A stretch of 64,000 bases of DNA from Rikenellaceae bacterium (GTDB lineage: Bacteria > Bacteroidota > Bacteroidia > Bacteroidales > Rikenellaceae). Positions 1 through 64,000 of this stretch are shown piece by piece (position 1 is the stretch's first letter; each line of letters begins with the position of its first letter). The stretch spans positions 65,742-129,741 of the forward strand of contig SUZN01000002.1 of the NCBI GenBank assembly GCA_015059905.1, given 5' to 3'. The position numbers and the translations under genes were made by a program. The notes beneath the pieces are model-generated. The model was not told the origin of the DNA. It was given only the letters and a program-made list of their open reading frames with translations, and searched no databases.

Positions 1-1
1 G

Positions 2-1354
2 TTGCCTAACACGCCAATCAAGATTCACACTCACAGCTCGACAACAACCCTCACGGGCGAATCGGAGCTTATCATAACAAGCCTTCCTATCGTGAGAATT
101 CTCACCAAGGGTGCTATTCAGGATGATCCAAAGGTTGATTGTACAATTCAGCTCTTTGACCCCAAGGCTCGCACCGATGATGGCGACAACAAGAATCTTG
201 TTCTGTTCGAGAGCCAGGCTGGTATCGAGTATCGTGGTGCGGGCGCGATGCGTTACCCCAAGAAGCCATACAACTTCAAGCTCAAGACCGACACGGGCGA
301 GAAGCGCGAGGCGGAGCTACTGAATATCCGTAACGACAACTCGTGGATTTTGGATGCGATGTATCTCGATATGGCTCGTATGCGTAACCGCGTATGTTTC
401 GATTTGTGGAACACCTTTAATAAGCCATACTATGTGGACGAGAAGCCAAAGGCGATGAGTGGTACTCGTGGCGACTATGTCGAGGTGTTTATCAATGGCG
501 AGTATATGGGCTTGTTTATCTTGAGCGACCGTATCGACCGCAAGCAGTACCAGATTGAGCCAAACGGCGGCTTTATCTATAAGGCAAAGGGTTGGACAGC
601 GGCCTGCTTGTTGCAGGGCTACTCGGCGCGAAGTAGCAATGACGACTACTATTGGAACTCTGCCGATATTGAGCAGGAGTATCCTGATGCAGATGACGGA
701 CAGAAACCAAACTTTAACCATATGGCTGACTTTATTGACTTTGTGAGCAAGACTTCAAAGTCTAACTTCAGTGCGAACTTCTCAAGCCGCGTGGATGAGA
801 ACAGCGTGATTGACACATTTATCTTCCTGAACTTGATTTTGGGATATGACAATGCTGGTCGTAATACATTCTGGATTTTCCGCAATGTAAATGAGTCAAA
901 GAAAGTTATGCACGGTCTGTGGGACTTGGACGGCGTACTGGGTCGTGATTGGAACCGTGTGGTTACCGATGCTAACCGCGGCTGGTACCAAGACAACAAC
1001 AATGGCTCTATCTTCTGGCTCTTCAAGCGTATCATCAACGGTGATGTGGATGGTCTTCAGCAGAAGATTTACGACCGTTGGGTTGAACTGAAGGATAAGC
1101 AGCTCGCTCCTGCCGAGTTCAACAAGCTGGTAGATTACTATGCCGAGAAGCAAATTTCATCTGGCGCTCGTGACCGCGAGGTGGCTCGCTGGCGTGAGCT
1201 TGAGACCAAGGATGCTGTGACGGGTACAAACGGTTGGGTGCACTACTCTGGCAACTACGGCGATGTAGAGTGGGAGGTTAAGTATATGAAGTCGTGGTAC
1301 AGCGACCGTATGAAGAAACTCGACAAGCTGATGGCTACATTCAACGGTAAGTAA
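2..1354 (+). CDS. CotH kinase family protein (C-terminal ~450 aa; the ORF is open to the window edge, so the 5' end is missing)
   Basis: Long ORF running from the window start. Residue patterns such as NFKLK...NSWILDAMYLD...MRNRVCFDLW and GDYVEVFINGEYMGLF are typical of CotH-family proteins. Confidence 0.7.
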   Translation: MPNTPIKIHTHSSTTTLTGESELIITSLPIVRILTKGAIQDDPKVDCTIQLFDPKARTDDGDNKNLVLFESQAGIEYRGAGAMRYPKKPYNFKLKTDTGEKREAELLNIRNDNSWILDAMYLDMARMRNRVCFDLWNTFNKPYYVDEKPKAMSGTRGDYVEVFINGEYMGLFILSDRIDRKQYQIEPNGGFIYKAKGWTAACLLQGYSARSSNDDYYWNSADIEQEYPDADDGQKPNFNHMADFIDFVSKTSKSNFSANFSSRVDENSVIDTFIFLNLILGYDNAGRNTFWIFRNVNESKKVMHGLWDLDGVLGRDWNRVVTDANRGWYQDNNNGSIFWLFKRIINGDVDGLQQKIYDRWVELKDKQLAPAEFNKLVDYYAEKQISSGARDREVARWRELETKDAVTGTNGWVHYSGNYGDVEWEVKYMKSWYSDRMKKLDKLMATFNGK

Positions 1355-1374
1355 AGAAACATTGCTGCCAAACT

Positions 1375-1408
1375 AAAACATCCAAGTCTTTCGGGACTTG
1401 GATGTTTT
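1375..1408. terminator. Bidirectional intrinsic terminator between convergent genes
   Basis: 10-bp perfect stem catccaagtc (1379-1388) / gacttggatg (1395-1404), with AAAA upstream and TTTT downstream. Confidence 0.6.
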
Positions 1409-1426
1409 GGTTTATATGCTTGCTAC

Positions 1427-1813
1427 TTACTTCATTACTTCGTCAATTTTCTTATGGTCGATGTCTGAAAACCAGGTCGCGAGCTTCGCCTTTGCGCGTG
1501 CCTTGATTTCGGGTGTTACATTCTTCGCTACGGCATGCAGGGCAATGAGTAGAGCCGCCAAATCGTCGCTATAACCAGCCAAAGGGATAAAGTCGAGGAT
1601 AAGGTCGGTGGGCAGGATGAAATAACCCAGTGCGCCCCAAATCTTGCTCTTGTCGGTTGAAGATACATTGGGGCTCTGCAATACGTAGTAGAGTAGTAGT
1701 ACTGCATACACAACTTTTGCTCCCGCCCAACGGGCAACGCGTGGAAGTTTCCCCAGGAGCTTTGACTCGGAGTAGTTGCCCTGGTATTTTTCGATGTCGG
1801 TAGGTTTTCTCAT
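1427..1813 (-). CDS. DUF1232 / YkvA-family small membrane protein
   Basis: 128-aa ORF with the motif ILPTDLILDFIPLAGYSDDLAALLIAL, characteristic of DUF1232. Confidence 0.7.
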   Translation of the reverse strand: MRKPTDIEKYQGNYSESKLLGKLPRVARWAGAKVVYAVLLLYYVLQSPNVSSTDKSKIWGALGYFILPTDLILDFIPLAGYSDDLAALLIALHAVAKNVTPEIKARAKAKLATWFSDIDHKKIDEVMK

Positions 1814-1851
1814 TGTTGTTGGTTTTTATATTAACGTATGCTGCTGTCGTT

Positions 1852-3120
1852 TTATTTTATTTTGGCTGTCGGAATTTCTCCCCACTGTGTTGTGTAGCAG
1901 GGCGAGCGATGCTCGTTTGCCATTCGTATGCGTCCACTGCCTTGTATGCCGAAACGTATTGAGTTATAGCCTGCTTTGGCTGTTATATCATCCAATGCTT
2001 TAGTTAAGTTCAACTCCTTTTCCCTGTCGCGATTATTGCCGAAAAGGTCATATGCGATACCCTCCTGGGGTTGTATCTTGAGCGCCGTCACGCCCGCTTT
2101 TTTGTAGCTGTACCCTGCAACAAAAATCTCTCTTGCTGCAGTTACTGCTGCCGTAATTATCTGTCGCGAACTGTTGGTCGGCTCGCTGAAATGGACTATC
2201 GTGCTGGCGTAGGATTGCGGCTGGTCGTCGCGAAAGCGATTTGTTACGGCGAAGATATGCAATTCACCGCATACAGACCTCTGCTTGCGCAATTTTTCGG
2301 CTGTCATAGCTGCGAAGTTTGCCACCTGCTCGGCAAGCATCTCTCGCTGGGTAATCTCCTGCGAGAAGCTGCGAGTGTTGCTTATTGACTGCCGCGTGTC
2401 GGTGGTGGCGGCAATCTCAATACAAGCTTCTCCGCGCAATTCGCGCCAGGTGCGTAACCCCGTTACACCAAACATCTTCTGCACAATGTATTGCGGCATC
2501 TGCGTGAAGTCGTAGGCTGTGTTTATGCCTCTGTCCTGCAATTTGGCGAACATCTTGCGCCCTACGCCCCACACATTGTTTATGGGGAATTTGCGTAACA
2601 CCTTTTCTATATCCTCCGCGCGGTGCATATAACAACCACCACGCAGTTTGGGGTATTGCTTGCATAGCTTCGATGCAATCTTTGCCAGCGTGCGTGTGGG
2701 CGCTATGCCGACCGATACAGGTATGCCTGTGTTCTTCTTGCAACGGGCTGATATGCGTTTGGCTAACGCATCGAAATCCTCGCTCTCCATACCTCGTAGG
2801 TCGAGAAATGCCTCGTCTATGGAATATACTTCAACGTGCGGAGCAAACTCCGCCAGCGTCATCCTTATGCGGCGCGACATATCGCCATAGAGCGAGTGGT
2901 TGCCCGAAAATACCGCTACGTTGTTGCGTTCAATAATCTCCTTGATTTTGAAGTAGGGTGCACCCATACCTATGCCCAACGCTTTTGCTTCGTTGCTGCG
3001 TGCAACAGCACATCCGTCATTGTTTGAGAGTACAATGACAGGCTTTCCTTCGAGGTCGGGACGAAATACTCTTTCGCACGACACGAAGAAGTTGTTGCAG
3101 TCGGCAAGGGCGTACATCAC
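1852..3120 (-). CDS. umuC: Y-family translesion DNA polymerase V catalytic subunit UmuC
   Basis: N-terminus [22 protein letters not shown]...VLSNNDGC is the typical UmuC/ImpB signature. It is 422 aa and its start overlaps the upstream umuD stop by 1 nt. Confidence 0.9.
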
Positions 3121-3542
3121 TACACTTTTTTAATCACAAAGGTCACAATGCCCCACACGATAAAATTATTCTCTGCGCTGATACGTATGGGCTTGTATCT
3201 GCGGTTGGCAGGCATAAGGCTTACGCCTTCACTGTCGATGGCGACACGCTTTACGGTGAACTCGCCGTCGATGTAGCAAACAGCTATGCAGCCGTCATAG
3301 GGGTCAAGGCTCTTATCAACGATGATTATATCGCCCTCGTCGAGCGATGCATCCACCATCGAGGTGCCACTGATGCGAAAGAAGAATGTCGATGCGGGGT
3401 GCTTGACGAGCATTCGCACCAAATCCAACTTCTCGTGCATATCATCTGCTGGCGAAGGAAATCCTGCCTTCACCTCGCCACAAAGCTCAAATTCTGCCAC
3501 CGATTGCTCATTGTCAATCGGGTAGGGTATCATCTTTTCCAT
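3120..3542 (-). CDS. umuD: UmuD-like S24 (LexA-type) self-cleaving peptidase subunit of Pol V
   Basis: Shows the S24 Ser/Lys dyad context (SGTSMVD ... FTVKRV). I placed the start at the internal ATG (MEKMIPYP) at 3542; the ORF track begins at 3575. It is coupled to umuC. Confidence 0.8.
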
Positions 3543-3631
3543 AATTGTAGCAAAGTTAATCAAAATAGCGACCAATCTAACAAATACTAAAGATAAAATG
3601 CGCTGTCATTGTTATGCTAAATAATTTTTTA

Positions 3632-3639
3632 TATCTTTG
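3632..3639 (+). promoter_or_regulatory. Bacteroidota sigma-A -7 box (TATCTTTG) upstream of purC
   Basis: Exact TAnnTTTG match 38 nt upstream of the purC ATG. Confidence 0.5.
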
Positions 3640-3676
3640 TTGCCGTAATAGTGCTAATAACATAAATATATATACA

Positions 3677-4627
3677 ATGGAAGCAATCGTAAAGACAAAT
3701 TTCAATTTCAAGGGTCAGCAGAGCCACTATGTTGGCAAGGTGCGTGACGTTTACAGCATTGATGGCGAGTATTTGGTAATGGTAGTATCAGACCGTATCT
3801 CGGCATTCGACGTGGTGTTGCCAAAGGGTATTCCTTTCAAGGGTCAGGTGTTAAATCAGATTGCAGCGAAGTTCCTGGATGCAACAACCGACATCCTGCC
3901 AAACTGGAAGATTGCTGTGCCAGATCCAATGGTGACTGTTGGTCACAAGTGTGAGCCTTTCAAGGTGGAGATGGTTATTCGTGGCTATCTCTCTGGTCAC
4001 GCTTGGCGTGAGTACAAGGCGGGCAAGCGCGAGATTTGCGGCGTAGCTATGCCTGATGGTATGGTTGAGAACCAGAAGTTCCCAGAGCCAATCATTACCC
4101 CAACAACAAAGGCTGATGCAGGTCACGACGAGGATATCTCAAAGGAGGAGATTATCGCTCAGGGTATCGTGAGCCGTGAGGATTACGAGCAGCTGGAGGC
4201 TTACACACGCGCTATCTTCCAGCGTGGTACCGAGATCGCAGCAAAGATGGGCTTGATTTTGGTTGATACAAAGTATGAGTTCGGTAAGAAGGATGGCGTT
4301 ATCTACCTTATGGACGAGATCCACACTCCCGACTCATCTCGTTACTTCTACGCAGAGGGCTATGAGGAGCGTCTTGCAGCTGGCGAGAAGCAGAAGCAAC
4401 TCTCAAAGGAGTTTGTTCGTGAGTGGTTGATGGCAAACGGGTTCCAGGGTCAGGATGGTCAGCAGGTACCAGAGATGACCGAGGATATCGTAAACAGCAT
4501 CACCGACCGTTACGTTGAGCTTTACGAGAATATCGTGGGCGAGAAGTTCGAGAAGGCAGAGTCTAACGATGTTATGGCTCGCATCGAGAAGAATGTATCA
4601 GAGTGCTTGGCTTCGTTGAAGAAGTAA
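3677..4627 (+). CDS. purC: Phosphoribosylaminoimidazole-succinocarboxamide (SAICAR) synthase
   Basis: GKVRDVY...VSDRISAFD...LVDTKYEFG motifs. Start refined to the ATG at 3677 (MEAIVKTNF). Confidence 0.92.
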
Positions 4628-4651
4628 TCTAAGCGACTTATAAATCATTTG

Positions 4652-4683
4652 CGCCGCAGGAGTTTTCTTGCGGCGTTTTTTTT
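4652..4683 (+). terminator. Intrinsic terminator after purC
   Basis: Stem cgccgca (4652-4658) / tgcggcg (4669-4675) followed by T8 (4676-4683). Confidence 0.7.
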
Positions 4684-4820
4684 GTTATATATTGTTATTG
4701 ATGGCAATACTGTAAAAAAATATGTAAATTGTACTGAATTGATAATCAGTTACTTAGGCTTACCCCCCCCCTGTGTCTCAAAAAATGCAAAAAACAATCA
4801 TATTATTCGAAAAGTTTTAC

Positions 4821-4828
4821 TAAATTTG
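4821..4828 (+). promoter_or_regulatory. -7 box (TAAATTTG) upstream of the CE15/GH31-like gene pair
   Basis: Exact TAnnTTTG match 84 nt upstream of the ATG at 4912. Confidence 0.4.
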
Positions 4829-4911
4829 CTAAACAAACCATATCGGCGGTGGTCTTATAGAGTTATGATTACTCGCTGATAAAGAACCTTAACAAATATA
4901 AAAAAATCAAA

Positions 4912-6228
4912 ATGGTGAAAAGATTATTTACAGCACTTGCTTTAATCTGCTCCGCCACTTTTGCCACAGCGCAGAATTACGATGAGAGCAAAATCCCACC
5001 GTATGAGTTGCAAGACCCATTGGTCTTTGCCGACGGTCGTAAAGTAAAAAGCAAGAAGCAATGGAAAGAGAGACGACTGGAGATTCTTGATATTTTCCAG
5101 TCAGAGATGTATGGTCGAATGCCTGCGGCTCCCGAGACGCTTGAACTGGAAACTATTGAGCAGGGAACAACCATTGGCGGTTACGCAACGAGAAGGCAGG
5201 TTAGAATGTATTTCTCAAAAGATAAGTCGGGCCCAAATATCGACTGGCTTATCGTAACGCCTAATCATATCAAGACCCCAGCTCCTGTCGTAATTCTTCT
5301 TAATTATTATGGTAATCACACCGTACTCAATGACGAGGCGATTATAGTCACCGACGGCTGGATGCGAAATGACAAGGATTTCAATGTGGAGAATAATTCA
5401 GCCAGCGCAGAGAGCCGAGGAAAGATGATTAACCCCGACTTGAGGAGTATCATTCCTGTCGATATGCTTGTAGCCAAAGGTTATGCTGTGGTGACTGCCT
5501 GCTATGCCGACATCTCACCCGACCCCGACTCTTGGGTTAAGACCGATGATGGCAAGTTACTCCAGGACGAACTCGCATACAGTGGAATTTTTGACCTTTG
5601 GGGTGAAAGAGATAACTCTCGCAGCGACAACACTTCTGCTTTGACAGCGTGGGGCTGGGCTCTTATGCGAGGTATGGATCTCATCTGCGAAGACCCTGCT
5701 TTGGACGAAAATAAGGTTATTCTCACTGGCTCTTCACGACTCGGAAAGGCTGCCCTGATCGCTGCTGCTTTCGATGAGCGTTTCCCTCTGCTTGCTGTTA
5801 ATCAGACTGGTGGTGGCGGTGTGCCTTTGGCAAAGCACTACTACGGTGAGAATGTCCAGACTATGACCACAGCCTTTACACATTGGTATTGTAAAGCATT
5901 TGCCAAATATGCTAATAAGGAGTTGGAAATGCCATTTGATCAGCATATGTTCCTCTCTTGCATTGCGCCTCGTGCGCTTATGGTGCAGGGCTTTAACAAC
6001 GGTTGGTTTGACACCAAAGGTGAGTATCTTGCTCTAAAGGCTGCAAGCCCAGTGTGGAAGTTCCTCGGCGAAGAGGGAATGCCAGATGTAGATTATCCCG
6101 AAATCTACGACAAGAGTGCTGTGGGAAACACCGTTGCCTATTATCGTAGAGATAACGACCACGGAATATCTGCTATAGACTGGGTGTGGATGCTGGAGTT
6201 TGCTGAAAAATATTTTAATAAGAAATAA
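4912..6228 (+). CDS. Carbohydrate esterase family 15-like (4-O-methyl-glucuronoyl methylesterase), secreted
   Basis: Signal peptide. GSSRLGKAAL matches the bacterial CE15 nucleophile motif G-x-S-R-x-G-K. The N-terminal PPYELQDPL...W...RR.EIL region is typical of CE15. Confidence 0.7.
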   Translation: MVKRLFTALALICSATFATAQNYDESKIPPYELQDPLVFADGRKVKSKKQWKERRLEILDIFQSEMYGRMPAAPETLELETIEQGTTIGGYATRRQVRMYFSKDKSGPNIDWLIVTPNHIKTPAPVVILLNYYGNHTVLNDEAIIVTDGWMRNDKDFNVENNSASAESRGKMINPDLRSIIPVDMLVAKGYAVVTACYADISPDPDSWVKTDDGKLLQDELAYSGIFDLWGERDNSRSDNTSALTAWGWALMRGMDLICEDPALDENKVILTGSSRLGKAALIAAAFDERFPLLAVNQTGGGGVPLAKHYYGENVQTMTTAFTHWYCKAFAKYANKELEMPFDQHMFLSCIAPRALMVQGFNNGWFDTKGEYLALKAASPVWKFLGEEGMPDVDYPEIYDKSAVGNTVAYYRRDNDHGISAIDWVWMLEFAEKYFNKK

Positions 6229-6238
6229 ATAGAACAAT

Positions 6239-7852
6239 ATGAAAAAACTGTTTTTTATCTGTTTTGCGGTTTTGTGCTTTCATTATGTTTCTGCGCAGAA
6301 CCCGCCTATCACCCCAGCGTGGGCTTTTGAGCATATCGTGTGGGAGGATAGTCTGAATACAAGGGCTGGTGCAACAAAGCTCATTGATTTGTATTTCGAG
6401 CATAAGATACCAGTGGGCGGTATTATCATTGATAGCCCTTGGACAACAACCTACAATGATTTCAACTGGGATCAGGCAAAATATCCCAATCATCAAGAGA
6501 TGATATCATACTTCAAGCAGAAGGATGTGAAGATTATCTTGTGGATGACAGGAGCGGTTAATTACAAGTGTCTGGATACTCCACAGCAGAAGAGCGAGAG
6601 CTACGATGAGGCGGTGGCTAATAAATTGGGTATTAATGACACTAAACCTACACCTTGGTGGAAGGGCGAGGGAATCTTTATTGACTTCACCAACCCTAAA
6701 GCAGTAGAGTGGTGGCATACACAACTCGATAAGGTCTTTGTGGATGGCGTCTATGGCTGGAAAGTGGATAATGCAGACTCCTATTTCGGCAACATTGTTA
6801 AGACCTCAAAGGGTGAGATGAGTAATGAGCAGTTCCGCCCATACTACTACTCTGCGATGTATGACTATACCACCAAGCGTAATCCAAAGGGTATTATCCT
6901 CTCTCGTCCATACTCATTCCAGGGTGGCTATTATGCTAACACCGAAAAGATGAGTCTGGGTTGGTGTGGCGATTTCGATGGCGACTGGAAGGGCTTGAAG
7001 ATGCAGATTAAGGATATTTACATCTCTGCAAAGCGTGGTTACGGAGCTGTTGGATGTGAGGTAGGTGGCTTCTGGGGTCGTCGTTCAACCAAGCAGCAGC
7101 TGATACGATATGCTCAATTTGGTAGTATGAATGCAACGATGATTAACGGTGGAATGAATGGTGCCTTCACCAACCATCTGCCTTGGTGGCACGATGAGGA
7201 GACTACCGACATCTATCGTTATTGCGTGGAGCTTCACCATCAGCTTATCCCTTATATGTTCTCAACTGTGGTGGATGCACATCTGAGAGGTGGTGCGCTG
7301 CTCAAGAACGCATCATTTGAGGAGGAGAGCCATCAGGTGGGTGACTACATCTTCACAAAGGCGATAACCTCGGAGAATAACGATGTGGAGTTCCACCTGC
7401 CTTTGGACGGAGAGTGGATTGACTTCTTTACAGGCGAGAAGTATAGTGCAGGTGAATTGGTTAAACGCAATTATCCTCTAAATCAGTTCCCATTGTTTGT
7501 TAAATCGGGCGCGATTATACCAATGAATATATCAAGCGATATCACAGGCATAGGAGATGAGTCGATGAAGGGTCGCCGCACAATTCTGATATATCCAAAC
7601 GGTGTTTCTCATAGAGTACTTCATCTCCCTTGTGGCGAAGGCATAGAGTATGAGGATTGTGAAGTAAAATACGATGAGAAGAGTGGTGAGTTGTATGTCA
7701 AGGGCGAGTCAGTACAAGGCTATACCTTTATAATTAGAGGTGTCCCTGCTGTAAAAAACGTGAAGGGGGTAAAGACCTGGAAGTATGATAAGACAAAGCA
7801 AGAGTTGCGTATCGACTGCGATGGTCAGAATATTGAAGTTAAGATACGCTGA
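6239..7852 (+). CDS. Secreted TIM-barrel glycoside hydrolase, GH31-like
   Basis: Signal peptide. Has DSPW..YNDFNWD and GWKVDNAD (a GH31-like nucleophile context, K-x-D). Starts 10 nt after the CE15 gene, so probably the same operon. Family assignment is tentative. Confidence 0.5.
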   Translation: MKKLFFICFAVLCFHYVSAQNPPITPAWAFEHIVWEDSLNTRAGATKLIDLYFEHKIPVGGIIIDSPWTTTYNDFNWDQAKYPNHQEMISYFKQKDVKIILWMTGAVNYKCLDTPQQKSESYDEAVANKLGINDTKPTPWWKGEGIFIDFTNPKAVEWWHTQLDKVFVDGVYGWKVDNADSYFGNIVKTSKGEMSNEQFRPYYYSAMYDYTTKRNPKGIILSRPYSFQGGYYANTEKMSLGWCGDFDGDWKGLKMQIKDIYISAKRGYGAVGCEVGGFWGRRSTKQQLIRYAQFGSMNATMINGGMNGAFTNHLPWWHDEETTDIYRYCVELHHQLIPYMFSTVVDAHLRGGALLKNASFEEESHQVGDYIFTKAITSENNDVEFHLPLDGEWIDFFTGEKYSAGELVKRNYPLNQFPLFVKSGAIIPMNISSDITGIGDESMKGRRTILIYPNGVSHRVLHLPCGEGIEYEDCEVKYDEKSGELYVKGESVQGYTFIIRGVPAVKNVKGVKTWKYDKTKQELRIDCDGQNIEVKIR

Positions 7853-7880
7853 AGAAGTAAAATATAACAAATAAATGTAA

Positions 7881-7907
7881 ACGCCGCAAGACAGACTCTT
7901 GCGGCGT
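7881..7907 (+). terminator. Hairpin terminator after the GH31-like gene
   Basis: Stem acgccgcaag (7881-7890) / cttgcggcgt (7898-7907). The T-rich tail (tttgtt) is weak. Confidence 0.5.
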
Positions 7908-7975
7908 TTGTTATTATATGGGTAAAAAAAAGAAAACCTTAATAATCTGTTGATTATCAAGGTTTTGTAAATCAG

Positions 7976-8050
7976 TCGGGATGACTGGATTCGAACCAGC
8001 GACAACACGCCCCCCAGACGTGTACTCTAACCGGGCTGAGCTACATCCCG
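7976..8050 (-). tRNA. tRNA-Pro (anticodon GGG)
   Basis: Folded by hand into a 75-nt cloverleaf: acceptor CGGGATG/CATCCCG, anticodon arm CACGT-CTGGGGG-GCGTG, T-loop TTCGAAT. No encoded CCA. Confidence 0.85.
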
Positions 8051-8077
8051 AGGGTAACTGGACTCTGGTCGTCCTTG

Positions 8078-8151
8078 TAGCGAGAGAGAGACTTGAACTC
8101 TCGACCTCATGATTATGAATCATGCGCTCTAACCAGCTGAGCTATCTCGCC
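8078..8151 (-). tRNA. tRNA with CAT anticodon (elongator Met; a lysidine-modified Ile2 cannot be excluded)
   Basis: 74-nt cloverleaf: GGCGAGA acceptor, anticodon arm CATGA-TTCATAA-TCATG, T-loop TTCAAGT. Confidence 0.85.
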
Positions 8152-8169
8152 ATTGCCTGATTGCGAGTG

Positions 8170-8177
8170 CAAAGATA
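8170..8177 (-). promoter_or_regulatory. -7 box (TATCTTTG on the minus strand) driving the tRNA-Met/tRNA-Pro pair
   Basis: Exact TAnnTTTG match 18 nt upstream of the tRNA-Met 5' end. It lies in a 21-nt module identical to the one upstream of tRNA-Asp. Confidence 0.55.
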
Positions 8178-8279
8178 AGCCAATTTTTTATCTATGCAAA
8201 ATATTTTTGAAAATTTTTACATATTTTTTTCATTTTCTCGGCACACCTTTTGCCCTGACGAGTGTAAAATCTTGAAAAT

Positions 8280-8945
8280 ATGAAGAATGATAACACTTTT
8301 GCCCGTTTGATAAATTTAATCGCGGGTGTAGCGCTTCTGGTTGGCATCTCTATCGAAGTGCTTACAGGCGACCACCAGAGCTATTCGGCGTGGTATATGT
8401 GGTTGCAACTTGCCGTCTGTATCATCTTTATGATTGACTTTGCGGCGGCGATGATGGCAACGGACAATAATTCGCGCCGTTGGTTTTGGCTTAATCTGCT
8501 ATTTTTTCTCATTTCCATTCCATATCTTAATATCCTCTCGTGGCTCAATGTGGTGCCACATCGTGGCGTGGCGATAGCTGTTGCAGCACTACCATTACTA
8601 CGCTCGTTTGTAGCAATGGGCGTTGTGGTGTGGTGGTTTATCGCAGGCAAAGTGTCGCGTATCTTTGTGGCATACCTCTTTACGGTGGTCTGCTTTACTT
8701 ATCTGGCGGCACTCATATTTTATGATTACGAGGTGCTGGTAAACGAGAAACTGCACGGTTTCGGCAACGCATTCTGGTGGGCGTGGATGAATACAACTAC
8801 TGTCGGTGCGGCTATCTTCCCCGTAACAACCATCGGTAAGGTGTTGGCAGTCTTGTTGCCGAGTCTGGGTATGATGTTCTTCCCGATATTTACCATCTAC
8901 GTCACAAATATATATAATGTAAAAGCAGGTAAAAATAAAAAGTAG
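8280..8945 (+). CDS. Ion-transport (voltage-gated-like / K+ channel superfamily) membrane protein
   Basis: 221 aa with multiple TM helices and a pore-loop-like WWAWMNTTTVGAAIFP segment. Confidence 0.6.
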   Translation: MKNDNTFARLINLIAGVALLVGISIEVLTGDHQSYSAWYMWLQLAVCIIFMIDFAAAMMATDNNSRRWFWLNLLFFLISIPYLNILSWLNVVPHRGVAIAVAALPLLRSFVAMGVVVWWFIAGKVSRIFVAYLFTVVCFTYLAALIFYDYEVLVNEKLHGFGNAFWWAWMNTTTVGAAIFPVTTIGKVLAVLLPSLGMMFFPIFTIYVTNIYNVKAGKNKK

Positions 8946-8998
8946 TTTGCTTTTCGGTTTCTTTTCTATTATTTTTGTCTTTACAAATTAGGAACCGA

Positions 8999-10405
8999 AT
9001 GAAGAAGATATTTATCATATTGGCTATGTTGCTCTGTGCGACTGCCTTGCGAGCGCAGGAGACGGAACGTGAGGAGATTGATGCCCGATGGTTTAAGGCG
9101 CATTATCAGAAGTCGGAGCAGATGATTCCGATGCGAGATGGAACAAAACTATATACAGCAATATTTACCCCCAAAAACAAGAAATCACTCCACCCCATAC
9201 TGCTAAACCGCACACAGAACGGTTGCGAGCCTTATAGCAAGAAGAGTGCTACATTTTGGCAGGAGGCAATCTTTGCGGAGTATCTCTACGCCGAGTATAT
9301 CATCGTCTTTCAGGATGTGAGAGGTTTCGGGCATAGCGCAGGCGATAGCTCTACAGAGAAGGGTGCATCGGATGCCTATGACACTGCCGAGTGGTTGCTA
9401 CGCAAAGCAAAAAAGAACAATGGCAACATAGGCGTTTGGGGTATTGCCGAAGATGCAAATTGGGCTTTGCAGGCGGCAGCGTGTGGTCATCGTGCAATAA
9501 AAGCAGTATCGGCACAAGCCCCTGTGGGCGAAAGCGTTGGCGCGACAAAAGTTTTAGCTCCCACACTCTTTGTGGGTGGTGCATTTGATGACAAGAGTGA
9601 GGCGCAATTATGGAATGGCTACAACTCCACACTCGCTGCAAATCCTTCAGTTGATTGCCGTTTGGTGGTTGGTCCCTGGACTCACGCCGCCTGGCGCAAG
9701 AATAGACAGGCGGAGCAGGAGTGTGATGATGATAGCGTATTTTATCACGCGGAGGTTGAGTTTCCTTTTTTTGACCACTATTTGAGAGGTGCGGAGTCAA
9801 GCGGTGCTTCAGCGGCAGGTGCGTTAATCTACTTTACGGGAGAAAATTGCTGGCGCGAATTAGAACGCTGGGGTGATGAACAGCACGAAGAGAGACTCTA
9901 TTTTGGCGAGAATGGTGCTTTATGTGAGTTGCAGCAGCAGCCTTCATCTTCTTCGTCAAGCTATACTGTCAATCCTGAAAATCCTGTATCATCCGACGTA
10001 ATGCAAACCACTGAAAATCGTGAAGATATATTGATGTTCACCTCACCAATTCTGGAGCGCGATATGAGTGTTGCGGGTGCTATTGATGTTGAACTGAATG
10101 TAAAGGCTTCGCAGCCTGTGGCGGATTTTGTTGTAAGGATTATTGATGTGGCTGACAATGCCGAGAGTGAGATGCAAGTGCGTTCGGTGATTGCTACCAA
10201 ATGCCAGATTACCCAAGAGGACGTAACGAAAATCACACTCAAGACGCCTGATGTGGCACACACCTTTATGGCTGGTCACAGAATCAAAGTTCTGTTGCAC
10301 AGCACCTGGGGCAATAAGCTCAAAAGCACCCTTAACTCGAAGTGCGACATAACACTCCTTCACGATAAGTCACACCCATCTCACGTTTCTTTTCAATTGC
10401 AATAA
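8999..10405 (+). CDS. Secreted CocE/NonD (S15 X-Pro dipeptidyl-peptidase-like) family protein, with the nucleophile position substituted
   Basis: Signal peptide. FQDVRGFGHSAGD...DAYDTAEWLL...NGNIGVWGIAEDANWALQAA aligns with CocE QDTRG...GNVGMFGVSYLGVTQWQAA. Start refined to the ATG at 8999. Confidence 0.7.
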   Translation: MKKIFIILAMLLCATALRAQETEREEIDARWFKAHYQKSEQMIPMRDGTKLYTAIFTPKNKKSLHPILLNRTQNGCEPYSKKSATFWQEAIFAEYLYAEYIIVFQDVRGFGHSAGDSSTEKGASDAYDTAEWLLRKAKKNNGNIGVWGIAEDANWALQAAACGHRAIKAVSAQAPVGESVGATKVLAPTLFVGGAFDDKSEAQLWNGYNSTLAANPSVDCRLVVGPWTHAAWRKNRQAEQECDDDSVFYHAEVEFPFFDHYLRGAESSGASAAGALIYFTGENCWRELERWGDEQHEERLYFGENGALCELQQQPSSSSSSYTVNPENPVSSDVMQTTENREDILMFTSPILERDMSVAGAIDVELNVKASQPVADFVVRIIDVADNAESEMQVRSVIATKCQITQEDVTKITLKTPDVAHTFMAGHRIKVLLHSTWGNKLKSTLNSKCDITLLHDKSHPSHVSFQLQ

Positions 10406-10410
10406 CGAAA

Positions 10411-10443
10411 AAAGGTTGTCGCAACGTTTGTTGGACAACCTTT
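10411..10443. terminator. Bidirectional terminator between convergent genes
   Basis: 10-bp stem aaaggttgtc (10411-10420) / gacaaccttt (10434-10443), with an A-run upstream and a T-rich tail downstream. Confidence 0.6.
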
Positions 10444-10462
10444 CTGTTGTTGGGGTGGGTGG

Positions 10463-12343
10463 TTATTCCACCTCGATGATGTCACCACCAGCTGGGATGG
10501 CTTCGCCTATCTCGACCAAAATCTGCTTTACAGTTCCAGCAAAATCGGTTGGAATGTTGTTCTCCATCTTCATAGCCTCAAGGACAGCGATTGTCTGACC
10601 ACGCGAAACTTTGTCGCCAACCTTTACGCAGATGTCGATGATGCGACCTGGCAGCGGAGCCTCTACAGTCTTGCCTGTGATAGGCTTAACCTTCTGTGCT
10701 GCAATAGCAGCGCGAGCCTCTGCGGCATTCTTCGCCTCTTTTGCCTCCTTCTCGGCGGCCTTTGCAGCCTTTTCAGCCTCGGCGGCTTCGTAAGCGCGCT
10801 TCTTTGTAGTGGTGAGGTAGTTCTTCGCAACGAGTGGGAACAACTCAAGCAATAAAAGTTCCTTCTCATTCTCGGCAAGCTTTACTCCACCAGCCTCTGG
10901 GAGCTCTGGGTTTGGCTGCATCTTATATTTAGATGTGTCGTAAGGAATCTCTTCGCTGAAGCCACATATCTTCATACGGAACTCTGGGTCAATCTTAACA
11001 GGAGTGTGACCATAATCGCCCTTTACCAAACCGATGAACTGTGAGCTCTTGTTTGTGTACATTGCACGACCCGCCTTCTCGTCCATAGCGCAGTTTACAG
11101 CCTGTGCGCCTACAATCTGTGATGTAGGTGTCACGAGTGGTGGCAGACCTGCCGCCAGACGAACTGTTGGGATGAGCTCCATTGCGCGGGGCAGGATATC
11201 CTCCGACTTGAGCTGCTTGAGCTGTGCTACCATATTTGAGTACATACCGCCAGGAATCTCCGCCTTCTGAACAAGCTCGTTTGGCGCTGGGAAGCCGAAG
11301 TAAGCCTCAATCTTCTGGCTGATAGTGAGCAATGTGTCGAAATCCTCCGCCTTTGCAGCTGCCACAGCCTCGTTGAAAAGCTGGTCGGCAGTGTCAGAGA
11401 ATGCGTAGCGGTTTGGCTTTGGCTTCTCGGTACCGAATACCGACAACTCAAGCTCCTTACGGATAACCTTCAGCTGCTCGTTAATCTTCGCCACAGCCTC
11501 CATATTCACGCCGATGTCGATACCCATCTTCTGACAGAATACATATACAAGTTCCAACGCGGGTGCACCTGTGCCACCTGCAAACCACCAACAGTTGGTG
11601 TCCACAACATCAACACCAGCTGCAATAGCTGCAAATACCGATGCCAAACCGTAGCCTGGGGTAGAGTGGGTGTGGAAGTCGATTGGAATCTTAATGTGCT
11701 CCTTGAAGAGCTTAATCAGGCGACTCACGCGTGCTGGTGGGATAAGACCCGACATATCCTTGATAGTAATCATATCAGCACCCAATGCTGCCATCTGCTT
11801 TGCCTTTGAGAGGAAATACTCATCGGTAAATACAGGCTGTGGAGCCTTCTTGCCGAACAAACGCTGCAAGAATGTTGGCTGTGGGTATTTTGGATCTACG
11901 GTGTAGCAAACAGCGCAGTCGGCGATACCGCCATAACGCTTTACATATTTGATAGTGGATTTTACGTTATCCACATCATTCAACGCATCGAAGATACGCA
12001 TAATGCCCAAGCCACTCTGGATGGCATTGCGGCTGAAACCGTCGATAATTTCATCGGTGTAGGGTGCATAGCCAAAGAGGTTACGACCACGCGAGAGCGC
12101 TGTGAGCTTTGATACATCGCCAATCTCCTGATGAATCTTCTCCAGACGAGTCCAGGGGTTTTCGCCCAAGTAACGCATCACAGAATCGGGTACTGCGCCG
12201 CCCCATACCTCCATAGCGAAGAAACCAGCATCCTTATAATATGGCAGACAGCGGTCTATCTGCTCTTGCGTCATACGGGTAGCAAACGATGACTGCTGAC
12301 CGTCACGCAAAGTTAAATCTCTAATCTTTAATGATTTAGCCAT
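10463..12343 (-). CDS. Carboxyltransferase (5S / oxaloacetate decarboxylase alpha / pyruvate carboxylase subunit B type) fused to a biotinyl carrier domain
   Basis: N-terminal IRDLTLRDGQQS HMGL-like domain, an Ala/Lys/Glu-rich linker, and a C-terminal biotinylation motif EAMKMEN. Confidence 0.85.
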   Translation of the reverse strand: MAKSLKIRDLTLRDGQQSSFATRMTQEQIDRCLPYYKDAGFFAMEVWGGAVPDSVMRYLGENPWTRLEKIHQEIGDVSKLTALSRGRNLFGYAPYTDEIIDGFSRNAIQSGLGIMRIFDALNDVDNVKSTIKYVKRYGGIADCAVCYTVDPKYPQPTFLQRLFGKKAPQPVFTDEYFLSKAKQMAALGADMITIKDMSGLIPPARVSRLIKLFKEHIKIPIDFHTHSTPGYGLASVFAAIAAGVDVVDTNCWWFAGGTGAPALELVYVFCQKMGIDIGVNMEAVAKINEQLKVIRKELELSVFGTEKPKPNRYAFSDTADQLFNEAVAAAKAEDFDTLLTISQKIEAYFGFPAPNELVQKAEIPGGMYSNMVAQLKQLKSEDILPRAMELIPTVRLAAGLPPLVTPTSQIVGAQAVNCAMDEKAGRAMYTNKSSQFIGLVKGDYGHTPVKIDPEFRMKICGFSEEIPYDTSKYKMQPNPELPEAGGVKLAENEKELLLLELFPLVAKNYLTTTKKRAYEAAEAEKAAKAAEKEAKEAKNAAEARAAIAAQKVKPITGKTVEAPLPGRIIDICVKVGDKVSRGQTIAVLEAMKMENNIPTDFAGTVKQILVEIGEAIPAGGDIIEVE

Positions 12344-12404
12344 AGTAGTAAATGATTCCTATATAATTAAACTAACCTATATTTCGTCATAATTAAAACA
12401 CTAT

Positions 12405-12412
12405 GCAAAGAT
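12405..12412 (-). promoter_or_regulatory. -7 box (TATCTTTG on the minus strand) for the carboxyltransferase gene
   Basis: Exact TAnnTTTG match 62 nt upstream of the ATG at 12343. Confidence 0.45.
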
Positions 12413-12512
12413 ATTAAACATATTTTAATATGCAATTTTTTTGTGGCGAATTATTGTTTTTATGCGGCAAATATTCAATCTTTGTGGCAAAATTTATATA
12501 TATTATTTGAGA

Positions 12513-13973
12513 ATGTCGCCATACATCATCCTCTTGACCCTTGCGGTTTATATCTTCGTATTGTTTTTGCTCTCCTATTTTTCGGGCAGGAGAGCTGATA
12601 ATGCGGGGTTCTTCATCGGTGGTCGTCGCACATCGTGGTATGTTGCCACGCTTGCGATGATAGGGGCGGCTATGTCGGGCGTTACATACATCTCGGTGCC
12701 TGGTTCGGTGGCGGCTGACAGCTTTTCATATATGCAGATGGTTGTCGGTTTTACCATTGGTCAGGCAGTGCTGGCTTTGTGGCTTGTGCCGATGTTCTAT
12801 CGTCGTGGTGTGGTCTCGTTGTATGAGTATCTCGACCAGCGTTTCGGGCAACAGGCACACCGTGTGGGTGCGTGGTGTTTTCTGTTGGCCAAGCTCATCG
12901 GTGCTGCTCTGAAGATATATGTGGTATGTGCTGTTATGCAGATACTTGTATTTGATTATTTCAAGTTAAACATTATATATAATATCATTCTCACGATGCT
13001 CCTCGTATGGCTCTATACACGCCGAGGAGGAGTGCGTTCGTTGATTGTGACCGATGTGTTGCAATCTCTGTGCCTTGTTGTGAGTCTGGTAGTTGTGATT
13101 TATTATCTCTGCAAGGCGATGGGACTCTCGGCGGCGAGTGCTGTTGAGTGTGTTGCCAGCTCGCCTTATTCGCAGATGTGGTTCTTTGATGACCCTGCTT
13201 CACCACGTTATTTCTGGAAGATGGTGGCTGGAGGAGCGCTCTGCCTTATTGCGATGACAGGGCTTGACCAGGATATGATGCAGCGCAACTTGAGTTGCCG
13301 CACAAAGCGAGATTCGCAGATAAATATTTTCCTCACAGCATTGTGCCAGATAGGTGTTATCCTGCTGTTTCTGGTTTTGGGCGTTTTGTTATACAAATAT
13401 ATTGACTTTGCCAATTTGCCACATCCGACGTCGGGCGATGATGTATTTGCTATGGTAGCCGTGCATGGTGGTTTGCCTTATGTGGTTGGGGTTATGTTTG
13501 TTATAGGACTTATATCAAGTACTTATTCAGCTGCTGGCTCTGCTTTGACATCGCTTACCACAGCCTTTACTATTGATGTGATGGATGGTCGCAAACTTTT
13601 TGGCGAGAAGCAACTCTCTACTATACGCCACAGGGCACATGCGACAATGGCGGTGATGATGGCTGCACTGATAATGCTCTTTTATCATTTGGGCGAGGAT
13701 AGCGTGATAAATACAGTCTTTAAGATAGCTGGTTATACCTATGGTCCGATACTCGGAATGTTTGTTTTTGGATTGTGTTCTAAAAGAGAAGTTAGAGGAA
13801 AATATATCCCGTTGGTGGCTCTCTTGTCGCCCGTTTTGAGTTATCTTTTGCAGTGGGTGGCGGCTGAACGGTTCCAATATTTTATTGGCTTCGAATTGTT
13901 GGGTTATAACGCTTTATTTACTATCTTTGGACTCATTTTAATTTCAAAATCAATCGAAAATGAGAAGAAATAA
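12513..13973 (+). CDS. Sodium:solute symporter (SSF) family transporter
   Basis: About 13 TM segments. The N-terminus ...FFIGGRR.SW...A.IGAAMSGVT is typical of SSF. Start refined to the ATG at 12513. Confidence 0.8.
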   Translation: MSPYIILLTLAVYIFVLFLLSYFSGRRADNAGFFIGGRRTSWYVATLAMIGAAMSGVTYISVPGSVAADSFSYMQMVVGFTIGQAVLALWLVPMFYRRGVVSLYEYLDQRFGQQAHRVGAWCFLLAKLIGAALKIYVVCAVMQILVFDYFKLNIIYNIILTMLLVWLYTRRGGVRSLIVTDVLQSLCLVVSLVVVIYYLCKAMGLSAASAVECVASSPYSQMWFFDDPASPRYFWKMVAGGALCLIAMTGLDQDMMQRNLSCRTKRDSQINIFLTALCQIGVILLFLVLGVLLYKYIDFANLPHPTSGDDVFAMVAVHGGLPYVVGVMFVIGLISSTYSAAGSALTSLTTAFTIDVMDGRKLFGEKQLSTIRHRAHATMAVMMAALIMLFYHLGEDSVINTVFKIAGYTYGPILGMFVFGLCSKREVRGKYIPLVALLSPVLSYLLQWVAAERFQYFIGFELLGYNALFTIFGLILISKSIENEKK

Positions 13974-16959
13974 TATATTACTTATTGTTTGTTTGGTAGT
14001 TGCGTTGTTTACTTCAACCTTCGCTTCAGCTCAAGCTTTATCATCGTCTGCGAGAACCGATGTGGCGGATGTGCTGACACGTATCGTCGCTCGCGAGATT
14101 TTGGGAGGATATGTGAAGGTGGACCGCACCAAGTTGTCGGGCGATAAGCTGGAGATTTATGCCTCTATAGGGCTCTCTTATTATCCTTTCCGCGAGGATA
14201 ATGTGCAGGCTATGTATGACTCTGTGCGATTGGCGTTGCCCGAAAAGTATGCTAAATATAAACTCTCGATAATCACTGACAAGCACCGTATTGAGGAGCT
14301 TGTGCCGCTATATCATCGCACTTCTCACAAAGGTGCTGTGAGGTTTACCAACAAGAGTAATGCCCCGCTGGTTACGCCTTTTTCGAAGCAGTATAAGCCT
14401 ACACAGGGCTTGGCAAATCGCCATATAGCCCTTTGGCAGAGTCACGGCAGATATTTCGAGCAGGATGAAAACTTGTGGCGCTGGCAGCGCTCTCGCCTGT
14501 GGGAGACGGTGGAGGACCTCTTTACGCAGAGTTTTGTATTGCCATATCTTGTGCCGATGCTTGAGAATGCAGGTGCAAATGTCGTGCTGCCACGCGAGCG
14601 AGATACCCAAATAGAGGAGATTATAATTGATAATGACGAAGGCATCGACCAAACCACATATTCGGAGCAGAATGGCGCGAAAACATTTGCCGAAGGAGGC
14701 GTGGGCTTTGCCCATAAGCGTGATGTCTATCTGACGGGGCAGAATCCATTCCGAGAGGGTACTACACGCGTGGTAGAGAGTATTTCGTCGGGCAAGGAGA
14801 GTCGTGCCGAGTGGCGTGCTACGGTGGAGCAGGCAGGTGAGTATGCTGTGTATGTATCATATGAGAGTTTCGGCGATGACAGTGCCGAGGATGTTCGTTA
14901 TACGGTATATCACAATGGCGGCGAGAGTGAGTTTTCGGTAAACCAGACTATGGGAGGTGGAATGTGGATATACCTGGGTCACTTCACTTTGGCGGCGGGT
15001 GAGGAGCAGCTGATTGTTTCGATGAGCAATAAGTGCGAAAAAGCAGGGCGTAAGGTGTCTGCTGACGGAGTGAAGGTCGGTGGCGGCTGGGGCAATGTGG
15101 CTCGCACAGTAGAGAAGGAGTTTCAGGATGAGGATATAACCTATGAGCCTATGGTGAGCGAATATCCACGTTTCTGCGAGGGCGCGCGCTATTGGTTGCA
15201 GTGGTCGGGTTTCGACGAGGAGGTATATACCCCCAAGGAGAACAAGGATGATTATCGTGACGACTATATGTCGCGTGCACATTGGGTGAATGCACTTACG
15301 GGAGGCTCGGAGCGTCTGCCCAAAGAGAAGGGTAAACGCATTCCGCTCGACTTGGCGCTGGCGTTTCACTCGGATGCGGGCGTGCGCTTGAATGATGATA
15401 TAATTGGTACGCTCGGCATCTTCTACACCAAGGATAATAAGGGTCGTTTCGAGGGTGGTGCGGACCGTTACCTCTCGCGCGAGCTGACCGACCTTGTAAT
15501 GTCGCAGATTGTGGGCGATGTGCGCTCGGCATTTGAACCAGCCTGGAGCCGTCGAGGTATGTGGAACCGCTCATATTATGAGGCTCGCGTGCCAGCCGTG
15601 CCAACGATGTTGCTGGAGCTTCTATCGCACCAGAATTTTGCCGATATGCGTTATGGTCACGATCCGAAGTTTAAGTTTGTCGTGAGCCGTGCGATATACA
15701 AGGGAATCTTGCGATACCTTTCAAGCCAATACAACTGTCAATATACCGTGCAGCCTCTGCCTGTCGAGGAGCTTAAGGCTACGTTTGTGGATGATACGTC
15801 TGCCGATGTCGAGCTGAAGTGGCAGGCGGTGGAGGATAGTTTGGAGTTAAGTGCAACGCCCGATTATTATATTGTCTATACACGCCGTGATGATGGTGCT
15901 TTTGATAATGGTGTGAAGGTGACTGATACCCACATCAGAATGAAGCAGGAGGCTGGACATACATATAGTTACAAAGTGACAGCCGTAAACAAGGGCGGCG
16001 AGAGCTTTCCAAGTGAGGTATTGTCGGCACATCGTGTAGCGGCGGAGCGCGGTCGTGTACTTGTTGTGAATGGCTTTGACAGAGTAAGCGCACCGATGAG
16101 TATTCAGGGTGATTCGATAGCTGGATTTTACAATAATTACGATTCGGGTGTGGCGTATCTGAAGAACATAGATTTTACGGGCGAGCAGCGCAATTTCGAC
16201 CGTAGCCTTTCGCGCTCGGAGAATGACAACAATGCCCTTGGCTCATCATACAGCGACTACGAAACAGAGGTCATTGCAGGCAATACATTCGACTATACCG
16301 TAATGCACGGAGCTTCGATTGTCGAGGCAGGCTTCTCCTACTGCTCTGCAAGCGTTAAGGCGGTGGAGAGTGGGGCGGTCGAGCTGGAGGAGTATCCTGT
16401 GGTTGATTTCATCTTCGGCAAGCAGCGTTCCTGCCAGGTGGGGCGTGGTGTGCGCGAGGTGGAGCATAGTGTATTCTCGGATGAGTTACAGACTCTTATG
16501 CGCGCTTACACTCGCCAGGGTGGAGCCTTCTTCGCTTCGGGATGTTATGTGGTGAGCGATTTATGGAACGGCATAGAATCAACAGGCGAGGATAGAGAGT
16601 TCGCACGTAATGTGCTGCACGCTTCATTCAACGGAGATATGGCTACACGACGTGGCGTGGCGAGGGTTGTTGCTTCGCCTATGCGAATGGCGCGTCAGAC
16701 GATAAACTTCAACCGAGAGCCTTCGGCGGAGTGTTATGGTGTAGAGTCGCCAGGATGTGTTGCACCCTCGGGACGTAACTCATACATCGCTATGCGTTAT
16801 GCGACAAACAACCAGTCGGCAGCTGTTGCATACAACGGCTCGGACTATCGCTCGGTGGTGATGGGCTTCCCGTTTGAAACCATTCTTGATGCCGAGCAGC
16901 GTCATTCGTTGATGAAGGGTGTGCTGGATTTCTTGAGCAGTAAAAAGGAGAAGAAATAA
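13960..16959 (+). CDS. Large secreted multidomain protein with a golvesin-C-terminal-like domain, a MurNAc-L-Ala amidase-like (Amidase_3) domain and an Fn3-like domain
   Basis: Signal peptide. AEWRATVEQAGEYAVYVSY...VRYTVYHNGGE...WIYLGHFTL is golvesin-like and LALAFHSDAG is amidase_3-like. Overlaps the upstream gene by 14 nt and the downstream gene by 1 nt. Confidence 0.55.
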   Translation: MRRNNILLIVCLVVALFTSTFASAQALSSSARTDVADVLTRIVAREILGGYVKVDRTKLSGDKLEIYASIGLSYYPFREDNVQAMYDSVRLALPEKYAKYKLSIITDKHRIEELVPLYHRTSHKGAVRFTNKSNAPLVTPFSKQYKPTQGLANRHIALWQSHGRYFEQDENLWRWQRSRLWETVEDLFTQSFVLPYLVPMLENAGANVVLPRERDTQIEEIIIDNDEGIDQTTYSEQNGAKTFAEGGVGFAHKRDVYLTGQNPFREGTTRVVESISSGKESRAEWRATVEQAGEYAVYVSYESFGDDSAEDVRYTVYHNGGESEFSVNQTMGGGMWIYLGHFTLAAGEEQLIVSMSNKCEKAGRKVSADGVKVGGGWGNVARTVEKEFQDEDITYEPMVSEYPRFCEGARYWLQWSGFDEEVYTPKENKDDYRDDYMSRAHWVNALTGGSERLPKEKGKRIPLDLALAFHSDAGVRLNDDIIGTLGIFYTKDNKGRFEGGADRYLSRELTDLVMSQIVGDVRSAFEPAWSRRGMWNRSYYEARVPAVPTMLLELLSHQNFADMRYGHDPKFKFVVSRAIYKGILRYLSSQYNCQYTVQPLPVEELKATFVDDTSADVELKWQAVEDSLELSATPDYYIVYTRRDDGAFDNGVKVTDTHIRMKQEAGHTYSYKVTAVNKGGESFPSEVLSAHRVAAERGRVLVVNGFDRVSAPMSIQGDSIAGFYNNYDSGVAYLKNIDFTGEQRNFDRSLSRSENDNNALGSSYSDYETEVIAGNTFDYTVMHGASIVEAGFSYCSASVKAVESGAVELEEYPVVDFIFGKQRSCQVGRGVREVEHSVFSDELQTLMRAYTRQGGAFFASGCYVVSDLWNGIESTGEDREFARNVLHASFNGDMATRRGVARVVASPMRMARQTINFNREPSAECYGVESPGCVAPSGRNSYIAMRYATNNQSAAVAYNGSDYRSVVMGFPFETILDAEQRHSLMKGVLDFLSSKKEKK

Positions 16960-17858
16960 TGAAACTTTCGTCACATACTATGCGTACAATAGCAATGCCC
17001 TTGGGCATGGTTGTGGGTGCGTTGTTGTGTCGTGAAGTGGCGTGGTTGGATGCTCTGATGCAGGGGTTACTGACACCTGCGTTTATCTTTATGATGTTGT
17101 TTTTTACCTACTGTCGTGTGGATGCCCGCAAAATACGTCTTTCGTGGATGCATCTGTGGCTGCTGCTGTTGCAGATGGTGGGTAGTGTGGCTATCTATTT
17201 CGCATTGGCGTGGTATGATGTCGTTGTGGCTCAAGGTGCGATGGTCTGCATCCTGACCCCCGTAGCTATGGCAGCGGTGGTTATTGGTGGTATGCTGGGT
17301 GCTAATGTGGAGACTATGGCGGCATATAGTCTGCTGTGTAATCTTGTGATAGCCCTGTTTGCTCCCATATTGCTGCACGAATTTGGCAATGGCGAGTGCG
17401 ATATATGGCAGATTCTGCGACGTGTAGCGCCTCTGCTTATCGCTCCGTTTGTGGTGGGACAATTGTGCCGCTATGGCACGCCGAGAGTGGCAGGCTGGGT
17501 AGAACGACACAGCATTATCTCGTTTTATATATGGCTTGCTTCGCTTGTCGTGATTATTGGTCGCACAACCTGCTTCCTGATTGATTATGAGGCAGACCGA
17601 GGCGTGGAGATTGCACTGGCTGTGGTGGCGCTGGTGATATGTTTGTTGCAATTTAAGGTGGGGCGCACGATAGGTCGCCGATATGGCGATGCGGCGGCAG
17701 GCGGTCAGTCGTTGGGACAGAAAAATACGGTGCTGGCAGTGTGGCTTTCACAGGCGTTTCTTGACCCTATATCGTGCGTAGCGCCAACGGCATATATCGT
17801 GTGGCAGAATCTTGTCAATTCCTACCAAATCTACCGCGCAGGGCGCAAATCATCGTAG
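16959..17858 (+). CDS. BASS/SBF-like (bile acid:Na+ symporter fold) membrane transporter
   Basis: 299 aa with about 9-10 TM helices. SLGQKNTVLAVWLS resembles the BASS QNSGLA motif. The TAATG overlap indicates coupling to the preceding gene. Confidence 0.5.
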   Translation: MKLSSHTMRTIAMPLGMVVGALLCREVAWLDALMQGLLTPAFIFMMLFFTYCRVDARKIRLSWMHLWLLLLQMVGSVAIYFALAWYDVVVAQGAMVCILTPVAMAAVVIGGMLGANVETMAAYSLLCNLVIALFAPILLHEFGNGECDIWQILRRVAPLLIAPFVVGQLCRYGTPRVAGWVERHSIISFYIWLASLVVIIGRTTCFLIDYEADRGVEIALAVVALVICLLQFKVGRTIGRRYGDAAAGGQSLGQKNTVLAVWLSQAFLDPISCVAPTAYIVWQNLVNSYQIYRAGRKSS

Positions 17859-18484
17859 CTGAGATGCCAAAGCGTGCGCAAATTCTTATTTTGAGCAATG
17901 TCGGAGGGTAATATCAACTGTTCACGCACAAGCGGCAGTGTGCGTCGTCTGCCCTCGGACAGTGAAATGCCCACCTCTGAATAGATGTTCTCCACAAGTT
18001 CGGTGCAATACATCCGAGTGGAGTCGGAGAGCAGATAATCGTGATCAAACAAAATTCTGGAGCCTAATAATCCCTGTGTTTTTATTGCGATGCGGTCGCG
18101 TTGAGTAGGGGAGAGTGCTTCGTAACTCATAACACACCCTGACAAGGCTACATCCGAAGAGAAAAAACGCTCGACTGGCTCACATAAAATCTCATCCACC
18201 TCACGTTTATCCTTTGGCTCGATATGTACAACGCAGCAACTATCGCCGCGAAACAAAATTATGCCTATATGTGAGTAGTGGGTCAGGCTGTCGCCCGATG
18301 ATGCTATTAGTTCGCTCTGGAGCGTGCGCCCAAGTCGCAGGACAATATCACCCGAAGAGAATTTTTCTGTTGGCGGAGTGGGTAGAATTACAGATTGTAA
18401 CGTGCGCCCACAGCCACAAAACGACAAAAGTAAGATGAATGTAATCAGCCATTTACAGCAGTTACTTCGTGTTGAGATTGACAT
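17831..18484 (-). CDS. YiiX/YaeF-like permuted papain-fold (NlpC/P60 superfamily) lipoprotein
   Basis: Lipoprotein signal (LLLSFCGC). HIGII and MYCTELV motifs resemble the YiiX family. Its 3' end overlaps the convergent transporter gene by 28 nt. Confidence 0.55.
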   Translation of the reverse strand: MSISTRSNCCKWLITFILLLSFCGCGRTLQSVILPTPPTEKFSSGDIVLRLGRTLQSELIASSGDSLTHYSHIGIILFRGDSCCVVHIEPKDKREVDEILCEPVERFFSSDVALSGCVMSYEALSPTQRDRIAIKTQGLLGSRILFDHDYLLSDSTRMYCTELVENIYSEVGISLSEGRRRTLPLVREQLILPSDIAQNKNLRTLWHLSYDDLRPAR

Positions 18485-18854
18485 CTATCTTCCAGCGGTT
18501 ATCTATCTTTACCATCTCGCACACCTCCTCGTGAGTTGTGCCGTTGCCATAGGTCAGAAGGGTAGTGATGGTCGCACGATTTTCATCCTCCATCGAGGGA
18601 TTTACCGAGAGTATTTCAACCTTTGCGATGCCGCCCTTCTCGGCTATTGACTTGCGCTCCTTGTCCATTATGGCGCAGTAGAGTTCGGTGTCGCCCTCGT
18701 CGCCGAGAGTGGTCAGCTCCAGCGCCTCCACATATTCGCCCGCCTCGATTGCGCGAAAGAATGACATTGTCGTGGACTTGGGTGTGCGACCCACGCCGCA
18801 CGAGATAAGCGCGAGGCACAGCGCCAAAGAAAGTATGGTAAAAATTCGTTTCAT
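18462..18854 (-). CDS. DUF4878-like small lipoprotein
   Basis: Lipobox LALISCG. FFRAIEAGEYVEALELT is typical of DUF4878. Overlaps the downstream gene by 23 nt, so the two form an operon. Confidence 0.65.
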   Translation of the reverse strand: MKRIFTILSLALCLALISCGVGRTPKSTTMSFFRAIEAGEYVEALELTTLGDEGDTELYCAIMDKERKSIAEKGGIAKVEILSVNPSMEDENRATITTLLTYGNGTTHEEVCEMVKIDNRWKIDVNLNTK

Positions 18855-18904
18855 ATGAGCAAAGATAGTAAATTTTTGTAAATTTGCGATAACAAATTCG
18901 ATTT

Positions 18905-19399
18905 ATGGCAAAGCAGAAGATTGAAAAGACCAATGCGGCACGATTGCTCGACAGGGCGAAGATACGATATGAGTTGATACCATACCTGGTTGATGAGAAC
19001 GACCTTGCGGCAACGCACGTTGCGGAACAGCTGGGTGAAGATATTGCAACGGTGTTCAAGACGCTGGTGCTGGAGGGTGACCGCACAGGGTATCTGGTGT
19101 GCGTAGTGCCTGGCAATCACGAGGTTAATCTGAAGGCGGCGGCGCGAGTGTCGGGCAATAAGAAGGTGGAGATGCTTGCGATGAAGGAGTTGCTGCCCAC
19201 AACGGGTTATATTCGTGGCGGTTGCTCGCCCATCGGGATGAAGAAGCGTTTTCCGACCTATATCCACTCATCGGCTCTTGATTGCGAGTTTATCTACATC
19301 AGCGCAGGCGTTCGCGGCCTGCAGATAAAGATTGCCCCCACCGATTTGATTTCATTTGTAGGCGCCGAGGTCGCCGAAATTAGCGAAGTGATGGGGTAG
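18905..19399 (+). CDS. ybaK: Cys-tRNA(Pro)/Cys-tRNA(Cys) deacylase YbaK
   Basis: TNAARLLD...Y...VFKTLV...GGCSPIG motifs characteristic of YbaK. Confidence 0.85.
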   Translation: MAKQKIEKTNAARLLDRAKIRYELIPYLVDENDLAATHVAEQLGEDIATVFKTLVLEGDRTGYLVCVVPGNHEVNLKAAARVSGNKKVEMLAMKELLPTTGYIRGGCSPIGMKKRFPTYIHSSALDCEFIYISAGVRGLQIKIAPTDLISFVGAEVAEISEVMG

Positions 19400-19465
19400 A
19401 TGATACATTTTATATAAATATTTTTAGAAAGCGACAAAAAATTTTGATAAACCAAAAATTATCCC

Positions 19466-19473
19466 TACATTTG
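19466..19473 (+). promoter_or_regulatory. -7 box (TACATTTG) upstream of tRNA-Lys
   Basis: Exact TAnnTTTG match 52 nt upstream of the tRNA 5' end. Confidence 0.45.
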
Positions 19474-19524
19474 CACCACCAAAAATCGGGGTCTTGATTT
19501 TAAGACGTCATTTTGGCGAGCGTT

Positions 19525-19597
19525 GATCCTGTAGCTCAGCAGGTAGAGCACAACACTTTTAATGTTGGGGTCCCGGGTTCGAGCCCCGGCGGGATCA
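19525..19597 (+). tRNA. tRNA-Lys (anticodon TTT)
   Basis: 73-nt cloverleaf: GATCCTG/CGGGATC acceptor, anticodon arm CAACA-CTTTTAA-TGTTG, T-loop TTCGAGC. Confidence 0.9.
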
Positions 19598-19606
19598 CGG
19601 AAAAGG

Positions 19607-19636
19607 CGGCAATCTTTTGAGATTGTCGTTTTTTTT
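19607..19636 (+). terminator. Intrinsic terminator of tRNA-Lys
   Basis: 9-bp stem cggcaatct / agattgtcg with loop tttg, followed by T8 (19629-19636). Confidence 0.75.
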
Positions 19637-20147
19637 GAACGACAGCCGAAGCGATTTGCTTCGGTTGTTTTTTTATGTTTGTCAATCGGCGTGCAAGCTC
19701 GCCATTGCCTACACAAAAAAAATCATCTGCTTCGCAGCTTGTCGTTCCGTCCGTAATTCCGTCAGGCATTTGTATTTGGGTTGCGCGAATAACATAATAT
19801 TTATTTTCAAAGGTATTCGCGCTTCGGCTTCGCCGTTCGAGCCCCATTGCAAGAGAGTGAACGACAACAAGCAATTTGCTTCGGTCATTTTTTTTATGTT
19901 TGCCAATCGTCGTGCAAGTCCGCCATTGCCCACACAAAAAAATCATCTGCTTCGCAGCCTGTCGTTCCGTCCGTAATTCCGTCAGGCATTTGTATTTGGG
20001 TTGCGCGAATAACATAATATTTATTTTCAAGGGTATTCGCGCTTCGGCTACGCCGTTCGAGCCCCTTTGTAAGAATGTGAACGACAACGAGCATTTTGCT
20101 TCGGCTGTTTTTTTTTTATGTTTGACAATTGGCGTGCAAGCTCGATT
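19637..20147. repeat. Tandem repeat of a 221-222 bp unit, two full copies plus a ~69-bp third copy
   Basis: Copies start at 19637, 19858 and 20079 (each begins gaacgaca). The central ~130 nt is nearly identical between copies 1 and 2 (3 substitutions seen), and the flanks are more diverged. Confidence 0.9.
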
Positions 20148-20195
20148 AAACCTAAATATTATTCTCGAAAATCACACATTTTCCGCAGAAATGAA

Positions 20196-20203
20196 TATAT
20201 TTG
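20196..20203 (+). promoter_or_regulatory. -7 box (TATATTTG) upstream of the acyltransferase gene
   Basis: Exact TAnnTTTG match 20 nt upstream of the ATG at 20223. Confidence 0.45.
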
Positions 20204-20222
20204 TAAAAATATTCAACCAAAA

Positions 20223-21395
20223 ATGAAACCAACAACTACATCTGCGGCACATTTTGCCGATACGAAACCTCATTATGAACTGCTCGATGGATTGCGCGGC
20301 GTGGCGGCACTGCTGGTAATTGTATATCACATCTTCGAGGGCTTTGCCTTCGCTGCCTCGCAGAATGGCGAGGGTAGTGGACTAATCGAAACATTCAATC
20401 ATGGTCACACCGCTGTCGATTTCTTCTTTATCCTCTCGGGATTTGTGATTAGCTATGCCTACGACGACCGTTGGCAAAAGATGTCGCTCGGTGGCTTCTT
20501 TAAGCGTCGTCTGATACGCCTTCAGCCTATGCTCGTGATGGGCGCTGTGCTGGGAGCTTTGTCGTTCCTCGTTAGCGGCTGCGAGCGTTGGGATGGTACA
20601 ACTACGCCCGTAAGCTGGGTGATGGTGGCATTGCTGCTTACGATGTGTATGATACCCTCGGTGCAGGGCGCACGAAGTGATGTGAGAGGTTTCAACGAGA
20701 TGTTCTCGCTCAATGGTCCTGCGTGGTCGCTCTTCTTTGAATATATAGGAAATATTTTTTACGCGCTTTTTATTCGCCACCTATCGACAAAGATGTTGAA
20801 GGTGCTCGTAGCTCTGTTGGCGGCGTTGCACGTTTGTTTTTTTGTCGGAAATGTGTCGGAATATAATAGTGTGGGCGTGGGTTGGACGCTGGATACACTG
20901 AACTTCTGGGGCGGTATGTTGCGTATGATGTTCCCATTTACGGTGGGTATGTTGCTTGCGCGCACGTTTAAGCCCCGCAAGGTAAAGGGCGCTTTCTGGA
21001 TTTGTTCGCTGATGCTTGTTGCGGCATTTGCTGTGCCTTATGTGGGAGATGCCGACGGTGTGAGCCTGAATAGCCTGTATGAGGTGTTCTGCATCGCTGT
21101 GATATATCCATTTATTGTGTGGCTGGGTGCGTGCGGAAGCAGTGAGAATAAAGTGACGGAAAAGACAAATAAGTTCCTGGGTGAAATTTCATATCCAATA
21201 TATATTATTCACTATCCGATGATGTATTTGTTCTATATGTGGATAATGAAGAACAAATACTACGGCTTTGAGGATACTATTTTCGTTCCGATAGCGTTGA
21301 TTATATTGAGTATGTTGCTTGCCTACGCCTGTCTGAAACTATATGATGAGCCTCTGCGCAGATGGCTGGCAAAGAAGTTTGTAAACAAACAATAG
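20223..21395 (+). CDS. Acyltransferase family 3 (membrane O-acyltransferase)
   Basis: LDGLRGVAALLVIVYH and AVDFFFILSGFVI motifs with about 10 TM helices. Start refined to the ATG at 20223. Confidence 0.85.
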   Translation: MKPTTTSAAHFADTKPHYELLDGLRGVAALLVIVYHIFEGFAFAASQNGEGSGLIETFNHGHTAVDFFFILSGFVISYAYDDRWQKMSLGGFFKRRLIRLQPMLVMGAVLGALSFLVSGCERWDGTTTPVSWVMVALLLTMCMIPSVQGARSDVRGFNEMFSLNGPAWSLFFEYIGNIFYALFIRHLSTKMLKVLVALLAALHVCFFVGNVSEYNSVGVGWTLDTLNFWGGMLRMMFPFTVGMLLARTFKPRKVKGAFWICSLMLVAAFAVPYVGDADGVSLNSLYEVFCIAVIYPFIVWLGACGSSENKVTEKTNKFLGEISYPIYIIHYPMMYLFYMWIMKNKYYGFEDTIFVPIALIILSMLLAYACLKLYDEPLRRWLAKKFVNKQ

Positions 21396-21401
21396 CGCTT
21401 T

Positions 21402-22586
21402 ATGAGATTTTGGGGTTTGTTGTTGGTATTGTTGCCATTATTGACTGCGCCGCAGGCTGTCGATGCGCAGCAAAAAGATAAGGCTCGCAAACAAAAGAGC
21501 AAGGATGCCGATGCTGACATTACGGCGGCGGAAGCGGAGATACTTGGTTATGAATATTACAATGGCGAGAACGGTAAGAAAGTGGACTATGCGAGTGCGG
21601 TCTATTTCTACAATATTGCGGCAAAGAAAAACAGCGCTGTGGCGCAGAACAATCTCGGTAATTGTTATTTTTATGGTCACGGTGTAGAGAAGAATTATGA
21701 GGTAGCCCTGGAGTGGTATCGTAAGGCTGCACGTCAGAATTACGGCTCGGCACTAAATAATATTGGCAATTGTTACAAACAGGGTTTGGGTGTTGAACAA
21801 AACTATGAGGAGGCTGCAAAGTGGTATGATCGTGCCGCCGAACGCAATGACCCAGCTGGGTTGAACAACCTTGCCATTTGCTATTATTACGGTCACGGAG
21901 TAGAGCAGAATTACATCGAGGCGGCGGCTCTCTATCGCAGGGCGGCAGCGCGAGGCAATGCTGTGGCGCAGTTGAACTTGGCGAACTGCTATTTCAAGGG
22001 TCACGGCGTGGAGAAAAACCGCTACGAAGCCATCGAGTGGTATCGCAAAGCAGCGATGGCAGGGTTGGAGACAGCACAATATAACCTGGGGTATTGCTAC
22101 TATCAGGGTCACGGCGTAGATCGCGACTTTGACCAGGCTGTGGAGTGGTATCGTAAAGCGGCAAATCGTGGAAATGCGTGGGCGCAGAACAACCTCGGTA
22201 TATGTTATAAAAATGGCACGGGCGTAAAGCGCGATTATAGCGAAGCTGTGAAGTGGTTTATGAAAGCGGCTGGGCAGGGACACGCCTTCGCTCAAAACAA
22301 TATGGGTGTGTGCTATTTCTATGGTCAGGGCGTAGAGAAGAGTGAGAGCAAGGCTGTCAAGTTGTTTGAAGCAGCTGCTGGGCAAGGTTACAGCTGGGCA
22401 CAGAACAATTTGGCGAATTGTTATTTTCACGGCAAGGGCGTGGAGCAAAACCGTGCCAAGGCGATGGAGATATACAACAAATTAGCCCAAGAGGGTAATG
22501 CCGAGGCAAAAGACCGCCTTGAGCGTATAAAGAATAACGACTTCGATTGGGAGTTGGGCGAAGCCGCAGCTGCTGATATTGAGTAA
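21402..22586 (+). CDS. Secreted Sel1-like repeat (SLR/TPR-like) protein
   Basis: Signal peptide, then about 9 consecutive ~36-aa repeats of the form A..WY.KAA.QG...AQ.NLG.CY..G.GV.. Confidence 0.9.
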   Translation: MRFWGLLLVLLPLLTAPQAVDAQQKDKARKQKSKDADADITAAEAEILGYEYYNGENGKKVDYASAVYFYNIAAKKNSAVAQNNLGNCYFYGHGVEKNYEVALEWYRKAARQNYGSALNNIGNCYKQGLGVEQNYEEAAKWYDRAAERNDPAGLNNLAICYYYGHGVEQNYIEAAALYRRAAARGNAVAQLNLANCYFKGHGVEKNRYEAIEWYRKAAMAGLETAQYNLGYCYYQGHGVDRDFDQAVEWYRKAANRGNAWAQNNLGICYKNGTGVKRDYSEAVKWFMKAAGQGHAFAQNNMGVCYFYGQGVEKSESKAVKLFEAAAGQGYSWAQNNLANCYFHGKGVEQNRAKAMEIYNKLAQEGNAEAKDRLERIKNNDFDWELGEAAAADIE

Positions 22587-22591
22587 TCGGG

Positions 22592-23860
22592 TTAGAAACT
22601 ATACTTTACCATCATACATACTCGCAGATTATCCACCGTGCGGAGTGCATCGGTGCGACCGTTGATTGCTACATCGCCATAGCCTACGGCGGTGTAGTCA
22701 AGCTCCAGCGCGAGGGCGAGATTTTTCGCAACGTAGCTTATTGAAGGGCTGATGCGGTAGAGATAATCGGTGTTTTTTGCACCACGCATCCAGAAATCAT
22801 CTGTCGAGATAAAATACTCCTTTGCACCCAGTCCCTTTGAATATCCGAGCATAATACCCGCAATCCAGCGCGAGCCGTAGGTGGCATTAAGCCACGATGT
22901 GAGTGAACGGATAGGGGCGTAGTCGTAGCTGCCCGTTACAGGGTCATAGCTTGTTGCACCATAACCACTTACCATCGTTAAGTGTGAGGTGTTCTCGCCG
23001 TAGATAACCTTTCCTTTAAGGTTGAACTTGCCACTCTTGTAATCAGCAAAAATCTCTGATGAAACGCCCGTTACGCGGTCGTTTGCCCTGACGTGCACCT
23101 CCTGCTCGGTTCTTGTGCCATTTTCATCTGTTACGCTACGCAGGGCGATGCTGCTCTTGCGTGGCATAAGGCTCAAAATATCGACACCTGCGCCGAGCGT
23201 AAAGTGCTCGCCCGAGTGCTTCCACGAGAGATATATTTCTGGAATTTTGCTCCAGCGCGAGTAGTCATAGCTTGTGCCGTCGGGTCCCGCCGAGACATTT
23301 GGGAATTGATACAATGCAGCAGCCGTAAAGTTCCAGCCGCGTCCTACGTTAAGACTCATATTGAGCTGCGGAGAGCGGTTGAAGGGGGCAAAGGGTGAGC
23401 CTGTCGCCAATCCCGCCACAGTCGGCATAACCTGAATAACCATAGGGTGCCAGGTCTGTCCGCAAGTGAGGGTCAGGCGCTCCCATTGCAGTCGCACAAA
23501 TGCCTGACGTATGCGGAAGAGGGTATTGTTTGAGCCATATCCACAGAAGTCGGCCTCAATCTTTGCCGAGCTGCTTGCCTTGCCGATTGTGGGACCTGCC
23601 ACATCCACACCCAAACGAGTGGTGAAGGCAACAAACGACAATTCATCAACAGCGTTCAAATCCTCCGAGCCATCTTCGTTGAGCTTTTCGTCGAGTGGCA
23701 TCACGTTAAACGTCTCACCCATAAGGTTCAGACATTGGCGTGAGTCGTAGCTGATATAGTTGCGGACAAAGCCATAAGGTTTGAATTTAATGTTGTTCTT
23801 ATCCTGGGCTGCGGCATTTATCGACACAAGCAACAAAAGCGCAACAAGCAATCTCTTCAT
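22592..23860 (-). CDS. Outer-membrane beta-barrel porin-like protein
   Basis: Signal peptide, alternating beta-strand pattern and a C-terminal ...MVKYSF aromatic terminus. Start refined to the ATG at 23860. Confidence 0.55.
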   Translation of the reverse strand: MKRLLVALLLLVSINAAAQDKNNIKFKPYGFVRNYISYDSRQCLNLMGETFNVMPLDEKLNEDGSEDLNAVDELSFVAFTTRLGVDVAGPTIGKASSSAKIEADFCGYGSNNTLFRIRQAFVRLQWERLTLTCGQTWHPMVIQVMPTVAGLATGSPFAPFNRSPQLNMSLNVGRGWNFTAAALYQFPNVSAGPDGTSYDYSRWSKIPEIYLSWKHSGEHFTLGAGVDILSLMPRKSSIALRSVTDENGTRTEQEVHVRANDRVTGVSSEIFADYKSGKFNLKGKVIYGENTSHLTMVSGYGATSYDPVTGSYDYAPIRSLTSWLNATYGSRWIAGIMLGYSKGLGAKEYFISTDDFWMRGAKNTDYLYRISPSISYVAKNLALALELDYTAVGYGDVAINGRTDALRTVDNLRVCMMVKYSF

Positions 23861-24009
23861 AATTGAAATGTTTATCTGTTTTTTGAAATCTGCACAAAAA
23901 TACAAAATTTAAGTCTAAAAGCGACTTTATTTGGAAAAGTGTTAGTGGTTTGAGATAAAATTTGTAATTTTGTCACGATTGGCGTATCCCTTTTGGAATG
24001 GTTGGAATT

Positions 24010-25347
24010 ATGAAGCGACAAATCATATTGGTAGTATTGGTGTTGTTGATTGGTGGCGTTATCTATCTTGAGCGCATCCTCTCGACTGATAAGGTTGTGG
24101 AGGTTGCCAAGGAGGAAGATTATGGTTACCGATTGAATGACTCGCTTTGTAATGCCATCTCTGATTTACCCACAACTGAGACAATGGAGCGTTATATCAA
24201 GCGCTGGATGGCTCGCTACAACATCAAGGGAGCATCGCTGGCTGTGATGCGTGATGAGCACCTTATCTACTGCAAGGGCTTCGGCTGGGCGGATAAGGAG
24301 TGCGAGCGCGAGGCAGAGGTGGGCGACATCTATCGCATTGCATCGGCATCGAAGTTGGTGACTGCGGTGGGTGTTATGAAACTATGCGACCAGGGTAAGT
24401 TGCGCCTTGATGATAAGGTTTTTGGCGAGCAGGGTATTCTTAAACAGTTCACAGAGTATAGGGATAAGCGTGTGGCAAATATCACCGTGCGCCATCTGCT
24501 CAACCACACGGCTGGTTTCAGCCGCCAGAAAGGCGATTTGATGTTCCGTGTGGCTGATGTAATGGAGTGGGAGAATATGGACACTACACCTACGGCAGAT
24601 GAACTCATCGCTTGTCAGCTTGCAATGCGTCTGCGTTGCGCACCAGGTGGCTCGGCGCAATACTCCAATGTGGGTTATCTGGTGCTTTCGCGTGTGATAG
24701 AGCAGGTGTCAGGAATGGGATACGAGGAGTACTTGCAGACAAATGTGCTTTGGCCTGCGGGGTGTTACGATATGCACATCGCACGCAACTATTATGAGCA
24801 GCGTTACCCAGGCGAGGTGAAATATTATGGTCACGACGAGGAGCGTATCGTATCGTATGACGGCTCGGGCGAGTTGCGTCTGCGCGAGTATGGCGGTAAC
24901 AACATCCGAGGCTTGCAGGGTGCAGGCGCGTGGGTGGCTTCGTCGGTTGAGTTGATGCGTCTGGTGGCTTCGATTGACGGCAAGCCAGGTGTGCCCGATA
25001 TTATCTCGCCAGAGAGCGTGGCAGAGATGAAACGCATAACGCGCAAGGGCGATTATGCATTAGGCTGGGCGAAGTATCACGCGAATGTAGGCTCGCTGGT
25101 ACGTACAGGAACGATGTCGGGAACGTGTGCTTACATCGATCATCGCGAGAATGGCATATCGTATGTATTCCTCACAAACACAAGCCATTATCGTGGTGCA
25201 GGCTTTACCAATTCGATTGGTCAGATGATTCGCAATGCAATGACACGAGTGACTGATTGGCCTACCGACAGAGATATGTTTGTCGAGGTGCCACATCCCG
25301 AAAAGGAGCAGGCTGACACGACCGCAATGGCGGATGATGTATCATAG
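24010..25347 (+). CDS. Serine hydrolase of the beta-lactamase / PBP4* (class C-like) family, membrane anchored
   Basis: S-x-x-K motif (ASASK), Y-x-N motif (YSNVGY) and an N-terminal TM anchor. Confidence 0.75.
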   Translation: MKRQIILVVLVLLIGGVIYLERILSTDKVVEVAKEEDYGYRLNDSLCNAISDLPTTETMERYIKRWMARYNIKGASLAVMRDEHLIYCKGFGWADKECEREAEVGDIYRIASASKLVTAVGVMKLCDQGKLRLDDKVFGEQGILKQFTEYRDKRVANITVRHLLNHTAGFSRQKGDLMFRVADVMEWENMDTTPTADELIACQLAMRLRCAPGGSAQYSNVGYLVLSRVIEQVSGMGYEEYLQTNVLWPAGCYDMHIARNYYEQRYPGEVKYYGHDEERIVSYDGSGELRLREYGGNNIRGLQGAGAWVASSVELMRLVASIDGKPGVPDIISPESVAEMKRITRKGDYALGWAKYHANVGSLVRTGTMSGTCAYIDHRENGISYVFLTNTSHYRGAGFTNSIGQMIRNAMTRVTDWPTDRDMFVEVPHPEKEQADTTAMADDVS

Positions 25348-25463
25348 TTTTACCGATGCAAAAGGCTGTAAAAAGCCGAAATGAGAGAAAAGCGAATAAA
25401 AATATGAAATTTCACCTCAATGGTGATTGCATATTAAATATTTTTTATATTTTTGTCCTATTA

Positions 25464-25508
25464 TTGCGGTTGTAAGTTCGTTGATGCGAACCTGTGACCG
25501 CAATTTTT
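25464..25508 (+). terminator. Compound hairpin plus T5. It is either the terminator of the hydrolase gene or a leader attenuator for the porin-pot operon
   Basis: Outer stem ttgcggt / accgcaa, inner stem gttcg / cgaac, then ttttt (25504-25508). A perfect -7 box, TATTTTTG, lies at 25448-25455 just upstream. Confidence 0.5.
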
Positions 25509-25576
25509 ACCTAAAAAGCAAACTTAAGTTTAACAAAAAAACATACTCTTATGTAATTTAACTATTTTACTGCTTA

Positions 25577-26713
25577 ATGAAGAAACTCTTTACCTTTTTG
25601 GGGGTCATACTTGTTATGGCTGGCTCTGCACTCCGTGCGCAGGAAGTTTATAGTAGTGCGCCGCAGCAGACCTCTGCATCTGAAACGGATGCAACTTTGG
25701 AAGATGGGGAGGATTGGATTCCTTCGATTTCGCTCAATTCACGATATAGTTATGATCGTGTGGCTGGTGGTGATTTAGCTGGTTTTGGTGGCGATGGATT
25801 CTATCTTGAAATTGACGGTAAAATAAGTAAAAACTTCTCTTACTCGTTGTGTCAAAAGCTCTTTTCACAGCACGGCGAGGATGATTCTGTTTTCGATAAT
25901 ACCGATTGGCTGACGCTCTCGTATAACGTGGGCAGCTTTGGCTTCACAGCAGGTAAGGATGTGCTGATGGTGGGAAGCTATGAATACGATGCCTATGATA
26001 TTGATTCTTACTTTGATATGAACTCTCACTTCTACAATAGCTTTAGCTGCTATCAGTGGGGTTTGAAAGGTGAGTGGACCAATCGTAAGGAGACCTCGAC
26101 AATCGCTTTTCAGGTGACAAATTCTCCATTCGCTTATGCTCCCAGAGAGGAGAATATGTACTCGTACAACCTCGGCTGGTATGGTGCGTGGGATTGGTAT
26201 GAGAGTATTTGGACCGTAAATCTTTTGGAGTATGCACCAGGCGAGTTTGTGAAGATGGTTGCGCTGGGTAATATGTTCTACATCGGCGATTTCTCCATCG
26301 GCGTGGATTATATCGTTAGAGGCGACAGCTGGAAGGATTCGTTGGATGAGGATTTTACACTCAACATAATGCCATCGTACAACTTTAACGATAAGGTGCG
26401 CCTGTTTGGCAAGTTCGGTTGGGAGAAGACGTCGGATGATTTGGAGTACGATTTTTGGGGCGAGTATCTTGGTCGTGAGGATAAACTCGCGGCTAACGAG
26501 GAGTGCGGCACAACGCAGCCCGCTTATTTGGTAGGTGGCAAGGACTACCTTTACTATGGCGTGGGTGTGGAGTACTTCCCTACGGAGAGTGTTCGTCTGC
26601 ACGCTGTGTGGGCATCGAACAACTACACATCACGCCACACGATAAATGTCGGTGTAACGTGGCGTTTCGATATTACAAAGGCAATTAAGCGCATTGCAGC
26701 AAAGCGCAATTAA
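25577..26713 (+). CDS. Outer-membrane porin-like beta-barrel protein (first gene of the pot cluster)
   Basis: Signal peptide and a beta-strand-rich, aromatic-girdle composition. It ends 32 nt before potA. Confidence 0.5.
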   Translation: MKKLFTFLGVILVMAGSALRAQEVYSSAPQQTSASETDATLEDGEDWIPSISLNSRYSYDRVAGGDLAGFGGDGFYLEIDGKISKNFSYSLCQKLFSQHGEDDSVFDNTDWLTLSYNVGSFGFTAGKDVLMVGSYEYDAYDIDSYFDMNSHFYNSFSCYQWGLKGEWTNRKETSTIAFQVTNSPFAYAPREENMYSYNLGWYGAWDWYESIWTVNLLEYAPGEFVKMVALGNMFYIGDFSIGVDYIVRGDSWKDSLDEDFTLNIMPSYNFNDKVRLFGKFGWEKTSDDLEYDFWGEYLGREDKLAANEECGTTQPAYLVGGKDYLYYGVGVEYFPTESVRLHAVWASNNYTSRHTINVGVTWRFDITKAIKRIAAKRN

Positions 26714-26745
26714 CAGAAATATTTATCATAAAACAGAAATAGAAA

Positions 26746-28128
26746 ATGAATGAGTCAAATTTCATCATCGAGTTGAGCCATATCTCAAAGTGCTTTGGCG
26801 ATAAAGTCGTATTGGATGATGTTAGTTTGTATGTGAAGAAGGGTGAGTTTGTCACTATTCTGGGTCCTTCGGGATGCGGCAAGACTACGTTGCTGCGTAT
26901 CCTGGCAGGCTTCGGTAAGGCTGACGAGGGAGAGATTAAGATTGCGGGAGTGGATATTACCGATGTGCCACCACACGAGCGACCTGTAAATACCGTTTTC
27001 CAGCGTTACGCGTTGTTCCCTCACCTGAATGTCTATGATAATATCGCATTTGGACTTAAACTCAAGAAGGTAAAGGAGGACGAGATAGAGGCGCGAGTGA
27101 GAAAGGCGCTGAAGATGGTGGGTATGACCGATTATGAGTGGCGAGATGTGAATTCGCTGTCGGGTGGTCAGCAGCAGCGTGTGGCTATCGCGCGCGCCAT
27201 CATCAACCGCCCGCAGGTGCTTTTGCTGGATGAGCCTTTGGCGGCACTCGACCTAAAGATGCGTAAAGATATGCAGATGGAGCTTAAGGAGATGCACAAA
27301 ACGCTGGGTATCACGTTTATATATGTAACACACGACCAGGAGGAGGCTCTGACGTTGAGTGATACTATCGTCGTGATGAGCGAGGGTAAGGTGCAGCAGA
27401 TTGGCACTCCAATCGACATCTATAACGAGCCTACAAACTCTTTCGTTGCTGACTTTATCGGCGAGAGTAACATTCTCAATGGTACGATGGTCAAGGATAA
27501 GGTCGTGAGATTTATGGGGCGTGACTTCGAGTGTGTTGATAAGGGTTTTGGCGAGAATGTCCCTGTTGATGTGGTTATACGACCAGAGGACCTCTACATT
27601 ATGGCAAAGACCGATTCGGGCATGTTTGATGGTGTGGTGCAGTCTTGCATCTTCAAGGGCGTGCATTACGAGATGACAGTCACAACAGCCGATGGCTATG
27701 AGGTGATGATTCAGGACTACAATGCCTTTGAAGTGGGGCAGGAGGTAAGTATGATTATCAAACCTTCCGACATCCACGTTATGAAGAAGGAGCGCATCTG
27801 CAATACTATCGAGGGAGAGATGGTGGATGCTACCCACGTCAAGATTATGGATACTGAGTTTGTCTGCAACGAGCAGTCAGGTGTCGAGGGTGGCGAGAAG
27901 GTTGAAGTTGAGATAGATTTCGACAAGATTGAACTGATGGATAACAAAGAAGATGGTATGATGGTAGGCGATGTGAGATTTATTCTCTACAAAGGCGACC
28001 ATTACCACCTCACCATCCGCACCGAGAGTGGCGATAACCTCTACGTTGATACACACGATGTGTGGGATGATAGAGATATTGTCGGCATCAATATTCAACC
28101 CGATGATTTGAAGATTAAGAGAGTGTAA
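26746..28128 (+). CDS. potA: Spermidine/putrescine ABC transporter ATP-binding protein, with an extended C-terminus
   Basis: Walker [10 protein letters not shown], signature [14 protein letters not shown] and Walker B LLLDEPL. At 460 aa it has a C-terminal region about 90 aa longer than I recall for E. coli PotA. Confidence 0.9.
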
Positions 28129-28148
28129 CCTATTGCAAGACAAGTGAT

Positions 28149-28940
28149 ATGAAGTGGTTATCTAACGTATTTATGAAGCGTAGCAATTGGAGTATTCCAT
28201 ACTTCATTTTCTTGCTCGTATTCGTGGTGCTGCCGCTGGTGTTGATTTTTCTCTATGCGTTTCAGGATGCAGAGGGCAACTTCACGCTAAAGAACTTCTC
28301 GAAGTTTATTTCAAGCCCCGAGGCGGCAAACACGTTTGTCTATTCGATAGGTGTGGCTATTGTGACAACTGTGTTGTGTATCCTGTTGGGCTATCCTGCG
28401 GCATACATCTTGAGCAATTCGGAGCTTTGCCGTTCGAAGGTTACGGTGGTGCTTTTTATCCTGCCTATGTGGATTAACATCCTGGTGCGTACGCTGGCTA
28501 CGGTGGCTTTGTTTGACTTTATGAAGTTGCCGCTGGGCGAAGGTGCGCTGATATTCGGTATGGTCTATAACTTCTTGCCATTTATGATTTATCCAATCTA
28601 CAATACGATGCAGAAGATGGACCACAGCTATATCGAGGCGGCGCAGGATTTGGGTGCAAGTCCAATGAAGGTATTCACGAAGGTGGTAGCTCCGCTGTCG
28701 ATGCCTGGCGTGATGAGTGGTGTGATGATGGTTTTTATGCCAACAATCTCGACATTCGCTATCGCCGAGCTGCTTACGATGAACAATATCAAGTTGTTTG
28801 GTACAACCATTCAGGAGAATATAAATAACGGAATGTGGAACTATGGCGCAGCTCTGTCGCTGATTATGTTGGTCATCATCTTTGCGACCAACCTCTTCAG
28901 TGACGAGGAGGAGCAAGCCGCAAATGAGGGTATTATCTGA
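28149..28940 (+). CDS. potB: Spermidine/putrescine ABC transporter permease
   Basis: 6 TM helices. EAAQDLGASP matches the EAA loop of binding-protein-dependent permeases. Confidence 0.88.
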   Translation: MKWLSNVFMKRSNWSIPYFIFLLVFVVLPLVLIFLYAFQDAEGNFTLKNFSKFISSPEAANTFVYSIGVAIVTTVLCILLGYPAAYILSNSELCRSKVTVVLFILPMWINILVRTLATVALFDFMKLPLGEGALIFGMVYNFLPFMIYPIYNTMQKMDHSYIEAAQDLGASPMKVFTKVVAPLSMPGVMSGVMMVFMPTISTFAIAELLTMNNIKLFGTTIQENINNGMWNYGAALSLIMLVIIFATNLFSDEEEQAANEGII

Positions 28941-29743
28941 TGAAGAAGTTTTTTGCACAGGCATACCTCTGGCTACTGCTGGCTATGTTGTATGCGCCAA
29001 TTTTGATTATCGCCATCTTCTCCTTTACCGAGGCGAAGGTGCTGGGGAACTGGACAGGCTTTTCGACAAAACTCTACACTTCGCTCTTCTCGGGCGGTGT
29101 GCATCACTCGCTGTTGAGTGCCATCGAGAACACCTTTATCATTGCTATCGTTGCGGCAGCCATCTCGACCTTGCTGGGTAGTGTGGCAGCAATAGGTATC
29201 TTCAACCTTCGCAACCGCAAGAAGATGATAATGAACACACTGAATAATATCCCGATGCTTAATCCCGATATTATCACAGGTATCTCGTTGTTTTTGCTGT
29301 TCGTTAGCTTCGGCGTTACGCAGGGTTACACGACTGTTATTCTTGCACACGTCGCATTCTGTACCCCTTATGTGGTGCTGTGTGTAATTCCACGTTTGCA
29401 GCAGATGAACCCCAACATCTACGAGGCAGCTCTTGACCTGGGTGCTACACCTTGGCAGGCTCTGCGTAAGGTGCTTATCCCAGAAATCAAGCCTGGTATG
29501 ATTTCGGGCTTTATCTTGGCATTCACACTCTCGATTGATGACTTTGCCGTGACGATATTTACCATCGGTACGGGCGGTCTGGAGACCCTCTCGACATACA
29601 TCTATGCCGATGCCCGCAAGGGTGGTCTTACACCAGAGTTGCGTCCGCTATCGACCATTATCTTTGTGACGGTGCTGTTGCTTTTGATTATCATTAACGT
29701 GCGCTCACAACGCGCCCAAAAAGCAAAGGAGGAGAAAAAATGA
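28940..29743 (+). CDS. potC: Spermidine/putrescine ABC transporter permease
   Basis: EAALDLGATPWQ EAA loop. 1-nt stop/start overlap (TGATG) with potB, and an ATGA stop/start overlap with potD. Confidence 0.88.
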   Translation: MKKFFAQAYLWLLLAMLYAPILIIAIFSFTEAKVLGNWTGFSTKLYTSLFSGGVHHSLLSAIENTFIIAIVAAAISTLLGSVAAIGIFNLRNRKKMIMNTLNNIPMLNPDIITGISLFLLFVSFGVTQGYTTVILAHVAFCTPYVVLCVIPRLQQMNPNIYEAALDLGATPWQALRKVLIPEIKPGMISGFILAFTLSIDDFAVTIFTIGTGGLETLSTYIYADARKGGLTPELRPLSTIIFVTVLLLLIIINVRSQRAQKAKEEKK

Positions 29744-31056
29744 GAAAGATATTTCAATGTATAACTATCGTTTTGTTGATGTTGGTCGGCGTTGGTTGTT
29801 CGCACGATGATAGTCGCAAATCAATTCTGAAAGTATATAACTGGGCAGATTATATTGACGAGGAGTTGCTGGGCGAGTTTGAAGAGTGGTACCAGGAACA
29901 GACAGGCGAGGAGGTTACGGTTATATACCAGCTTTTCGACATCAACGAGATTATGCTCGCCAAGATTGAGCGCGGCAAGGAGGATTTCGATGTGGTATGC
30001 CCCTCGGAGTATATCATCGAGCGTATGCTGGAGAATGATTTGTTGCTGCCGCTGGATATGAATTTCGGCTCTACACCAAACTATATCAAAAATATCTCGC
30101 CTTATATTAAGGAGGTATTCTCTCGCATCGATGGCAATGGCAAAAATGCCAACGATTACGCTGTGGGATATATGTGGGGAACGACGGGTTTCCTCTATAA
30201 CCCCAAATATGTAAGCCGTGAGGAGGTTAGCTCGTGGAGCGCATTGTGGAACCCCAAGTTCAACAAGAAACTCCTTGTGAAGGATGCATTCCGCGATGTA
30301 TATAGTCCGCTGCTGATCTACGCCAACCACGATAAGATTCTGAGTGGTGAGGTTAAGATGGATGATTTGATGCACGACTCGTCGGATGAGTCTATCGCTG
30401 TGGTGGAGGCTCTGCTGAAAAAGACCAAACCGCACGTAGCAGGCTGGGAGGCTGACTTCGGTAAGGAGATTATGACCAAGGAGAAGGCGTGGCTGAACCT
30501 CTCGTGGAGTGGTGATGCTGTGTGGGCTATCGAGGAGGCAAGAGATGTAAATGTGGAGCTTGACTATGTTGTGCCCGACGAGGGTAGTATCGTATGGTTT
30601 GACGGCTGGGTAATTCCAAAGTATGCCAAGAACATTAAGGCTGCATCGTACTTCATTAACTTTATGTGCAAGCCCGAGAATGCTATCCGCAATATGGATG
30701 CATCGGGTTATGTGAGTGTCATTGGTGGCGAGGAGGTTATGGAGTATATGTCGGAGGCAGCTGTGGAGTCGGGTTATGAGGAGGCTCAAGACTTGAGCTA
30801 TTTCTTTGGTGAGGAGGCAGACAGTGTGGTCATCAACCCTGTGCTTTACCCCGACAGAAGCGTGATTGAACGATGCACCATGATGCACGATAGTGGTGCG
30901 CGCACCGAGGCTCTGCTTGAGATGTGGTCGAGAGTGAAGGGCGACAACCTCAATAACTGGATGGTGATTGTTATTCTACTTTCGTTTGTGGTGCTCTTGA
31001 TAGTGGGCGTGATGCGAAAACTCAAACAACGCCGTCAGCGCCGCAGAAGATGGTAA
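29740..31056 (+). CDS. potD: Spermidine/putrescine-binding protein with a probable lipobox and an additional C-terminal TM anchor
   Basis: VYNWADYIDEELL is the typical PotD N-terminus. Has an N-terminal LVGVGC lipobox-like signal and the C-terminal segment WMVIVILLSFVVLLIVGVM followed by KQRRQRRRRW. Confidence 0.85.
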   Translation: MRKIFQCITIVLLMLVGVGCSHDDSRKSILKVYNWADYIDEELLGEFEEWYQEQTGEEVTVIYQLFDINEIMLAKIERGKEDFDVVCPSEYIIERMLENDLLLPLDMNFGSTPNYIKNISPYIKEVFSRIDGNGKNANDYAVGYMWGTTGFLYNPKYVSREEVSSWSALWNPKFNKKLLVKDAFRDVYSPLLIYANHDKILSGEVKMDDLMHDSSDESIAVVEALLKKTKPHVAGWEADFGKEIMTKEKAWLNLSWSGDAVWAIEEARDVNVELDYVVPDEGSIVWFDGWVIPKYAKNIKAASYFINFMCKPENAIRNMDASGYVSVIGGEEVMEYMSEAAVESGYEEAQDLSYFFGEEADSVVINPVLYPDRSVIERCTMMHDSGARTEALLEMWSRVKGDNLNNWMVIVILLSFVVLLIVGVMRKLKQRRQRRRRW

Positions 31057-31060
31057 TAAA

Positions 31061-31092
31061 AATCCCGAGGTCAAACGCCTCGGGATTTTTTT
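31061..31092. terminator. Bidirectional terminator between potD and the convergent SGNH gene
   Basis: 10-bp stem aatcccgagg / cctcgggatt with a T7 tail, preceded by an A-run. Confidence 0.75.
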
Positions 31093-31110
31093 GTTATCTA
31101 ATTGCTAAAA

Positions 31111-31827
31111 TTACTTTGCTGTGTGAGGAATTGGCTTGTACTGCTTCTTCTTTGGGGTCTTCAAAACCTTGTTCAAAGCCTCACAAACCATAGGCTCCAT
31201 CACTGTGCGGTAGCACTCAAGATTTGGGTGGCAAGTGTCGTTAGACCACTTCTTTGGAAGACCCAAAACCTCGTCAGCGAGTGAAGAGTGGTAGTCGAGG
31301 TAGTAAACCTTATTCTCGTCAGCCCAAGCCTTAATGAGCTTGTTGAGCTCAACGATTGTTGGACCTGGCTTGAGGTCACGACGCCAGCCGAATACTGATG
31401 TTGGAGGTACAGAGCAGAGGATAACCTTGATGTCGTTAGCCTGCGCCAGCTCAACCATCGAGATGATGTTGTTCAGGATGTTCTCGTGAGAGATAGCACC
31501 GTTGTTCTCGGCTACATCGTTTGTGCCCGCCATAATCACAACACACTTTGGCTTGTGAGCCAACACGTCAGGACGGAAACGGCACAACATCTGTGCTGAT
31601 GTCTGACCGCTGATACCGCGACCGATAAAGTTGTTCTGCTTGAAGAACTCTGGGTCCTGATAAGCCCAACCCTCGGTGATAGAGTTACCCATAAATACAG
31701 CATCAGGACGTACTGTTACCTGTGCATTCTCCTTTGCGAAGCGACCGAAACCAGCCCAGTCGTGCTTCTGTGCCATACCGTTCAACGCGAACAGACATAC
31801 AGCAAGTGTAAAAATTAGTTTTTTCAT
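31111..31827 (-). CDS. Secreted SGNH/GDSL hydrolase (acylhydrolase/esterase)
   Basis: Block I FMGNSITEGW, block III GTND and block V DTCHPN. Has a signal peptide. Start refined to the ATG at 31827. Confidence 0.8.
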   Translation of the reverse strand: MKKLIFTLAVCLFALNGMAQKHDWAGFGRFAKENAQVTVRPDAVFMGNSITEGWAYQDPEFFKQNNFIGRGISGQTSAQMLCRFRPDVLAHKPKCVVIMAGTNDVAENNGAISHENILNNIISMVELAQANDIKVILCSVPPTSVFGWRRDLKPGPTIVELNKLIKAWADENKVYYLDYHSSLADEVLGLPKKWSNDTCHPNLECYRTVMEPMVCEALNKVLKTPKKKQYKPIPHTAK

Positions 31828-31844
31828 TATCAAATAAATTTTAA

Positions 31845-33173
31845 TTAAAGTAGTATAAAATTGTAAAAAAATTCTATAATAATCAATAATCCAAAGCCAC
31901 ACAAAAATATAGCAAATATTTCACCTCCTAAGCTAAAAAAAATCATAACGACTGCAAAATAAACGACTAAACATAATCCCAATAATAGTTTTTCTTTAAA
32001 TGTCATCTCTGCAAAAAACATCTGAACGGTTTTAAATATTTTTTGGCTACCTCTTTTATTTATAACATAATCGCGATTCACTATTGCTACATCTTTACTG
32101 AAATCTTCCACATAATCATATTTTAAAGGAATATTCTCTCCCCCCGTTTTATCTACAAAGCCCCATCTATCATTTAATCTAACCGCAGCTAAACCTTCAC
32201 TGAAAGCACGTGCAAAATCATACTTCAAAGAAATAACTTCTTTGCCCGTTTTGTCTATAAAGCCGTATTTACCATTTAATTTAACCCATGCCATGCCTTC
32301 ATTGAATGACCCAATAGAATCATATTTTGCAGGAACAATAACATTTCTAGTGGATTTTAAACGAAACCCATAATTCTCGTTACCCTTAAAGATTTCAAAT
32401 TCGTTATCAGGCAAGGTTGATAGATACTCATCAAGTTTTGCTTTCAGTTCTACGACAACTCGTTTTTGAGAATCTCTTTCAAGTCTTACAATTTGAGTAT
32501 TCGAAATGTGAGGAAAATTTGATACAACAAATTTTAATTCGTTCTCACCAATGGGCAAATTAAACTCTGTATATTCGGTAGCCTTAGCAAGACCTAACTC
32601 TTGTTCAAAATTATAAACTAAACAATCACAATCACTTTTAACCAATACTTTGGCAATTACTTGTCCTGCTTGATATTTAGACATAGAAAAATCTTTGCAA
32701 GGAACTATTGGTCGAATATATTTTTCGACGATATGATCTATATCAACTTCGAACTTTTGCCCCGAACGAATTTCAAGACTATTTTGAGTTTTTATAATTT
32801 CCAACTCTTTTGGAAAATTATTTGGTAAAAGGTTATGATTAAACTCGTTATCAGGGTTTAAGAATATGATATTCAACCCCGACTCTTTAGCTTGGCAAAT
32901 TTCACGACGCACCCAGTCACCTTCATTTACACAATTATCCATTGCGTTCTTTGTAAGAACACAAAGAAATACTTTTGCCTGCTTGATTGCACCCAAGATT
33001 TTTTTCTCAAAATCTTCAGCACCTATTTGATTGTGGTCAAAGAATACTCGCCCCTTATATCCTCTTTCTTCCAACGCTTGCTCTATATTGCGAGCAATGG
33101 ATGTTCCCCATTCTTTTCCATTCTCATCTTTTCGACGATAACTGATAAATATATCGTATTTCTCTTGTGTCAT
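31845..33173 (-). CDS. TIR-domain protein fused to a beta-rich middle region, ~3 WG (KWG-type) repeats and a C-terminal two-helix membrane anchor
   Basis: DIFISYRRKD...GDWVRRE(91)ICQA TIR signature. The repeat unit (K/R)(Y/W)GF.D..G......YD....F.EG.A.V occurs three times. The hydrophobic tail covers aa ~397-442. The gene has markedly low G+C. Confidence 0.85.
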   Translation of the reverse strand: MTQEKYDIFISYRRKDENGKEWGTSIARNIEQALEERGYKGRVFFDHNQIGAEDFEKKILGAIKQAKVFLCVLTKNAMDNCVNEGDWVRREICQAKESGLNIIFLNPDNEFNHNLLPNNFPKELEIIKTQNSLEIRSGQKFEVDIDHIVEKYIRPIVPCKDFSMSKYQAGQVIAKVLVKSDCDCLVYNFEQELGLAKATEYTEFNLPIGENELKFVVSNFPHISNTQIVRLERDSQKRVVVELKAKLDEYLSTLPDNEFEIFKGNENYGFRLKSTRNVIVPAKYDSIGSFNEGMAWVKLNGKYGFIDKTGKEVISLKYDFARAFSEGLAAVRLNDRWGFVDKTGGENIPLKYDYVEDFSKDVAIVNRDYVINKRGSQKIFKTVQMFFAEMTFKEKLLLGLCLVVYFAVVMIFFSLGGEIFAIFLCGFGLLIIIEFFYNFILL

Positions 33174-33200
33174 AGTTTGGATAGTGGTGTAATATCATTA

Positions 33201-33208
33201 CAAATATA
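33201..33208 (-). promoter_or_regulatory. -7 box (TATATTTG on the minus strand) for the TIR gene
   Basis: Exact TAnnTTTG match 28 nt upstream of the ATG at 33173. Confidence 0.45.
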
Positions 33209-33250
33209 CAAAAAATAGCGTTGCAACGCCATAGTTCCCCAAATTTTTGT

Positions 33251-33258
33251 TATTTTTG
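33251..33258 (+). promoter_or_regulatory. -7 box (TATTTTTG) for the threonine-synthase-like gene
   Basis: Exact TAnnTTTG match 28 nt upstream of the ATG at 33286. Confidence 0.45.
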
Positions 33259-33285
33259 CTCATTGAAATAAACTAAACAACTATA

Positions 33286-34593
33286 ATGAAGAATTTTGAA
33301 GCAACTGCCTACACGCTGAAATGTGTAGCTACTGATCACGAGTTTGAGGATGCGGGTTGGACTCTGGAGGATAAGGAGTGCGGCGAGCCATCGCTGGTGC
33401 GCGCAATCTACGCGAAGAAAAAGTTGGAGCTCAAGGGTGATGATTACGGTCTTTATACATTCTGCGACTGGCTGCCTGTGAAGCGTATGCTCAAAGGCTC
33501 GGCTGCCCCCGTTACATTCAAGAGCGAGGCGCTGGCGAAGCACCTCGGATTGAAAAATCTCTATATCACATTGAACGGTTACTCGCCCAAGCACGGTGCG
33601 AAGATGACCACAGGCTCATTCAAGGAGACCGAGGCGTACAGCGTATGCGGTCGTATGGGCGAGGAGGAGAAGCGCATCCTGGTGGTGGCATCAGCAGGAA
33701 ACACAGCACGTGCCTTTGCGAAGGTATGCTCTGAGAACAATATTCCTTTGCTCTTGTCGGTGCCTGCCGACAACCTCTCGGCAATGTGGTTTGAGAAGCC
33801 TATCAACCCTTGTGTGAAGCTCATCTGCTGCGAGAAGGGTGGCGATTACTTCGATGCAATCCATTTGAGCGACCTTGCGCTAAAGTCGCCAATGTTCTAC
33901 GCCGAGGGTGGCGCAAAGAATGTGGCACGTCGTGACGGTATGGCAACAACAGTGCTTTCAGCCGTTACAACAATCGGTCGTATTCCAGATTACTATTTCC
34001 AGGCGGTAGGTAGCGGTACAGGCGCAATCGCTGCGTGGGAGGCAAATATGCGACTTGTGGAGGATGGCTCTTACGGAGACAATGTAATGAAGCTGATGGT
34101 ATCGCAGAATGCTCCATTTGTGCCTATGTTCGATGCGTGGAGAGTTGATTCACGCGCTATGCTCCCATACGATGCTGACAAGGCTCGCCGTGATGTGGAG
34201 ATTATTGACGCAAAGGTGTTGTCTAACCGCAAGCCACCATACGGCATTACGGGCGGTCTGTATGATGCTCTGAAGGCTACCAACGGTGAGGTTTTGGTTG
34301 CAACAAATGCACAGGCTCGCAAGGCTGCCAAGTTGTTCCAGCAGTTGGAGGGTGTGGATATTCATCCAGCGGCAGCGGTGGCTACGGCTACACTTATCAA
34401 GGCTGTGCAGGATGGTAAGATTGACGCAGAGGCAACCGTTATGCTCAACATCACAGGTGCTGGTGAGGAGCGTTTCAAGTCGGAGCACGAGGTTTATACG
34501 CTTGAGCCATCGAAGGTATTCCCACTTGATGTGGAGGCTGACGCTGTTATCGAGGCTGTGGAGGCTTTGTTCGCAGAGAAGGAGAACGAATAA
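33286..34593 (+). CDS. PLP-dependent threonine-synthase-like enzyme, resembling the cysteate synthase subfamily
   Basis: GSFKETEA contains the PLP-lysine context. The N-terminal Y.L.C....F.D.GW.L....EPSLVRAIY...LYTFCDWLPV pattern resembles cysteate synthase-type proteins. The subfamily call is tentative. Confidence 0.55.
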   Translation: MKNFEATAYTLKCVATDHEFEDAGWTLEDKECGEPSLVRAIYAKKKLELKGDDYGLYTFCDWLPVKRMLKGSAAPVTFKSEALAKHLGLKNLYITLNGYSPKHGAKMTTGSFKETEAYSVCGRMGEEEKRILVVASAGNTARAFAKVCSENNIPLLLSVPADNLSAMWFEKPINPCVKLICCEKGGDYFDAIHLSDLALKSPMFYAEGGAKNVARRDGMATTVLSAVTTIGRIPDYYFQAVGSGTGAIAAWEANMRLVEDGSYGDNVMKLMVSQNAPFVPMFDAWRVDSRAMLPYDADKARRDVEIIDAKVLSNRKPPYGITGGLYDALKATNGEVLVATNAQARKAAKLFQQLEGVDIHPAAAVATATLIKAVQDGKIDAEATVMLNITGAGEERFKSEHEVYTLEPSKVFPLDVEADAVIEAVEALFAEKENE

Positions 34594-34614
34594 TCAATTA
34601 AACAATAGAGAAAG

Positions 34615-35601
34615 ATGTTATACCCAATTAAATTTATCCCTCGCCTTAAGGAGCGTTTGTGGGGAGGAAAAGAGTTGCTCGCAACGGTTAAGGCGGGCAA
34701 GGGTGCGAAGATTGACCCCGAGAAGGCTTATGGCGAGAGCTGGGAGCTGTCGGCTGTCGAGGGCGACGAGTCGGTTGTAGCCAATGGCTTTTTGAAGAAG
34801 AACAACATCGAGGAGATTACAGAGGTATATATGGGTAACCTGGTGGGAGAGAAGAACTACGACCGCTTTGGTCTTACCTTCCCATTGCTTATCAAGAGCC
34901 TCGACTGCAATGATGTGTTGTCAGTTCAGGTGCACCCTGACGATGAGCTGGCGCAGGAGCGTCACAACTCTTACGGTAAGACCGAGATGTGGTATGTGTC
35001 GGGCTGCAAGCCAGGTGCGGCGTTGTATGTAGGTTTCAAGGATACTTCGCTTACTCGTGAGGCATACTTGCAGGCACTCAATGAAGACCGTCTGCCCGAG
35101 ATTATGAATAGAGTAGAGGTGAAGGTTGGCGATGTATTCTTCATCCCTGCTGGTACTGTTCACGCGCTGGGTCGCGGTATTGAGGTTGTGGAGATTCAGC
35201 AGACTTCGGATATCACATATCGCATTTATGACTGGAATCGTGTGGATGACAAGGGTAATGCCCGCGAGTTGCACACTGCGTTGGCTGTCGATGCTATTGA
35301 CTTTAGCAAGGACGGCGACTCTTGCCACATTAAGTATGAAAAGCAAGCGAACAAGTCTGTAAAGATGGTTGATTGCCCATACTTCACAACAAATGTGATT
35401 GCGCTCGATGGCGAGAAGGAGTTTGATTATATGTCGCTCGATTCGTTTGTGCTCTACATCTGCACCGAGGGCGAGGCAGAGGTCAAGATGGGCGAGCATT
35501 GCGAGAAGCTCACCCCTTATGAGCTTGTGATGATTCCTGCCGAGGCTGACACCGTAACACTTTCGGGTAAGGCTACTTTGCTTGAGGTATATATCAAGTA
35601 A
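34615..35601 (+). CDS. manA: Class I mannose-6-phosphate isomerase
   Basis: RLWGG, SVQVHPDD, KTEMWYV and AGTVHALG motifs (cupin metal ligands). Confidence 0.85.
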   Translation: MLYPIKFIPRLKERLWGGKELLATVKAGKGAKIDPEKAYGESWELSAVEGDESVVANGFLKKNNIEEITEVYMGNLVGEKNYDRFGLTFPLLIKSLDCNDVLSVQVHPDDELAQERHNSYGKTEMWYVSGCKPGAALYVGFKDTSLTREAYLQALNEDRLPEIMNRVEVKVGDVFFIPAGTVHALGRGIEVVEIQQTSDITYRIYDWNRVDDKGNARELHTALAVDAIDFSKDGDSCHIKYEKQANKSVKMVDCPYFTTNVIALDGEKEFDYMSLDSFVLYICTEGEAEVKMGEHCEKLTPYELVMIPAEADTVTLSGKATLLEVYIK

Positions 35602-35622
35602 TAGGACAACAACAAAATATTA

Positions 35623-35657
35623 AAGCGGGCGACTTTTTCGAAGTTGCCCGCTTTTGT
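35623..35657. terminator. Bidirectional terminator between convergent genes
   Basis: Stem aagcgggcgact / agttgcccgctt followed by ttttgtt, with an A-rich stretch upstream. Confidence 0.65.
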
Positions 35658-35673
35658 TATGCTTTGCGCCGAA

Positions 35674-36285
35674 TTATTTTCTTCTTGCCGTAGCGCCCAC
35701 CTTGATGCCTGGATAGCTCTGGATAACGCTTGCCATCATCTGGAGCGTAGAGTTCTCCTTGTAGGTCTTTGTCTGCGATAAAATCGCAATAAGCTCATTT
35801 GCATCGAAGAGAACGGTCACCTGACCATCCTTGATGGTGGCGTAACCCGTAACGATAATTTTCTTGCCGTTATGCTCGCCCGTGATGATAGCCTTGCCCG
35901 CCGATGGGATGTAGGTGTAGGTGGCGTTTGCCTTCTTGCCAGCACTTACAGCTAAAATCTTCGACTTCTTGATTGTCACATAGTCCTGACCTGGCACTAC
36001 GCCAAACTTCTGCGCTAAGCCTGGGATTTGACCCTTGATAGTAGAGATTGCGAGTGAAGCCAATGCATCGTTGCCCTCATACACAATCTGTGGCTCGGTG
36101 TAAATCCAAGTACCGAGAACCTCCTTCTCGGTTGGATATACAGGCTTCTCCTCTGCCTGCTGGGTAGTGGTAGAACCAAACAGACCACTCAAACCCTTGA
36201 GCAGGTCGCCAAACGACTGCGCCTGCACGTTGCCCACAGAGAGTGTAGCCAAAGCAAAAATCGCTATATATATAACTCTTTTCAT
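35674..36285 (-). CDS. DUF4923-like lipocalin-type secreted protein (paralogue 2)
   Basis: Signal peptide and a GTWIYTEPQIVYEG...LAS motif. Its layout parallels the adjacent gene. Confidence 0.6.
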   Translation of the reverse strand: MKRVIYIAIFALATLSVGNVQAQSFGDLLKGLSGLFGSTTTQQAEEKPVYPTEKEVLGTWIYTEPQIVYEGNDALASLAISTIKGQIPGLAQKFGVVPGQDYVTIKKSKILAVSAGKKANATYTYIPSAGKAIITGEHNGKKIIVTGYATIKDGQVTVLFDANELIAILSQTKTYKENSTLQMMASVIQSYPGIKVGATARRK

Positions 36286-36291
36286 CTGCTG

Positions 36292-36906
36292 TTATTTTGA
36301 GAATTCGAAACCAATCTTAATGCTGTTGTAGCTTTTCAAAAGCTCGGTGATTGTTGAGAGTGAATCAACTGATGAGCCGAGGGCTGTAACGATATTGAGC
36401 AACTTATCCATTGGGAATACAATCTGCAAGTTTGTGCCGTTCATATAGGCATAGGCAGGAATTGCACCAATGTTTACAAGGCTTGCACCCTGTGTGTTGC
36501 CGCCATACTTGAGCGATAGCGCATTTGTCTTTGCATCGAATGTGTATGTGCCAGAGAATGTGCGCTGACCGAATGTTGATGAGAATGTGCCATCCTCGTT
36601 CAAAACGAATTTGCATACGCCTGGCTTAATACCAACCTTCTCGTAGAAAGGGGCAATCTTGCCCTGAATAGATGTTGTCGCAGCGGCAGCGGTCAATTCT
36701 GAAAGTGTGTTGTCAGATGAGAGCTTCACGCCTGGCTGTGAGTAGTTCCAGGTGCCGATAATGGTCTTTGCAGTGAGCTCGCCACCTGTGAGTTTGTTGA
36801 TAGCAGTTGATGCTACGCCCTTCAGAGCGTTCAACCAGTTCTGTGCCTGTGCCTGCGACGCTGACAAACAGATAGCCGCAAGCGAGAGAATAATAAGTTT
36901 CTTCAT
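36292..36906 (-). CDS. DUF4923-like lipocalin-type secreted protein (paralogue 1)
   Basis: Signal peptide and a GTWNYSQPGVKLSSDN...LSEL motif. Same length and architecture as the 35674..36285 gene. Confidence 0.6.
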   Translation of the reverse strand: MKKLIILSLAAICLSASQAQAQNWLNALKGVASTAINKLTGGELTAKTIIGTWNYSQPGVKLSSDNTLSELTAAAATTSIQGKIAPFYEKVGIKPGVCKFVLNEDGTFSSTFGQRTFSGTYTFDAKTNALSLKYGGNTQGASLVNIGAIPAYAYMNGTNLQIVFPMDKLLNIVTALGSSVDSLSTITELLKSYNSIKIGFEFSK

Positions 36907-36918
36907 AATATTAACTAT

Positions 36919-38838
36919 TTATAATTTATTACATTCATTTAACCATATCTGTGCTGATGCATCCGACGGCATCTGCCAATCGCCACGAGGTGACAATCCT
37001 ACGCTACCGACCTTCACACCGTCGGGAGAAGCAGAGCGCTTGAACTGTTGCGTAAAGAAACGACGGAAGAAGGTCTTTATCCACTTGATGATTGTATCGC
37101 GGTCGTACCTCTTATCAAACGCGCGTTCTGCCAAAAATAGTATCTTTGCTGGCGAGAAACCGTTGTGAATGAAGTTGTAGAGGAAGAAATCGTGCAACTC
37201 ATAAGGACCCACCAAATCCTCCGTTTTCTGCTTTATCTCGCCTTCATCGCTTGCAGGAAGGAGCTCGGGACTAACGGGCGTAGCGACAACATCGTGCAAC
37301 GCGTGGCTTACCTTCGCGTTTGGCTCGTTCTCTGCCGCCCACGTTACAACCTCTCTTACCAACGTCTTTGGGACGGTGCAGTTTACGCCATACATCGACA
37401 TCTGGTCACCGTTGTATGTTGCCCAGCCTAGAGCCAACTCGCTCAAATCGCCTGTGCCGATGACCATACCGCCACATTGGTTTGCGACATCCATCAATAT
37501 CTGCGTGCGCTCGCGCGCCTGTGCATTCTCAAACGTCACAGACCTGTCACCCTCGGCAAGACCTATGTCAGCAAAGTGCTGACGACATGCTGCCGCGATA
37601 GATATCTCACGGAAAGTGATACCCAACTCCTTGATGAGCGTCACAGCGTTGTTATATGTGCGGTCGGTAGTGCCGAAGCCAGGCATTGTAACACCTACAA
37701 TTCCCTTGCGGTCGAGACCCAGTTTGTCAAAAGCACTAACCGTCACAAGCAGAGCCAGAGTAGAGTCCAAACCGCCCGAGATACCCACCACCGCACTGCG
37801 GCACGAGGTGTGCTGAAGGCGTTTTGCAAGACCCAAAGTCTGCGTCTCGAAGATGTCAAGACAACGCTTGTTACGTTTTTGCTCATCGCTCGGGATAAAT
37901 GGCATTGCATCAACCTCACGATCGAGCAGATACTCATTGCCATTATCATTATATAGCGTTATGTCGCTTATTGTGAATTCATCACTTGAATAAGTGTCGA
38001 TGATTGTATTGCGTATCTTTCGCTGATGACCGATTAACTCTACATCTACATCGGCAACAATCAACTGCTCCTCAAACGAAAAATGTGTTGCAGCGTTAAT
38101 TAACTTGCCGCACTCCGCTACAATCGCATCTCCAGCATATACGCAGTCGGTCGTGGATTCGCCAAAGCCAGCAGAAGAATAGACACAAGCTGCCTTTAGA
38201 CTTCTTGAGTGGGCTAATATAAGCTCTTGTGTCTGCTCATACTCTCCTGCAGTGTGGATAGTTGCTGCGAGGTTACAGATAACCTTTGCGCCATTCTCTA
38301 CGGCTAAGACTGATGGTGGCAGCAGGGCGCTGAAATCTTCACCTATCTCTACTCCAAACTTCACTCCATTAACCTCAAAGAGTTGGTTTGTGCCAAAGAG
38401 AACATCCTGACTTGCGAAGCCATTTATTATGCGACCCTCGACACCCATTCCAGAGGTAAACCAGCGGCTCTCTGCCTTTGAGATATGCTGTTTGGGGACA
38501 ATGCCCATCACTGCGCCATTGGCAACCACCGCTGCACAGTTATATATGTTGTCGCCAACCGCTACGGGCAATCCGACAACTGCTGCGATATCAATATCGT
38601 GGCTTGCCAATATGATGCGCTTCAATGCGCGCTCGGCAGCCTCCAACAAGATTGGCTGCTGAATGATGTCACCACACGTTGCCGATGTGATTGACAACTC
38701 TGGAAAGACCACCACGCGCACACTGCGTTTGGCAGCCTGCTCCATCATAGCAATGATGCGCTCACTATTGTAGTCGCAGTCGGCAACGCGCACCGAAGGC
38801 ACGGCGGCAGCGACCTTAATAAATCCCAAATTTTTCAT
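36919..38838 (-). CDS. nadE: Glutamine-dependent NAD+ synthetase
   Basis: N-terminal CN-hydrolase domain (VVFPELS) plus a C-terminal NAD synthase domain with the SGGLDS P-loop. 639 aa. Confidence 0.9.
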   Translation of the reverse strand: MKNLGFIKVAAAVPSVRVADCDYNSERIIAMMEQAAKRSVRVVVFPELSITSATCGDIIQQPILLEAAERALKRIILASHDIDIAAVVGLPVAVGDNIYNCAAVVANGAVMGIVPKQHISKAESRWFTSGMGVEGRIINGFASQDVLFGTNQLFEVNGVKFGVEIGEDFSALLPPSVLAVENGAKVICNLAATIHTAGEYEQTQELILAHSRSLKAACVYSSAGFGESTTDCVYAGDAIVAECGKLINAATHFSFEEQLIVADVDVELIGHQRKIRNTIIDTYSSDEFTISDITLYNDNGNEYLLDREVDAMPFIPSDEQKRNKRCLDIFETQTLGLAKRLQHTSCRSAVVGISGGLDSTLALLVTVSAFDKLGLDRKGIVGVTMPGFGTTDRTYNNAVTLIKELGITFREISIAAACRQHFADIGLAEGDRSVTFENAQARERTQILMDVANQCGGMVIGTGDLSELALGWATYNGDQMSMYGVNCTVPKTLVREVVTWAAENEPNAKVSHALHDVVATPVSPELLPASDEGEIKQKTEDLVGPYELHDFFLYNFIHNGFSPAKILFLAERAFDKRYDRDTIIKWIKTFFRRFFTQQFKRSASPDGVKVGSVGLSPRGDWQMPSDASAQIWLNECNKL

Positions 38839-39353
38839 TACTCTTTTTTAATATATGCGTTCTCTATCTCCAACACATAGACTTTATGGTAGTCGCCATT
38901 GGCGTACCAGTTGTCTATGATATCCTTCTGAAGAAAATTCTCTTCCTTGAGCATATCGGTGTAGAGTTTGCGGCACTCCAGCACCAGGCGCGCCTCCCTA
39001 AACGTAGGCGTTCCCTGCTTGGTAAATACAGTGGTAAGTCCTGCGTTTAAGATTTTATCCTCATCCTTGCCAGAGTGTGTGCCGCAATAGGCGAGGGCTG
39101 GACGGTGCTCCTCTTCAAAGAATGAGAGTGTCATTCGCTCCTGCTGCTCTGTAAAGGCGAAGGTGTGACGCTGTGGGCGAATGTATGCTATTGCCACAGG
39201 CTTGTTCCATAGATAACCTACGCCACCCCAAGAGGCAGTCATCGTGTTGCACTCCGACTCATCGCCCGCCGTGACAAGCATCCAATCAGCACCAATCAGC
39301 TTGATAAAGTTGTCGCTAATCTCCGCTGGGATAATCTTCTTGAATTCTTTCAT
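38838..39353 (-). CDS. Flavin reductase-like (flavoredoxin) family protein
   Basis: 171 aa. The ...LIGADWMLVTAGD....NTMTASWGG pattern is typical of the flavin reductase-like domain. Its stop overlaps the nadE start. Confidence 0.7.
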   Translation of the reverse strand: MKEFKKIIPAEISDNFIKLIGADWMLVTAGDESECNTMTASWGGVGYLWNKPVAIAYIRPQRHTFAFTEQQERMTLSFFEEEHRPALAYCGTHSGKDEDKILNAGLTTVFTKQGTPTFREARLVLECRKLYTDMLKEENFLQKDIIDNWYANGDYHKVYVLEIENAYIKKE

Positions 39354-39360
39354 ATGAGAG

Positions 39361-40578
39361 TTATTTCGCCCAAAGTTGAGCCAAGTTGATAATCACCTGC
39401 GTAGCCTTCTGCATTGTCTGCAATGAGCAATACTCAAACTTGCCGTGAAAGTTCATACCACCTGTGAAGATGTTTGGACAAGGCAGACCCATAAACGACA
39501 GACGAGCGCCATCCGTACCGCCACGAATAGGCTTGATTGTAGGCTCAACATCTGCCTGACGCATAGCCTCCATAGCCTTCTCGATAACCTGTGGATGTGG
39601 AGCAACCATCTTGCGCATATTGAAATACTGGTCCTTCAGAACAAGCTTCAGTACATTCTCGCCATAACGCTTCTGCAACAAATCCACACAGCTCCACATC
39701 AATACCTTCTTCTGCTCGAACTTCTCGCTGTCGTGATCGCGGATGATGTATGAGAGCTTCGCATTCTCCACCGTACCATTGAAGCCTACGCAGTGGAAGA
39801 AACCCTCGTAGCCAGTGGTATATTCTGGACGCTGCACCGCAGGCAACAATGCGTTCAACTCGCAAGCCACCTGGATAGCGTTAATCATCTTGTCCTTTGC
39901 ATAGCCTGGGTGTACATTACGACCCTGAATCTCGATTGTTGCCGCAGCTGCATTGAAGTTCTCATACTCCAACTCGCCCTCGGCACTGCCATCCATCGTG
40001 TAGGCAAAGTCGGCACCAAATGCCGCTACATCGAAGTAATCCACACCTCGACCAATCTCCTCGTCTGGCGTGAAGCCTATGCGAATCTTACCGTGCTGAA
40101 TTTCGGGGTGCGACATCAGGTACTCTGCTGCTGTCATAATCTCGGCACAGCCCGCCTTGTCGTCAGCACCCAAAAGGGTAGTACCATCGGTGTGAATAAG
40201 GGTGTGACCCACAAAGCCCTTCAGCTCGGGGAACTCCTCTACCTTCATCGTCAGTGCAGCGTTGAGCTGAATATCTTCGCCATCGTAGCACTCGATGATG
40301 CGTGGCTTAACATCCTTGCCACTCATATCGGGCGATGTATCAACGTGAGAGATAAAACCAATCACAGGAGCATTCTCATAGCCCTTTGTTGCGGGTATTG
40401 TACCCATTGCATAGCCATACATATCAACCGTCACGTCCACCATACCGAGCGAGCGCATCTCGTCAGCCAGATAATTCAGCAGTACGAGTTGCTTGTCAGT
40501 TGATGGGAATGTGTTGCTGTTCTCGTCTGACTGTGTATCAAACGAAACATATTTCAAAAATCTATCTTTCAGTTCCAT
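39361..40578 (-). CDS. pepT: Peptidase T (tripeptide aminopeptidase, M20B)
   Basis: RFLKYVSFDTQSDE N-terminus, with HVDTSPD and GADDKAG metal-ligand motifs. Confidence 0.9.
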   Translation of the reverse strand: MELKDRFLKYVSFDTQSDENSNTFPSTDKQLVLLNYLADEMRSLGMVDVTVDMYGYAMGTIPATKGYENAPVIGFISHVDTSPDMSGKDVKPRIIECYDGEDIQLNAALTMKVEEFPELKGFVGHTLIHTDGTTLLGADDKAGCAEIMTAAEYLMSHPEIQHGKIRIGFTPDEEIGRGVDYFDVAAFGADFAYTMDGSAEGELEYENFNAAAATIEIQGRNVHPGYAKDKMINAIQVACELNALLPAVQRPEYTTGYEGFFHCVGFNGTVENAKLSYIIRDHDSEKFEQKKVLMWSCVDLLQKRYGENVLKLVLKDQYFNMRKMVAPHPQVIEKAMEAMRQADVEPTIKPIRGGTDGARLSFMGLPCPNIFTGGMNFHGKFEYCSLQTMQKATQVIINLAQLWAK

Positions 40579-40601
40579 AATATTATGTTTTCAAAGTGTT
40601 T

Positions 40602-42545
40602 TTACTCCTCCTTCTTTGCGCGCATAGTGTGCCAGGTCATATAAACGATAAGCACGATATACATCACCAGACCCAACCACTCGGCATCCTTCGTAGCTGC
40701 CCACTCGGTCATATACCACTCTGCACCAGCAAACTTAAGCACAGCCGATATAACACCCATCAACGCACCACCTGCGATAAAGCCCGATGCGATAAGTGTA
40801 CCCTGGTCGAAACGAGCCTTGTTTAGCTTCTCATCCTTTGAGCGAGATGATACAAACCAAGCAATCAAACCACCCACAACCAGCGGAGCATTCAGATACA
40901 TTGGTATGAACATGCCCAGCGAGAATGCCAACGCAGGAACACCGATAGCTGTCAAAACAAGTGCCAACGCTGCGCCCATAAAGTAGAGTATCCAAGGTGT
41001 TGAGCCACCCGTCATCAAAGGCTGAATTACTGCCGCCATAGCATTTGCCTGTGGAGCTACGAGGGCGTTCTCGCCTGTAAAGCCATAAGTATCATTCAAC
41101 ACAAGCATTACACCTGCAACGGTAGCTGCCGAAACGAATGTACCGAGGAACTTCCATCCCTCCTGCTTGCGAGGTGTTGTTCCCAACCAGTAACCAATTT
41201 TAAGGTCGGTAATAAAACCACCTGCCATAGAGAGCGCTGTGCAGACAACACCACCGATAATCAGGGCAGCTGTCATACCCTCTGCGCCATTCAAGCCTAC
41301 GCTAACCAATACCAATGAGCTTAAAATCAAGGTCATCAGAGTCATACCCGATACAGGGTTTGTACCCACGATGGCAATAGCATTTGCCGCAACTGTGGTA
41401 AAGAGGAATGCAATCACAAAAACGATAAGCAATGCTACAATGCTCTGTGTGAAATTGCCCAGCAGACCAAAGTGGAAGAATACCCAGCAAGAGATAAGAG
41501 CCGCTATTAAGACTGACAAAATCAGCTTCATAGGTAAATCCTGCTGTGTGCGCTCGATGATAACCGACTTCACATCTTTCTTTGCCGAGAGCTCGCTCAC
41601 AGCCAAACCAACAGCCTGACGAATGATGCCAGCCTGACGGATGATACCAATCAAACCAGCCATCGCGATACCACCGATACCGATAGGACGACCATAGTCG
41701 GTAAAGATTGACTCTGGAGTAAGTGCCGCTGCATCAGGTGCGATAGAACCAATGAGTGGCACAATCAAAAACCACACAAGGCAAGAACCTGCTGTGATGA
41801 TTACGGCATACTTCAAACCGATGATATAACCCAAACCCAATACGGCTGCGCCTGTATTAAGTGAGAATACAACCTTAAACTTATCGGCACACATCGCACC
41901 AAATGCTGTCAGACGGGTTGATACAACCTCTGTCCAGGCGCCGAATGTGCTCACCGCAAAGTCATACAAACCACCAATCAAACCAGCCACAGCAAGTAAC
42001 TTTGCCTGGTTGCCGCCCTTCTCGCCCGAAACGAGCACCTCGGTAGTGGCAGTTGCCTCTGGGAATGGATATTTACCGTGCATCTCCTTCACGAAATACT
42101 TTCTAAATGGAATCAAAAGCACGATACCAAGCACACCTCCCAACAATGAAGAAAGGAAAATCTGATAGAAAGCAGCATCCAGACCGAGGATGTAGAGTGC
42201 TGGCAATGTGAAGATTGCACCCGCCACAATCACGCCCGAAGATGCTCCGATAGACTGAATAATAATATTCTGACCCAGCATATTCTTCTTGCCAAGTGCT
42301 GTACCCATACCCACTGCGATGATTGCGATAGGAATGGCAGCCTCAAATACCTGTCCAACCTTCAGACCGAGGAAGGCAGCCGCAGCCGAGAAAATGATTG
42401 CCATCAATACGCCCATACCCACAGAGTAGGGTGTAACCTCGGCAGGGGTAGATTCAGCCGACATCAAAGGCTTGTACTCCTCGCCAGCCTTCAACTCGCG
42501 ATAGGCGTTATCGGGGAGTGAGATGTTTGTTTTGTTTTGTTCCAT
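40602..42545 (-). CDS. OPT-family oligopeptide transporter
   Basis: 647 aa with about 16 TM helices. The N-terminal LPDNAYRELKAGEEYKP segment is typical of bacterial OPT proteins. It lies upstream of pepT in the same orientation. Confidence 0.8.
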   Translation of the reverse strand: MEQNKTNISLPDNAYRELKAGEEYKPLMSAESTPAEVTPYSVGMGVLMAIIFSAAAAFLGLKVGQVFEAAIPIAIIAVGMGTALGKKNMLGQNIIIQSIGASSGVIVAGAIFTLPALYILGLDAAFYQIFLSSLLGGVLGIVLLIPFRKYFVKEMHGKYPFPEATATTEVLVSGEKGGNQAKLLAVAGLIGGLYDFAVSTFGAWTEVVSTRLTAFGAMCADKFKVVFSLNTGAAVLGLGYIIGLKYAVIITAGSCLVWFLIVPLIGSIAPDAAALTPESIFTDYGRPIGIGGIAMAGLIGIIRQAGIIRQAVGLAVSELSAKKDVKSVIIERTQQDLPMKLILSVLIAALISCWVFFHFGLLGNFTQSIVALLIVFVIAFLFTTVAANAIAIVGTNPVSGMTLMTLILSSLVLVSVGLNGAEGMTAALIIGGVVCTALSMAGGFITDLKIGYWLGTTPRKQEGWKFLGTFVSAATVAGVMLVLNDTYGFTGENALVAPQANAMAAVIQPLMTGGSTPWILYFMGAALALVLTAIGVPALAFSLGMFIPMYLNAPLVVGGLIAWFVSSRSKDEKLNKARFDQGTLIASGFIAGGALMGVISAVLKFAGAEWYMTEWAATKDAEWLGLVMYIVLIVYMTWHTMRAKKEE

Positions 42546-42627
42546 TTTTATAATTGTTTTTGTTAATAATTTTCACTTTCGTGCGAATTTCTCTCCTTTG
42601 GAGAGAGTTACATACCAATCCAATATA

Positions 42628-42635
42628 CAAAAGTA
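42628..42635 (-). promoter_or_regulatory. -7 box (TACTTTTG on the minus strand) for the OPT-pepT-nadE gene string
   Basis: Exact TAnnTTTG match about 83 nt upstream of the ATG at 42545. Confidence 0.4.
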
Positions 42636-42702
42636 TGAAAAAAAGTGAAAAAAGAAAATATTTGCTAAAGAAATCTATTTGCAACTACGACCGAAAAAAA
42701 CG

Positions 42703-42710
42703 TATATTTG
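42703..42710 (+). promoter_or_regulatory. -7 box (TATATTTG) for the GH88-like gene
   Basis: Exact TAnnTTTG match 26 nt upstream of the ATG at 42736. Confidence 0.45.
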
Positions 42711-42735
42711 TAAAAACCTAACAAACTGCTTTATT

Positions 42736-43878
42736 ATGAGAGGAGTATTTGCTACGCTGTTTGTTGCCGCTTTGTTGGCAGTTGCTACACCAAGTCACGC
42801 ATCACTTAAGCGCGATTTGAAAAGGGCTTTGAAGTGTTCTGTTGAGCAGAAACGCGCCCAAGCCGAGTATATTATACCCCAAGAGGGTAAAATCGTGGTA
42901 TCATACAAAGATGGAGCAATAAAAACCGCAAATATCCATAATTGGGTGAGTGGTTTTCTGCCCGCCACATTGTGGTTGCTGTATGATTTCTCGCACGATG
43001 AGCAGATAAAAGAGTATGCCGAGATATTGACTCGTCGGCAAGAGGGTGTGAAAAACTATGCTCGCACTCACGACTTGGGATTTATGGTCTATTGTCCATT
43101 CGGCAATGCTTATCGCATAACACAAGAGCTTTATTATAAGGATGTTATCAAACAAACAGCCGCTACACTTGCCACTCGTTTTACGCCAGCAGTCGGAGCA
43201 ATTCGCTCGTGGGATACGGGTCGCAAAAGTAATAGAGAGAACGATTATATGGTTATCATTGACAATATGATGAATCTTGAGATGCTGGAGTGGTGTGGCT
43301 ATCATTCAATAGCAAGAAAACACGCCGACACCACGCTGAAAAACCACTTCCGCGAGGATGGAAGCGCCTATCATATTGTGGTCTATAATGAGAATACGGG
43401 CAAGATAGTAGAGACACGTTCGGGACAAGGCGAATCAACCACATCAGCGTGGGCGCGAGGTCAGTCGTGGGGGTTGTATGGCTTTACGATGATGTACAGA
43501 ATGAGTGGCGATGAACGTTATTTGCAGCAGGCAGAGCGAATTGCTAACTACTTGATTTCAAGGATTGAGGGCGATTATATTCCAAATTGGGACTACGACT
43601 CTATAATCAAACAAAAAGACTCATCAGCAGGTGCAATTATGGCTTCGGCATTGCTGGAACTATATTCAATCACGGGAAATAAAACTTATCGCCGCACAGC
43701 CGAGCGCCAGCTGAAGGCGCTGATTTCGGATGAGTATATGGCAAAGCTGGGCGAGAATGGTAATTTTATTCTGAAGCACGGCGTGGGTAATCTTCCAGGA
43801 AATTCAGAGGTGGATGTGCCCTTATCGTATGGAGATTACTATTTTGTTGAAGCTGCACTGCGTTATTTGAGTATGTAA
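42736..43878 (+). CDS. Glycoside hydrolase family 88-like (unsaturated glucuronyl hydrolase), secreted
   Basis: Signal peptide. VIIDNMMNLEML and RGQSWGLYGF motifs resemble GH88. Start refined to 42736. Confidence 0.65.
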   Translation: MRGVFATLFVAALLAVATPSHASLKRDLKRALKCSVEQKRAQAEYIIPQEGKIVVSYKDGAIKTANIHNWVSGFLPATLWLLYDFSHDEQIKEYAEILTRRQEGVKNYARTHDLGFMVYCPFGNAYRITQELYYKDVIKQTAATLATRFTPAVGAIRSWDTGRKSNRENDYMVIIDNMMNLEMLEWCGYHSIARKHADTTLKNHFREDGSAYHIVVYNENTGKIVETRSGQGESTTSAWARGQSWGLYGFTMMYRMSGDERYLQQAERIANYLISRIEGDYIPNWDYDSIIKQKDSSAGAIMASALLELYSITGNKTYRRTAERQLKALISDEYMAKLGENGNFILKHGVGNLPGNSEVDVPLSYGDYYFVEAALRYLSM

Positions 43879-43890
43879 ATAGTTTGCTGT

Positions 43891-43936
43891 AAAAATGGGG
43901 GCGTCCTTTTGTACAAAAGTGACACCCCCATTTTTT
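43891..43936. terminator. Bidirectional terminator
   Basis: 11-bp stem atgggggcgtc / gacacccccat with one mismatch, flanked by A5 and T6. Confidence 0.65.
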
Positions 43937-43950
43937 GTTACCAGGTTAGC

Positions 43951-45024
43951 TTAAATAAACTTTTCGCCATTCTCAAAACGCACATCGTCGATGTAATTTT
44001 TGATGCTCTGCTCTTCGCTGCGAGGGCATATCAAAAGTGCGTCAGGTGTATCAACTATAATGTAGTCTTTCAGACCATTAACCACCGCTATCTTACCTTT
44101 TGGTAGAGATATGAAAGTGCGCTCGGTGGAGTAGGTGTAGCACGCCTCGGCAACCACTGCATTTTCGTACTTATCCTTCTCTGAAAGTTGATAAACCGAG
44201 CCCCAGGTTCCAACATCACTCCAACCGAAATCTCCGCAACGGACATACACATTGTCTGCCTTCTCCATTACACCGTAATCAATAGAAATGGCCTTGCACT
44301 CCGAAAAGACCTGTTCAATGGCTGTTTTTTCACGCTCGGTGCCATAGTCATTCAATATAGAACTAAAGAGCGCGTGATGCTCTGGCAGGTGGTGCTGAAA
44401 CGCCTCCACTATCGCTTTAACTGACCAAATGAAAATGCCTGAATTCCAGAAGAATTCGCCACACTCTACAAATGTCTGCGCAAGCTCCAGATTAGGTTTC
44501 TCGGTGAAGCATTTTACACGGCTGATTCGCTCATTGTTTGACTTCTGAATATAACCATATCCTGTCTCGGGACGTGTGGGCTGAATACCCACAGTCATCA
44601 ATGCCCCCTCGGCTGTCGCAAACTCCAGACATTCATTGATAATTGATTGGAAATCAGGCTCATTCAAGACCAAATGGTCTGATGGAGTTACAATCATACG
44701 CGCATCAGGGTCTTGTTTTAGCAGCGAGTAGGCTGCGTAAGCAATGCAGGGGGCTGTATTACGACCTATTGGCTCACACAAAACCTGCTTGTCAGTCAGT
44801 TCTGGCAAATGTTCCAGAACAAGCTCCTTGTAGCTTTGATTTGTAACCACCAAAAAATTCTCCTTAGGGACAATCGGCAGGAAGCGCTCAAATGTAGAAC
44901 GGATAAACGACTTGCCTGTTCCAAGAATATCGAGGAACTGCTTTGGCATAGTTTTACGGCTTTTGGGCCAAAATCGGGCACCAACACCACCCGCCATAAT
45001 GACGCAATATGTGTTTTTTACCAT
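43951..45024 (-). CDS. Mannose-1-phosphate guanylyltransferase (NTP-transferase only, no PMI domain)
   Basis: VIMAGGVGARFWPKSR nucleotide-binding motif. 357 aa. Confidence 0.8.
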   Translation of the reverse strand: MVKNTYCVIMAGGVGARFWPKSRKTMPKQFLDILGTGKSFIRSTFERFLPIVPKENFLVVTNQSYKELVLEHLPELTDKQVLCEPIGRNTAPCIAYAAYSLLKQDPDARMIVTPSDHLVLNEPDFQSIINECLEFATAEGALMTVGIQPTRPETGYGYIQKSNNERISRVKCFTEKPNLELAQTFVECGEFFWNSGIFIWSVKAIVEAFQHHLPEHHALFSSILNDYGTEREKTAIEQVFSECKAISIDYGVMEKADNVYVRCGDFGWSDVGTWGSVYQLSEKDKYENAVVAEACYTYSTERTFISLPKGKIAVVNGLKDYIIVDTPDALLICPRSEEQSIKNYIDDVRFENGEKFI

Positions 45025-45113
45025 ATATATTAAAAAGATTTTTTAAGAATTATACAAATATAAAAAATTATTCGTATTTTTGCCAATTATTAGAGCAATA
45101 TTTTGTAGAAAAG

Positions 45114-45830
45114 ATGAAGATTAGACTTTTTACGATACCTAACCTGCTCACACTCGGCAACTTGGTGTGTGGTGCAAGTGCAGCTATTGCCATTCTCACA
45201 AATGGCGATTTTAAGTTGGCTTTCTGGTTGATTGTTGCATCGGCTGTATTTGACTTTTTCGATGGTTTCGCTGCCCGATTATTGAAGAGTTCTTCGGCTA
45301 TCGGTGTGGAGCTTGACTCGCTTGCCGATATGGTATCTTTCGGTCTGGTGCCTGCGGTGGCTATGTTTAGCTGGTATAAGGAGGCGGTGCAGATTTCACA
45401 ACTCTCTGATTGTGTGATGGGTTGGGGCGCTTACCTCACGCTGATTATCGTTGCATTCTCGGCATTGCGATTGGCTAAATTCAATGTCGATGACACACAG
45501 AGCACCGAGTTCTGCGGCCTGCCAACTCCTGCAAACGGTCTATTCTGTCTCTCGCTGGCGATGCTTGCCCAGATGGGTGAAATTGTTGTAGCCAAGGAGA
45601 TTATCCTGCTTATCTCGGTTGTGATGGCATATCTGCTTATCAGTCCAATCAGAATGTTCGCTCTGAAATTCAAGGGCTTTGGCTGGAAGGGAAATGAGCT
45701 ACGTTACTCATTTATCGTAGCTTGCGTAGTGCTGATTGCAGCATTTACCAAGTTCGCGGTGCCTGCAATAATCTTGATTTATATCGTTATTTCCTTATTG
45801 CGCTGGATAATAAATTCCCGCAAAGCGTAG
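45114..45830 (+). CDS. pssA: CDP-diacylglycerol--serine O-phosphatidyltransferase
   Basis: CDP-alcohol phosphatidyltransferase motif DGFAARLLKSSSAIGVELDSLADMVSFG. Start refined to the ATG at 45114. Confidence 0.85.
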   Translation: MKIRLFTIPNLLTLGNLVCGASAAIAILTNGDFKLAFWLIVASAVFDFFDGFAARLLKSSSAIGVELDSLADMVSFGLVPAVAMFSWYKEAVQISQLSDCVMGWGAYLTLIIVAFSALRLAKFNVDDTQSTEFCGLPTPANGLFCLSLAMLAQMGEIVVAKEIILLISVVMAYLLISPIRMFALKFKGFGWKGNELRYSFIVACVVLIAAFTKFAVPAIILIYIVISLLRWIINSRKA

Positions 45831-45859
45831 TTATTATAGACGACACAGAGCGTAAAAGA

Positions 45860-47992
45860 ATGAAACGAGCGATTTACATAGCGACATTGGTGGTAGCAAT
45901 CCTGTTGGGTGTGCTGCTTCCCGACATCGCATATGCTCAAATCGATGCAGCCGCTCTGGCTCGCGCACAACGTCGTGGCGAGAATACATCGCTGGGTGGT
46001 GCCAACCCATTCGCTACGGGCGAGGAGGGGGATGGTGAGCAGGGCGACAGCACCAAGACTCGCCGCTTGCGCAAACCGCTTGAGTCTTACTATTTTAACG
46101 ACTCAATCCGTGCGCTGACCAACTTTATGTGGACGGTGGACAGGGATATGAATAACGCCAAGGTTATGCCTCTTGACACCACGTTGATGAATTGGCGAAT
46201 TGACTATCCTTACTTCCTCAAGGGTGTGGGTGATATGACTTTAGGTGGTTTGGGTCAATCTACGCTACCATTCAACTACTTTGACCGTTCTCAAAATCCT
46301 GATTTCTCATTCTCTCGTTCATACGATGCCTACACCTATCGTATGGATAACATTCCGTTCTACAACTCTAAGACTCCATATTTGCATTTTACCTATTTGG
46401 AGTCGGGTCAGAAGCGTTATAAGGAGGAGCATTTTGAGATTACAACGACCCACAACGTGTCGCCATCGACCAGCTTTAATGTGAATTACAAAGCGCGAGG
46501 CACAAAGGGTCTTTATGATTGGCAACGCACATCAAACCACAATCTCTCGGTAGCCTTTGCTCATACAGGCAAGCGTTACTCTCTGCACGCAGCATTTATC
46601 AACAACCGCATCAAGCAGCGCGAGAATGGTGGTGCAGTGGGTGTGTGGGCTGTGGCAGATACCACATATGAGCACCCCTCGGGTGTGCCAATGAAGCTGG
46701 CGGATGCCGAGGCACATAACTCATATCGCAACAATTCGTTCTTTGTCAAGCAAGCATATGTGATACCTCTGCAACGTGTTACAGATTACGACTTCTCGCT
46801 GGCTGATTTGTCAGCAATTTATGTCGGTCACGTTTTTGAATATAACGCCTGGAGTAAGTTATATACCGACCGTTACGCAAAGTTCACCAACGAACGTGGT
46901 GAGATTGATGAGAATGGCGAGTATGTACCTACCGAGGGCGAGTATTATAGGGATTGGTATATATCTCCCACAGAGTCGCGCGATTCAATCCGTGAGAGGG
47001 TAGTTTCGAACCGAATATTCATCGACGCGCAACCTTGGGACCGTGATGGTGCCGTAGGTCGTTTGGGCGGCGGTGTAGGTTTGGATATGTATGCCTATTC
47101 GCAGTTCCGCTTGGAAGATTATATCTCGGGTAAGTACAACGTCGATAAGAAGAGCGCGTGGTATGCCTATGGTGCAGTCAGCGGAAAAGTTAAGCAATTT
47201 GCCGATTGGGGAGCTGACATTAAGTTCTACCCATCAGGCTATCGTGGCGGAGACCTTTACCTCAATGCGCACATTGCGTTGCAGGCTAAAATCCGCAATC
47301 ATCCCGTTATCCTCCGAGGTGAGTTCTCGCAGACGCGACAATCAGCCTCATATTGGGAGGAGAACCTATTCTCGAACCACTTTGTGTGGTTCAACTCCTT
47401 CAGTAAGGAGAATGAGACTCGTTTCAAGGTATCGTTTGAAATTCCTGACCGAGCTCTTGAGTTGAGCTTGTGGCAGGGCGTGGTGTCGGATAAAATATAC
47501 TATGACGCCAACAGCATTGTCGCGCAGGAGAGTGATGCGATAAGCCTGACGAGTCTGTATGCTCGCAAAGATTTCCGCATTGGCGGATTTCACCTTGACC
47601 ACAGGGTATTGATGCAATGGAGCACGAATCAAGAAGTTATTCCCGTTCCACTTTGTAGTGCTTACCTCTCTTACTACTACGAATTTTGGGTAGAGAAGAA
47701 GAAGGTGTTGCGTATGCAGATTGGTATCGATGGCAGGTTTAATACCAAGTATTACGCCCCATCCTACAACCCCGCACTCGCAGAGTTCTACAACCAACGC
47801 GATTATGAGATTGGAGGTTATCCCTATCTCGATGCTTTCGTGACGGCAAAATGGAAAAGAATGCGTATCTTCCTTAAATACCAGCACGCAAACTTCGGTT
47901 TGCTGGGTAATGGCGAGTATTTCACTGTCGCTGGTTATCCTCAAAATCCTGGTATGTTTAAGATGGGTATCTCGTGGGGGTTCTATGATTAG
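45860..47992 (+). CDS. Putative outer-membrane porin (PF14121-like large beta-barrel)
   Basis: Signal peptide, 710 aa, Tyr/Phe-rich strand pattern ending ...GISWGFYD. Start refined to the ATG at 45860. Confidence 0.5.
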   Translation: MKRAIYIATLVVAILLGVLLPDIAYAQIDAAALARAQRRGENTSLGGANPFATGEEGDGEQGDSTKTRRLRKPLESYYFNDSIRALTNFMWTVDRDMNNAKVMPLDTTLMNWRIDYPYFLKGVGDMTLGGLGQSTLPFNYFDRSQNPDFSFSRSYDAYTYRMDNIPFYNSKTPYLHFTYLESGQKRYKEEHFEITTTHNVSPSTSFNVNYKARGTKGLYDWQRTSNHNLSVAFAHTGKRYSLHAAFINNRIKQRENGGAVGVWAVADTTYEHPSGVPMKLADAEAHNSYRNNSFFVKQAYVIPLQRVTDYDFSLADLSAIYVGHVFEYNAWSKLYTDRYAKFTNERGEIDENGEYVPTEGEYYRDWYISPTESRDSIRERVVSNRIFIDAQPWDRDGAVGRLGGGVGLDMYAYSQFRLEDYISGKYNVDKKSAWYAYGAVSGKVKQFADWGADIKFYPSGYRGGDLYLNAHIALQAKIRNHPVILRGEFSQTRQSASYWEENLFSNHFVWFNSFSKENETRFKVSFEIPDRALELSLWQGVVSDKIYYDANSIVAQESDAISLTSLYARKDFRIGGFHLDHRVLMQWSTNQEVIPVPLCSAYLSYYYEFWVEKKKVLRMQIGIDGRFNTKYYAPSYNPALAEFYNQRDYEIGGYPYLDAFVTAKWKRMRIFLKYQHANFGLLGNGEYFTVAGYPQNPGMFKMGISWGFYD

Positions 47993-48036
47993 CGTGTTGT
48001 AATGCACAGTGTAAGCTGCCCGCAATACAAACATTT

Positions 48037-48765
48037 ATGTCAAAAAAGACAATTATTTTTTCGATCGTTCTTATTTTAATTGGAGTAACAATTTTTGAGT
48101 CGCGCATCTTGAACGAGGAGTTGGTGCAAGCCGAGACGGTGGCAACAATTTCTGAGGCGCAGACAGAGGTAGTCGCTGTGACAGCGGCGCAGGACAGTGT
48201 AGAGGTGCAGGAGTGGGTCATATCAGTATGGGATGATATGATGCAGCGCATCAGCGAAGAGGAGGGGCAGGATTGGGTGCTTATGAGCGCCATTGCCTAC
48301 AACGAGTCACGTTTCAAGTCAAACCTTGTTTCGAAGCAGGGTGCTATTGGTTTGATGCAGGTGATGCCTATCGTTGGTAAACAGTTCAATGTGGCAAAGG
48401 AGAATATTGCCGACCCAGAGACAAACATCCGTCTGGCAAGCAAGCTCCTGAAGCAGATTGACAAGACGCTGAAGATTTCGCCCTCGGCATCTGCGGACGA
48501 TCGTATGAGTATTATTCTTGCTTGCTACAATGGCGGTATCGGACACGTTTCTGATGCACGTCGCTTAGCAAAGAGCAATGGAGAGGACTACAACTCATGG
48601 GAGGTGGTAGCACGCTACCTCCAGCAGAAGGCTGACCCAGCTGTCTATGAGAGCGAGTTGGTACGTCACGGTAAATTTACAGGTAGCCGCCAGACTGAAG
48701 CATATGTGCGTGAGGTTATGAAGCGTTACGATGTTTACCAGAAGATGATTGACAAGCAGATTTAG
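48037..48765 (+). CDS. Lytic transglycosylase (SLT domain), membrane anchored
   Basis: AIAYNESRF...GAIGLMQVMP catalytic Glu/Ser motif and AYNGG motif. Confidence 0.8.
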   Translation: MSKKTIIFSIVLILIGVTIFESRILNEELVQAETVATISEAQTEVVAVTAAQDSVEVQEWVISVWDDMMQRISEEEGQDWVLMSAIAYNESRFKSNLVSKQGAIGLMQVMPIVGKQFNVAKENIADPETNIRLASKLLKQIDKTLKISPSASADDRMSIILACYNGGIGHVSDARRLAKSNGEDYNSWEVVARYLQQKADPAVYESELVRHGKFTGSRQTEAYVREVMKRYDVYQKMIDKQI

Positions 48766-48860
48766 TTCTGCCTATGTTGCGTTGGATTTGGGCATTGTGG
48801 CCCGCGCGCTGCAAGTAGCCTAAATCACAAACGCCGAGAGAATTTTGCTCGAGCACGATT

Positions 48861-48906
48861 AAAAATCAGAGCCGCACCTTTTGGGGATGCGGCTCTGATT
48901 TTTTTG
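48861..48906. terminator. Bidirectional terminator
   Basis: 12-bp perfect stem atcagagccgca / tgcggctctgat, flanked by A5 and T8. Confidence 0.8.
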
Positions 48907-48917
48907 CGATGAAGCAA

Positions 48918-50582
48918 CTATTTCTTTGCTGACTTATTATCACGTTTGGTATAGAGGAAGCGGCGAATCTTCTTCGATGGAGTCTTCTCAAACTCCTTGT
49001 CCTCCTCAATTACTTCAGAGATGCGAGAGAAGCGGTTTACCTTTGAGTTTACATACTTCAAAACCTCTTGCTTTACCTCCTCCATTCGCTTGCTCCACTC
49101 ATCCTTCTTCTGGTTCCACTCGTCACGAGTAATCTCCCATTTTGTCATAAACTCATCCTTGAGTCTTTCGATAGCCTCGCTGTCGAAGTGAACAAGGGCA
49201 ATGAGCTGACCATCCTGCTCAGTCACAACAGACTCCGAAACAAAGACGTGAGAGTTCAATACGGTCTCAATCTCCTCGGGGTAGATGTTCTCGCCACTAG
49301 GACCCAATATCATATTCTTCAGACGACCCTTGATGAAGATGTAGCCATCCTCGTCAATATAGCCCAGGTCGCCTGTGCGGAACCAGCCATCAGCAGTGAA
49401 TACATCAGCCGTAGCCTCCTCGTTCTTGTAGTAACCCTGCATAACAGATGGAGAGTTCACAACAATCTCACCGTGACCTGTCTCTGGATTTACATTGTCA
49501 AGACGCACCTTCACACCGTTCATCTGTGGACCTGTTGCGCCGACCTTTGTCGCTGGCGAAATCTGACCTGCAACCAATGGGGCTGTCTCGGTCAAACCAT
49601 AGCCGATAGCATAAGGAATCTTTGCCTCGACCAGGAACTGCTCAACACGCTCATCGAGCTTCGCACCACCGATAAACAAACGAGCCTTGCCGCCAAATGC
49701 CTGGTTAAGTTTCTTACCTGCTATGCGATGCAGGAGCTTTCTGAAGCAACCAATGCCGTAGATTGACTTAATGAACTTGTTAGAAGTAAACTTGGCAACA
49801 ATCTGCGAATTGTAAATCTTCTCGATGATAAGTGGCACAATCAGGAAGCAGGTTGGGCGCACCTTACGCAATGCTGGCAACAGAATTGATGGGGTAGGTG
49901 GCTTCTCAAGATATGTAGTGCTTGAACCCGTTGCAAATACATAGAGCATACCGAGCGAGCACTCGTAGGTGTGCGACAGAGGCAACACCGACAACATAGA
50001 ATCCTCCACACCGATAGGATACAAGCCGTAAATCATATTGATCTGCTGCGCCAGATTGCCGTGAGTAAGCATCACACCCTTGGGCTTTGACGTTGTGCCC
50101 GATGTGTAGATGATAACCGCCAAATCCTCTGGCTTGGGTACGACTGCCTCGCCTGCACCAGTAACCATCTGCGAAACCACGCTGAAGTTCTTTGTGCGGA
50201 TGACGATGTTAAGCGATGAAACAGTCTCCTTTGGAACTTTTGTAAAGAGCTTATCCGAAACCAACAGAGCTTTTGCTTCGGAATGCTTGATAAGCATATC
50301 AATCTCTTCGCCTGTAAAATCAGGCATAATAGGCACTGCAATCATACCTGCTGTGGTAATGGCAAAGTAACATACGCCCCAGTTAGGCATACTGCTACTC
50401 AACAAAGCCACTTTATCGCCAGCCGTAACGCCTGCACCAAACAAAAGTTCCTGCACCTGCTTAACGCGGCGACCCACCTCGTTATAACTTACGTCCTCGC
50501 TACCAAGCATCGAGAAGGCTGTCTTGTCGCCAAATTTCTCAACGCTTTGATGCAAAAGATCGTAAAGAGTAGTCAAATTCAT
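48918..50582 (-). CDS. Long-chain-fatty-acid--CoA ligase (AMP-binding family)
   Basis: AMP-binding motif IIYTSGTTSKPKGVMLTH, plus GYGLTE and TGDLG motifs. Start refined to the ATG at 50582. Confidence 0.85.
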   Translation of the reverse strand: MNLTTLYDLLHQSVEKFGDKTAFSMLGSEDVSYNEVGRRVKQVQELLFGAGVTAGDKVALLSSSMPNWGVCYFAITTAGMIAVPIMPDFTGEEIDMLIKHSEAKALLVSDKLFTKVPKETVSSLNIVIRTKNFSVVSQMVTGAGEAVVPKPEDLAVIIYTSGTTSKPKGVMLTHGNLAQQINMIYGLYPIGVEDSMLSVLPLSHTYECSLGMLYVFATGSSTTYLEKPPTPSILLPALRKVRPTCFLIVPLIIEKIYNSQIVAKFTSNKFIKSIYGIGCFRKLLHRIAGKKLNQAFGGKARLFIGGAKLDERVEQFLVEAKIPYAIGYGLTETAPLVAGQISPATKVGATGPQMNGVKVRLDNVNPETGHGEIVVNSPSVMQGYYKNEEATADVFTADGWFRTGDLGYIDEDGYIFIKGRLKNMILGPSGENIYPEEIETVLNSHVFVSESVVTEQDGQLIALVHFDSEAIERLKDEFMTKWEITRDEWNQKKDEWSKRMEEVKQEVLKYVNSKVNRFSRISEVIEEDKEFEKTPSKKIRRFLYTKRDNKSAKK

Positions 50583-50661
50583 AACAAAAAAGGTTATATT
50601 AGTAATAATTTGTGACGAAGATAATAAAAAAATATTAAATTTCACTAATTTTGTGTTGAAA

Positions 50662-51576
50662 ATGGTAATTATCAAAGCAAAACATATTAAAAATGCAGCT
50701 TTTAGGGCAGGCTTTGACCTTTGCGGCATAGCCAAGTGCAGTGAGTTCGCAAAAAACCGAGCAGCCTTTACGGATTGGCTGGCGAAGGGTTATGACTCAT
50801 CGCTTGAGTATATGCGCCGCAATGTAGAGGTGCGTTTTGATGTGGAGCAGCTGGTAGAGGGCGCTCGTACGGTAGTGGTGTGTGCCGTAAGCTACAAGTC
50901 CGACATAAGTGGGGGATATGGTGCTGATGACAAATGCAAAATCGCCTCCTATGCCTGCAACCGAGATTACCACAAGACATTAAAGAAGATGCTCAAGGGC
51001 GTACTGCGAGAGTTGCAGGATATTTACCCTGCGATTGAAGGACGTGCCTTTGTTGATTCTGCCCCTCTGCTTGAAAAGCAATATGCTGTGGAGGCGGGTC
51101 TGGGCTGGATAGGGCGGCAGTCGTTGCTTGTAACGCCCGAGTATGGCAGTTATGTCTTGCTTGGAGAGTTGGTGCTCAACGCCGAGACGGATGAGTATAA
51201 CAAACCTATGGAGTCAGCAGGATGTGGTGAGTGCCGCCGTTGCATAGATGCCTGCCCAACGGGAGCGATTGTTGAGCCAATGGTAATCAACACCTCGCGT
51301 TGTATATCGTGTCACACCATAGAGTCACAGCCTGCGGCAGATGTAACGCTCAACGGCTGGATATTTGGTTGTGACGAGTGTCAAAACATCTGTCCATATA
51401 ACAAAAAGGCGAAGCCACACAGCTCCGCCGCATTTAATCCTCTGTTTGACCCTCGCGAGATTAGCCCCAAAGAGTGGCTTGCGATGAGCGAGGAGGAGTT
51501 CTCCGCCCGTTTTGGCTCAACACCGCTAAAGCGTAGCGGTCTGGAACGAATAAAGGAGAACATCAACCGAGGTTAG
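50662..51576 (+). CDS. queG: tRNA epoxyqueuosine(34) reductase
   Basis: 4Fe-4S motifs CGECRRCIDACPTGAI and CISCHTIE, and CDECQNICPYN. Confidence 0.85.
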   Translation: MVIIKAKHIKNAAFRAGFDLCGIAKCSEFAKNRAAFTDWLAKGYDSSLEYMRRNVEVRFDVEQLVEGARTVVVCAVSYKSDISGGYGADDKCKIASYACNRDYHKTLKKMLKGVLRELQDIYPAIEGRAFVDSAPLLEKQYAVEAGLGWIGRQSLLVTPEYGSYVLLGELVLNAETDEYNKPMESAGCGECRRCIDACPTGAIVEPMVINTSRCISCHTIESQPAADVTLNGWIFGCDECQNICPYNKKAKPHSSAAFNPLFDPREISPKEWLAMSEEEFSARFGSTPLKRSGLERIKENINRG

Positions 51577-52427
51577 TCTATAAACTCGCCAAAGAGATTT
51601 ATATGTTTGTATCCATCCTCTGTCTGCACCATAGCACAACCAGCGGAGAATGGAAAGGCATTCTCAAACTGAAGCTCAATAACGAATTCCCCCAAATGGT
51701 TGATATAGCCCCACTTGTCGGCAACACTTACAGCCGCCAAGCCTTCGCTAAATGGTAATGCTTCATCATATCTCGGCTCCACAGCCCACTCGCCCGCGTG
51801 ATTGATATAACCGCAGCGACCATCACACTTGACCAAAGCAACCCCTTCGGTGAAATCCCACGCATCATCATAAAGGCAGGGTATCGCCAGCTCCTCGCGG
51901 CGATTGATAAAGCCCCATTTCTCACCAATCTTCACTGCGGCTAAGCCTTCGTAAAAATCGCCATTGTCGTCATACTTGAAATCAATGACAACATTGTTGT
52001 TAAAATCGATAAATCCATATTTGCCATTCTTGCCTGCTGCCGCCACGCCACTACTGAAATTCAGACTCAAACTCTCATATTCTGCGGGGATGACCTCGTT
52101 GAAATCATAATCAAGAATACCCATCTTTCCGTCACGCTCAACAATGTAGAATGTTCGCTGGTGTGGGTCAAAATCAAAGCTCACGCAATCAAAAGGCTCG
52201 TCATAAACGATATCCAAAACGACCTCACCCGCCTTGTTGATAATGCCCCATTTATCGCCCTTACGCACCTCGATGCGCTCACCAAACCATACATTCTCAT
52301 TTATATAGTCATACTCGGCGGCAATAAGTACCTCGCCCTGTGTGTCGCGAAATCCCCACTTGCCATTCTCCTTAAAACGCACAAACTCCTCATCGGGAAG
52401 CTTCAGCAGATACTCTTGTCGTGTCAT
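51573..52427 (-). CDS. WG-repeat (KWG-type) protein, cytoplasmic
   Basis: About 7 consecutive repeats of the form GKWGF(I/R)D..GE.VI...YD....F.EG.A.V. Start refined to the ATG at 52427. Its 3' end overlaps queG by 4 nt (convergent genes). Confidence 0.8.
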   Translation of the reverse strand: MTRQEYLLKLPDEEFVRFKENGKWGFRDTQGEVLIAAEYDYINENVWFGERIEVRKGDKWGIINKAGEVVLDIVYDEPFDCVSFDFDPHQRTFYIVERDGKMGILDYDFNEVIPAEYESLSLNFSSGVAAAGKNGKYGFIDFNNNVVIDFKYDDNGDFYEGLAAVKIGEKWGFINRREELAIPCLYDDAWDFTEGVALVKCDGRCGYINHAGEWAVEPRYDEALPFSEGLAAVSVADKWGYINHLGEFVIELQFENAFPFSAGCAMVQTEDGYKHINLFGEFID

Positions 52428-52445
52428 AAGCCAAATTATTTTAGA

Positions 52446-52453
52446 CAAATATA
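52446..52453 (-). promoter_or_regulatory. -7 box (TATATTTG on the minus strand) for the WG-repeat gene
   Basis: Exact TAnnTTTG match about 18 nt upstream of the ATG at 52427, immediately after the prs terminator. Confidence 0.45.
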
Positions 52454-52455
52454 GC

Positions 52456-52491
52456 AAAAAAAGCGAGATTGCTCACGCTGAGCAACCTCGC
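52456..52491 (-). terminator. Intrinsic terminator of prs
   Basis: 13-bp stem with 12 of 13 pairs (gcgaggttgctca / tgagcaatctcgc on the minus strand), followed by T7. Confidence 0.75.
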
Positions 52492-52512
52492 TTGGTCAAA
52501 AATATAACTCTA

Positions 52513-53454
52513 CTATTTATAGAAAAGCGAGCTAATCTCCTTGTAGTTGTGAACGTGCTCGATAACCTCTGCGAAGATGTCGGCAACAGACAACACAGTA
52601 AACTTGCTCAAATCCTTCTCTGGATTCAATGGAATAGTATCGGTAACGATAACCTCCTGCAACTGGCTCTCGTTGATACGCTCGTAAGCAGCTCCAGACA
52701 ATACAGGGTGAGTGATAACGGCACGAACGCTCTTTGCTCCCTTCTCCATAAGCATATTGGCAGCCATACAGATTGTACCAGCAGTATCAATCATATCATC
52801 AACGATAATGATGTTACGACCCTCTACCTCGCCGATAGCAGTCATACTACCAACCACGTTAGCCTTTGCACGCTCCTTGTGAGAGATGATGATTGGAGCG
52901 TGAAGGTGCTTTGCGTATGAGTGAGCACGCTTTGCGCCACCCATATCAGGTGAAGCGATTGAGAGGTTCTCAATGCCGAGATTTTTGATATATGGAACGA
53001 AGATACCACTTGCATACAATGCATCAACAGGAACATCGAAGAAACCCTGAATCTGGTCTGCGTGCAAGTCCATAGTCATAATACGATCCACACCAGCAGC
53101 AACCAACAAGTTTGCAACGAGCTTTGCTCCAATTGGTACACGTGGACGATCCTTGCGGTCCTGACGAGCCCAACCGAAGTAAGGGATAACAGCGATAACC
53201 TTGTAAGCCGACGCACGACGAGCAGCGTCAATCATCATCAAAAGCTCCATCAGGTTGTCAGATGAAGGGAATGTAGATTGAATTACAAATACGGTGCAAC
53301 CACGAATTGACTCGTTGTAGTAGGGTTGGAACTCACCGTCGCTGAACTGCAACACCTCTGCGTCTCCCAACTCTGAGCCGTAGCTCTTAACGATTTTCTC
53401 TGCAAGATAACGCGATGCGCGTCCTGTGAAAAATTTAATTTTATGAACAGCCAT
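52513..53454 (-). CDS. prs: Ribose-phosphate pyrophosphokinase
   Basis: DLHADQIQGFF and the PRPP-binding loop VDDMIDTAGT. Confidence 0.92.
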   Translation of the reverse strand: MAVHKIKFFTGRASRYLAEKIVKSYGSELGDAEVLQFSDGEFQPYYNESIRGCTVFVIQSTFPSSDNLMELLMMIDAARRASAYKVIAVIPYFGWARQDRKDRPRVPIGAKLVANLLVAAGVDRIMTMDLHADQIQGFFDVPVDALYASGIFVPYIKNLGIENLSIASPDMGGAKRAHSYAKHLHAPIIISHKERAKANVVGSMTAIGEVEGRNIIIVDDMIDTAGTICMAANMLMEKGAKSVRAVITHPVLSGAAYERINESQLQEVIVTDTIPLNPEKDLSKFTVLSVADIFAEVIEHVHNYKEISSLFYK

Positions 53455-53486
53455 TTTGTTTGTATTTTAATAATTTTTAGTTTTTC

Positions 53487-54107
53487 TTACTCCACAACCT
53501 CTTCAGGCTCTACCTGCTGCTTCAGGCACTCATCAATAAAGTCAAGCACCTCCTCACGTCCAGCGCCCTTCTCGCTCGATGTGCAAATCATCGGTGGCAG
53601 CTCCTCCCACTGCTCCGAGAGAGTCTTTGAGAAACGCTCCACGCTACGCTTGAGCTGGCTCGCCGAGAGCTTGTCGGTTTTGGTGAATATAATACCAAAA
53701 GGGACACCATTCTCGCCCAACATCTCAATAAAACGCAAATCAATCGCCTGTGGCTCAAGGCGTGAATCAACCAGCACAAACAAAAAGTGCATCTTGCGGC
53801 ACTTGAGAACATAATCGAGAATAATCTTCGAAAACTCGCCACGCTGCGACTTCGACACACGCGCATAGCCATAACCTGGCAAATCAACCAGATACCAGGA
53901 GTTATTTATGCAGAAGTGATTGATTAAACGTGTCTTGCCTGGGGTAGCAGATACCTTTGCCAAGCCCTTGCGCCCAGTGAGCATATTGATAAGCGACGAC
54001 TTGCCCACATTACTACGACCAATAAAGGCAACATCACGCAAGTTATCCTTTGGAACTTGCGAGATTTTTTCCGAGCTACACTTGAATTCAGCTTTTGTGA
54101 TCTGCAT
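53487..54107 (-). CDS. engB: Ribosome biogenesis GTPase YihA/EngB
   Basis: G1 motif GRSNVGKSSLIN, G3 DLPGYG and G4 TKTDK. Start refined to the ATG at 54107. Confidence 0.88.
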   Translation of the reverse strand: MQITKAEFKCSSEKISQVPKDNLRDVAFIGRSNVGKSSLINMLTGRKGLAKVSATPGKTRLINHFCINNSWYLVDLPGYGYARVSKSQRGEFSKIILDYVLKCRKMHFLFVLVDSRLEPQAIDLRFIEMLGENGVPFGIIFTKTDKLSASQLKRSVERFSKTLSEQWEELPPMICTSSEKGAGREEVLDFIDECLKQQVEPEEVVE

Positions 54108-54144
54108 AACGCTTGTTGTGCCTAATAGGTCGCTTACTGTGTCA

Positions 54145-54152
54145 CAAAAGTA
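54145..54152 (-). promoter_or_regulatory. -7 box (TACTTTTG on the minus strand) for engB-prs
   Basis: Exact TAnnTTTG match about 38 nt upstream of the ATG at 54107. Confidence 0.4.
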
Positions 54153-54248
54153 TATAAAAAAAACCAAACAACATAATTTCACGCAGAGAATTATTCATTT
54201 CATCTCACACAATAATGGCTGCCCACTCGGAGCAGCCATTAAAATCAT

Positions 54249-54827
54249 TTATTCCTCTTTCATCATCTTGCGCCAGCGAAGGTAACCAGCCACCGCCATT
54301 GTCGAATATAGCGCGTAGAGCCCCGCCGTTAGAGGAATATCCTTATATATATAAAGTCCCACAGTCACAACATCCACCGCAAGCCAGACAAGCCACTGCT
54401 CGACATATTTGCGTGAAAGCATCCAATATGCCACAATGCAAAGCGCGGTGGTGAGTGAATCCCAGAATGGTACGCTGCTGTCGGTGAACTTTACAAGGAA
54501 GAGATAAATAGCTCCGTGCAGCAAAGCATACATACCCGCAATCGCCACCCATACGGCAAGTGGGGTAGAGCTAATCTTCAGCTCACTCTTTTCACCTCGT
54601 TTCTTTGCTCCGCGACCCCATACTATCAAGCCGTAAACTCCCGCAGCAATGTAATAGAGCTGCATAGAGAAGTCGGCATAGAGTCCCGACTGAAAATAGA
54701 GCGTACCGTGAACAATGGGCATAATCAAGCCGACAACCCATAGCCATATATTCGCCTTATACTCCAGCCACAGGTAGAGCAGACCGAGCACAACGCCCAC
54801 AATTTGAAGAGTGAGTTTTAGATCCAT
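54249..54827 (-). CDS. PnuC-family transporter, probably the thiamine-type PnuT given the riboswitch context
   Basis: 192 aa with 7 TM helices and a W-rich PnuC pattern. It starts 4 nt downstream of a TonB-dependent receptor gene that is preceded by a TPP riboswitch. Confidence 0.75.
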   Translation of the reverse strand: MDLKLTLQIVGVVLGLLYLWLEYKANIWLWVVGLIMPIVHGTLYFQSGLYADFSMQLYYIAAGVYGLIVWGRGAKKRGEKSELKISSTPLAVWVAIAGMYALLHGAIYLFLVKFTDSSVPFWDSLTTALCIVAYWMLSRKYVEQWLVWLAVDVVTVGLYIYKDIPLTAGLYALYSTMAVAGYLRWRKMMKEE

Positions 54828-54831
54828 ATCT

Positions 54832-57087
54832 TTAGAATTTTATAGTTACATTTGCCAGGAAATGCAGAGGTGCCTGAGGGAAATAATAAGCCTCGTCATA
54901 ACGCTCGCCATCCCACATATATGAGTAGCCATAGCCATTGCTGCAATACTTTGAGTTGAGCAGATTGTAGATGCTTACGCCCAATCGCACACTCTTTACC
55001 GCTTTAGTTCGCAGAGTGTAGGCAAGGTCAAGATTTGTGACGCAGTAGGCATCAAGGGTCAAAGCCTCAATCTCGTTGTTGGTGAAATATTGCTTACCGA
55101 CATACTGCGTGCGCAGAACTGCCTCAAAGCCCTTGACGTGGAAATCAGCATATGCCGAAGCAACCACATCTGGAGAGTAGGCGATGGTCATAGTACCCAA
55201 ATTTTTGCCATAAGTAGGGCTATCGGCGAGCATATCCACATAGTCCAAAATCTTATTGCGGCTAAAGGTTGCATTACCACCCAAAGTGAGCCAACGAGCC
55301 ACACTCCACGCTGCCGTAAGCTCCACGCCACAACGGTAGCTGTCGGGGACATTCACATTCAGCGCATCGGAGCTATCGTTCACCATACCTGTGGGGATAA
55401 GCTGATCCTTATAACGCATATAATAGAGGTTCAAGCCCAGCTGCAGACGTGGCGCAGTGTACTGATAACCAAGCTCATAGTCAATCAATCGTTCGGGTGA
55501 TGGCTGCGTCTGGTCAGCAGCGAACATATAACGGTCGGTGAAATCAGAGCGGGTAGGCTCCTTATGAGCAACAGCCGCCGAAGCATAGAGGTTGTGACGC
55601 TCTGCAAAGGCATAGCTCACACCCAGGCGAGGGTTGAAGAAGTTGTACTCCTTATCAACATTGATAGGCTGCATCTGCATTGTGTTCCAGTCGAAGTTAT
55701 CATTCACACCCCAAGCCTTGTACGACACATAGCGATACTGCAAATCGGCATAGAGATTAAGACCCGTTGCCACACTCCACATACCCTTCACAAAAAGGTT
55801 TGCATCCTGCTTATCGACATCATTATCGTACCATTTGCCACCAATCGCACTCTGCTCAAAGCCATCAACCCACTCCAGATCGCCCCAGTGAGGGCAGGTG
55901 TAGTAGCTCCACGCACCACCCATCAGCAGCTGCAATCGCTCGGTAGAGTAGGCAGCTGTGGCGTTCAAACCCGTAGTGTGGTTACGCATAATCTTGCGAC
56001 GGATCATATCAGCCTCGACGCTTGCATCGGTGATGCCGAGGTTACCATATTCGAGCAATGTGCGGGCATCCTTATACTGCTTATAATAGCCGTAGCCATA
56101 GGTATAGAAGCCCATCAGCGACAACGACCACGCATCCGTAAAGCGATGATTCAATATCAACTGATTATTCAGCTGAAGATAGTTATCTGTCTGATCATCA
56201 TAGTAATCGACGTGCGTACCATCCGCCAGAACATAAGGACCGTGAGAGGTCTCATACTGACCCTCGGTGTGGTAGCGTCTGCCATATAGCTCCATCTCCT
56301 CCTTGGTAACACCAGTGTAGGTAAGATAGGTCTTTGCTTTACCACCAAACGAGAGGAATTTAACACTTGTGCGAGGGGAGTAGTGTGCCGCCTGCAACAT
56401 ATATGACTTCAGGTCGGTCATACCTCTATCAACATATCCATCCGAGCCGATATGTGTTGCGCGAGCATCCACTGCCCAGCCATTATTCAACAGACCAGAG
56501 CTGATGGCAACAGCCTGCTTGTTGGTGTTATATGAGCCGTAAGAGAACGACGCCTCACCCATAAATTCCGCCTTTGGGGCAGCTGTGGTCATACTCACCG
56601 CACCACCAAACGCTCCCGTTCCGTTGGTTGATGTACCCGCACCTCGCTGCACCTGAATATCACCAACCGCCGAAATCAAGTCGGGCGTGTCGTACCAGTA
56701 TGTAGAGTGGGAGTCGGGGTTATTGAGCGACATTCCGTTTACGGTAACGTTCAATCGTGTAGCATCTGTACCACGCAGGCGGATAGATGTACCACCAATG
56801 CCGATACCAGTCTCGTTTGTTGCAATCATCGAAGGTGTGAGTGCAAGCAACGAGGGGATATCCAAGCCATAATTGTTGCGAGCAATGGTCTCGTGATTTA
56901 AGTTTGTGTGTGCTACGGGTGTTGATTTTGTGGCACGTGTTGCCACCACCTGAATCTGCTGCAAGTCACCCTCCATCGAGATTGTGTCCTGCTCGAAGGC
57001 TTCATTGAGGCTCGGTGAGCCATCCTGCGCCCTTGCTACGCCCAGCGATAATATCGCTACGGCGAGAGTCAAAATTTTCCTTTTCAT
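54832..57087 (-). CDS. TonB-dependent outer-membrane receptor (thiamine-related by context)
   Basis: Signal peptide, plug domain (VVATRATKS...), 22-strand-type barrel and a C-terminal ...NVTIKF. Confidence 0.85.
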   Translation of the reverse strand: MKRKILTLAVAILSLGVARAQDGSPSLNEAFEQDTISMEGDLQQIQVVATRATKSTPVAHTNLNHETIARNNYGLDIPSLLALTPSMIATNETGIGIGGTSIRLRGTDATRLNVTVNGMSLNNPDSHSTYWYDTPDLISAVGDIQVQRGAGTSTNGTGAFGGAVSMTTAAPKAEFMGEASFSYGSYNTNKQAVAISSGLLNNGWAVDARATHIGSDGYVDRGMTDLKSYMLQAAHYSPRTSVKFLSFGGKAKTYLTYTGVTKEEMELYGRRYHTEGQYETSHGPYVLADGTHVDYYDDQTDNYLQLNNQLILNHRFTDAWSLSLMGFYTYGYGYYKQYKDARTLLEYGNLGITDASVEADMIRRKIMRNHTTGLNATAAYSTERLQLLMGGAWSYYTCPHWGDLEWVDGFEQSAIGGKWYDNDVDKQDANLFVKGMWSVATGLNLYADLQYRYVSYKAWGVNDNFDWNTMQMQPINVDKEYNFFNPRLGVSYAFAERHNLYASAAVAHKEPTRSDFTDRYMFAADQTQPSPERLIDYELGYQYTAPRLQLGLNLYYMRYKDQLIPTGMVNDSSDALNVNVPDSYRCGVELTAAWSVARWLTLGGNATFSRNKILDYVDMLADSPTYGKNLGTMTIAYSPDVVASAYADFHVKGFEAVLRTQYVGKQYFTNNEIEALTLDAYCVTNLDLAYTLRTKAVKSVRLGVSIYNLLNSKYCSNGYGYSYMWDGERYDEAYYFPQAPLHFLANVTIKF

Positions 57088-57120
57088 CGCTTTTAAGTTT
57101 ATAAAGTTAAAAACACAGAA

Positions 57121-57220
57121 AAGGGGTATTTTTGTCGATTACGCTACTCCCGGTCTCGGCATTACCCGTATCCGGTACAATGGGTATAATCTCAGCCTGA
57201 TAGTAAGGCACCCCTTATGA
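57121..57220 (-). promoter_or_regulatory. TPP (THI-box) riboswitch
   Basis: The minus strand reads AAGGGGUGC..(N12)..GCUGAGA..UACCC..UACCGGAUACGGGUAAUGCCGAGACCGGGAG, which matches the TPP aptamer consensus. A downstream ACCCCUU could pair with the 5' AAGGGGU. Confidence 0.85.
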
Positions 57221-57238
57221 ATGTTTGTATATTCCTAC

Positions 57239-57263
57239 AAAAAAAGCAGTCAATCTGACTGCT
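57239..57263 (-). terminator. Intrinsic terminator after tRNA-Asp
   Basis: 8-bp stem agcagtca / tgactgct with a 3-nt loop, followed by U7 on the minus strand. Confidence 0.7.
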
Positions 57264-57269
57264 TTTCTG

Positions 57270-57343
57270 CGGTGCGTAGGGGACTCGAACCCCTGACCCC
57301 GTGCGTGACAGGCACGTATTCTAACCAGCTGAACTAACGCACC
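57270..57343 (-). tRNA. tRNA-Asp (anticodon GTC)
   Basis: 74-nt cloverleaf: GGTGCGT/ACGCACC acceptor, anticodon arm CGTGC-CTGTCAC-GCACG, T-loop TTCGAGT. Confidence 0.9.
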
Positions 57344-57361
57344 AATTGCTGATTGCGAGTG

Positions 57362-57369
57362 CAAAGATA
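57362..57369 (-). promoter_or_regulatory. -7 box (TATCTTTG on the minus strand) for tRNA-Asp
   Basis: Exact TAnnTTTG match 18 nt upstream of the tRNA 5' end, in the same 21-nt module seen at 8157-8177. Confidence 0.55.
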
Positions 57370-57408
57370 GTGCAAAAATATTATTCTGCAAATTTTTTCT
57401 TAAAAAAA

Positions 57409-57942
57409 TTACTTCTCAAAAATAGAAAATTGCACACTGCCATAGCTTCGCGTCTGCTTGTAATGAGGGTAGTGGCTGACATCCACCGACTTAGAGTGCT
57501 CAAAGATAAGAATACCTCCCTCCTTCAGCAAATTATTCTTCCACACTGCCTCAATCACCTTTTCGCTCCCCTCAAGATCGTATGGTGCATCCGAGAAGAT
57601 AACATCAAACTTCTTCACACAACTCTTCAGATACAAAAAGACATTAGCCTTCACCGGGTGGAGGTTTGAAAAACCGAACTGCTGGGCTGTCTGGCGGATG
57701 AAGTTATAGTGTACGGCATTAATCTCAACCGATGTTACCGCCACTGCACCACGCGACGCAAACTCATAACTTATGGAGCCTGTGCCAGAAAACAAATCGA
57801 GCACCTCGACCTCCTCGAAGTCGATCATATTACCCAGCACATTAAACAGGTTCTCCTTGGCAAAATCGGTAGTGGGGCGTGCTCTAAGATTTTTAGGCGG
57901 GTTGATCATACGACCGCCACATCTGCCACTGATAATTCTCAT
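57409..57942 (-). CDS. rsmD: 16S rRNA (guanine966-N2)-methyltransferase
   Basis: RIISG...G..I..P......RPTTD..KE.LFN N-terminus, LDLFSGTGS SAM motif and DAPY motif. Confidence 0.88.
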   Translation of the reverse strand: MRIISGRCGGRMINPPKNLRARPTTDFAKENLFNVLGNMIDFEEVEVLDLFSGTGSISYEFASRGAVAVTSVEINAVHYNFIRQTAQQFGFSNLHPVKANVFLYLKSCVKKFDVIFSDAPYDLEGSEKVIEAVWKNNLLKEGGILIFEHSKSVDVSHYPHYKQTRSYGSVQFSIFEK

Positions 57943-57976
57943 AATCGCAAATTTGTTCTCTTATATAAATATAAGG

Positions 57977-58007
57977 TAAAAAATATCCGCCCCATAAAGA
58001 GGCGGAT
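57977..58007 (-). terminator. Intrinsic terminator after the 58045..58677 gene
   Basis: Stem atccgcc / ggcggat followed by U6 on the minus strand. Confidence 0.6.
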
Positions 58008-58044
58008 TTTAATTGTAGGGGAAAAACACCCTCTGGCCGTTGGA

Positions 58045-58677
58045 TTAGTCCTCCCAGTTACCAGCCTCGTTGTTGCTACCCTCCATAGAACCGAACTTCA
58101 AACCAGCATACTGACCAAAGTTATTAACCTTGTCGTCAATGAGGTTGATTACGTTCTGACGGAACTCTACAGTGTCGAGGTAAGCCTTGTAAGGTGCGCG
58201 GCACTCTACAACAGGAACCTTCACGTTACCCTTATCTACCTCACCAGACTCAAGGATAAACTCCATATTGTTTGTGTGAGGGATAAAGCGCAAATTCTCG
58301 ATCTGCTCCTTTGAAAGCTTGCGTGGGTTGAAGATTGTGTCGATAACAGCGAGGTTGTACTTCTCGATGTTCTGCTTCTTCTGCTTCTTCAACTGTGCCA
58401 TAGCAACAGAATCGTCCTCATCAACGAGCTTACGCTCCATCTCCAAAGAGTCGTTCAAGATGAAATTGATAAGTGAATCAAAATCGTTAGTGAAGCGCTG
58501 GTACTTGCTCTTGTAAGCACGCTCCGCAGCACGGATGTCCTTCAACTTAACGATTACTTCAGCATTACGCTCCTTCAACTGCTGCTCAAACTTCAGCGGC
58601 GTGTGGATCATGTCGGCAATAACGTAAATGAGTGCTACGATTACCAATCCCAGAAAAATTTGTATTCCCTTTTTCAT
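58045..58677 (-). CDS. Conserved hypothetical membrane-anchored protein (N-terminal TM helix plus a helical, Lys/Glu-rich region)
   Basis: 210-aa ORF with normal composition, an N-terminal TM helix (IFLGLVIVALIYVIADMI) and no family motif that I recognise. Confidence 0.6.
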   Translation of the reverse strand: MKKGIQIFLGLVIVALIYVIADMIHTPLKFEQQLKERNAEVIVKLKDIRAAERAYKSKYQRFTNDFDSLINFILNDSLEMERKLVDEDDSVAMAQLKKQKKQNIEKYNLAVIDTIFNPRKLSKEQIENLRFIPHTNNMEFILESGEVDKGNVKVPVVECRAPYKAYLDTVEFRQNVINLIDDKVNNFGQYAGLKFGSMEGSNNEAGNWED

Positions 58678-58694
58678 TTTTTATTATTTGTTAT

Positions 58695-58702
58695 TATGTT
58701 TG
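58695..58702 (+). promoter_or_regulatory. -7 box (TATGTTTG) for the helicase gene
   Basis: Exact TAnnTTTG match 31 nt upstream of the ATG at 58733. Confidence 0.45.
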
Positions 58703-58732
58703 TATCAAATTAGTGGTTAAAACACAATAAAA

Positions 58733-60148
58733 ATGCTTAACACTTATATTGCACGCCAAATTTACGCAAAAATTTCCTTTGAAACAACAGTTAGTCAGAA
58801 AAAAGTTGTTGAAAAGTTGTCGGAATACCTTTCTTCGCCCGATTATTCACGAATTTTCGTGTTAAACGGCTACGCGGGCACAGGAAAGACGACTTTAATC
58901 TCGGCTTTGGTGGAGGTCTTGGACTATATGGGCATCAAGTCGATTTTGCTTGCTCCGACAGGGCGTGCAGCAAAGGTGCTGACACGTTATTCGGGTAAGA
59001 GTGCGCTCACTATCCACAAACGTATCTATCGCCAGCGCACCAATGCAGCCTACGAATCGAAATTTTCGTTGGACTACAACAAAGAAAAGGATGCAGTGTT
59101 TATCATTGATGAGGCTTCGATGCTCTCCGATGTTGCGGGCGAGGGACAGATTTTCGGAAGTGGGTCATTGCTCGAAGACCTTATTAAATATGTACGCAGT
59201 GGCGAGCGTTGCCGATTGATTCTTGTTGGCGACAACGCACAGTTGCCTCCCGTTGGCGCGGACTTCAGCCCAGCGCTTGACGAGAGCGTGATGCAGGGCT
59301 ATGGCGAGGTGGATTACGCCTCGATGGATGATGTGGTACGACAGAGTGCCGAGTCGGGTATATTGTTTAATGCCACTATGGTTAGGTGTATGCTTGAGAA
59401 TGGGCTGTATGAGATACCACGTTTTGAGATGAACTTTCCAGATATTGAGGCAATTCAGGGAAATGAGATAATGGAGAAGATTGACGAGTGTTATTGTCGC
59501 TATGGTCGTGACGAGACAATCGTAATAACGCGCTCGAACCGCCGTGCGAACCGCTACAACGAGGGCATACGACGTTATAATCTCTCTGCCGAGGAGGCTA
59601 TCGAGAGTGGCGATATGCTGATGGTGGTAAAGAACAACTACCACTACACCGAGCGCATCGAGGGTTGCCCCGTAAGCTTCATCGCCAACGGAGATATCGC
59701 CCGACTGAAGAAAATACGCCGCTTTGAGGAGTTGTATGGTTTCAACTTCGCTGAGGCGGTGCTGGAATTTGGCGATTATGGCGATATGGAGCTTGAGTGT
59801 AAGATTTTGCTTGACACCATCTCCTCGGAGTCACCTTCGCTCACCAGAGAGCAGAGTCTGCAACTCTTTACCGAGGTGGAGAAAGATTACCTCGATATAA
59901 AGAGTAAAATCAAGCGATTCAAGGAGATACGCGAAAACCCGCACTTCAACGCCATGCAGGTCAAGTTCGCCTATGCTGTGACGTGTCACAAAGCGCAGGG
60001 TGGTCAGTGGAAAGCGGTGTTTGTCGATAGGTGTCTGTTTGGCGACGAGCCTATGACGCGCGATATGCTGCGCTGGCTCTACACAGCCCTCACACGAGCT
60101 ACCGATAAGCTCTATTTAGTCAATTTTGATGAGCGTTTCTTTGAATAA
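58733..60148 (+). CDS. RecD/TraA-like superfamily-1 ATP-dependent DNA helicase
   Basis: Walker A GYAGTGKTTLI, Walker B FIIDEASM, and a UvrD_C_2-like AVTCHKAQGGQW motif. Confidence 0.8.
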   Translation: MLNTYIARQIYAKISFETTVSQKKVVEKLSEYLSSPDYSRIFVLNGYAGTGKTTLISALVEVLDYMGIKSILLAPTGRAAKVLTRYSGKSALTIHKRIYRQRTNAAYESKFSLDYNKEKDAVFIIDEASMLSDVAGEGQIFGSGSLLEDLIKYVRSGERCRLILVGDNAQLPPVGADFSPALDESVMQGYGEVDYASMDDVVRQSAESGILFNATMVRCMLENGLYEIPRFEMNFPDIEAIQGNEIMEKIDECYCRYGRDETIVITRSNRRANRYNEGIRRYNLSAEEAIESGDMLMVVKNNYHYTERIEGCPVSFIANGDIARLKKIRRFEELYGFNFAEAVLEFGDYGDMELECKILLDTISSESPSLTREQSLQLFTEVEKDYLDIKSKIKRFKEIRENPHFNAMQVKFAYAVTCHKAQGGQWKAVFVDRCLFGDEPMTRDMLRWLYTALTRATDKLYLVNFDERFFE

Positions 60149-60164
60149 TATATCAAAATAAGTT

Positions 60165-60172
60165 ATCTTTGT
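60165..60172 (+). promoter_or_regulatory. -7 box (TATCTTTG) for mutS
   Basis: Exact TAnnTTTG match 19 nt upstream of the ATG at 60191. Confidence 0.5.
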
Positions 60173-60190
60173 CATCTAATTCAACTTCAG

Positions 60191-62878
60191 ATGGCAATTG
60201 AGAAAAAATATGTGGAGACCCCTCTGATGAAGCAATATTATCAGATTAAGGCGGTACATCCCGACGCTATCCTACTCTTTAGGGTGGGTGACTTTTACGA
60301 AACATTTGGTGACGACGCCATCAAGGCGAGCTCCATCCTGGGTATCACGCTTACCAAGCGTGCCAATGGTGCTGCCTCAAGCGTAGAGCTGGCGGGTTTC
60401 CCACATCACGCCGTCGATGCCTACCTACCAAAGCTGGTACGTGCTGGCGAGCGTGTAGCTATCTGCGAGCAGTTGGAGGACCCCAAATTGGTCAAGGGTC
60501 TGGTCAAGCGAGGCGTGATAGAGCTGGTAACGCCAGGCGTTGTTTTGGGCGATAATATTCTACCAAACAAAGAGAATTCTTTCCTTGCATCAATCTATTT
60601 CGGCAAGAATCATACAGGCGTAGCTTTTCTTGACATCTCTACGGGCGAGTTCTTTATGGCGCAGGGCGACGACCGCTATGTGGACAAACTTATGGCGAGC
60701 CTACAACCCAAGGAGGTACTTTATCAGCGAGGTATGGAGGATAGGTTCGAATCATCGTTTGGTGGCAAGCATTACACATATCGTCTTGACGAGTGGATAT
60801 TCTCATCCGATTTGAATTACGACAAGCTCTGCAAGCAGTTCGGCACACAGTCACTCAAGGGCTTTGGCGTGGAGAGTATGACCGAGGGTATTGCTGCTGC
60901 AGGAGCTATTCTCTACTATTTGGAGTTTACCGAGCATCGCGAGATTTCGCATATCGCCTCTATTTCACGCATCGACCAGCACGACTCGGTGTGGATTGAC
61001 AAATTCACCATCCGCAACCTTGAGCTCTTCTCATCCTCGTCGGGCGAGGCAAAGACAGGCTTTGCCGATGTGATTGACCGCACGCTGACCTCGATGGGTG
61101 GACGTATGTTGAAGCGCTGGGTAGCGATGCCGCTATTGGATGTTAAACGCATCGAGGAGCGCCAGGATGTTGTCGAGGCTATAGCCAATGATGCAGATTT
61201 GGCGGCGGCTCTGCGCGAGCAGGTGGCAGCAATAGGCGACCTGGAACGTCTGTCGTCACGCATTGCGGCGGGCAGAATTCTACCACGCGAGTTGGTACAA
61301 CTGAAGAACTCACTGACCTCGGTCGAAATGTTGAAGGCGCTATTGGAATCAACCGACAAGAGTTGCCTGCACAAGATTGCCGAGAGTATAGACCCATTGA
61401 CCGTTGTGCGCGACCGCTTGGCGCGTGACATATATCCCGATCCTGCGAACAACCAGATACAGAAGGGTGGTGTGATTGCCGATGGCGTATCGGCAGAGCT
61501 TGACGACCTGCGCCGCATAGCTCTACACGGCAAGGATGTATTGCAGCAGATACAGCAACGCGAGAGTGAGCTGACAGGCATTCCATCGCTGAAGATTAGC
61601 TATAACAATGTCTTTGGCTACTATATCGAGGTGCGTAACACCCACAAAGACAAAGTTCCCGAGACGTGGATTCGCAAGCAGACACTCACAGCTGCCGAAC
61701 GTTACATCACCGAGGAGCTGAAGGAGTACGAGGAGAAAATCCTCGGTGCACAGGAGCGCATCCTTCAGATTGAGCAGGATATATATCTGCAAATTATAGC
61801 CGACATCTCGCAACACCTGCGTGCAATCTTGCGCGATGGAGCTATCGTGGCTCGCATCGACTGCTTGCAATCATTCGCCCGTATGGCGTGCGAGTGTCGT
61901 TACGTGCGCCCTACACTTGACGAGGGCAAGGTCATTGATATTCGCGCGGGTCGTCATCCTGTGATTGAGCGACTGATGGGTGTGGGCGAGGAGTATATCC
62001 CCAACGATGTATTGCTCAACGACAGCGACCAGCAGATTATGATGATTACGGGACCCAATATGTCGGGTAAGTCGGCTTTGCTGCGACAAACAGCGCTCAT
62101 TATACTGATGGCACAGATGGGTTCATTTGTCCCTGCCGAGAAGGCTCACATCGGCGTGGTGGATAAGATTTTCACTCGTGTTGGAGCCTCGGACAACATC
62201 TCGCAGGGCGAATCAACGTTTATGGTCGAGATGTTGGAGTCGGCAAGTATTCTCAACAACCTATCGGAGCGCAGCCTTATCCTGCTTGACGAGATTGGTC
62301 GAGGCACAAGTACATACGACGGTATCTCCATTGCGTGGGCGATGGTGGAGTATATTCACAACTACCCAACAGCACGCGCCAAGACTATGTTTGCCACTCA
62401 CTACCACGAGTTGAACGAGATGGAGCAACTCTTTGAGCGCATCAAGAATTACCACGTATCCGTTCGTGAGGTGGACAACACAATTGTATTCCTGCGCAAG
62501 CTGGCGCGTGGCGGCACAGAGCACTCATTCGGTATCCACGTTGCGCGTATGGCAGGTATGCCCGCTTCGATTGTGAGCCGTGCAACAGATATTCTTTCCA
62601 ATCTCGAAACCGTATATGGCAACAACGAAATAGCAGACCCAGGCGCAGAGAAAACAGAAGTGCCCACAGCACCTTCGCGCCGCAAGAAGCGTCAGCCATC
62701 AGCACGCCAGGTGGCAGATGTGGCGCAGCAGGGTAGTATGCAACTTCAAATGTTCCAGCTGGACGACCCTGTGCTCATTCAGGTGCGCGACCAGATTAAG
62801 GGGTTGGATATCAACTCTCTAACACCGCTTGAAGCACTCAACAAGCTCAACGAAATAAAGAAGATTACAGGTCTATAA
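60191..62878 (+). CDS. mutS: DNA mismatch repair protein MutS
   Basis: [11 protein letters not shown]...[12 protein letters not shown]-terminus and Walker A GPNMSGKS. 895 aa. Confidence 0.95.
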
Positions 62879-63447
62879 TGGAGTACGCAACGCTCATAAT
62901 AATTGCAGTCGGTCTGGCTATGGATGCCTTTGCGGTATCTATCGGCAAGGGTTTGTCGGTAAGGCGCATTGAGCCTCGTCACACCATCAGTGTGGGGTTG
63001 TGGTTTGGAGGCTTTCAGGCATTGATGCCACTGGTGGGTTACTATCTCGGCGTGAGCTTCGCATCTTTTGTACAGAGTATCGACCACTGGATTGCCTTTG
63101 CGTTGCTTGGTGTCATAGGCGTTAATATGATTCGTGAAGCGTCATCGAAAGATGAGTGCGAGTGCCACAATAGTAATGCAGATTTCTCATCACGTAAGAT
63201 GTTGCTATTCGCCATCGCAACAAGTATTGATGCGCTGGCAGTAGGAGTGTCGTTTGCCTTTCTGGGAGTAAACATCTGGCGCGCCGTAATGCTGATTGGT
63301 GTGATAACGATGATATTGTCGATGATTGGTCTGCGCATAGGAAACGTATTCGGTTGCAGATACAAATCTAAAGCCGAGCTGTTTGGCGGCTGTGTGCTGA
63401 TAGTTATGGGGTGTAAGATTTTAGTCGAACATCTTCAGGAAATGTAA
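62878..63447 (+). CDS. mntP: Manganese efflux pump MntP
   Basis: [14 protein letters not shown] and [12 protein letters not shown] duplicated motifs with 6 TM helices. The start overlaps the mutS stop (TAATG). Confidence 0.85.
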
Positions 63448-63450
63448 AAA

Positions 63451-63495
63451 TAAAAAATGTGCTAACCCTTTCTGATGAGTTAGCACATTTTTTTG
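63451..63495. terminator. Bidirectional terminator
   Basis: 9-bp stem atgtgctaa / ttagcacat flanked by A6 and T7. Confidence 0.65.
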
Positions 63496-63507
63496 CGTAT
63501 TCAGCTC

Positions 63508-63999
63508 TTAATACTTCGCCACCGCTGTTAGGCTTTTGCCTGCTCCGAGCTTTACCTTGCACGATGAAATCACATTGCCGAACGTATCCTTGCGCTCCTC
63601 GGCAGGGTATGACTTTCCATCAACCTCGATTGTCGCACAGTCACCAATAAACTCTACCTCCCAAGTAAGTGAGCGTGTGGTGTTGTTCACAATCTCCGAT
63701 TTGTCATCTTCGTGCTTGAGCGAGATATAACCATCTGCCAAAGGCACATTCTTAACCTCGGCAGTAGTGCCTCTCTTTAGACGTGAGCAAGTAGCAATAA
63801 CGCCCTCACTCAATCGTGGTTCCACACCCATTGCACCAGCAATAACACCCTCTATAACGCCATAGCTAACCTCGGGATACTCCGAGCGGCGCATTGTAGG
63901 GAGTTGCAACGTGATGCGATAAGCATCCTCGTTGTATCCGTTGCGATAGAGGATAGCAGGGAAAGCAGAGAGATTCTCTACATTCCACTCGTCCGCCAA
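63508..63999 (-). CDS. C-terminal fragment (163 aa) of a larger protein whose 5' end lies outside the window; function unassigned, possibly the beta-sandwich tail of a glycoside hydrolase
   Basis: The ORF is open to the window edge. The leading M in the ORF track is an artefact of a TTG codon at the edge. No diagnostic motif seen. Confidence 0.45.
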   Translation of the reverse strand: MADEWNVENLSAFPAILYRNGYNEDAYRITLQLPTMRRSEYPEVSYGVIEGVIAGAMGVEPRLSEGVIATCSRLKRGTTAEVKNVPLADGYISLKHEDDKSEIVNNTTRSLTWEVEFIGDCATIEVDGKSYPAEERKDTFGNVISSCKVKLGAGKSLTAVAKY

Positions 64000-64000
64000 A

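Follow-up and report, generated by a model that had tools for sequence, protein, structure and literature searches.

An Immune-Type Receptor Candidate with a SARM1-Like TIR Head and an Exchangeable WG-Repeat Cassette in Rikenellaceae

Introduction

Does a single low-GC gene in the chromosome of a gut Alistipes (Rikenellaceae), joining a TIR domain to WG repeats and a hydrophobic tail, encode an immune receptor complete in one polypeptide? The fusion of TIR NADases to sensors is a central theme of bacterial, plant, and animal immunity alike; to our knowledge, the bacterial cases depend either on partner genes or on a built-in NTPase switch. An earlier note, made from the DNA sequence, proposed that the gene is an undescribed NADase-type defense module. 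Here we analyze its domains, family, and locus (Table 1); "the window" is the whole 64-kb stretch of DNA analyzed.

Gene and Base Composition

The 442-residue protein comprises, from N- to C-terminus, a TIR domain (residues 1–153), a seven-stranded beta-sandwich (171–243), three to four WG repeats (259–385), and a two-helix hydrophobic tail (392–441). Both Pfam families that the earlier note expected, TIR_2 and WG_beta_rep, were matched.

Table 1. Features of the TIR-WG locus (positions in the window)
Feature	Position	Strand	Basis and remarks
Whole TIR-WG gene	31845..33173	minus	ORF list, ATG start, 442 aa; Pfam TIR_2 and WG_beta_rep; AlphaFold2 model, mean pLDDT 85
TIR domain, SARM1-like, residues 1–153	32715..33173	minus	phmmer against PDB, Foldseek, dN/dS
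Codon of Glu91, predicted catalytic residue	32901..32903	minus	Aligned with SARM1 E642; invariant column
Seven-stranded beta-sandwich, residues 171–243	32445..32663	minus	Model of the domain alone, pLDDT 91.6
WG repeats, residues 259–385	32019..32399	minus	Three Pfam-scored units and one degenerate unit
Predicted membrane hairpin, two hydrophobic helices, residues 392–441	31851..32000	minus	Kyte-Doolittle and model
Exchangeable C-terminal cassette, from about residue 251	31828..32420	minus	Replaced in L176, near-identical in L002
TATATTTG box	33201..33208	minus	27 nt upstream of the ATG; read from sequence
Hairpin ATGGCGTTGCAACGCTAT followed by a T run	33215..33232	minus	Terminator-like scan and upstream alignment; just upstream of the -7 box
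GDSL-family lipase/acylhydrolase gene	31111..31827	minus	Pfam Lipase_GDSL_2, E=5e-26; 17 bp downstream of the TIR-WG gene

The low G+C content first remarked in the sequence is borne out: the gene has a GC of 0.327 versus 0.4745 for the window and is the lowest-GC stretch of 1,329 bp in the 64 kb, about 5 standard deviations below the mean (mean 0.474, SD 0.029). GC3 is 0.251, against 0.577–0.605 in four neighboring genes, so the bias goes beyond amino acid composition and lies in codon usage as well. Other low-GC patches in the window are intergenic spacers. Family members have low GC at every site examined, so composition provides no evidence of recent foreign insertion, and an argument for horizontal transfer from low GC was rejected. 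The identical protein, with an intact frame, is present on the 24 contigs read; since all 24 contigs encoding the identical PALP protein (24/24) carry the gene, it shows no volatility at the finest level of comparison.

The TIR Head

The N-terminal domain matches Pfam TIR_2 (PF13676) at residues 8–109 (E=2.5e-10; 41.3 bits, above the cutoff of 28), in agreement with the initial assignment, and it is SARM1-like by sequence and by fold. A phmmer search of the PDB returned TIR-1 (8p2m, E=6.9e-10) and the SARM1 TIR (about 1e-9), with 27–30% identity. When the predicted model was searched with Foldseek, the top 24 matches were all SARM1 or TIR-1 (E=8e-9); isolated SARM1/TIR-1 TIR chains matched it with TM scores of 0.76–0.86 and rmsd of 2.1–3.1 Å, and plant TNL TIRs were the next structural matches.

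Glu91 occupies the catalytic position, as first proposed: the segment DWVRRE(91)I aligns in phmmer with DWVHKE(642)I of SARM1 (numbered from a G601P variant chain that the search also returned), and the column is invariant in family alignments of 31, 11, and 95 members. The E642A chain (7cm7) scored 32.5 bits versus 35.2 bits for the wild-type chain of equal length (7cm5). The motifs FISYRR and DW..E are invariant in the family; FISYRR and DWVxxE are also found in SARM1. Taken together, the fold, the aligned Glu91, and the invariant motifs suggest that the head is an NAD+ glycohydrolase. The TIR domain is under strong purifying selection, with a dN/dS of 0.073 (dS 0.75) relative to the L002 ortholog. 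Its dS is on a par with that of the flanking PALP (0.79) and PMI (0.78) genes in the same comparison, which marks the head as a long-standing resident of the locus under constraint.

Beta-Sandwich, WG Repeats, and Hydrophobic Tail

The region at about residues 150–255, previously described as beta-rich, contains a sandwich of seven strands when residues 171–243 are modeled alone; in the full AlphaFold2 model, the strands lie between residues 173 and 241. Residues D181, C184, and G209 are invariant in the family. A sequence profile of the sandwich matched nothing in the PDB, and Foldseek gave matches at the level of fold only, to 6hif_Y (TM 0.69, E=3.5e-3), the usher C-terminal domain, and the transthyretin-like domains of carboxypeptidases M and N. 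Assignment as a PEGA domain was not borne out; no Pfam PEGA or CarboxypepD_reg match was obtained, and the fold matches are generic (E>1e-3).

Pfam scores three stretches of WG_beta_rep (PF14903; E=2.5e-35, 120.6 bits), the number originally counted, and the model, in which the region forms repeated three-stranded units with pLDDT above 90, adds a degenerate fourth unit (about residues 352–379) behind them. No solved structure matched the WG region by sequence in the PDB (a chance match at E=0.17 only). A Foldseek search of the whole model against viral structures yielded only low-TM matches to giant-virus WD40/BTB proteins and one TIR match. Literature searches on WG repeats with TIR, on PF14903, and on WG_beta_rep found no functional study.

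Kyte-Doolittle analysis places hydrophobic stretches at about residues 393–416 and 418–442 (19-residue means up to 2.76), preceded by K/R-rich residues, and the model has helices at 392–414 and 418–441, so the two C-terminal helices of the original reading stand. The protein has no N-terminal hydrophobic segment in the same analysis, consistent with the reported lack of a signal peptide. Two-helix tails of unrelated sequence occur in six relatives (P0003, P0004, P0017, P0020, P0021, and P0095), and most family members are without any transmembrane (TM) segment. Since many members of the family do without the hairpin, an anchor is a likelier role for it than a killing device, which tells against the suggestion that it is an effector. 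The WG repeats precede the hairpin and should therefore be cytoplasmic.

Elsewhere, Ser/Thr kinases (P0007 and 11 more) bear WG repeats separated from the kinase by a TM segment, and in some TIR members, such as P0042, the order is TIR-TM-WG. The position of the repeats behind a TM segment in these proteins suggests that they work on either side of the membrane and fits general signaling as well as immunity.

A Large Family with a Constant Head and Variable Tails

A profile of the TIR plus sandwich head (241 positions, with the query as first row) found 1,295 clusters at 50% identity with E<=1e-30, the family being defined here by a contiguous match to both domains with the invariant E, D..C, and G columns, as in the query. 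Most of the best 150 matches cover positions 1–240. Among 95 representatives scanned, drawn from the best 150 of the 1,295 clusters, the tails were WG (20), Lcl_C (18), Sel1 (17), and FGE-sulfatase (6), with TPR, LRR, MORN, and WD40 also present; the alternative tails are all, by domain assignment, repeat or ligand-binding modules.

Proteins with TIR_2 and WG_beta_rep dominate the match list, under the sole NCBI name "WG repeat-containing protein," and are common in Alistipes and among other metagenome proteins. The combination is thus not rare, and the family is large, uncharacterized, and without a name. No description of the TIR-sandwich-WG architecture was found in the literature searched. 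The claim that the combination is undescribed holds in that no named defense system matches it; the combination itself is not unusual, and the head alone accounts for about 1,300 clusters. Metagenome contigs scanned with the TIR plus sandwich alignment yielded mostly generic SARM1-like N-terminal TIRs (residues 1–157) and none with WG repeats; only L093, L094, L099, L108, and L125 matched into the sandwich region, and the scan therefore says little about the neighborhoods of this family.

The Locus and Cassette Exchange

The TATATTTG box upstream of the gene fits what we take to be the Bacteroidetes -7 promoter consensus (TAnnTTTG). The motif is kept in occupied and empty sites, and in empty sites it precedes the GDSL gene. 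The hairpin ATGGCGTTGCAACGCTAT occurs only in P0001-type occupied sites in the alignment of upstream regions. A scan for terminator-like structures found none between the TIR-WG gene and the GDSL gene, and a strong hairpin lies behind the latter (31058–31090); from this arrangement the two genes are probably cotranscribed. The GDSL gene is itself a resident, adjoining PALP in empty-site genomes.

Several Alistipes species have no gene at the GDSL|PALP site, and in other species a different type of TIR-WG gene lies there; the gene is accessory and patchy among species. Three species have family members at a rubrerythrin|ABC-F site. Among the sites examined, no gene recurs as a partner from one to the next, and the TIR-WG gene is a single-gene unit. 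Neither flanking direct or inverted repeats nor a repeat signature of a mobile element was found at the locus. Empty sites in the species nearest by protein identity (L003, 95%) were considered as a sign of very recent insertion, a reading withdrawn because by dS these species are no closer than L002.

The C-terminal half of the gene has a different history from the head. Between the window and L002, dS is 0.013 in the WG region versus 0.75 in the TIR, and cassette identity is 0.98–1.00 versus a background of 0.77–0.90. In L176, which represents the same species and the same site (PALP dS 0.074), the cassette has been replaced outright between flanks that are 97.4% and 99.4% identical. The cassette begins just before LPDNEF and runs through the stop codon to the base preceding the GDSL ATG. 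The identity of P0004 to the query falls from 99% in the TIR and 92% in the sandwich to 53% in the WG region, and its tail is unrelated; the P0267 allele is a hybrid, and a dapB site is common to P0017, with a TM tail, and P0009, without one. The alternative cassettes L176, L177, and P0267 are each represented by one short metagenome contig.

The WG plus tail half is exchanged as a cassette between strains and species, and the locus shows conflict-like evolution, with a constrained TIR and an exchanged sensor half. This exchange, read from sequence comparison, is new evidence in favor of a role in conflict.

Search for Defense Associations

At six sites, homologs stand alone amid housekeeping or glycan genes, and head-family relatives do so at further loci. 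Among 92 neighboring genes at nine sites (65 at five sites and 27 at four further head-family loci, a small sample), none is a genuine defense gene, so the defense neighborhood looked for among homologs did not materialize (0/92) and the defense call is weakened by the standard that the earlier note itself set. PADLOC matches of neighbors to mad3, mad8, AriA, GajA, PtuA, and mad2 were discarded as cross-matches from ABC-F, UvrA, PotA, PrmA, and GH2 proteins. A scan of viral contigs with the protein found no relative, and phage records gave WG-repeat matches only. Plasmid records contain WG-only proteins, along with matches confined to the TIR plus sandwich (residues 1–245, 27% identity) on two Paraburkholderia megaplasmids.

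As anticipated, PADLOC assigned the protein to no named system; the best matches of the TIR part have E-values of 4e-4 to 0.015. The lowest PADLOC E-value (2e-4) belongs to a Cas1a match of which no stretch passes on its own. ThsB models of Thoeris reached E=0.009–0.05, below cutoffs, with no ThsA (SIR2/SLOG or Macro) among the neighbors, and NCBIfam ThcB4 scored 33 bits versus a cutoff of 220. For CBASS and Pycsar, SAVED_TIR matched the TIR part only (E=3.6e-4), and no cyclase was found among the neighbors. No APAZ or Argonaute match (SPARTA, short pAgo-TIR) was found in the protein or its neighbors. The protein has no NTPase domain of the TIR-STAND type (Avs, bNACHT, TNL-like), residues 171–243 being the beta-sandwich.

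Proposed Mechanism and Alternatives

The protein looks like an immune-type receptor. The reading that we favor, and to which we give an even chance, is that of an auto-inhibited, membrane-tethered NADase in which the exchangeable WG cassette is the trigger-sensing part. The gene lies directly behind the promoter that drives the GDSL gene in empty-site genomes and is therefore probably expressed continuously, in which case the enzyme must be held inactive. Going by SARM1, plant TIR-NLRs, and bacterial TIR systems, the active sites would form only on self-association of the TIR domains, from which we infer that the WG module binds a trigger. The protein would thus be a single-chain sensor-effector, tethered to the membrane by its two-helix anchor and, from the predicted topology, facing the cytoplasm. 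Binding by the WG module of a trigger, most likely invader-derived or arising from envelope damage, would cause the TIR heads to cluster at the inner face of the membrane; the clustered heads would consume NAD+, leading to arrest or death of the cell (abortive infection, or altruistic shutdown). The beta-sandwich may serve as a conserved adaptor between enzyme and sensor.

A broader and more tentative proposal is that the head family gives Bacteroidales and other bacteria a germline-encoded repertoire of receptors that work without an NTPase. Such a repertoire would pair a constant SARM1-type NADase with interchangeable modules (WG, lectin-like, Sel1/TPR, LRR, WD40, and MORN), in cytoplasmic or Toll-like-receptor topology, and its cassette alleles, which recombination would replace within a species and carry from one species to another, would make it a specificity-swapping immune system. 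Guilt-by-association screens would miss such a family, because its genes sit among housekeeping genes.

About half as probable as the favored reading, and the strongest of the alternatives to an immune role, is a physiological signaling receptor, whose WG repeats would sense an envelope, cell-wall, or nutrient cue, as those of the Ser/Thr kinases presumably do, and whose TIR would tune NAD+ or make ADPR/cADPR-type products for metabolism or dormancy. The kinase fusions and TIR-TM-WG members described above are consistent with it, as are the stable positions of members amid housekeeping genes (among them the rubrerythrin|ABC-F site in three species), the fixation of the gene in its sub-lineage, and the absence of defense association among the neighbors examined. 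It is harder to reconcile with the patchy presence among species, the lack of a conserved nearby partner gene able to read a nucleotide signal, and the within-species replacement of the sensor together with a module common to diverged lineages, which would be unusual for a housekeeping sensor.

The variable C-termini are typical of polymorphic effectors, and the Sel1, LRR, WD40, TPR, and MORN tails of the wider family are typical eukaryote-like repeats; the organism is a gut commensal, and the protein might act outside its producer, like the Tcp/TIR virulence proteins of bacteria and the "eukaryote-like" repeat proteins of symbionts, interfering with host TIR signaling or depleting NAD+ in neighboring cells and so poisoning them. 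We consider this improbable: no signal peptide, secretion-system domain, or adjacent immunity gene was found, the hairpin would be expected to keep the protein in the inner membrane of its producer, and the TIR is a constant part at the N-terminus, unlike the variable C-terminal toxin of polymorphic toxins. Still more doubtful is a non-enzymatic TIR scaffold, a structural or adaptor protein assembling others at the membrane. Animal TIR adaptors do act as scaffolds, but neither the catalytic Glu nor the motif around it varies among 95 diverse members, and the closest structures are enzymatic SARM1 TIRs, not adaptor TIRs. That the gene is recently acquired, foreign, and functionless or decaying, as its extreme base composition within the window and the emptiness of the site in several species might suggest, is hardly credible. 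It is largely refuted by a TIR dN/dS of 0.07 with dS equal to that of the flanks (a long residence), and the intact frame on the 24 contigs and the low GC common to members at all sites also speak against it.

Significance

The family is abundant in gut Alistipes, and its head, the bacterial domain most like the SARM1 enzyme, is attached directly to exchangeable binding modules. Should the immune-type reading prove correct, the catalog of single-protein abortive-infection sensors would reach a major gut phylum, the WG repeat, which is without an assigned function, would gain a role, and some defense genes would be seen to hide outside defense islands. The cassette alleles offer a ready-made comparison, with the same head bearing different tails. 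If the protein is not immune, it would still be an NAD+-consuming switch in abundant gut bacteria, with a bearing on the TIR-derived NAD metabolites reported in the gut (PMC9092222).

Comparison with Known Systems

SARM1 and C. elegans TIR-1 are the best matches by sequence and fold and share the catalytic-Glu motif; the logic expected of the query, an auto-inhibited enzyme switched on by self-association, is also theirs. The order of domains differs: the SARM1 TIR is C-terminal, behind ARM and SAM domains, whereas that of the query is N-terminal, without ARM or SAM, and is followed by the beta-sandwich, WG repeats, and membrane hairpin. The TIR effectors of Thoeris (ThsB), CBASS, Pycsar, and SPARTA are likewise prokaryotic TIR domains acting on NAD+, but these systems need partners (ThsA, a cyclase, or a short Argonaute), none of which is near the query gene. 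TIR-STAND proteins (plant TNLs and bacterial Avs/bNACHT with TIR heads) also combine a TIR head with a variable repeat sensor, diversification of the sensor being their evolutionary signature; they carry an NTPase mid-module (NB-ARC/NACHT/STAND) where the query has a beta-sandwich of roughly 70 residues.

WG-repeat Ser/Thr kinases and secreted WG proteins share the repeat family (PF14903) and, in many cases, an "LPDxEF" cap. Their repeats look extracytoplasmic, since a TM segment or signal-like N-terminus comes before them, whereas those of the query precede the hairpin. Kaur, Burroughs, Iyer, and Aravind (eLife 2020; PMC7159879) described heads of TIR, caspase, or kinase type joined to C-terminal binding domains that diversify, including FGS/lectin-type sensors, in systems built on vWA-MoxR or NTPase partners, in many cases with diversity-generating retroelements. 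The query shares the theme of an effector with a variable sensor, and FGE-sulfatase tails occur in its head family too, but it has no vWA-MoxR/NTPase partner or retroelement, and WG repeats are absent from that paper.

A parallel in organization is offered by DSR2 and other single-protein NADases of phage defense, which are likewise one polypeptide, with an N-terminal NAD+-destroying head, a long, repeat-like C-terminal sensor that binds a phage protein, and no partner. The DSR2 head has a SIR2 rather than a TIR fold, and phage triggers have been demonstrated for DSR2, whereas a trigger for the query is a prediction. The single-protein logic of DSR2 is the favored working model for the TIR-WG protein.

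Gene and Domain Organization

The TIR-WG gene has the lowest GC content of the 64 kb (0.327, against 0.4745 for the window overall; all 1329-bp windows: mean 0.474, sd 0.029), and its GC3 of 0.251 compares with 0.577-0.605 in its four neighbors, so codon usage carries the bias. Pfam places TIR_2 at residues 8-109 (E=2.5e-10, above cutoff) and finds three WG_beta_rep units (E=2.5e-35); hydropathy and an AlphaFold2 model of the full protein (mean pLDDT 85) concur on two hydrophobic helices at the C-terminus (392-414 and 418-441), preceded by a K/R-rich stretch. Every feature described in the earlier note, low GC included, is present, and its reading of no signal peptide is borne out by the absence of a signal-like N-terminal segment in hydropathy or model.

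Coordinates and locations of the TIR-WG gene, its domains, and related features
Feature	Location	Strand	Remarks
TIR-WG gene	window 31845..33173	-	ATG-initiated ORF, 442 aa
TIR domain	residues 1-153		AlphaFold2 model; low-confidence linker comes next
All-beta middle domain	strands 173-241		AlphaFold2 model
Short helix	residues 244-253		AlphaFold2 model
WG region (repeated three-strand units)	residues 259-379		AlphaFold2 model
Hairpin	window 33215-33232	-	perfect palindrome, then T run
Repeats-only WG gene	window 51573-52457	-	6 units
Flanking ORF	window 50653-51576		307 aa
Flanking ORF	window 52513-53454		313 aa
NAD synthase gene	L001:4336-6255		window's own contig
Insert of another Alistipes	L005:2567-4930		GDSL/PALP-equivalent gap
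Second-type TIR-WG gene	L007:4031-5884		GDSL/PALP site
Second-type TIR-WG gene	L015:2499-3743		GDSL/PALP site
Second-type TIR-WG gene	L018:4881-5885		GDSL/PALP site
Second-type TIR-WG gene	L008:1-529		GDSL/PALP site
Family site	GDSL/PALP
Family site	dapB/pectate-lyase-like
Family site	rubrerythrin/ABC-F		three genomes
Family site	GH116/GH43
Family site	beside Oxidoreduct_C gene
Family site	among glycan genes
Tandem-TIR or displaced-head relatives	P0122, P0124, P0160, P0162, P0172		representative profile search

The best solved sequence relatives of the TIR domain are Caenorhabditis elegans TIR-1 and human SARM1 (E=7e-10 to 2e-9). Foldseek returns SARM1/TIR-1 as its first 24 matches, followed by plant TNL TIRs; against isolated SARM1/TIR-1 TIR chains the predicted model gives TM 0.76-0.86 and rmsd 2.1-3.1 A. 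Judged by both sequence and fold, the domain is SARM1-like. The segment DWVRRE(91)I aligns onto DWVHKE(642)I of SARM1 (numbering set from a G601P variant chain), so that the glutamate proposed earlier as catalytic falls on E642; the SARM1 E642A chain scores ~3 bits below a wild-type chain of equal length. Given its fold and a catalytic motif that does not vary, the protein is probably NADase-competent.

Modeled by itself, the middle domain is a seven-strand sandwich (pLDDT 91.6). Its closest fold neighbor is 6hif_Y (TM 0.69, E=3.5e-3), and the others are usher C-terminal domains and carboxypeptidase M/N regulatory domains, all generic prealbumin-like sandwiches. A sequence profile of the domain had no match in the PDB; D181, C184, and G209 are invariant. 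The sandwich is a common fold in a new sequence family.

No solved structure related to the WG repeat was found in a sequence search of the PDB, and the one paper that refers to it counts it with the repeat families whose structures are not known. In Ser/Thr kinases the repeats come after a transmembrane segment, and in repeat-only proteins after signal-like N-termini. The window holds a second, repeats-only WG gene (Pfam E=5e-65) of resident composition (GC 0.458, GC3 0.505), flanked by two ORFs; it shares the YLLKLPDEEF cap with the TIR-WG protein and has neither TIR nor transmembrane segment. This gene was rejected as a donor cassette, being just 37-44% identical to the TIR-WG repeats.

A Conserved Head with Many Tails

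Proteins combining TIR_2 and WG_beta_rep (~320-720 aa) predominate among 3,124 matches, and the databases name them merely "WG repeat-containing protein [Alistipes sp.]". The usual layout is TIR, sandwich (TDLDC...LPLGDN), often a Lys/Glu-rich coiled coil, LLSLPDDEF, a variable number of WG repeats, and an FYIDKNGNRVE end. Most members lack a transmembrane segment; a minority, the query included, have two-helix hydrophobic tails that are mutually unrelated in sequence, and in a few a transmembrane segment sits between head and repeats.

At E<=1e-30, an exhaustive profile search with the head (TIR plus sandwich) gave 1,295 clusters (50% identity); in most of the best 150 the match extends over TIR and sandwich alike. 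Among 95 of these best 150, the tails include WG (20), Lcl_C (18), Sel1 (17), and FGE-sulfatase (6), as well as TPR, LRR, MORN, and WD40; Glu91 is conserved without exception in the 95 aligned representatives. Because one head is shared by so many different tails, the conserved unit is the predicted enzymatic head with its sandwich; the binding module that forms the tail can be swapped, and a membrane segment may be present or not.

Some relatives have two to four matched TIR stretches, or a head far from the N-terminus, and reach 1,414 aa. Many other proteins of gut and soil metagenomes (loci L091-L170) have a SARM1-like TIR at the N-terminus, one transmembrane segment at residue ~150-180, and other C-terminal domains beyond it; this is the topology of Toll-like receptors, with the TIR inside and the C-terminal domain outside.

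Exchange of the WG Cassette

The evolutionary comparison is the most informative part of the analysis. Between the window and a syntenic ortholog (L002), the TIR has dS 0.75 and dN/dS 0.073; its dS equals that of the flanks (0.79 for PALP, 0.78 for PMI), so the head has diverged along with the chromosome and has been strongly constrained. The corresponding dS is 0.22 in the sandwich, 0.013 in the WG region, and 0.03 in the tail, and sliding identity rises from a background of 0.77-0.90 to 0.98-1.00 over window 32452-32003. A second tract, window 33080-33259, covers the promoter and first ~30 codons at 99-100% identity (remaining TIR 77-90%) and marks either another tract of recombination or a recombination anchor that has been conserved.

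Conversely, a contig of the same species (L176; PALP dS 0.074, flanks 97.4% and 99.4% identical) has the same head and a different cassette of WG repeats and tail, with breakpoints at ~residue 251, just before LPDxEF, and just 5' of the GDSL ATG. A third cassette occurs at this site in L177, and P0267 is a hybrid allele with the tail of P0004, a relative with near-identical TIR and diverged WG region. The dapB site shows a similar pattern (P0017 with a transmembrane tail, P0009 without). The 442-aa gene is present on all 24 contigs encoding an identical PALP protein. The alternative cassettes come from single short metagenome contigs, and the window-L002 contrast from long contigs. In sum, a constant head is joined to a tail allele that can be exchanged and passes from lineage to lineage.

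Locus and Expression

Judged by the flanking genes, the host is an Alistipes (Rikenellaceae) of ruminant-gut metagenomes. On one side of the TIR-WG gene is a GDSL hydrolase gene and on the other a PALP-family gene, transcribed divergently, in a housekeeping neighborhood (solute-binding protein, ABC transporter, mannose-6-phosphate isomerase, and NAD synthase); no repeats flank it, and in many other Alistipes species GDSL-PALP spacing is just ~120 bp. A TA(T/C)ATTTG box, which we take to be a match to the Bacteroidetes -7 consensus, lies 25-30 nt 5' of the first ATG in all cases, whether the site is occupied or empty, and thus the TIR-WG gene sits between a resident promoter and GDSL. It is upstream of GDSL by 17 bp, a scan found no terminator-like site between them, and a strong hairpin follows GDSL; the two are probably co-transcribed. 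Such a transcript would mean that the gene is routinely expressed, and the enzyme would then have to be auto-inhibited.

Directly 5' of the -7-like box is a hairpin that includes the palindrome GCGTTGCAACGC and is confined to sites occupied by a P0001-type gene, which could be an operator or attenuator. The NAD synthase gene (glutamine-dependent; CN_hydrolase + NAD_synthase) lies three genes past PALP, ~3.7 kb from the predicted NADase gene and likewise in L002, probably by coincidence of resident synteny. The equivalent gap of another Alistipes, with GDSL missing, holds a 369-aa SH3_3 plus multi-transmembrane protein and a 412-aa Cons_hypoth698 membrane protein, so accessory genes may have a general hotspot in this gap. 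More distant Alistipes species carry there a second TIR-WG type without the sandwich and with another TIR subtype (334-617 aa, 3-12 repeats, genes low in GC), whose start, M.QEK[YF]DIFISY, is almost that of the first type.

Genomic Context

Family members are single genes at six different sites. Their GC3 is 0.25-0.45 at every site against a locus GC of 0.44-0.51; low GC is therefore a family trait, and was rejected as a mark of recent arrival. The earlier note had held that homologues found only in housekeeping synteny, with no link to defense islands, would refute its proposal, and by that standard the context counts against a defense-island gene: PADLOC found no genuine defense gene among 65 neighbors at five sites or 27 neighbors at four further head-family loci, its matches being cross-hits from ABC-F, UvrA, PotA, PrmA, and GH2 enzymes. 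For the TIR-sandwich-FGE-sulfatase genes at L099 and L094, the aggregate scan, which spans both loci, matched one further protein each for TIR_2, FGE-sulfatase, and RyR, which hints at a second related gene near one of them.

The full architecture is absent from phage and plasmid collections, where WG-only proteins occur. The sole TIR-plus-sandwich matches there (residues 1-245) are on two Paraburkholderia megaplasmids, so the head family extends to Proteobacteria. These tblastn matches (H5/H6, P. caribensis; e.g., NZ_CP015960.1:346332-347075) have 27% identity and no gene annotation in the PLSDB table.

Proposed Function and Comparison with Known Systems

We give about an even chance to a model in which the protein is a predicted TIR NAD+ hydrolase, auto-inhibited, tethered to the membrane, and facing the cytoplasm; recognition of a trigger by the WG cassette would lead to TIR self-association, NAD+ depletion, and growth arrest. 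We infer an immune role from the unequal evolution of head and tail and from the accessory distribution; the housekeeping context and the occurrence of WG repeats in kinases weaken this case. A non-immune signaling or dormancy switch is the main rival and appears less probable. Three other readings are unlikely: export as an effector, given the missing signal-like segment; a purely scaffolding role, given the invariant Glu91; and an imported gene with no function, given the low dN/dS of the TIR.

A literature search found no description of TIR-WG proteins or of the TIR-plus-sandwich head family. The architecture in itself would not surprise specialists; what is noteworthy, and directly testable, is the size of an unnamed family, its absence from defense islands, and cassette exchange across species. 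The protein combines a catalytic-type TIR (by fold and Glu) with WG_beta_rep, and, with the partners missing and no NTPase, it falls outside Thoeris, CBASS/Pycsar, SPARTA, and STAND-type TIR receptors. Effector heads with diversifying binding tails are a general theme of comparative-genomic work (PMC7159879), which shares this theme but does not describe the TIR-WG architecture. In its proposed working, the protein would resemble DSR2 and, minus the NTPase, a TNL.
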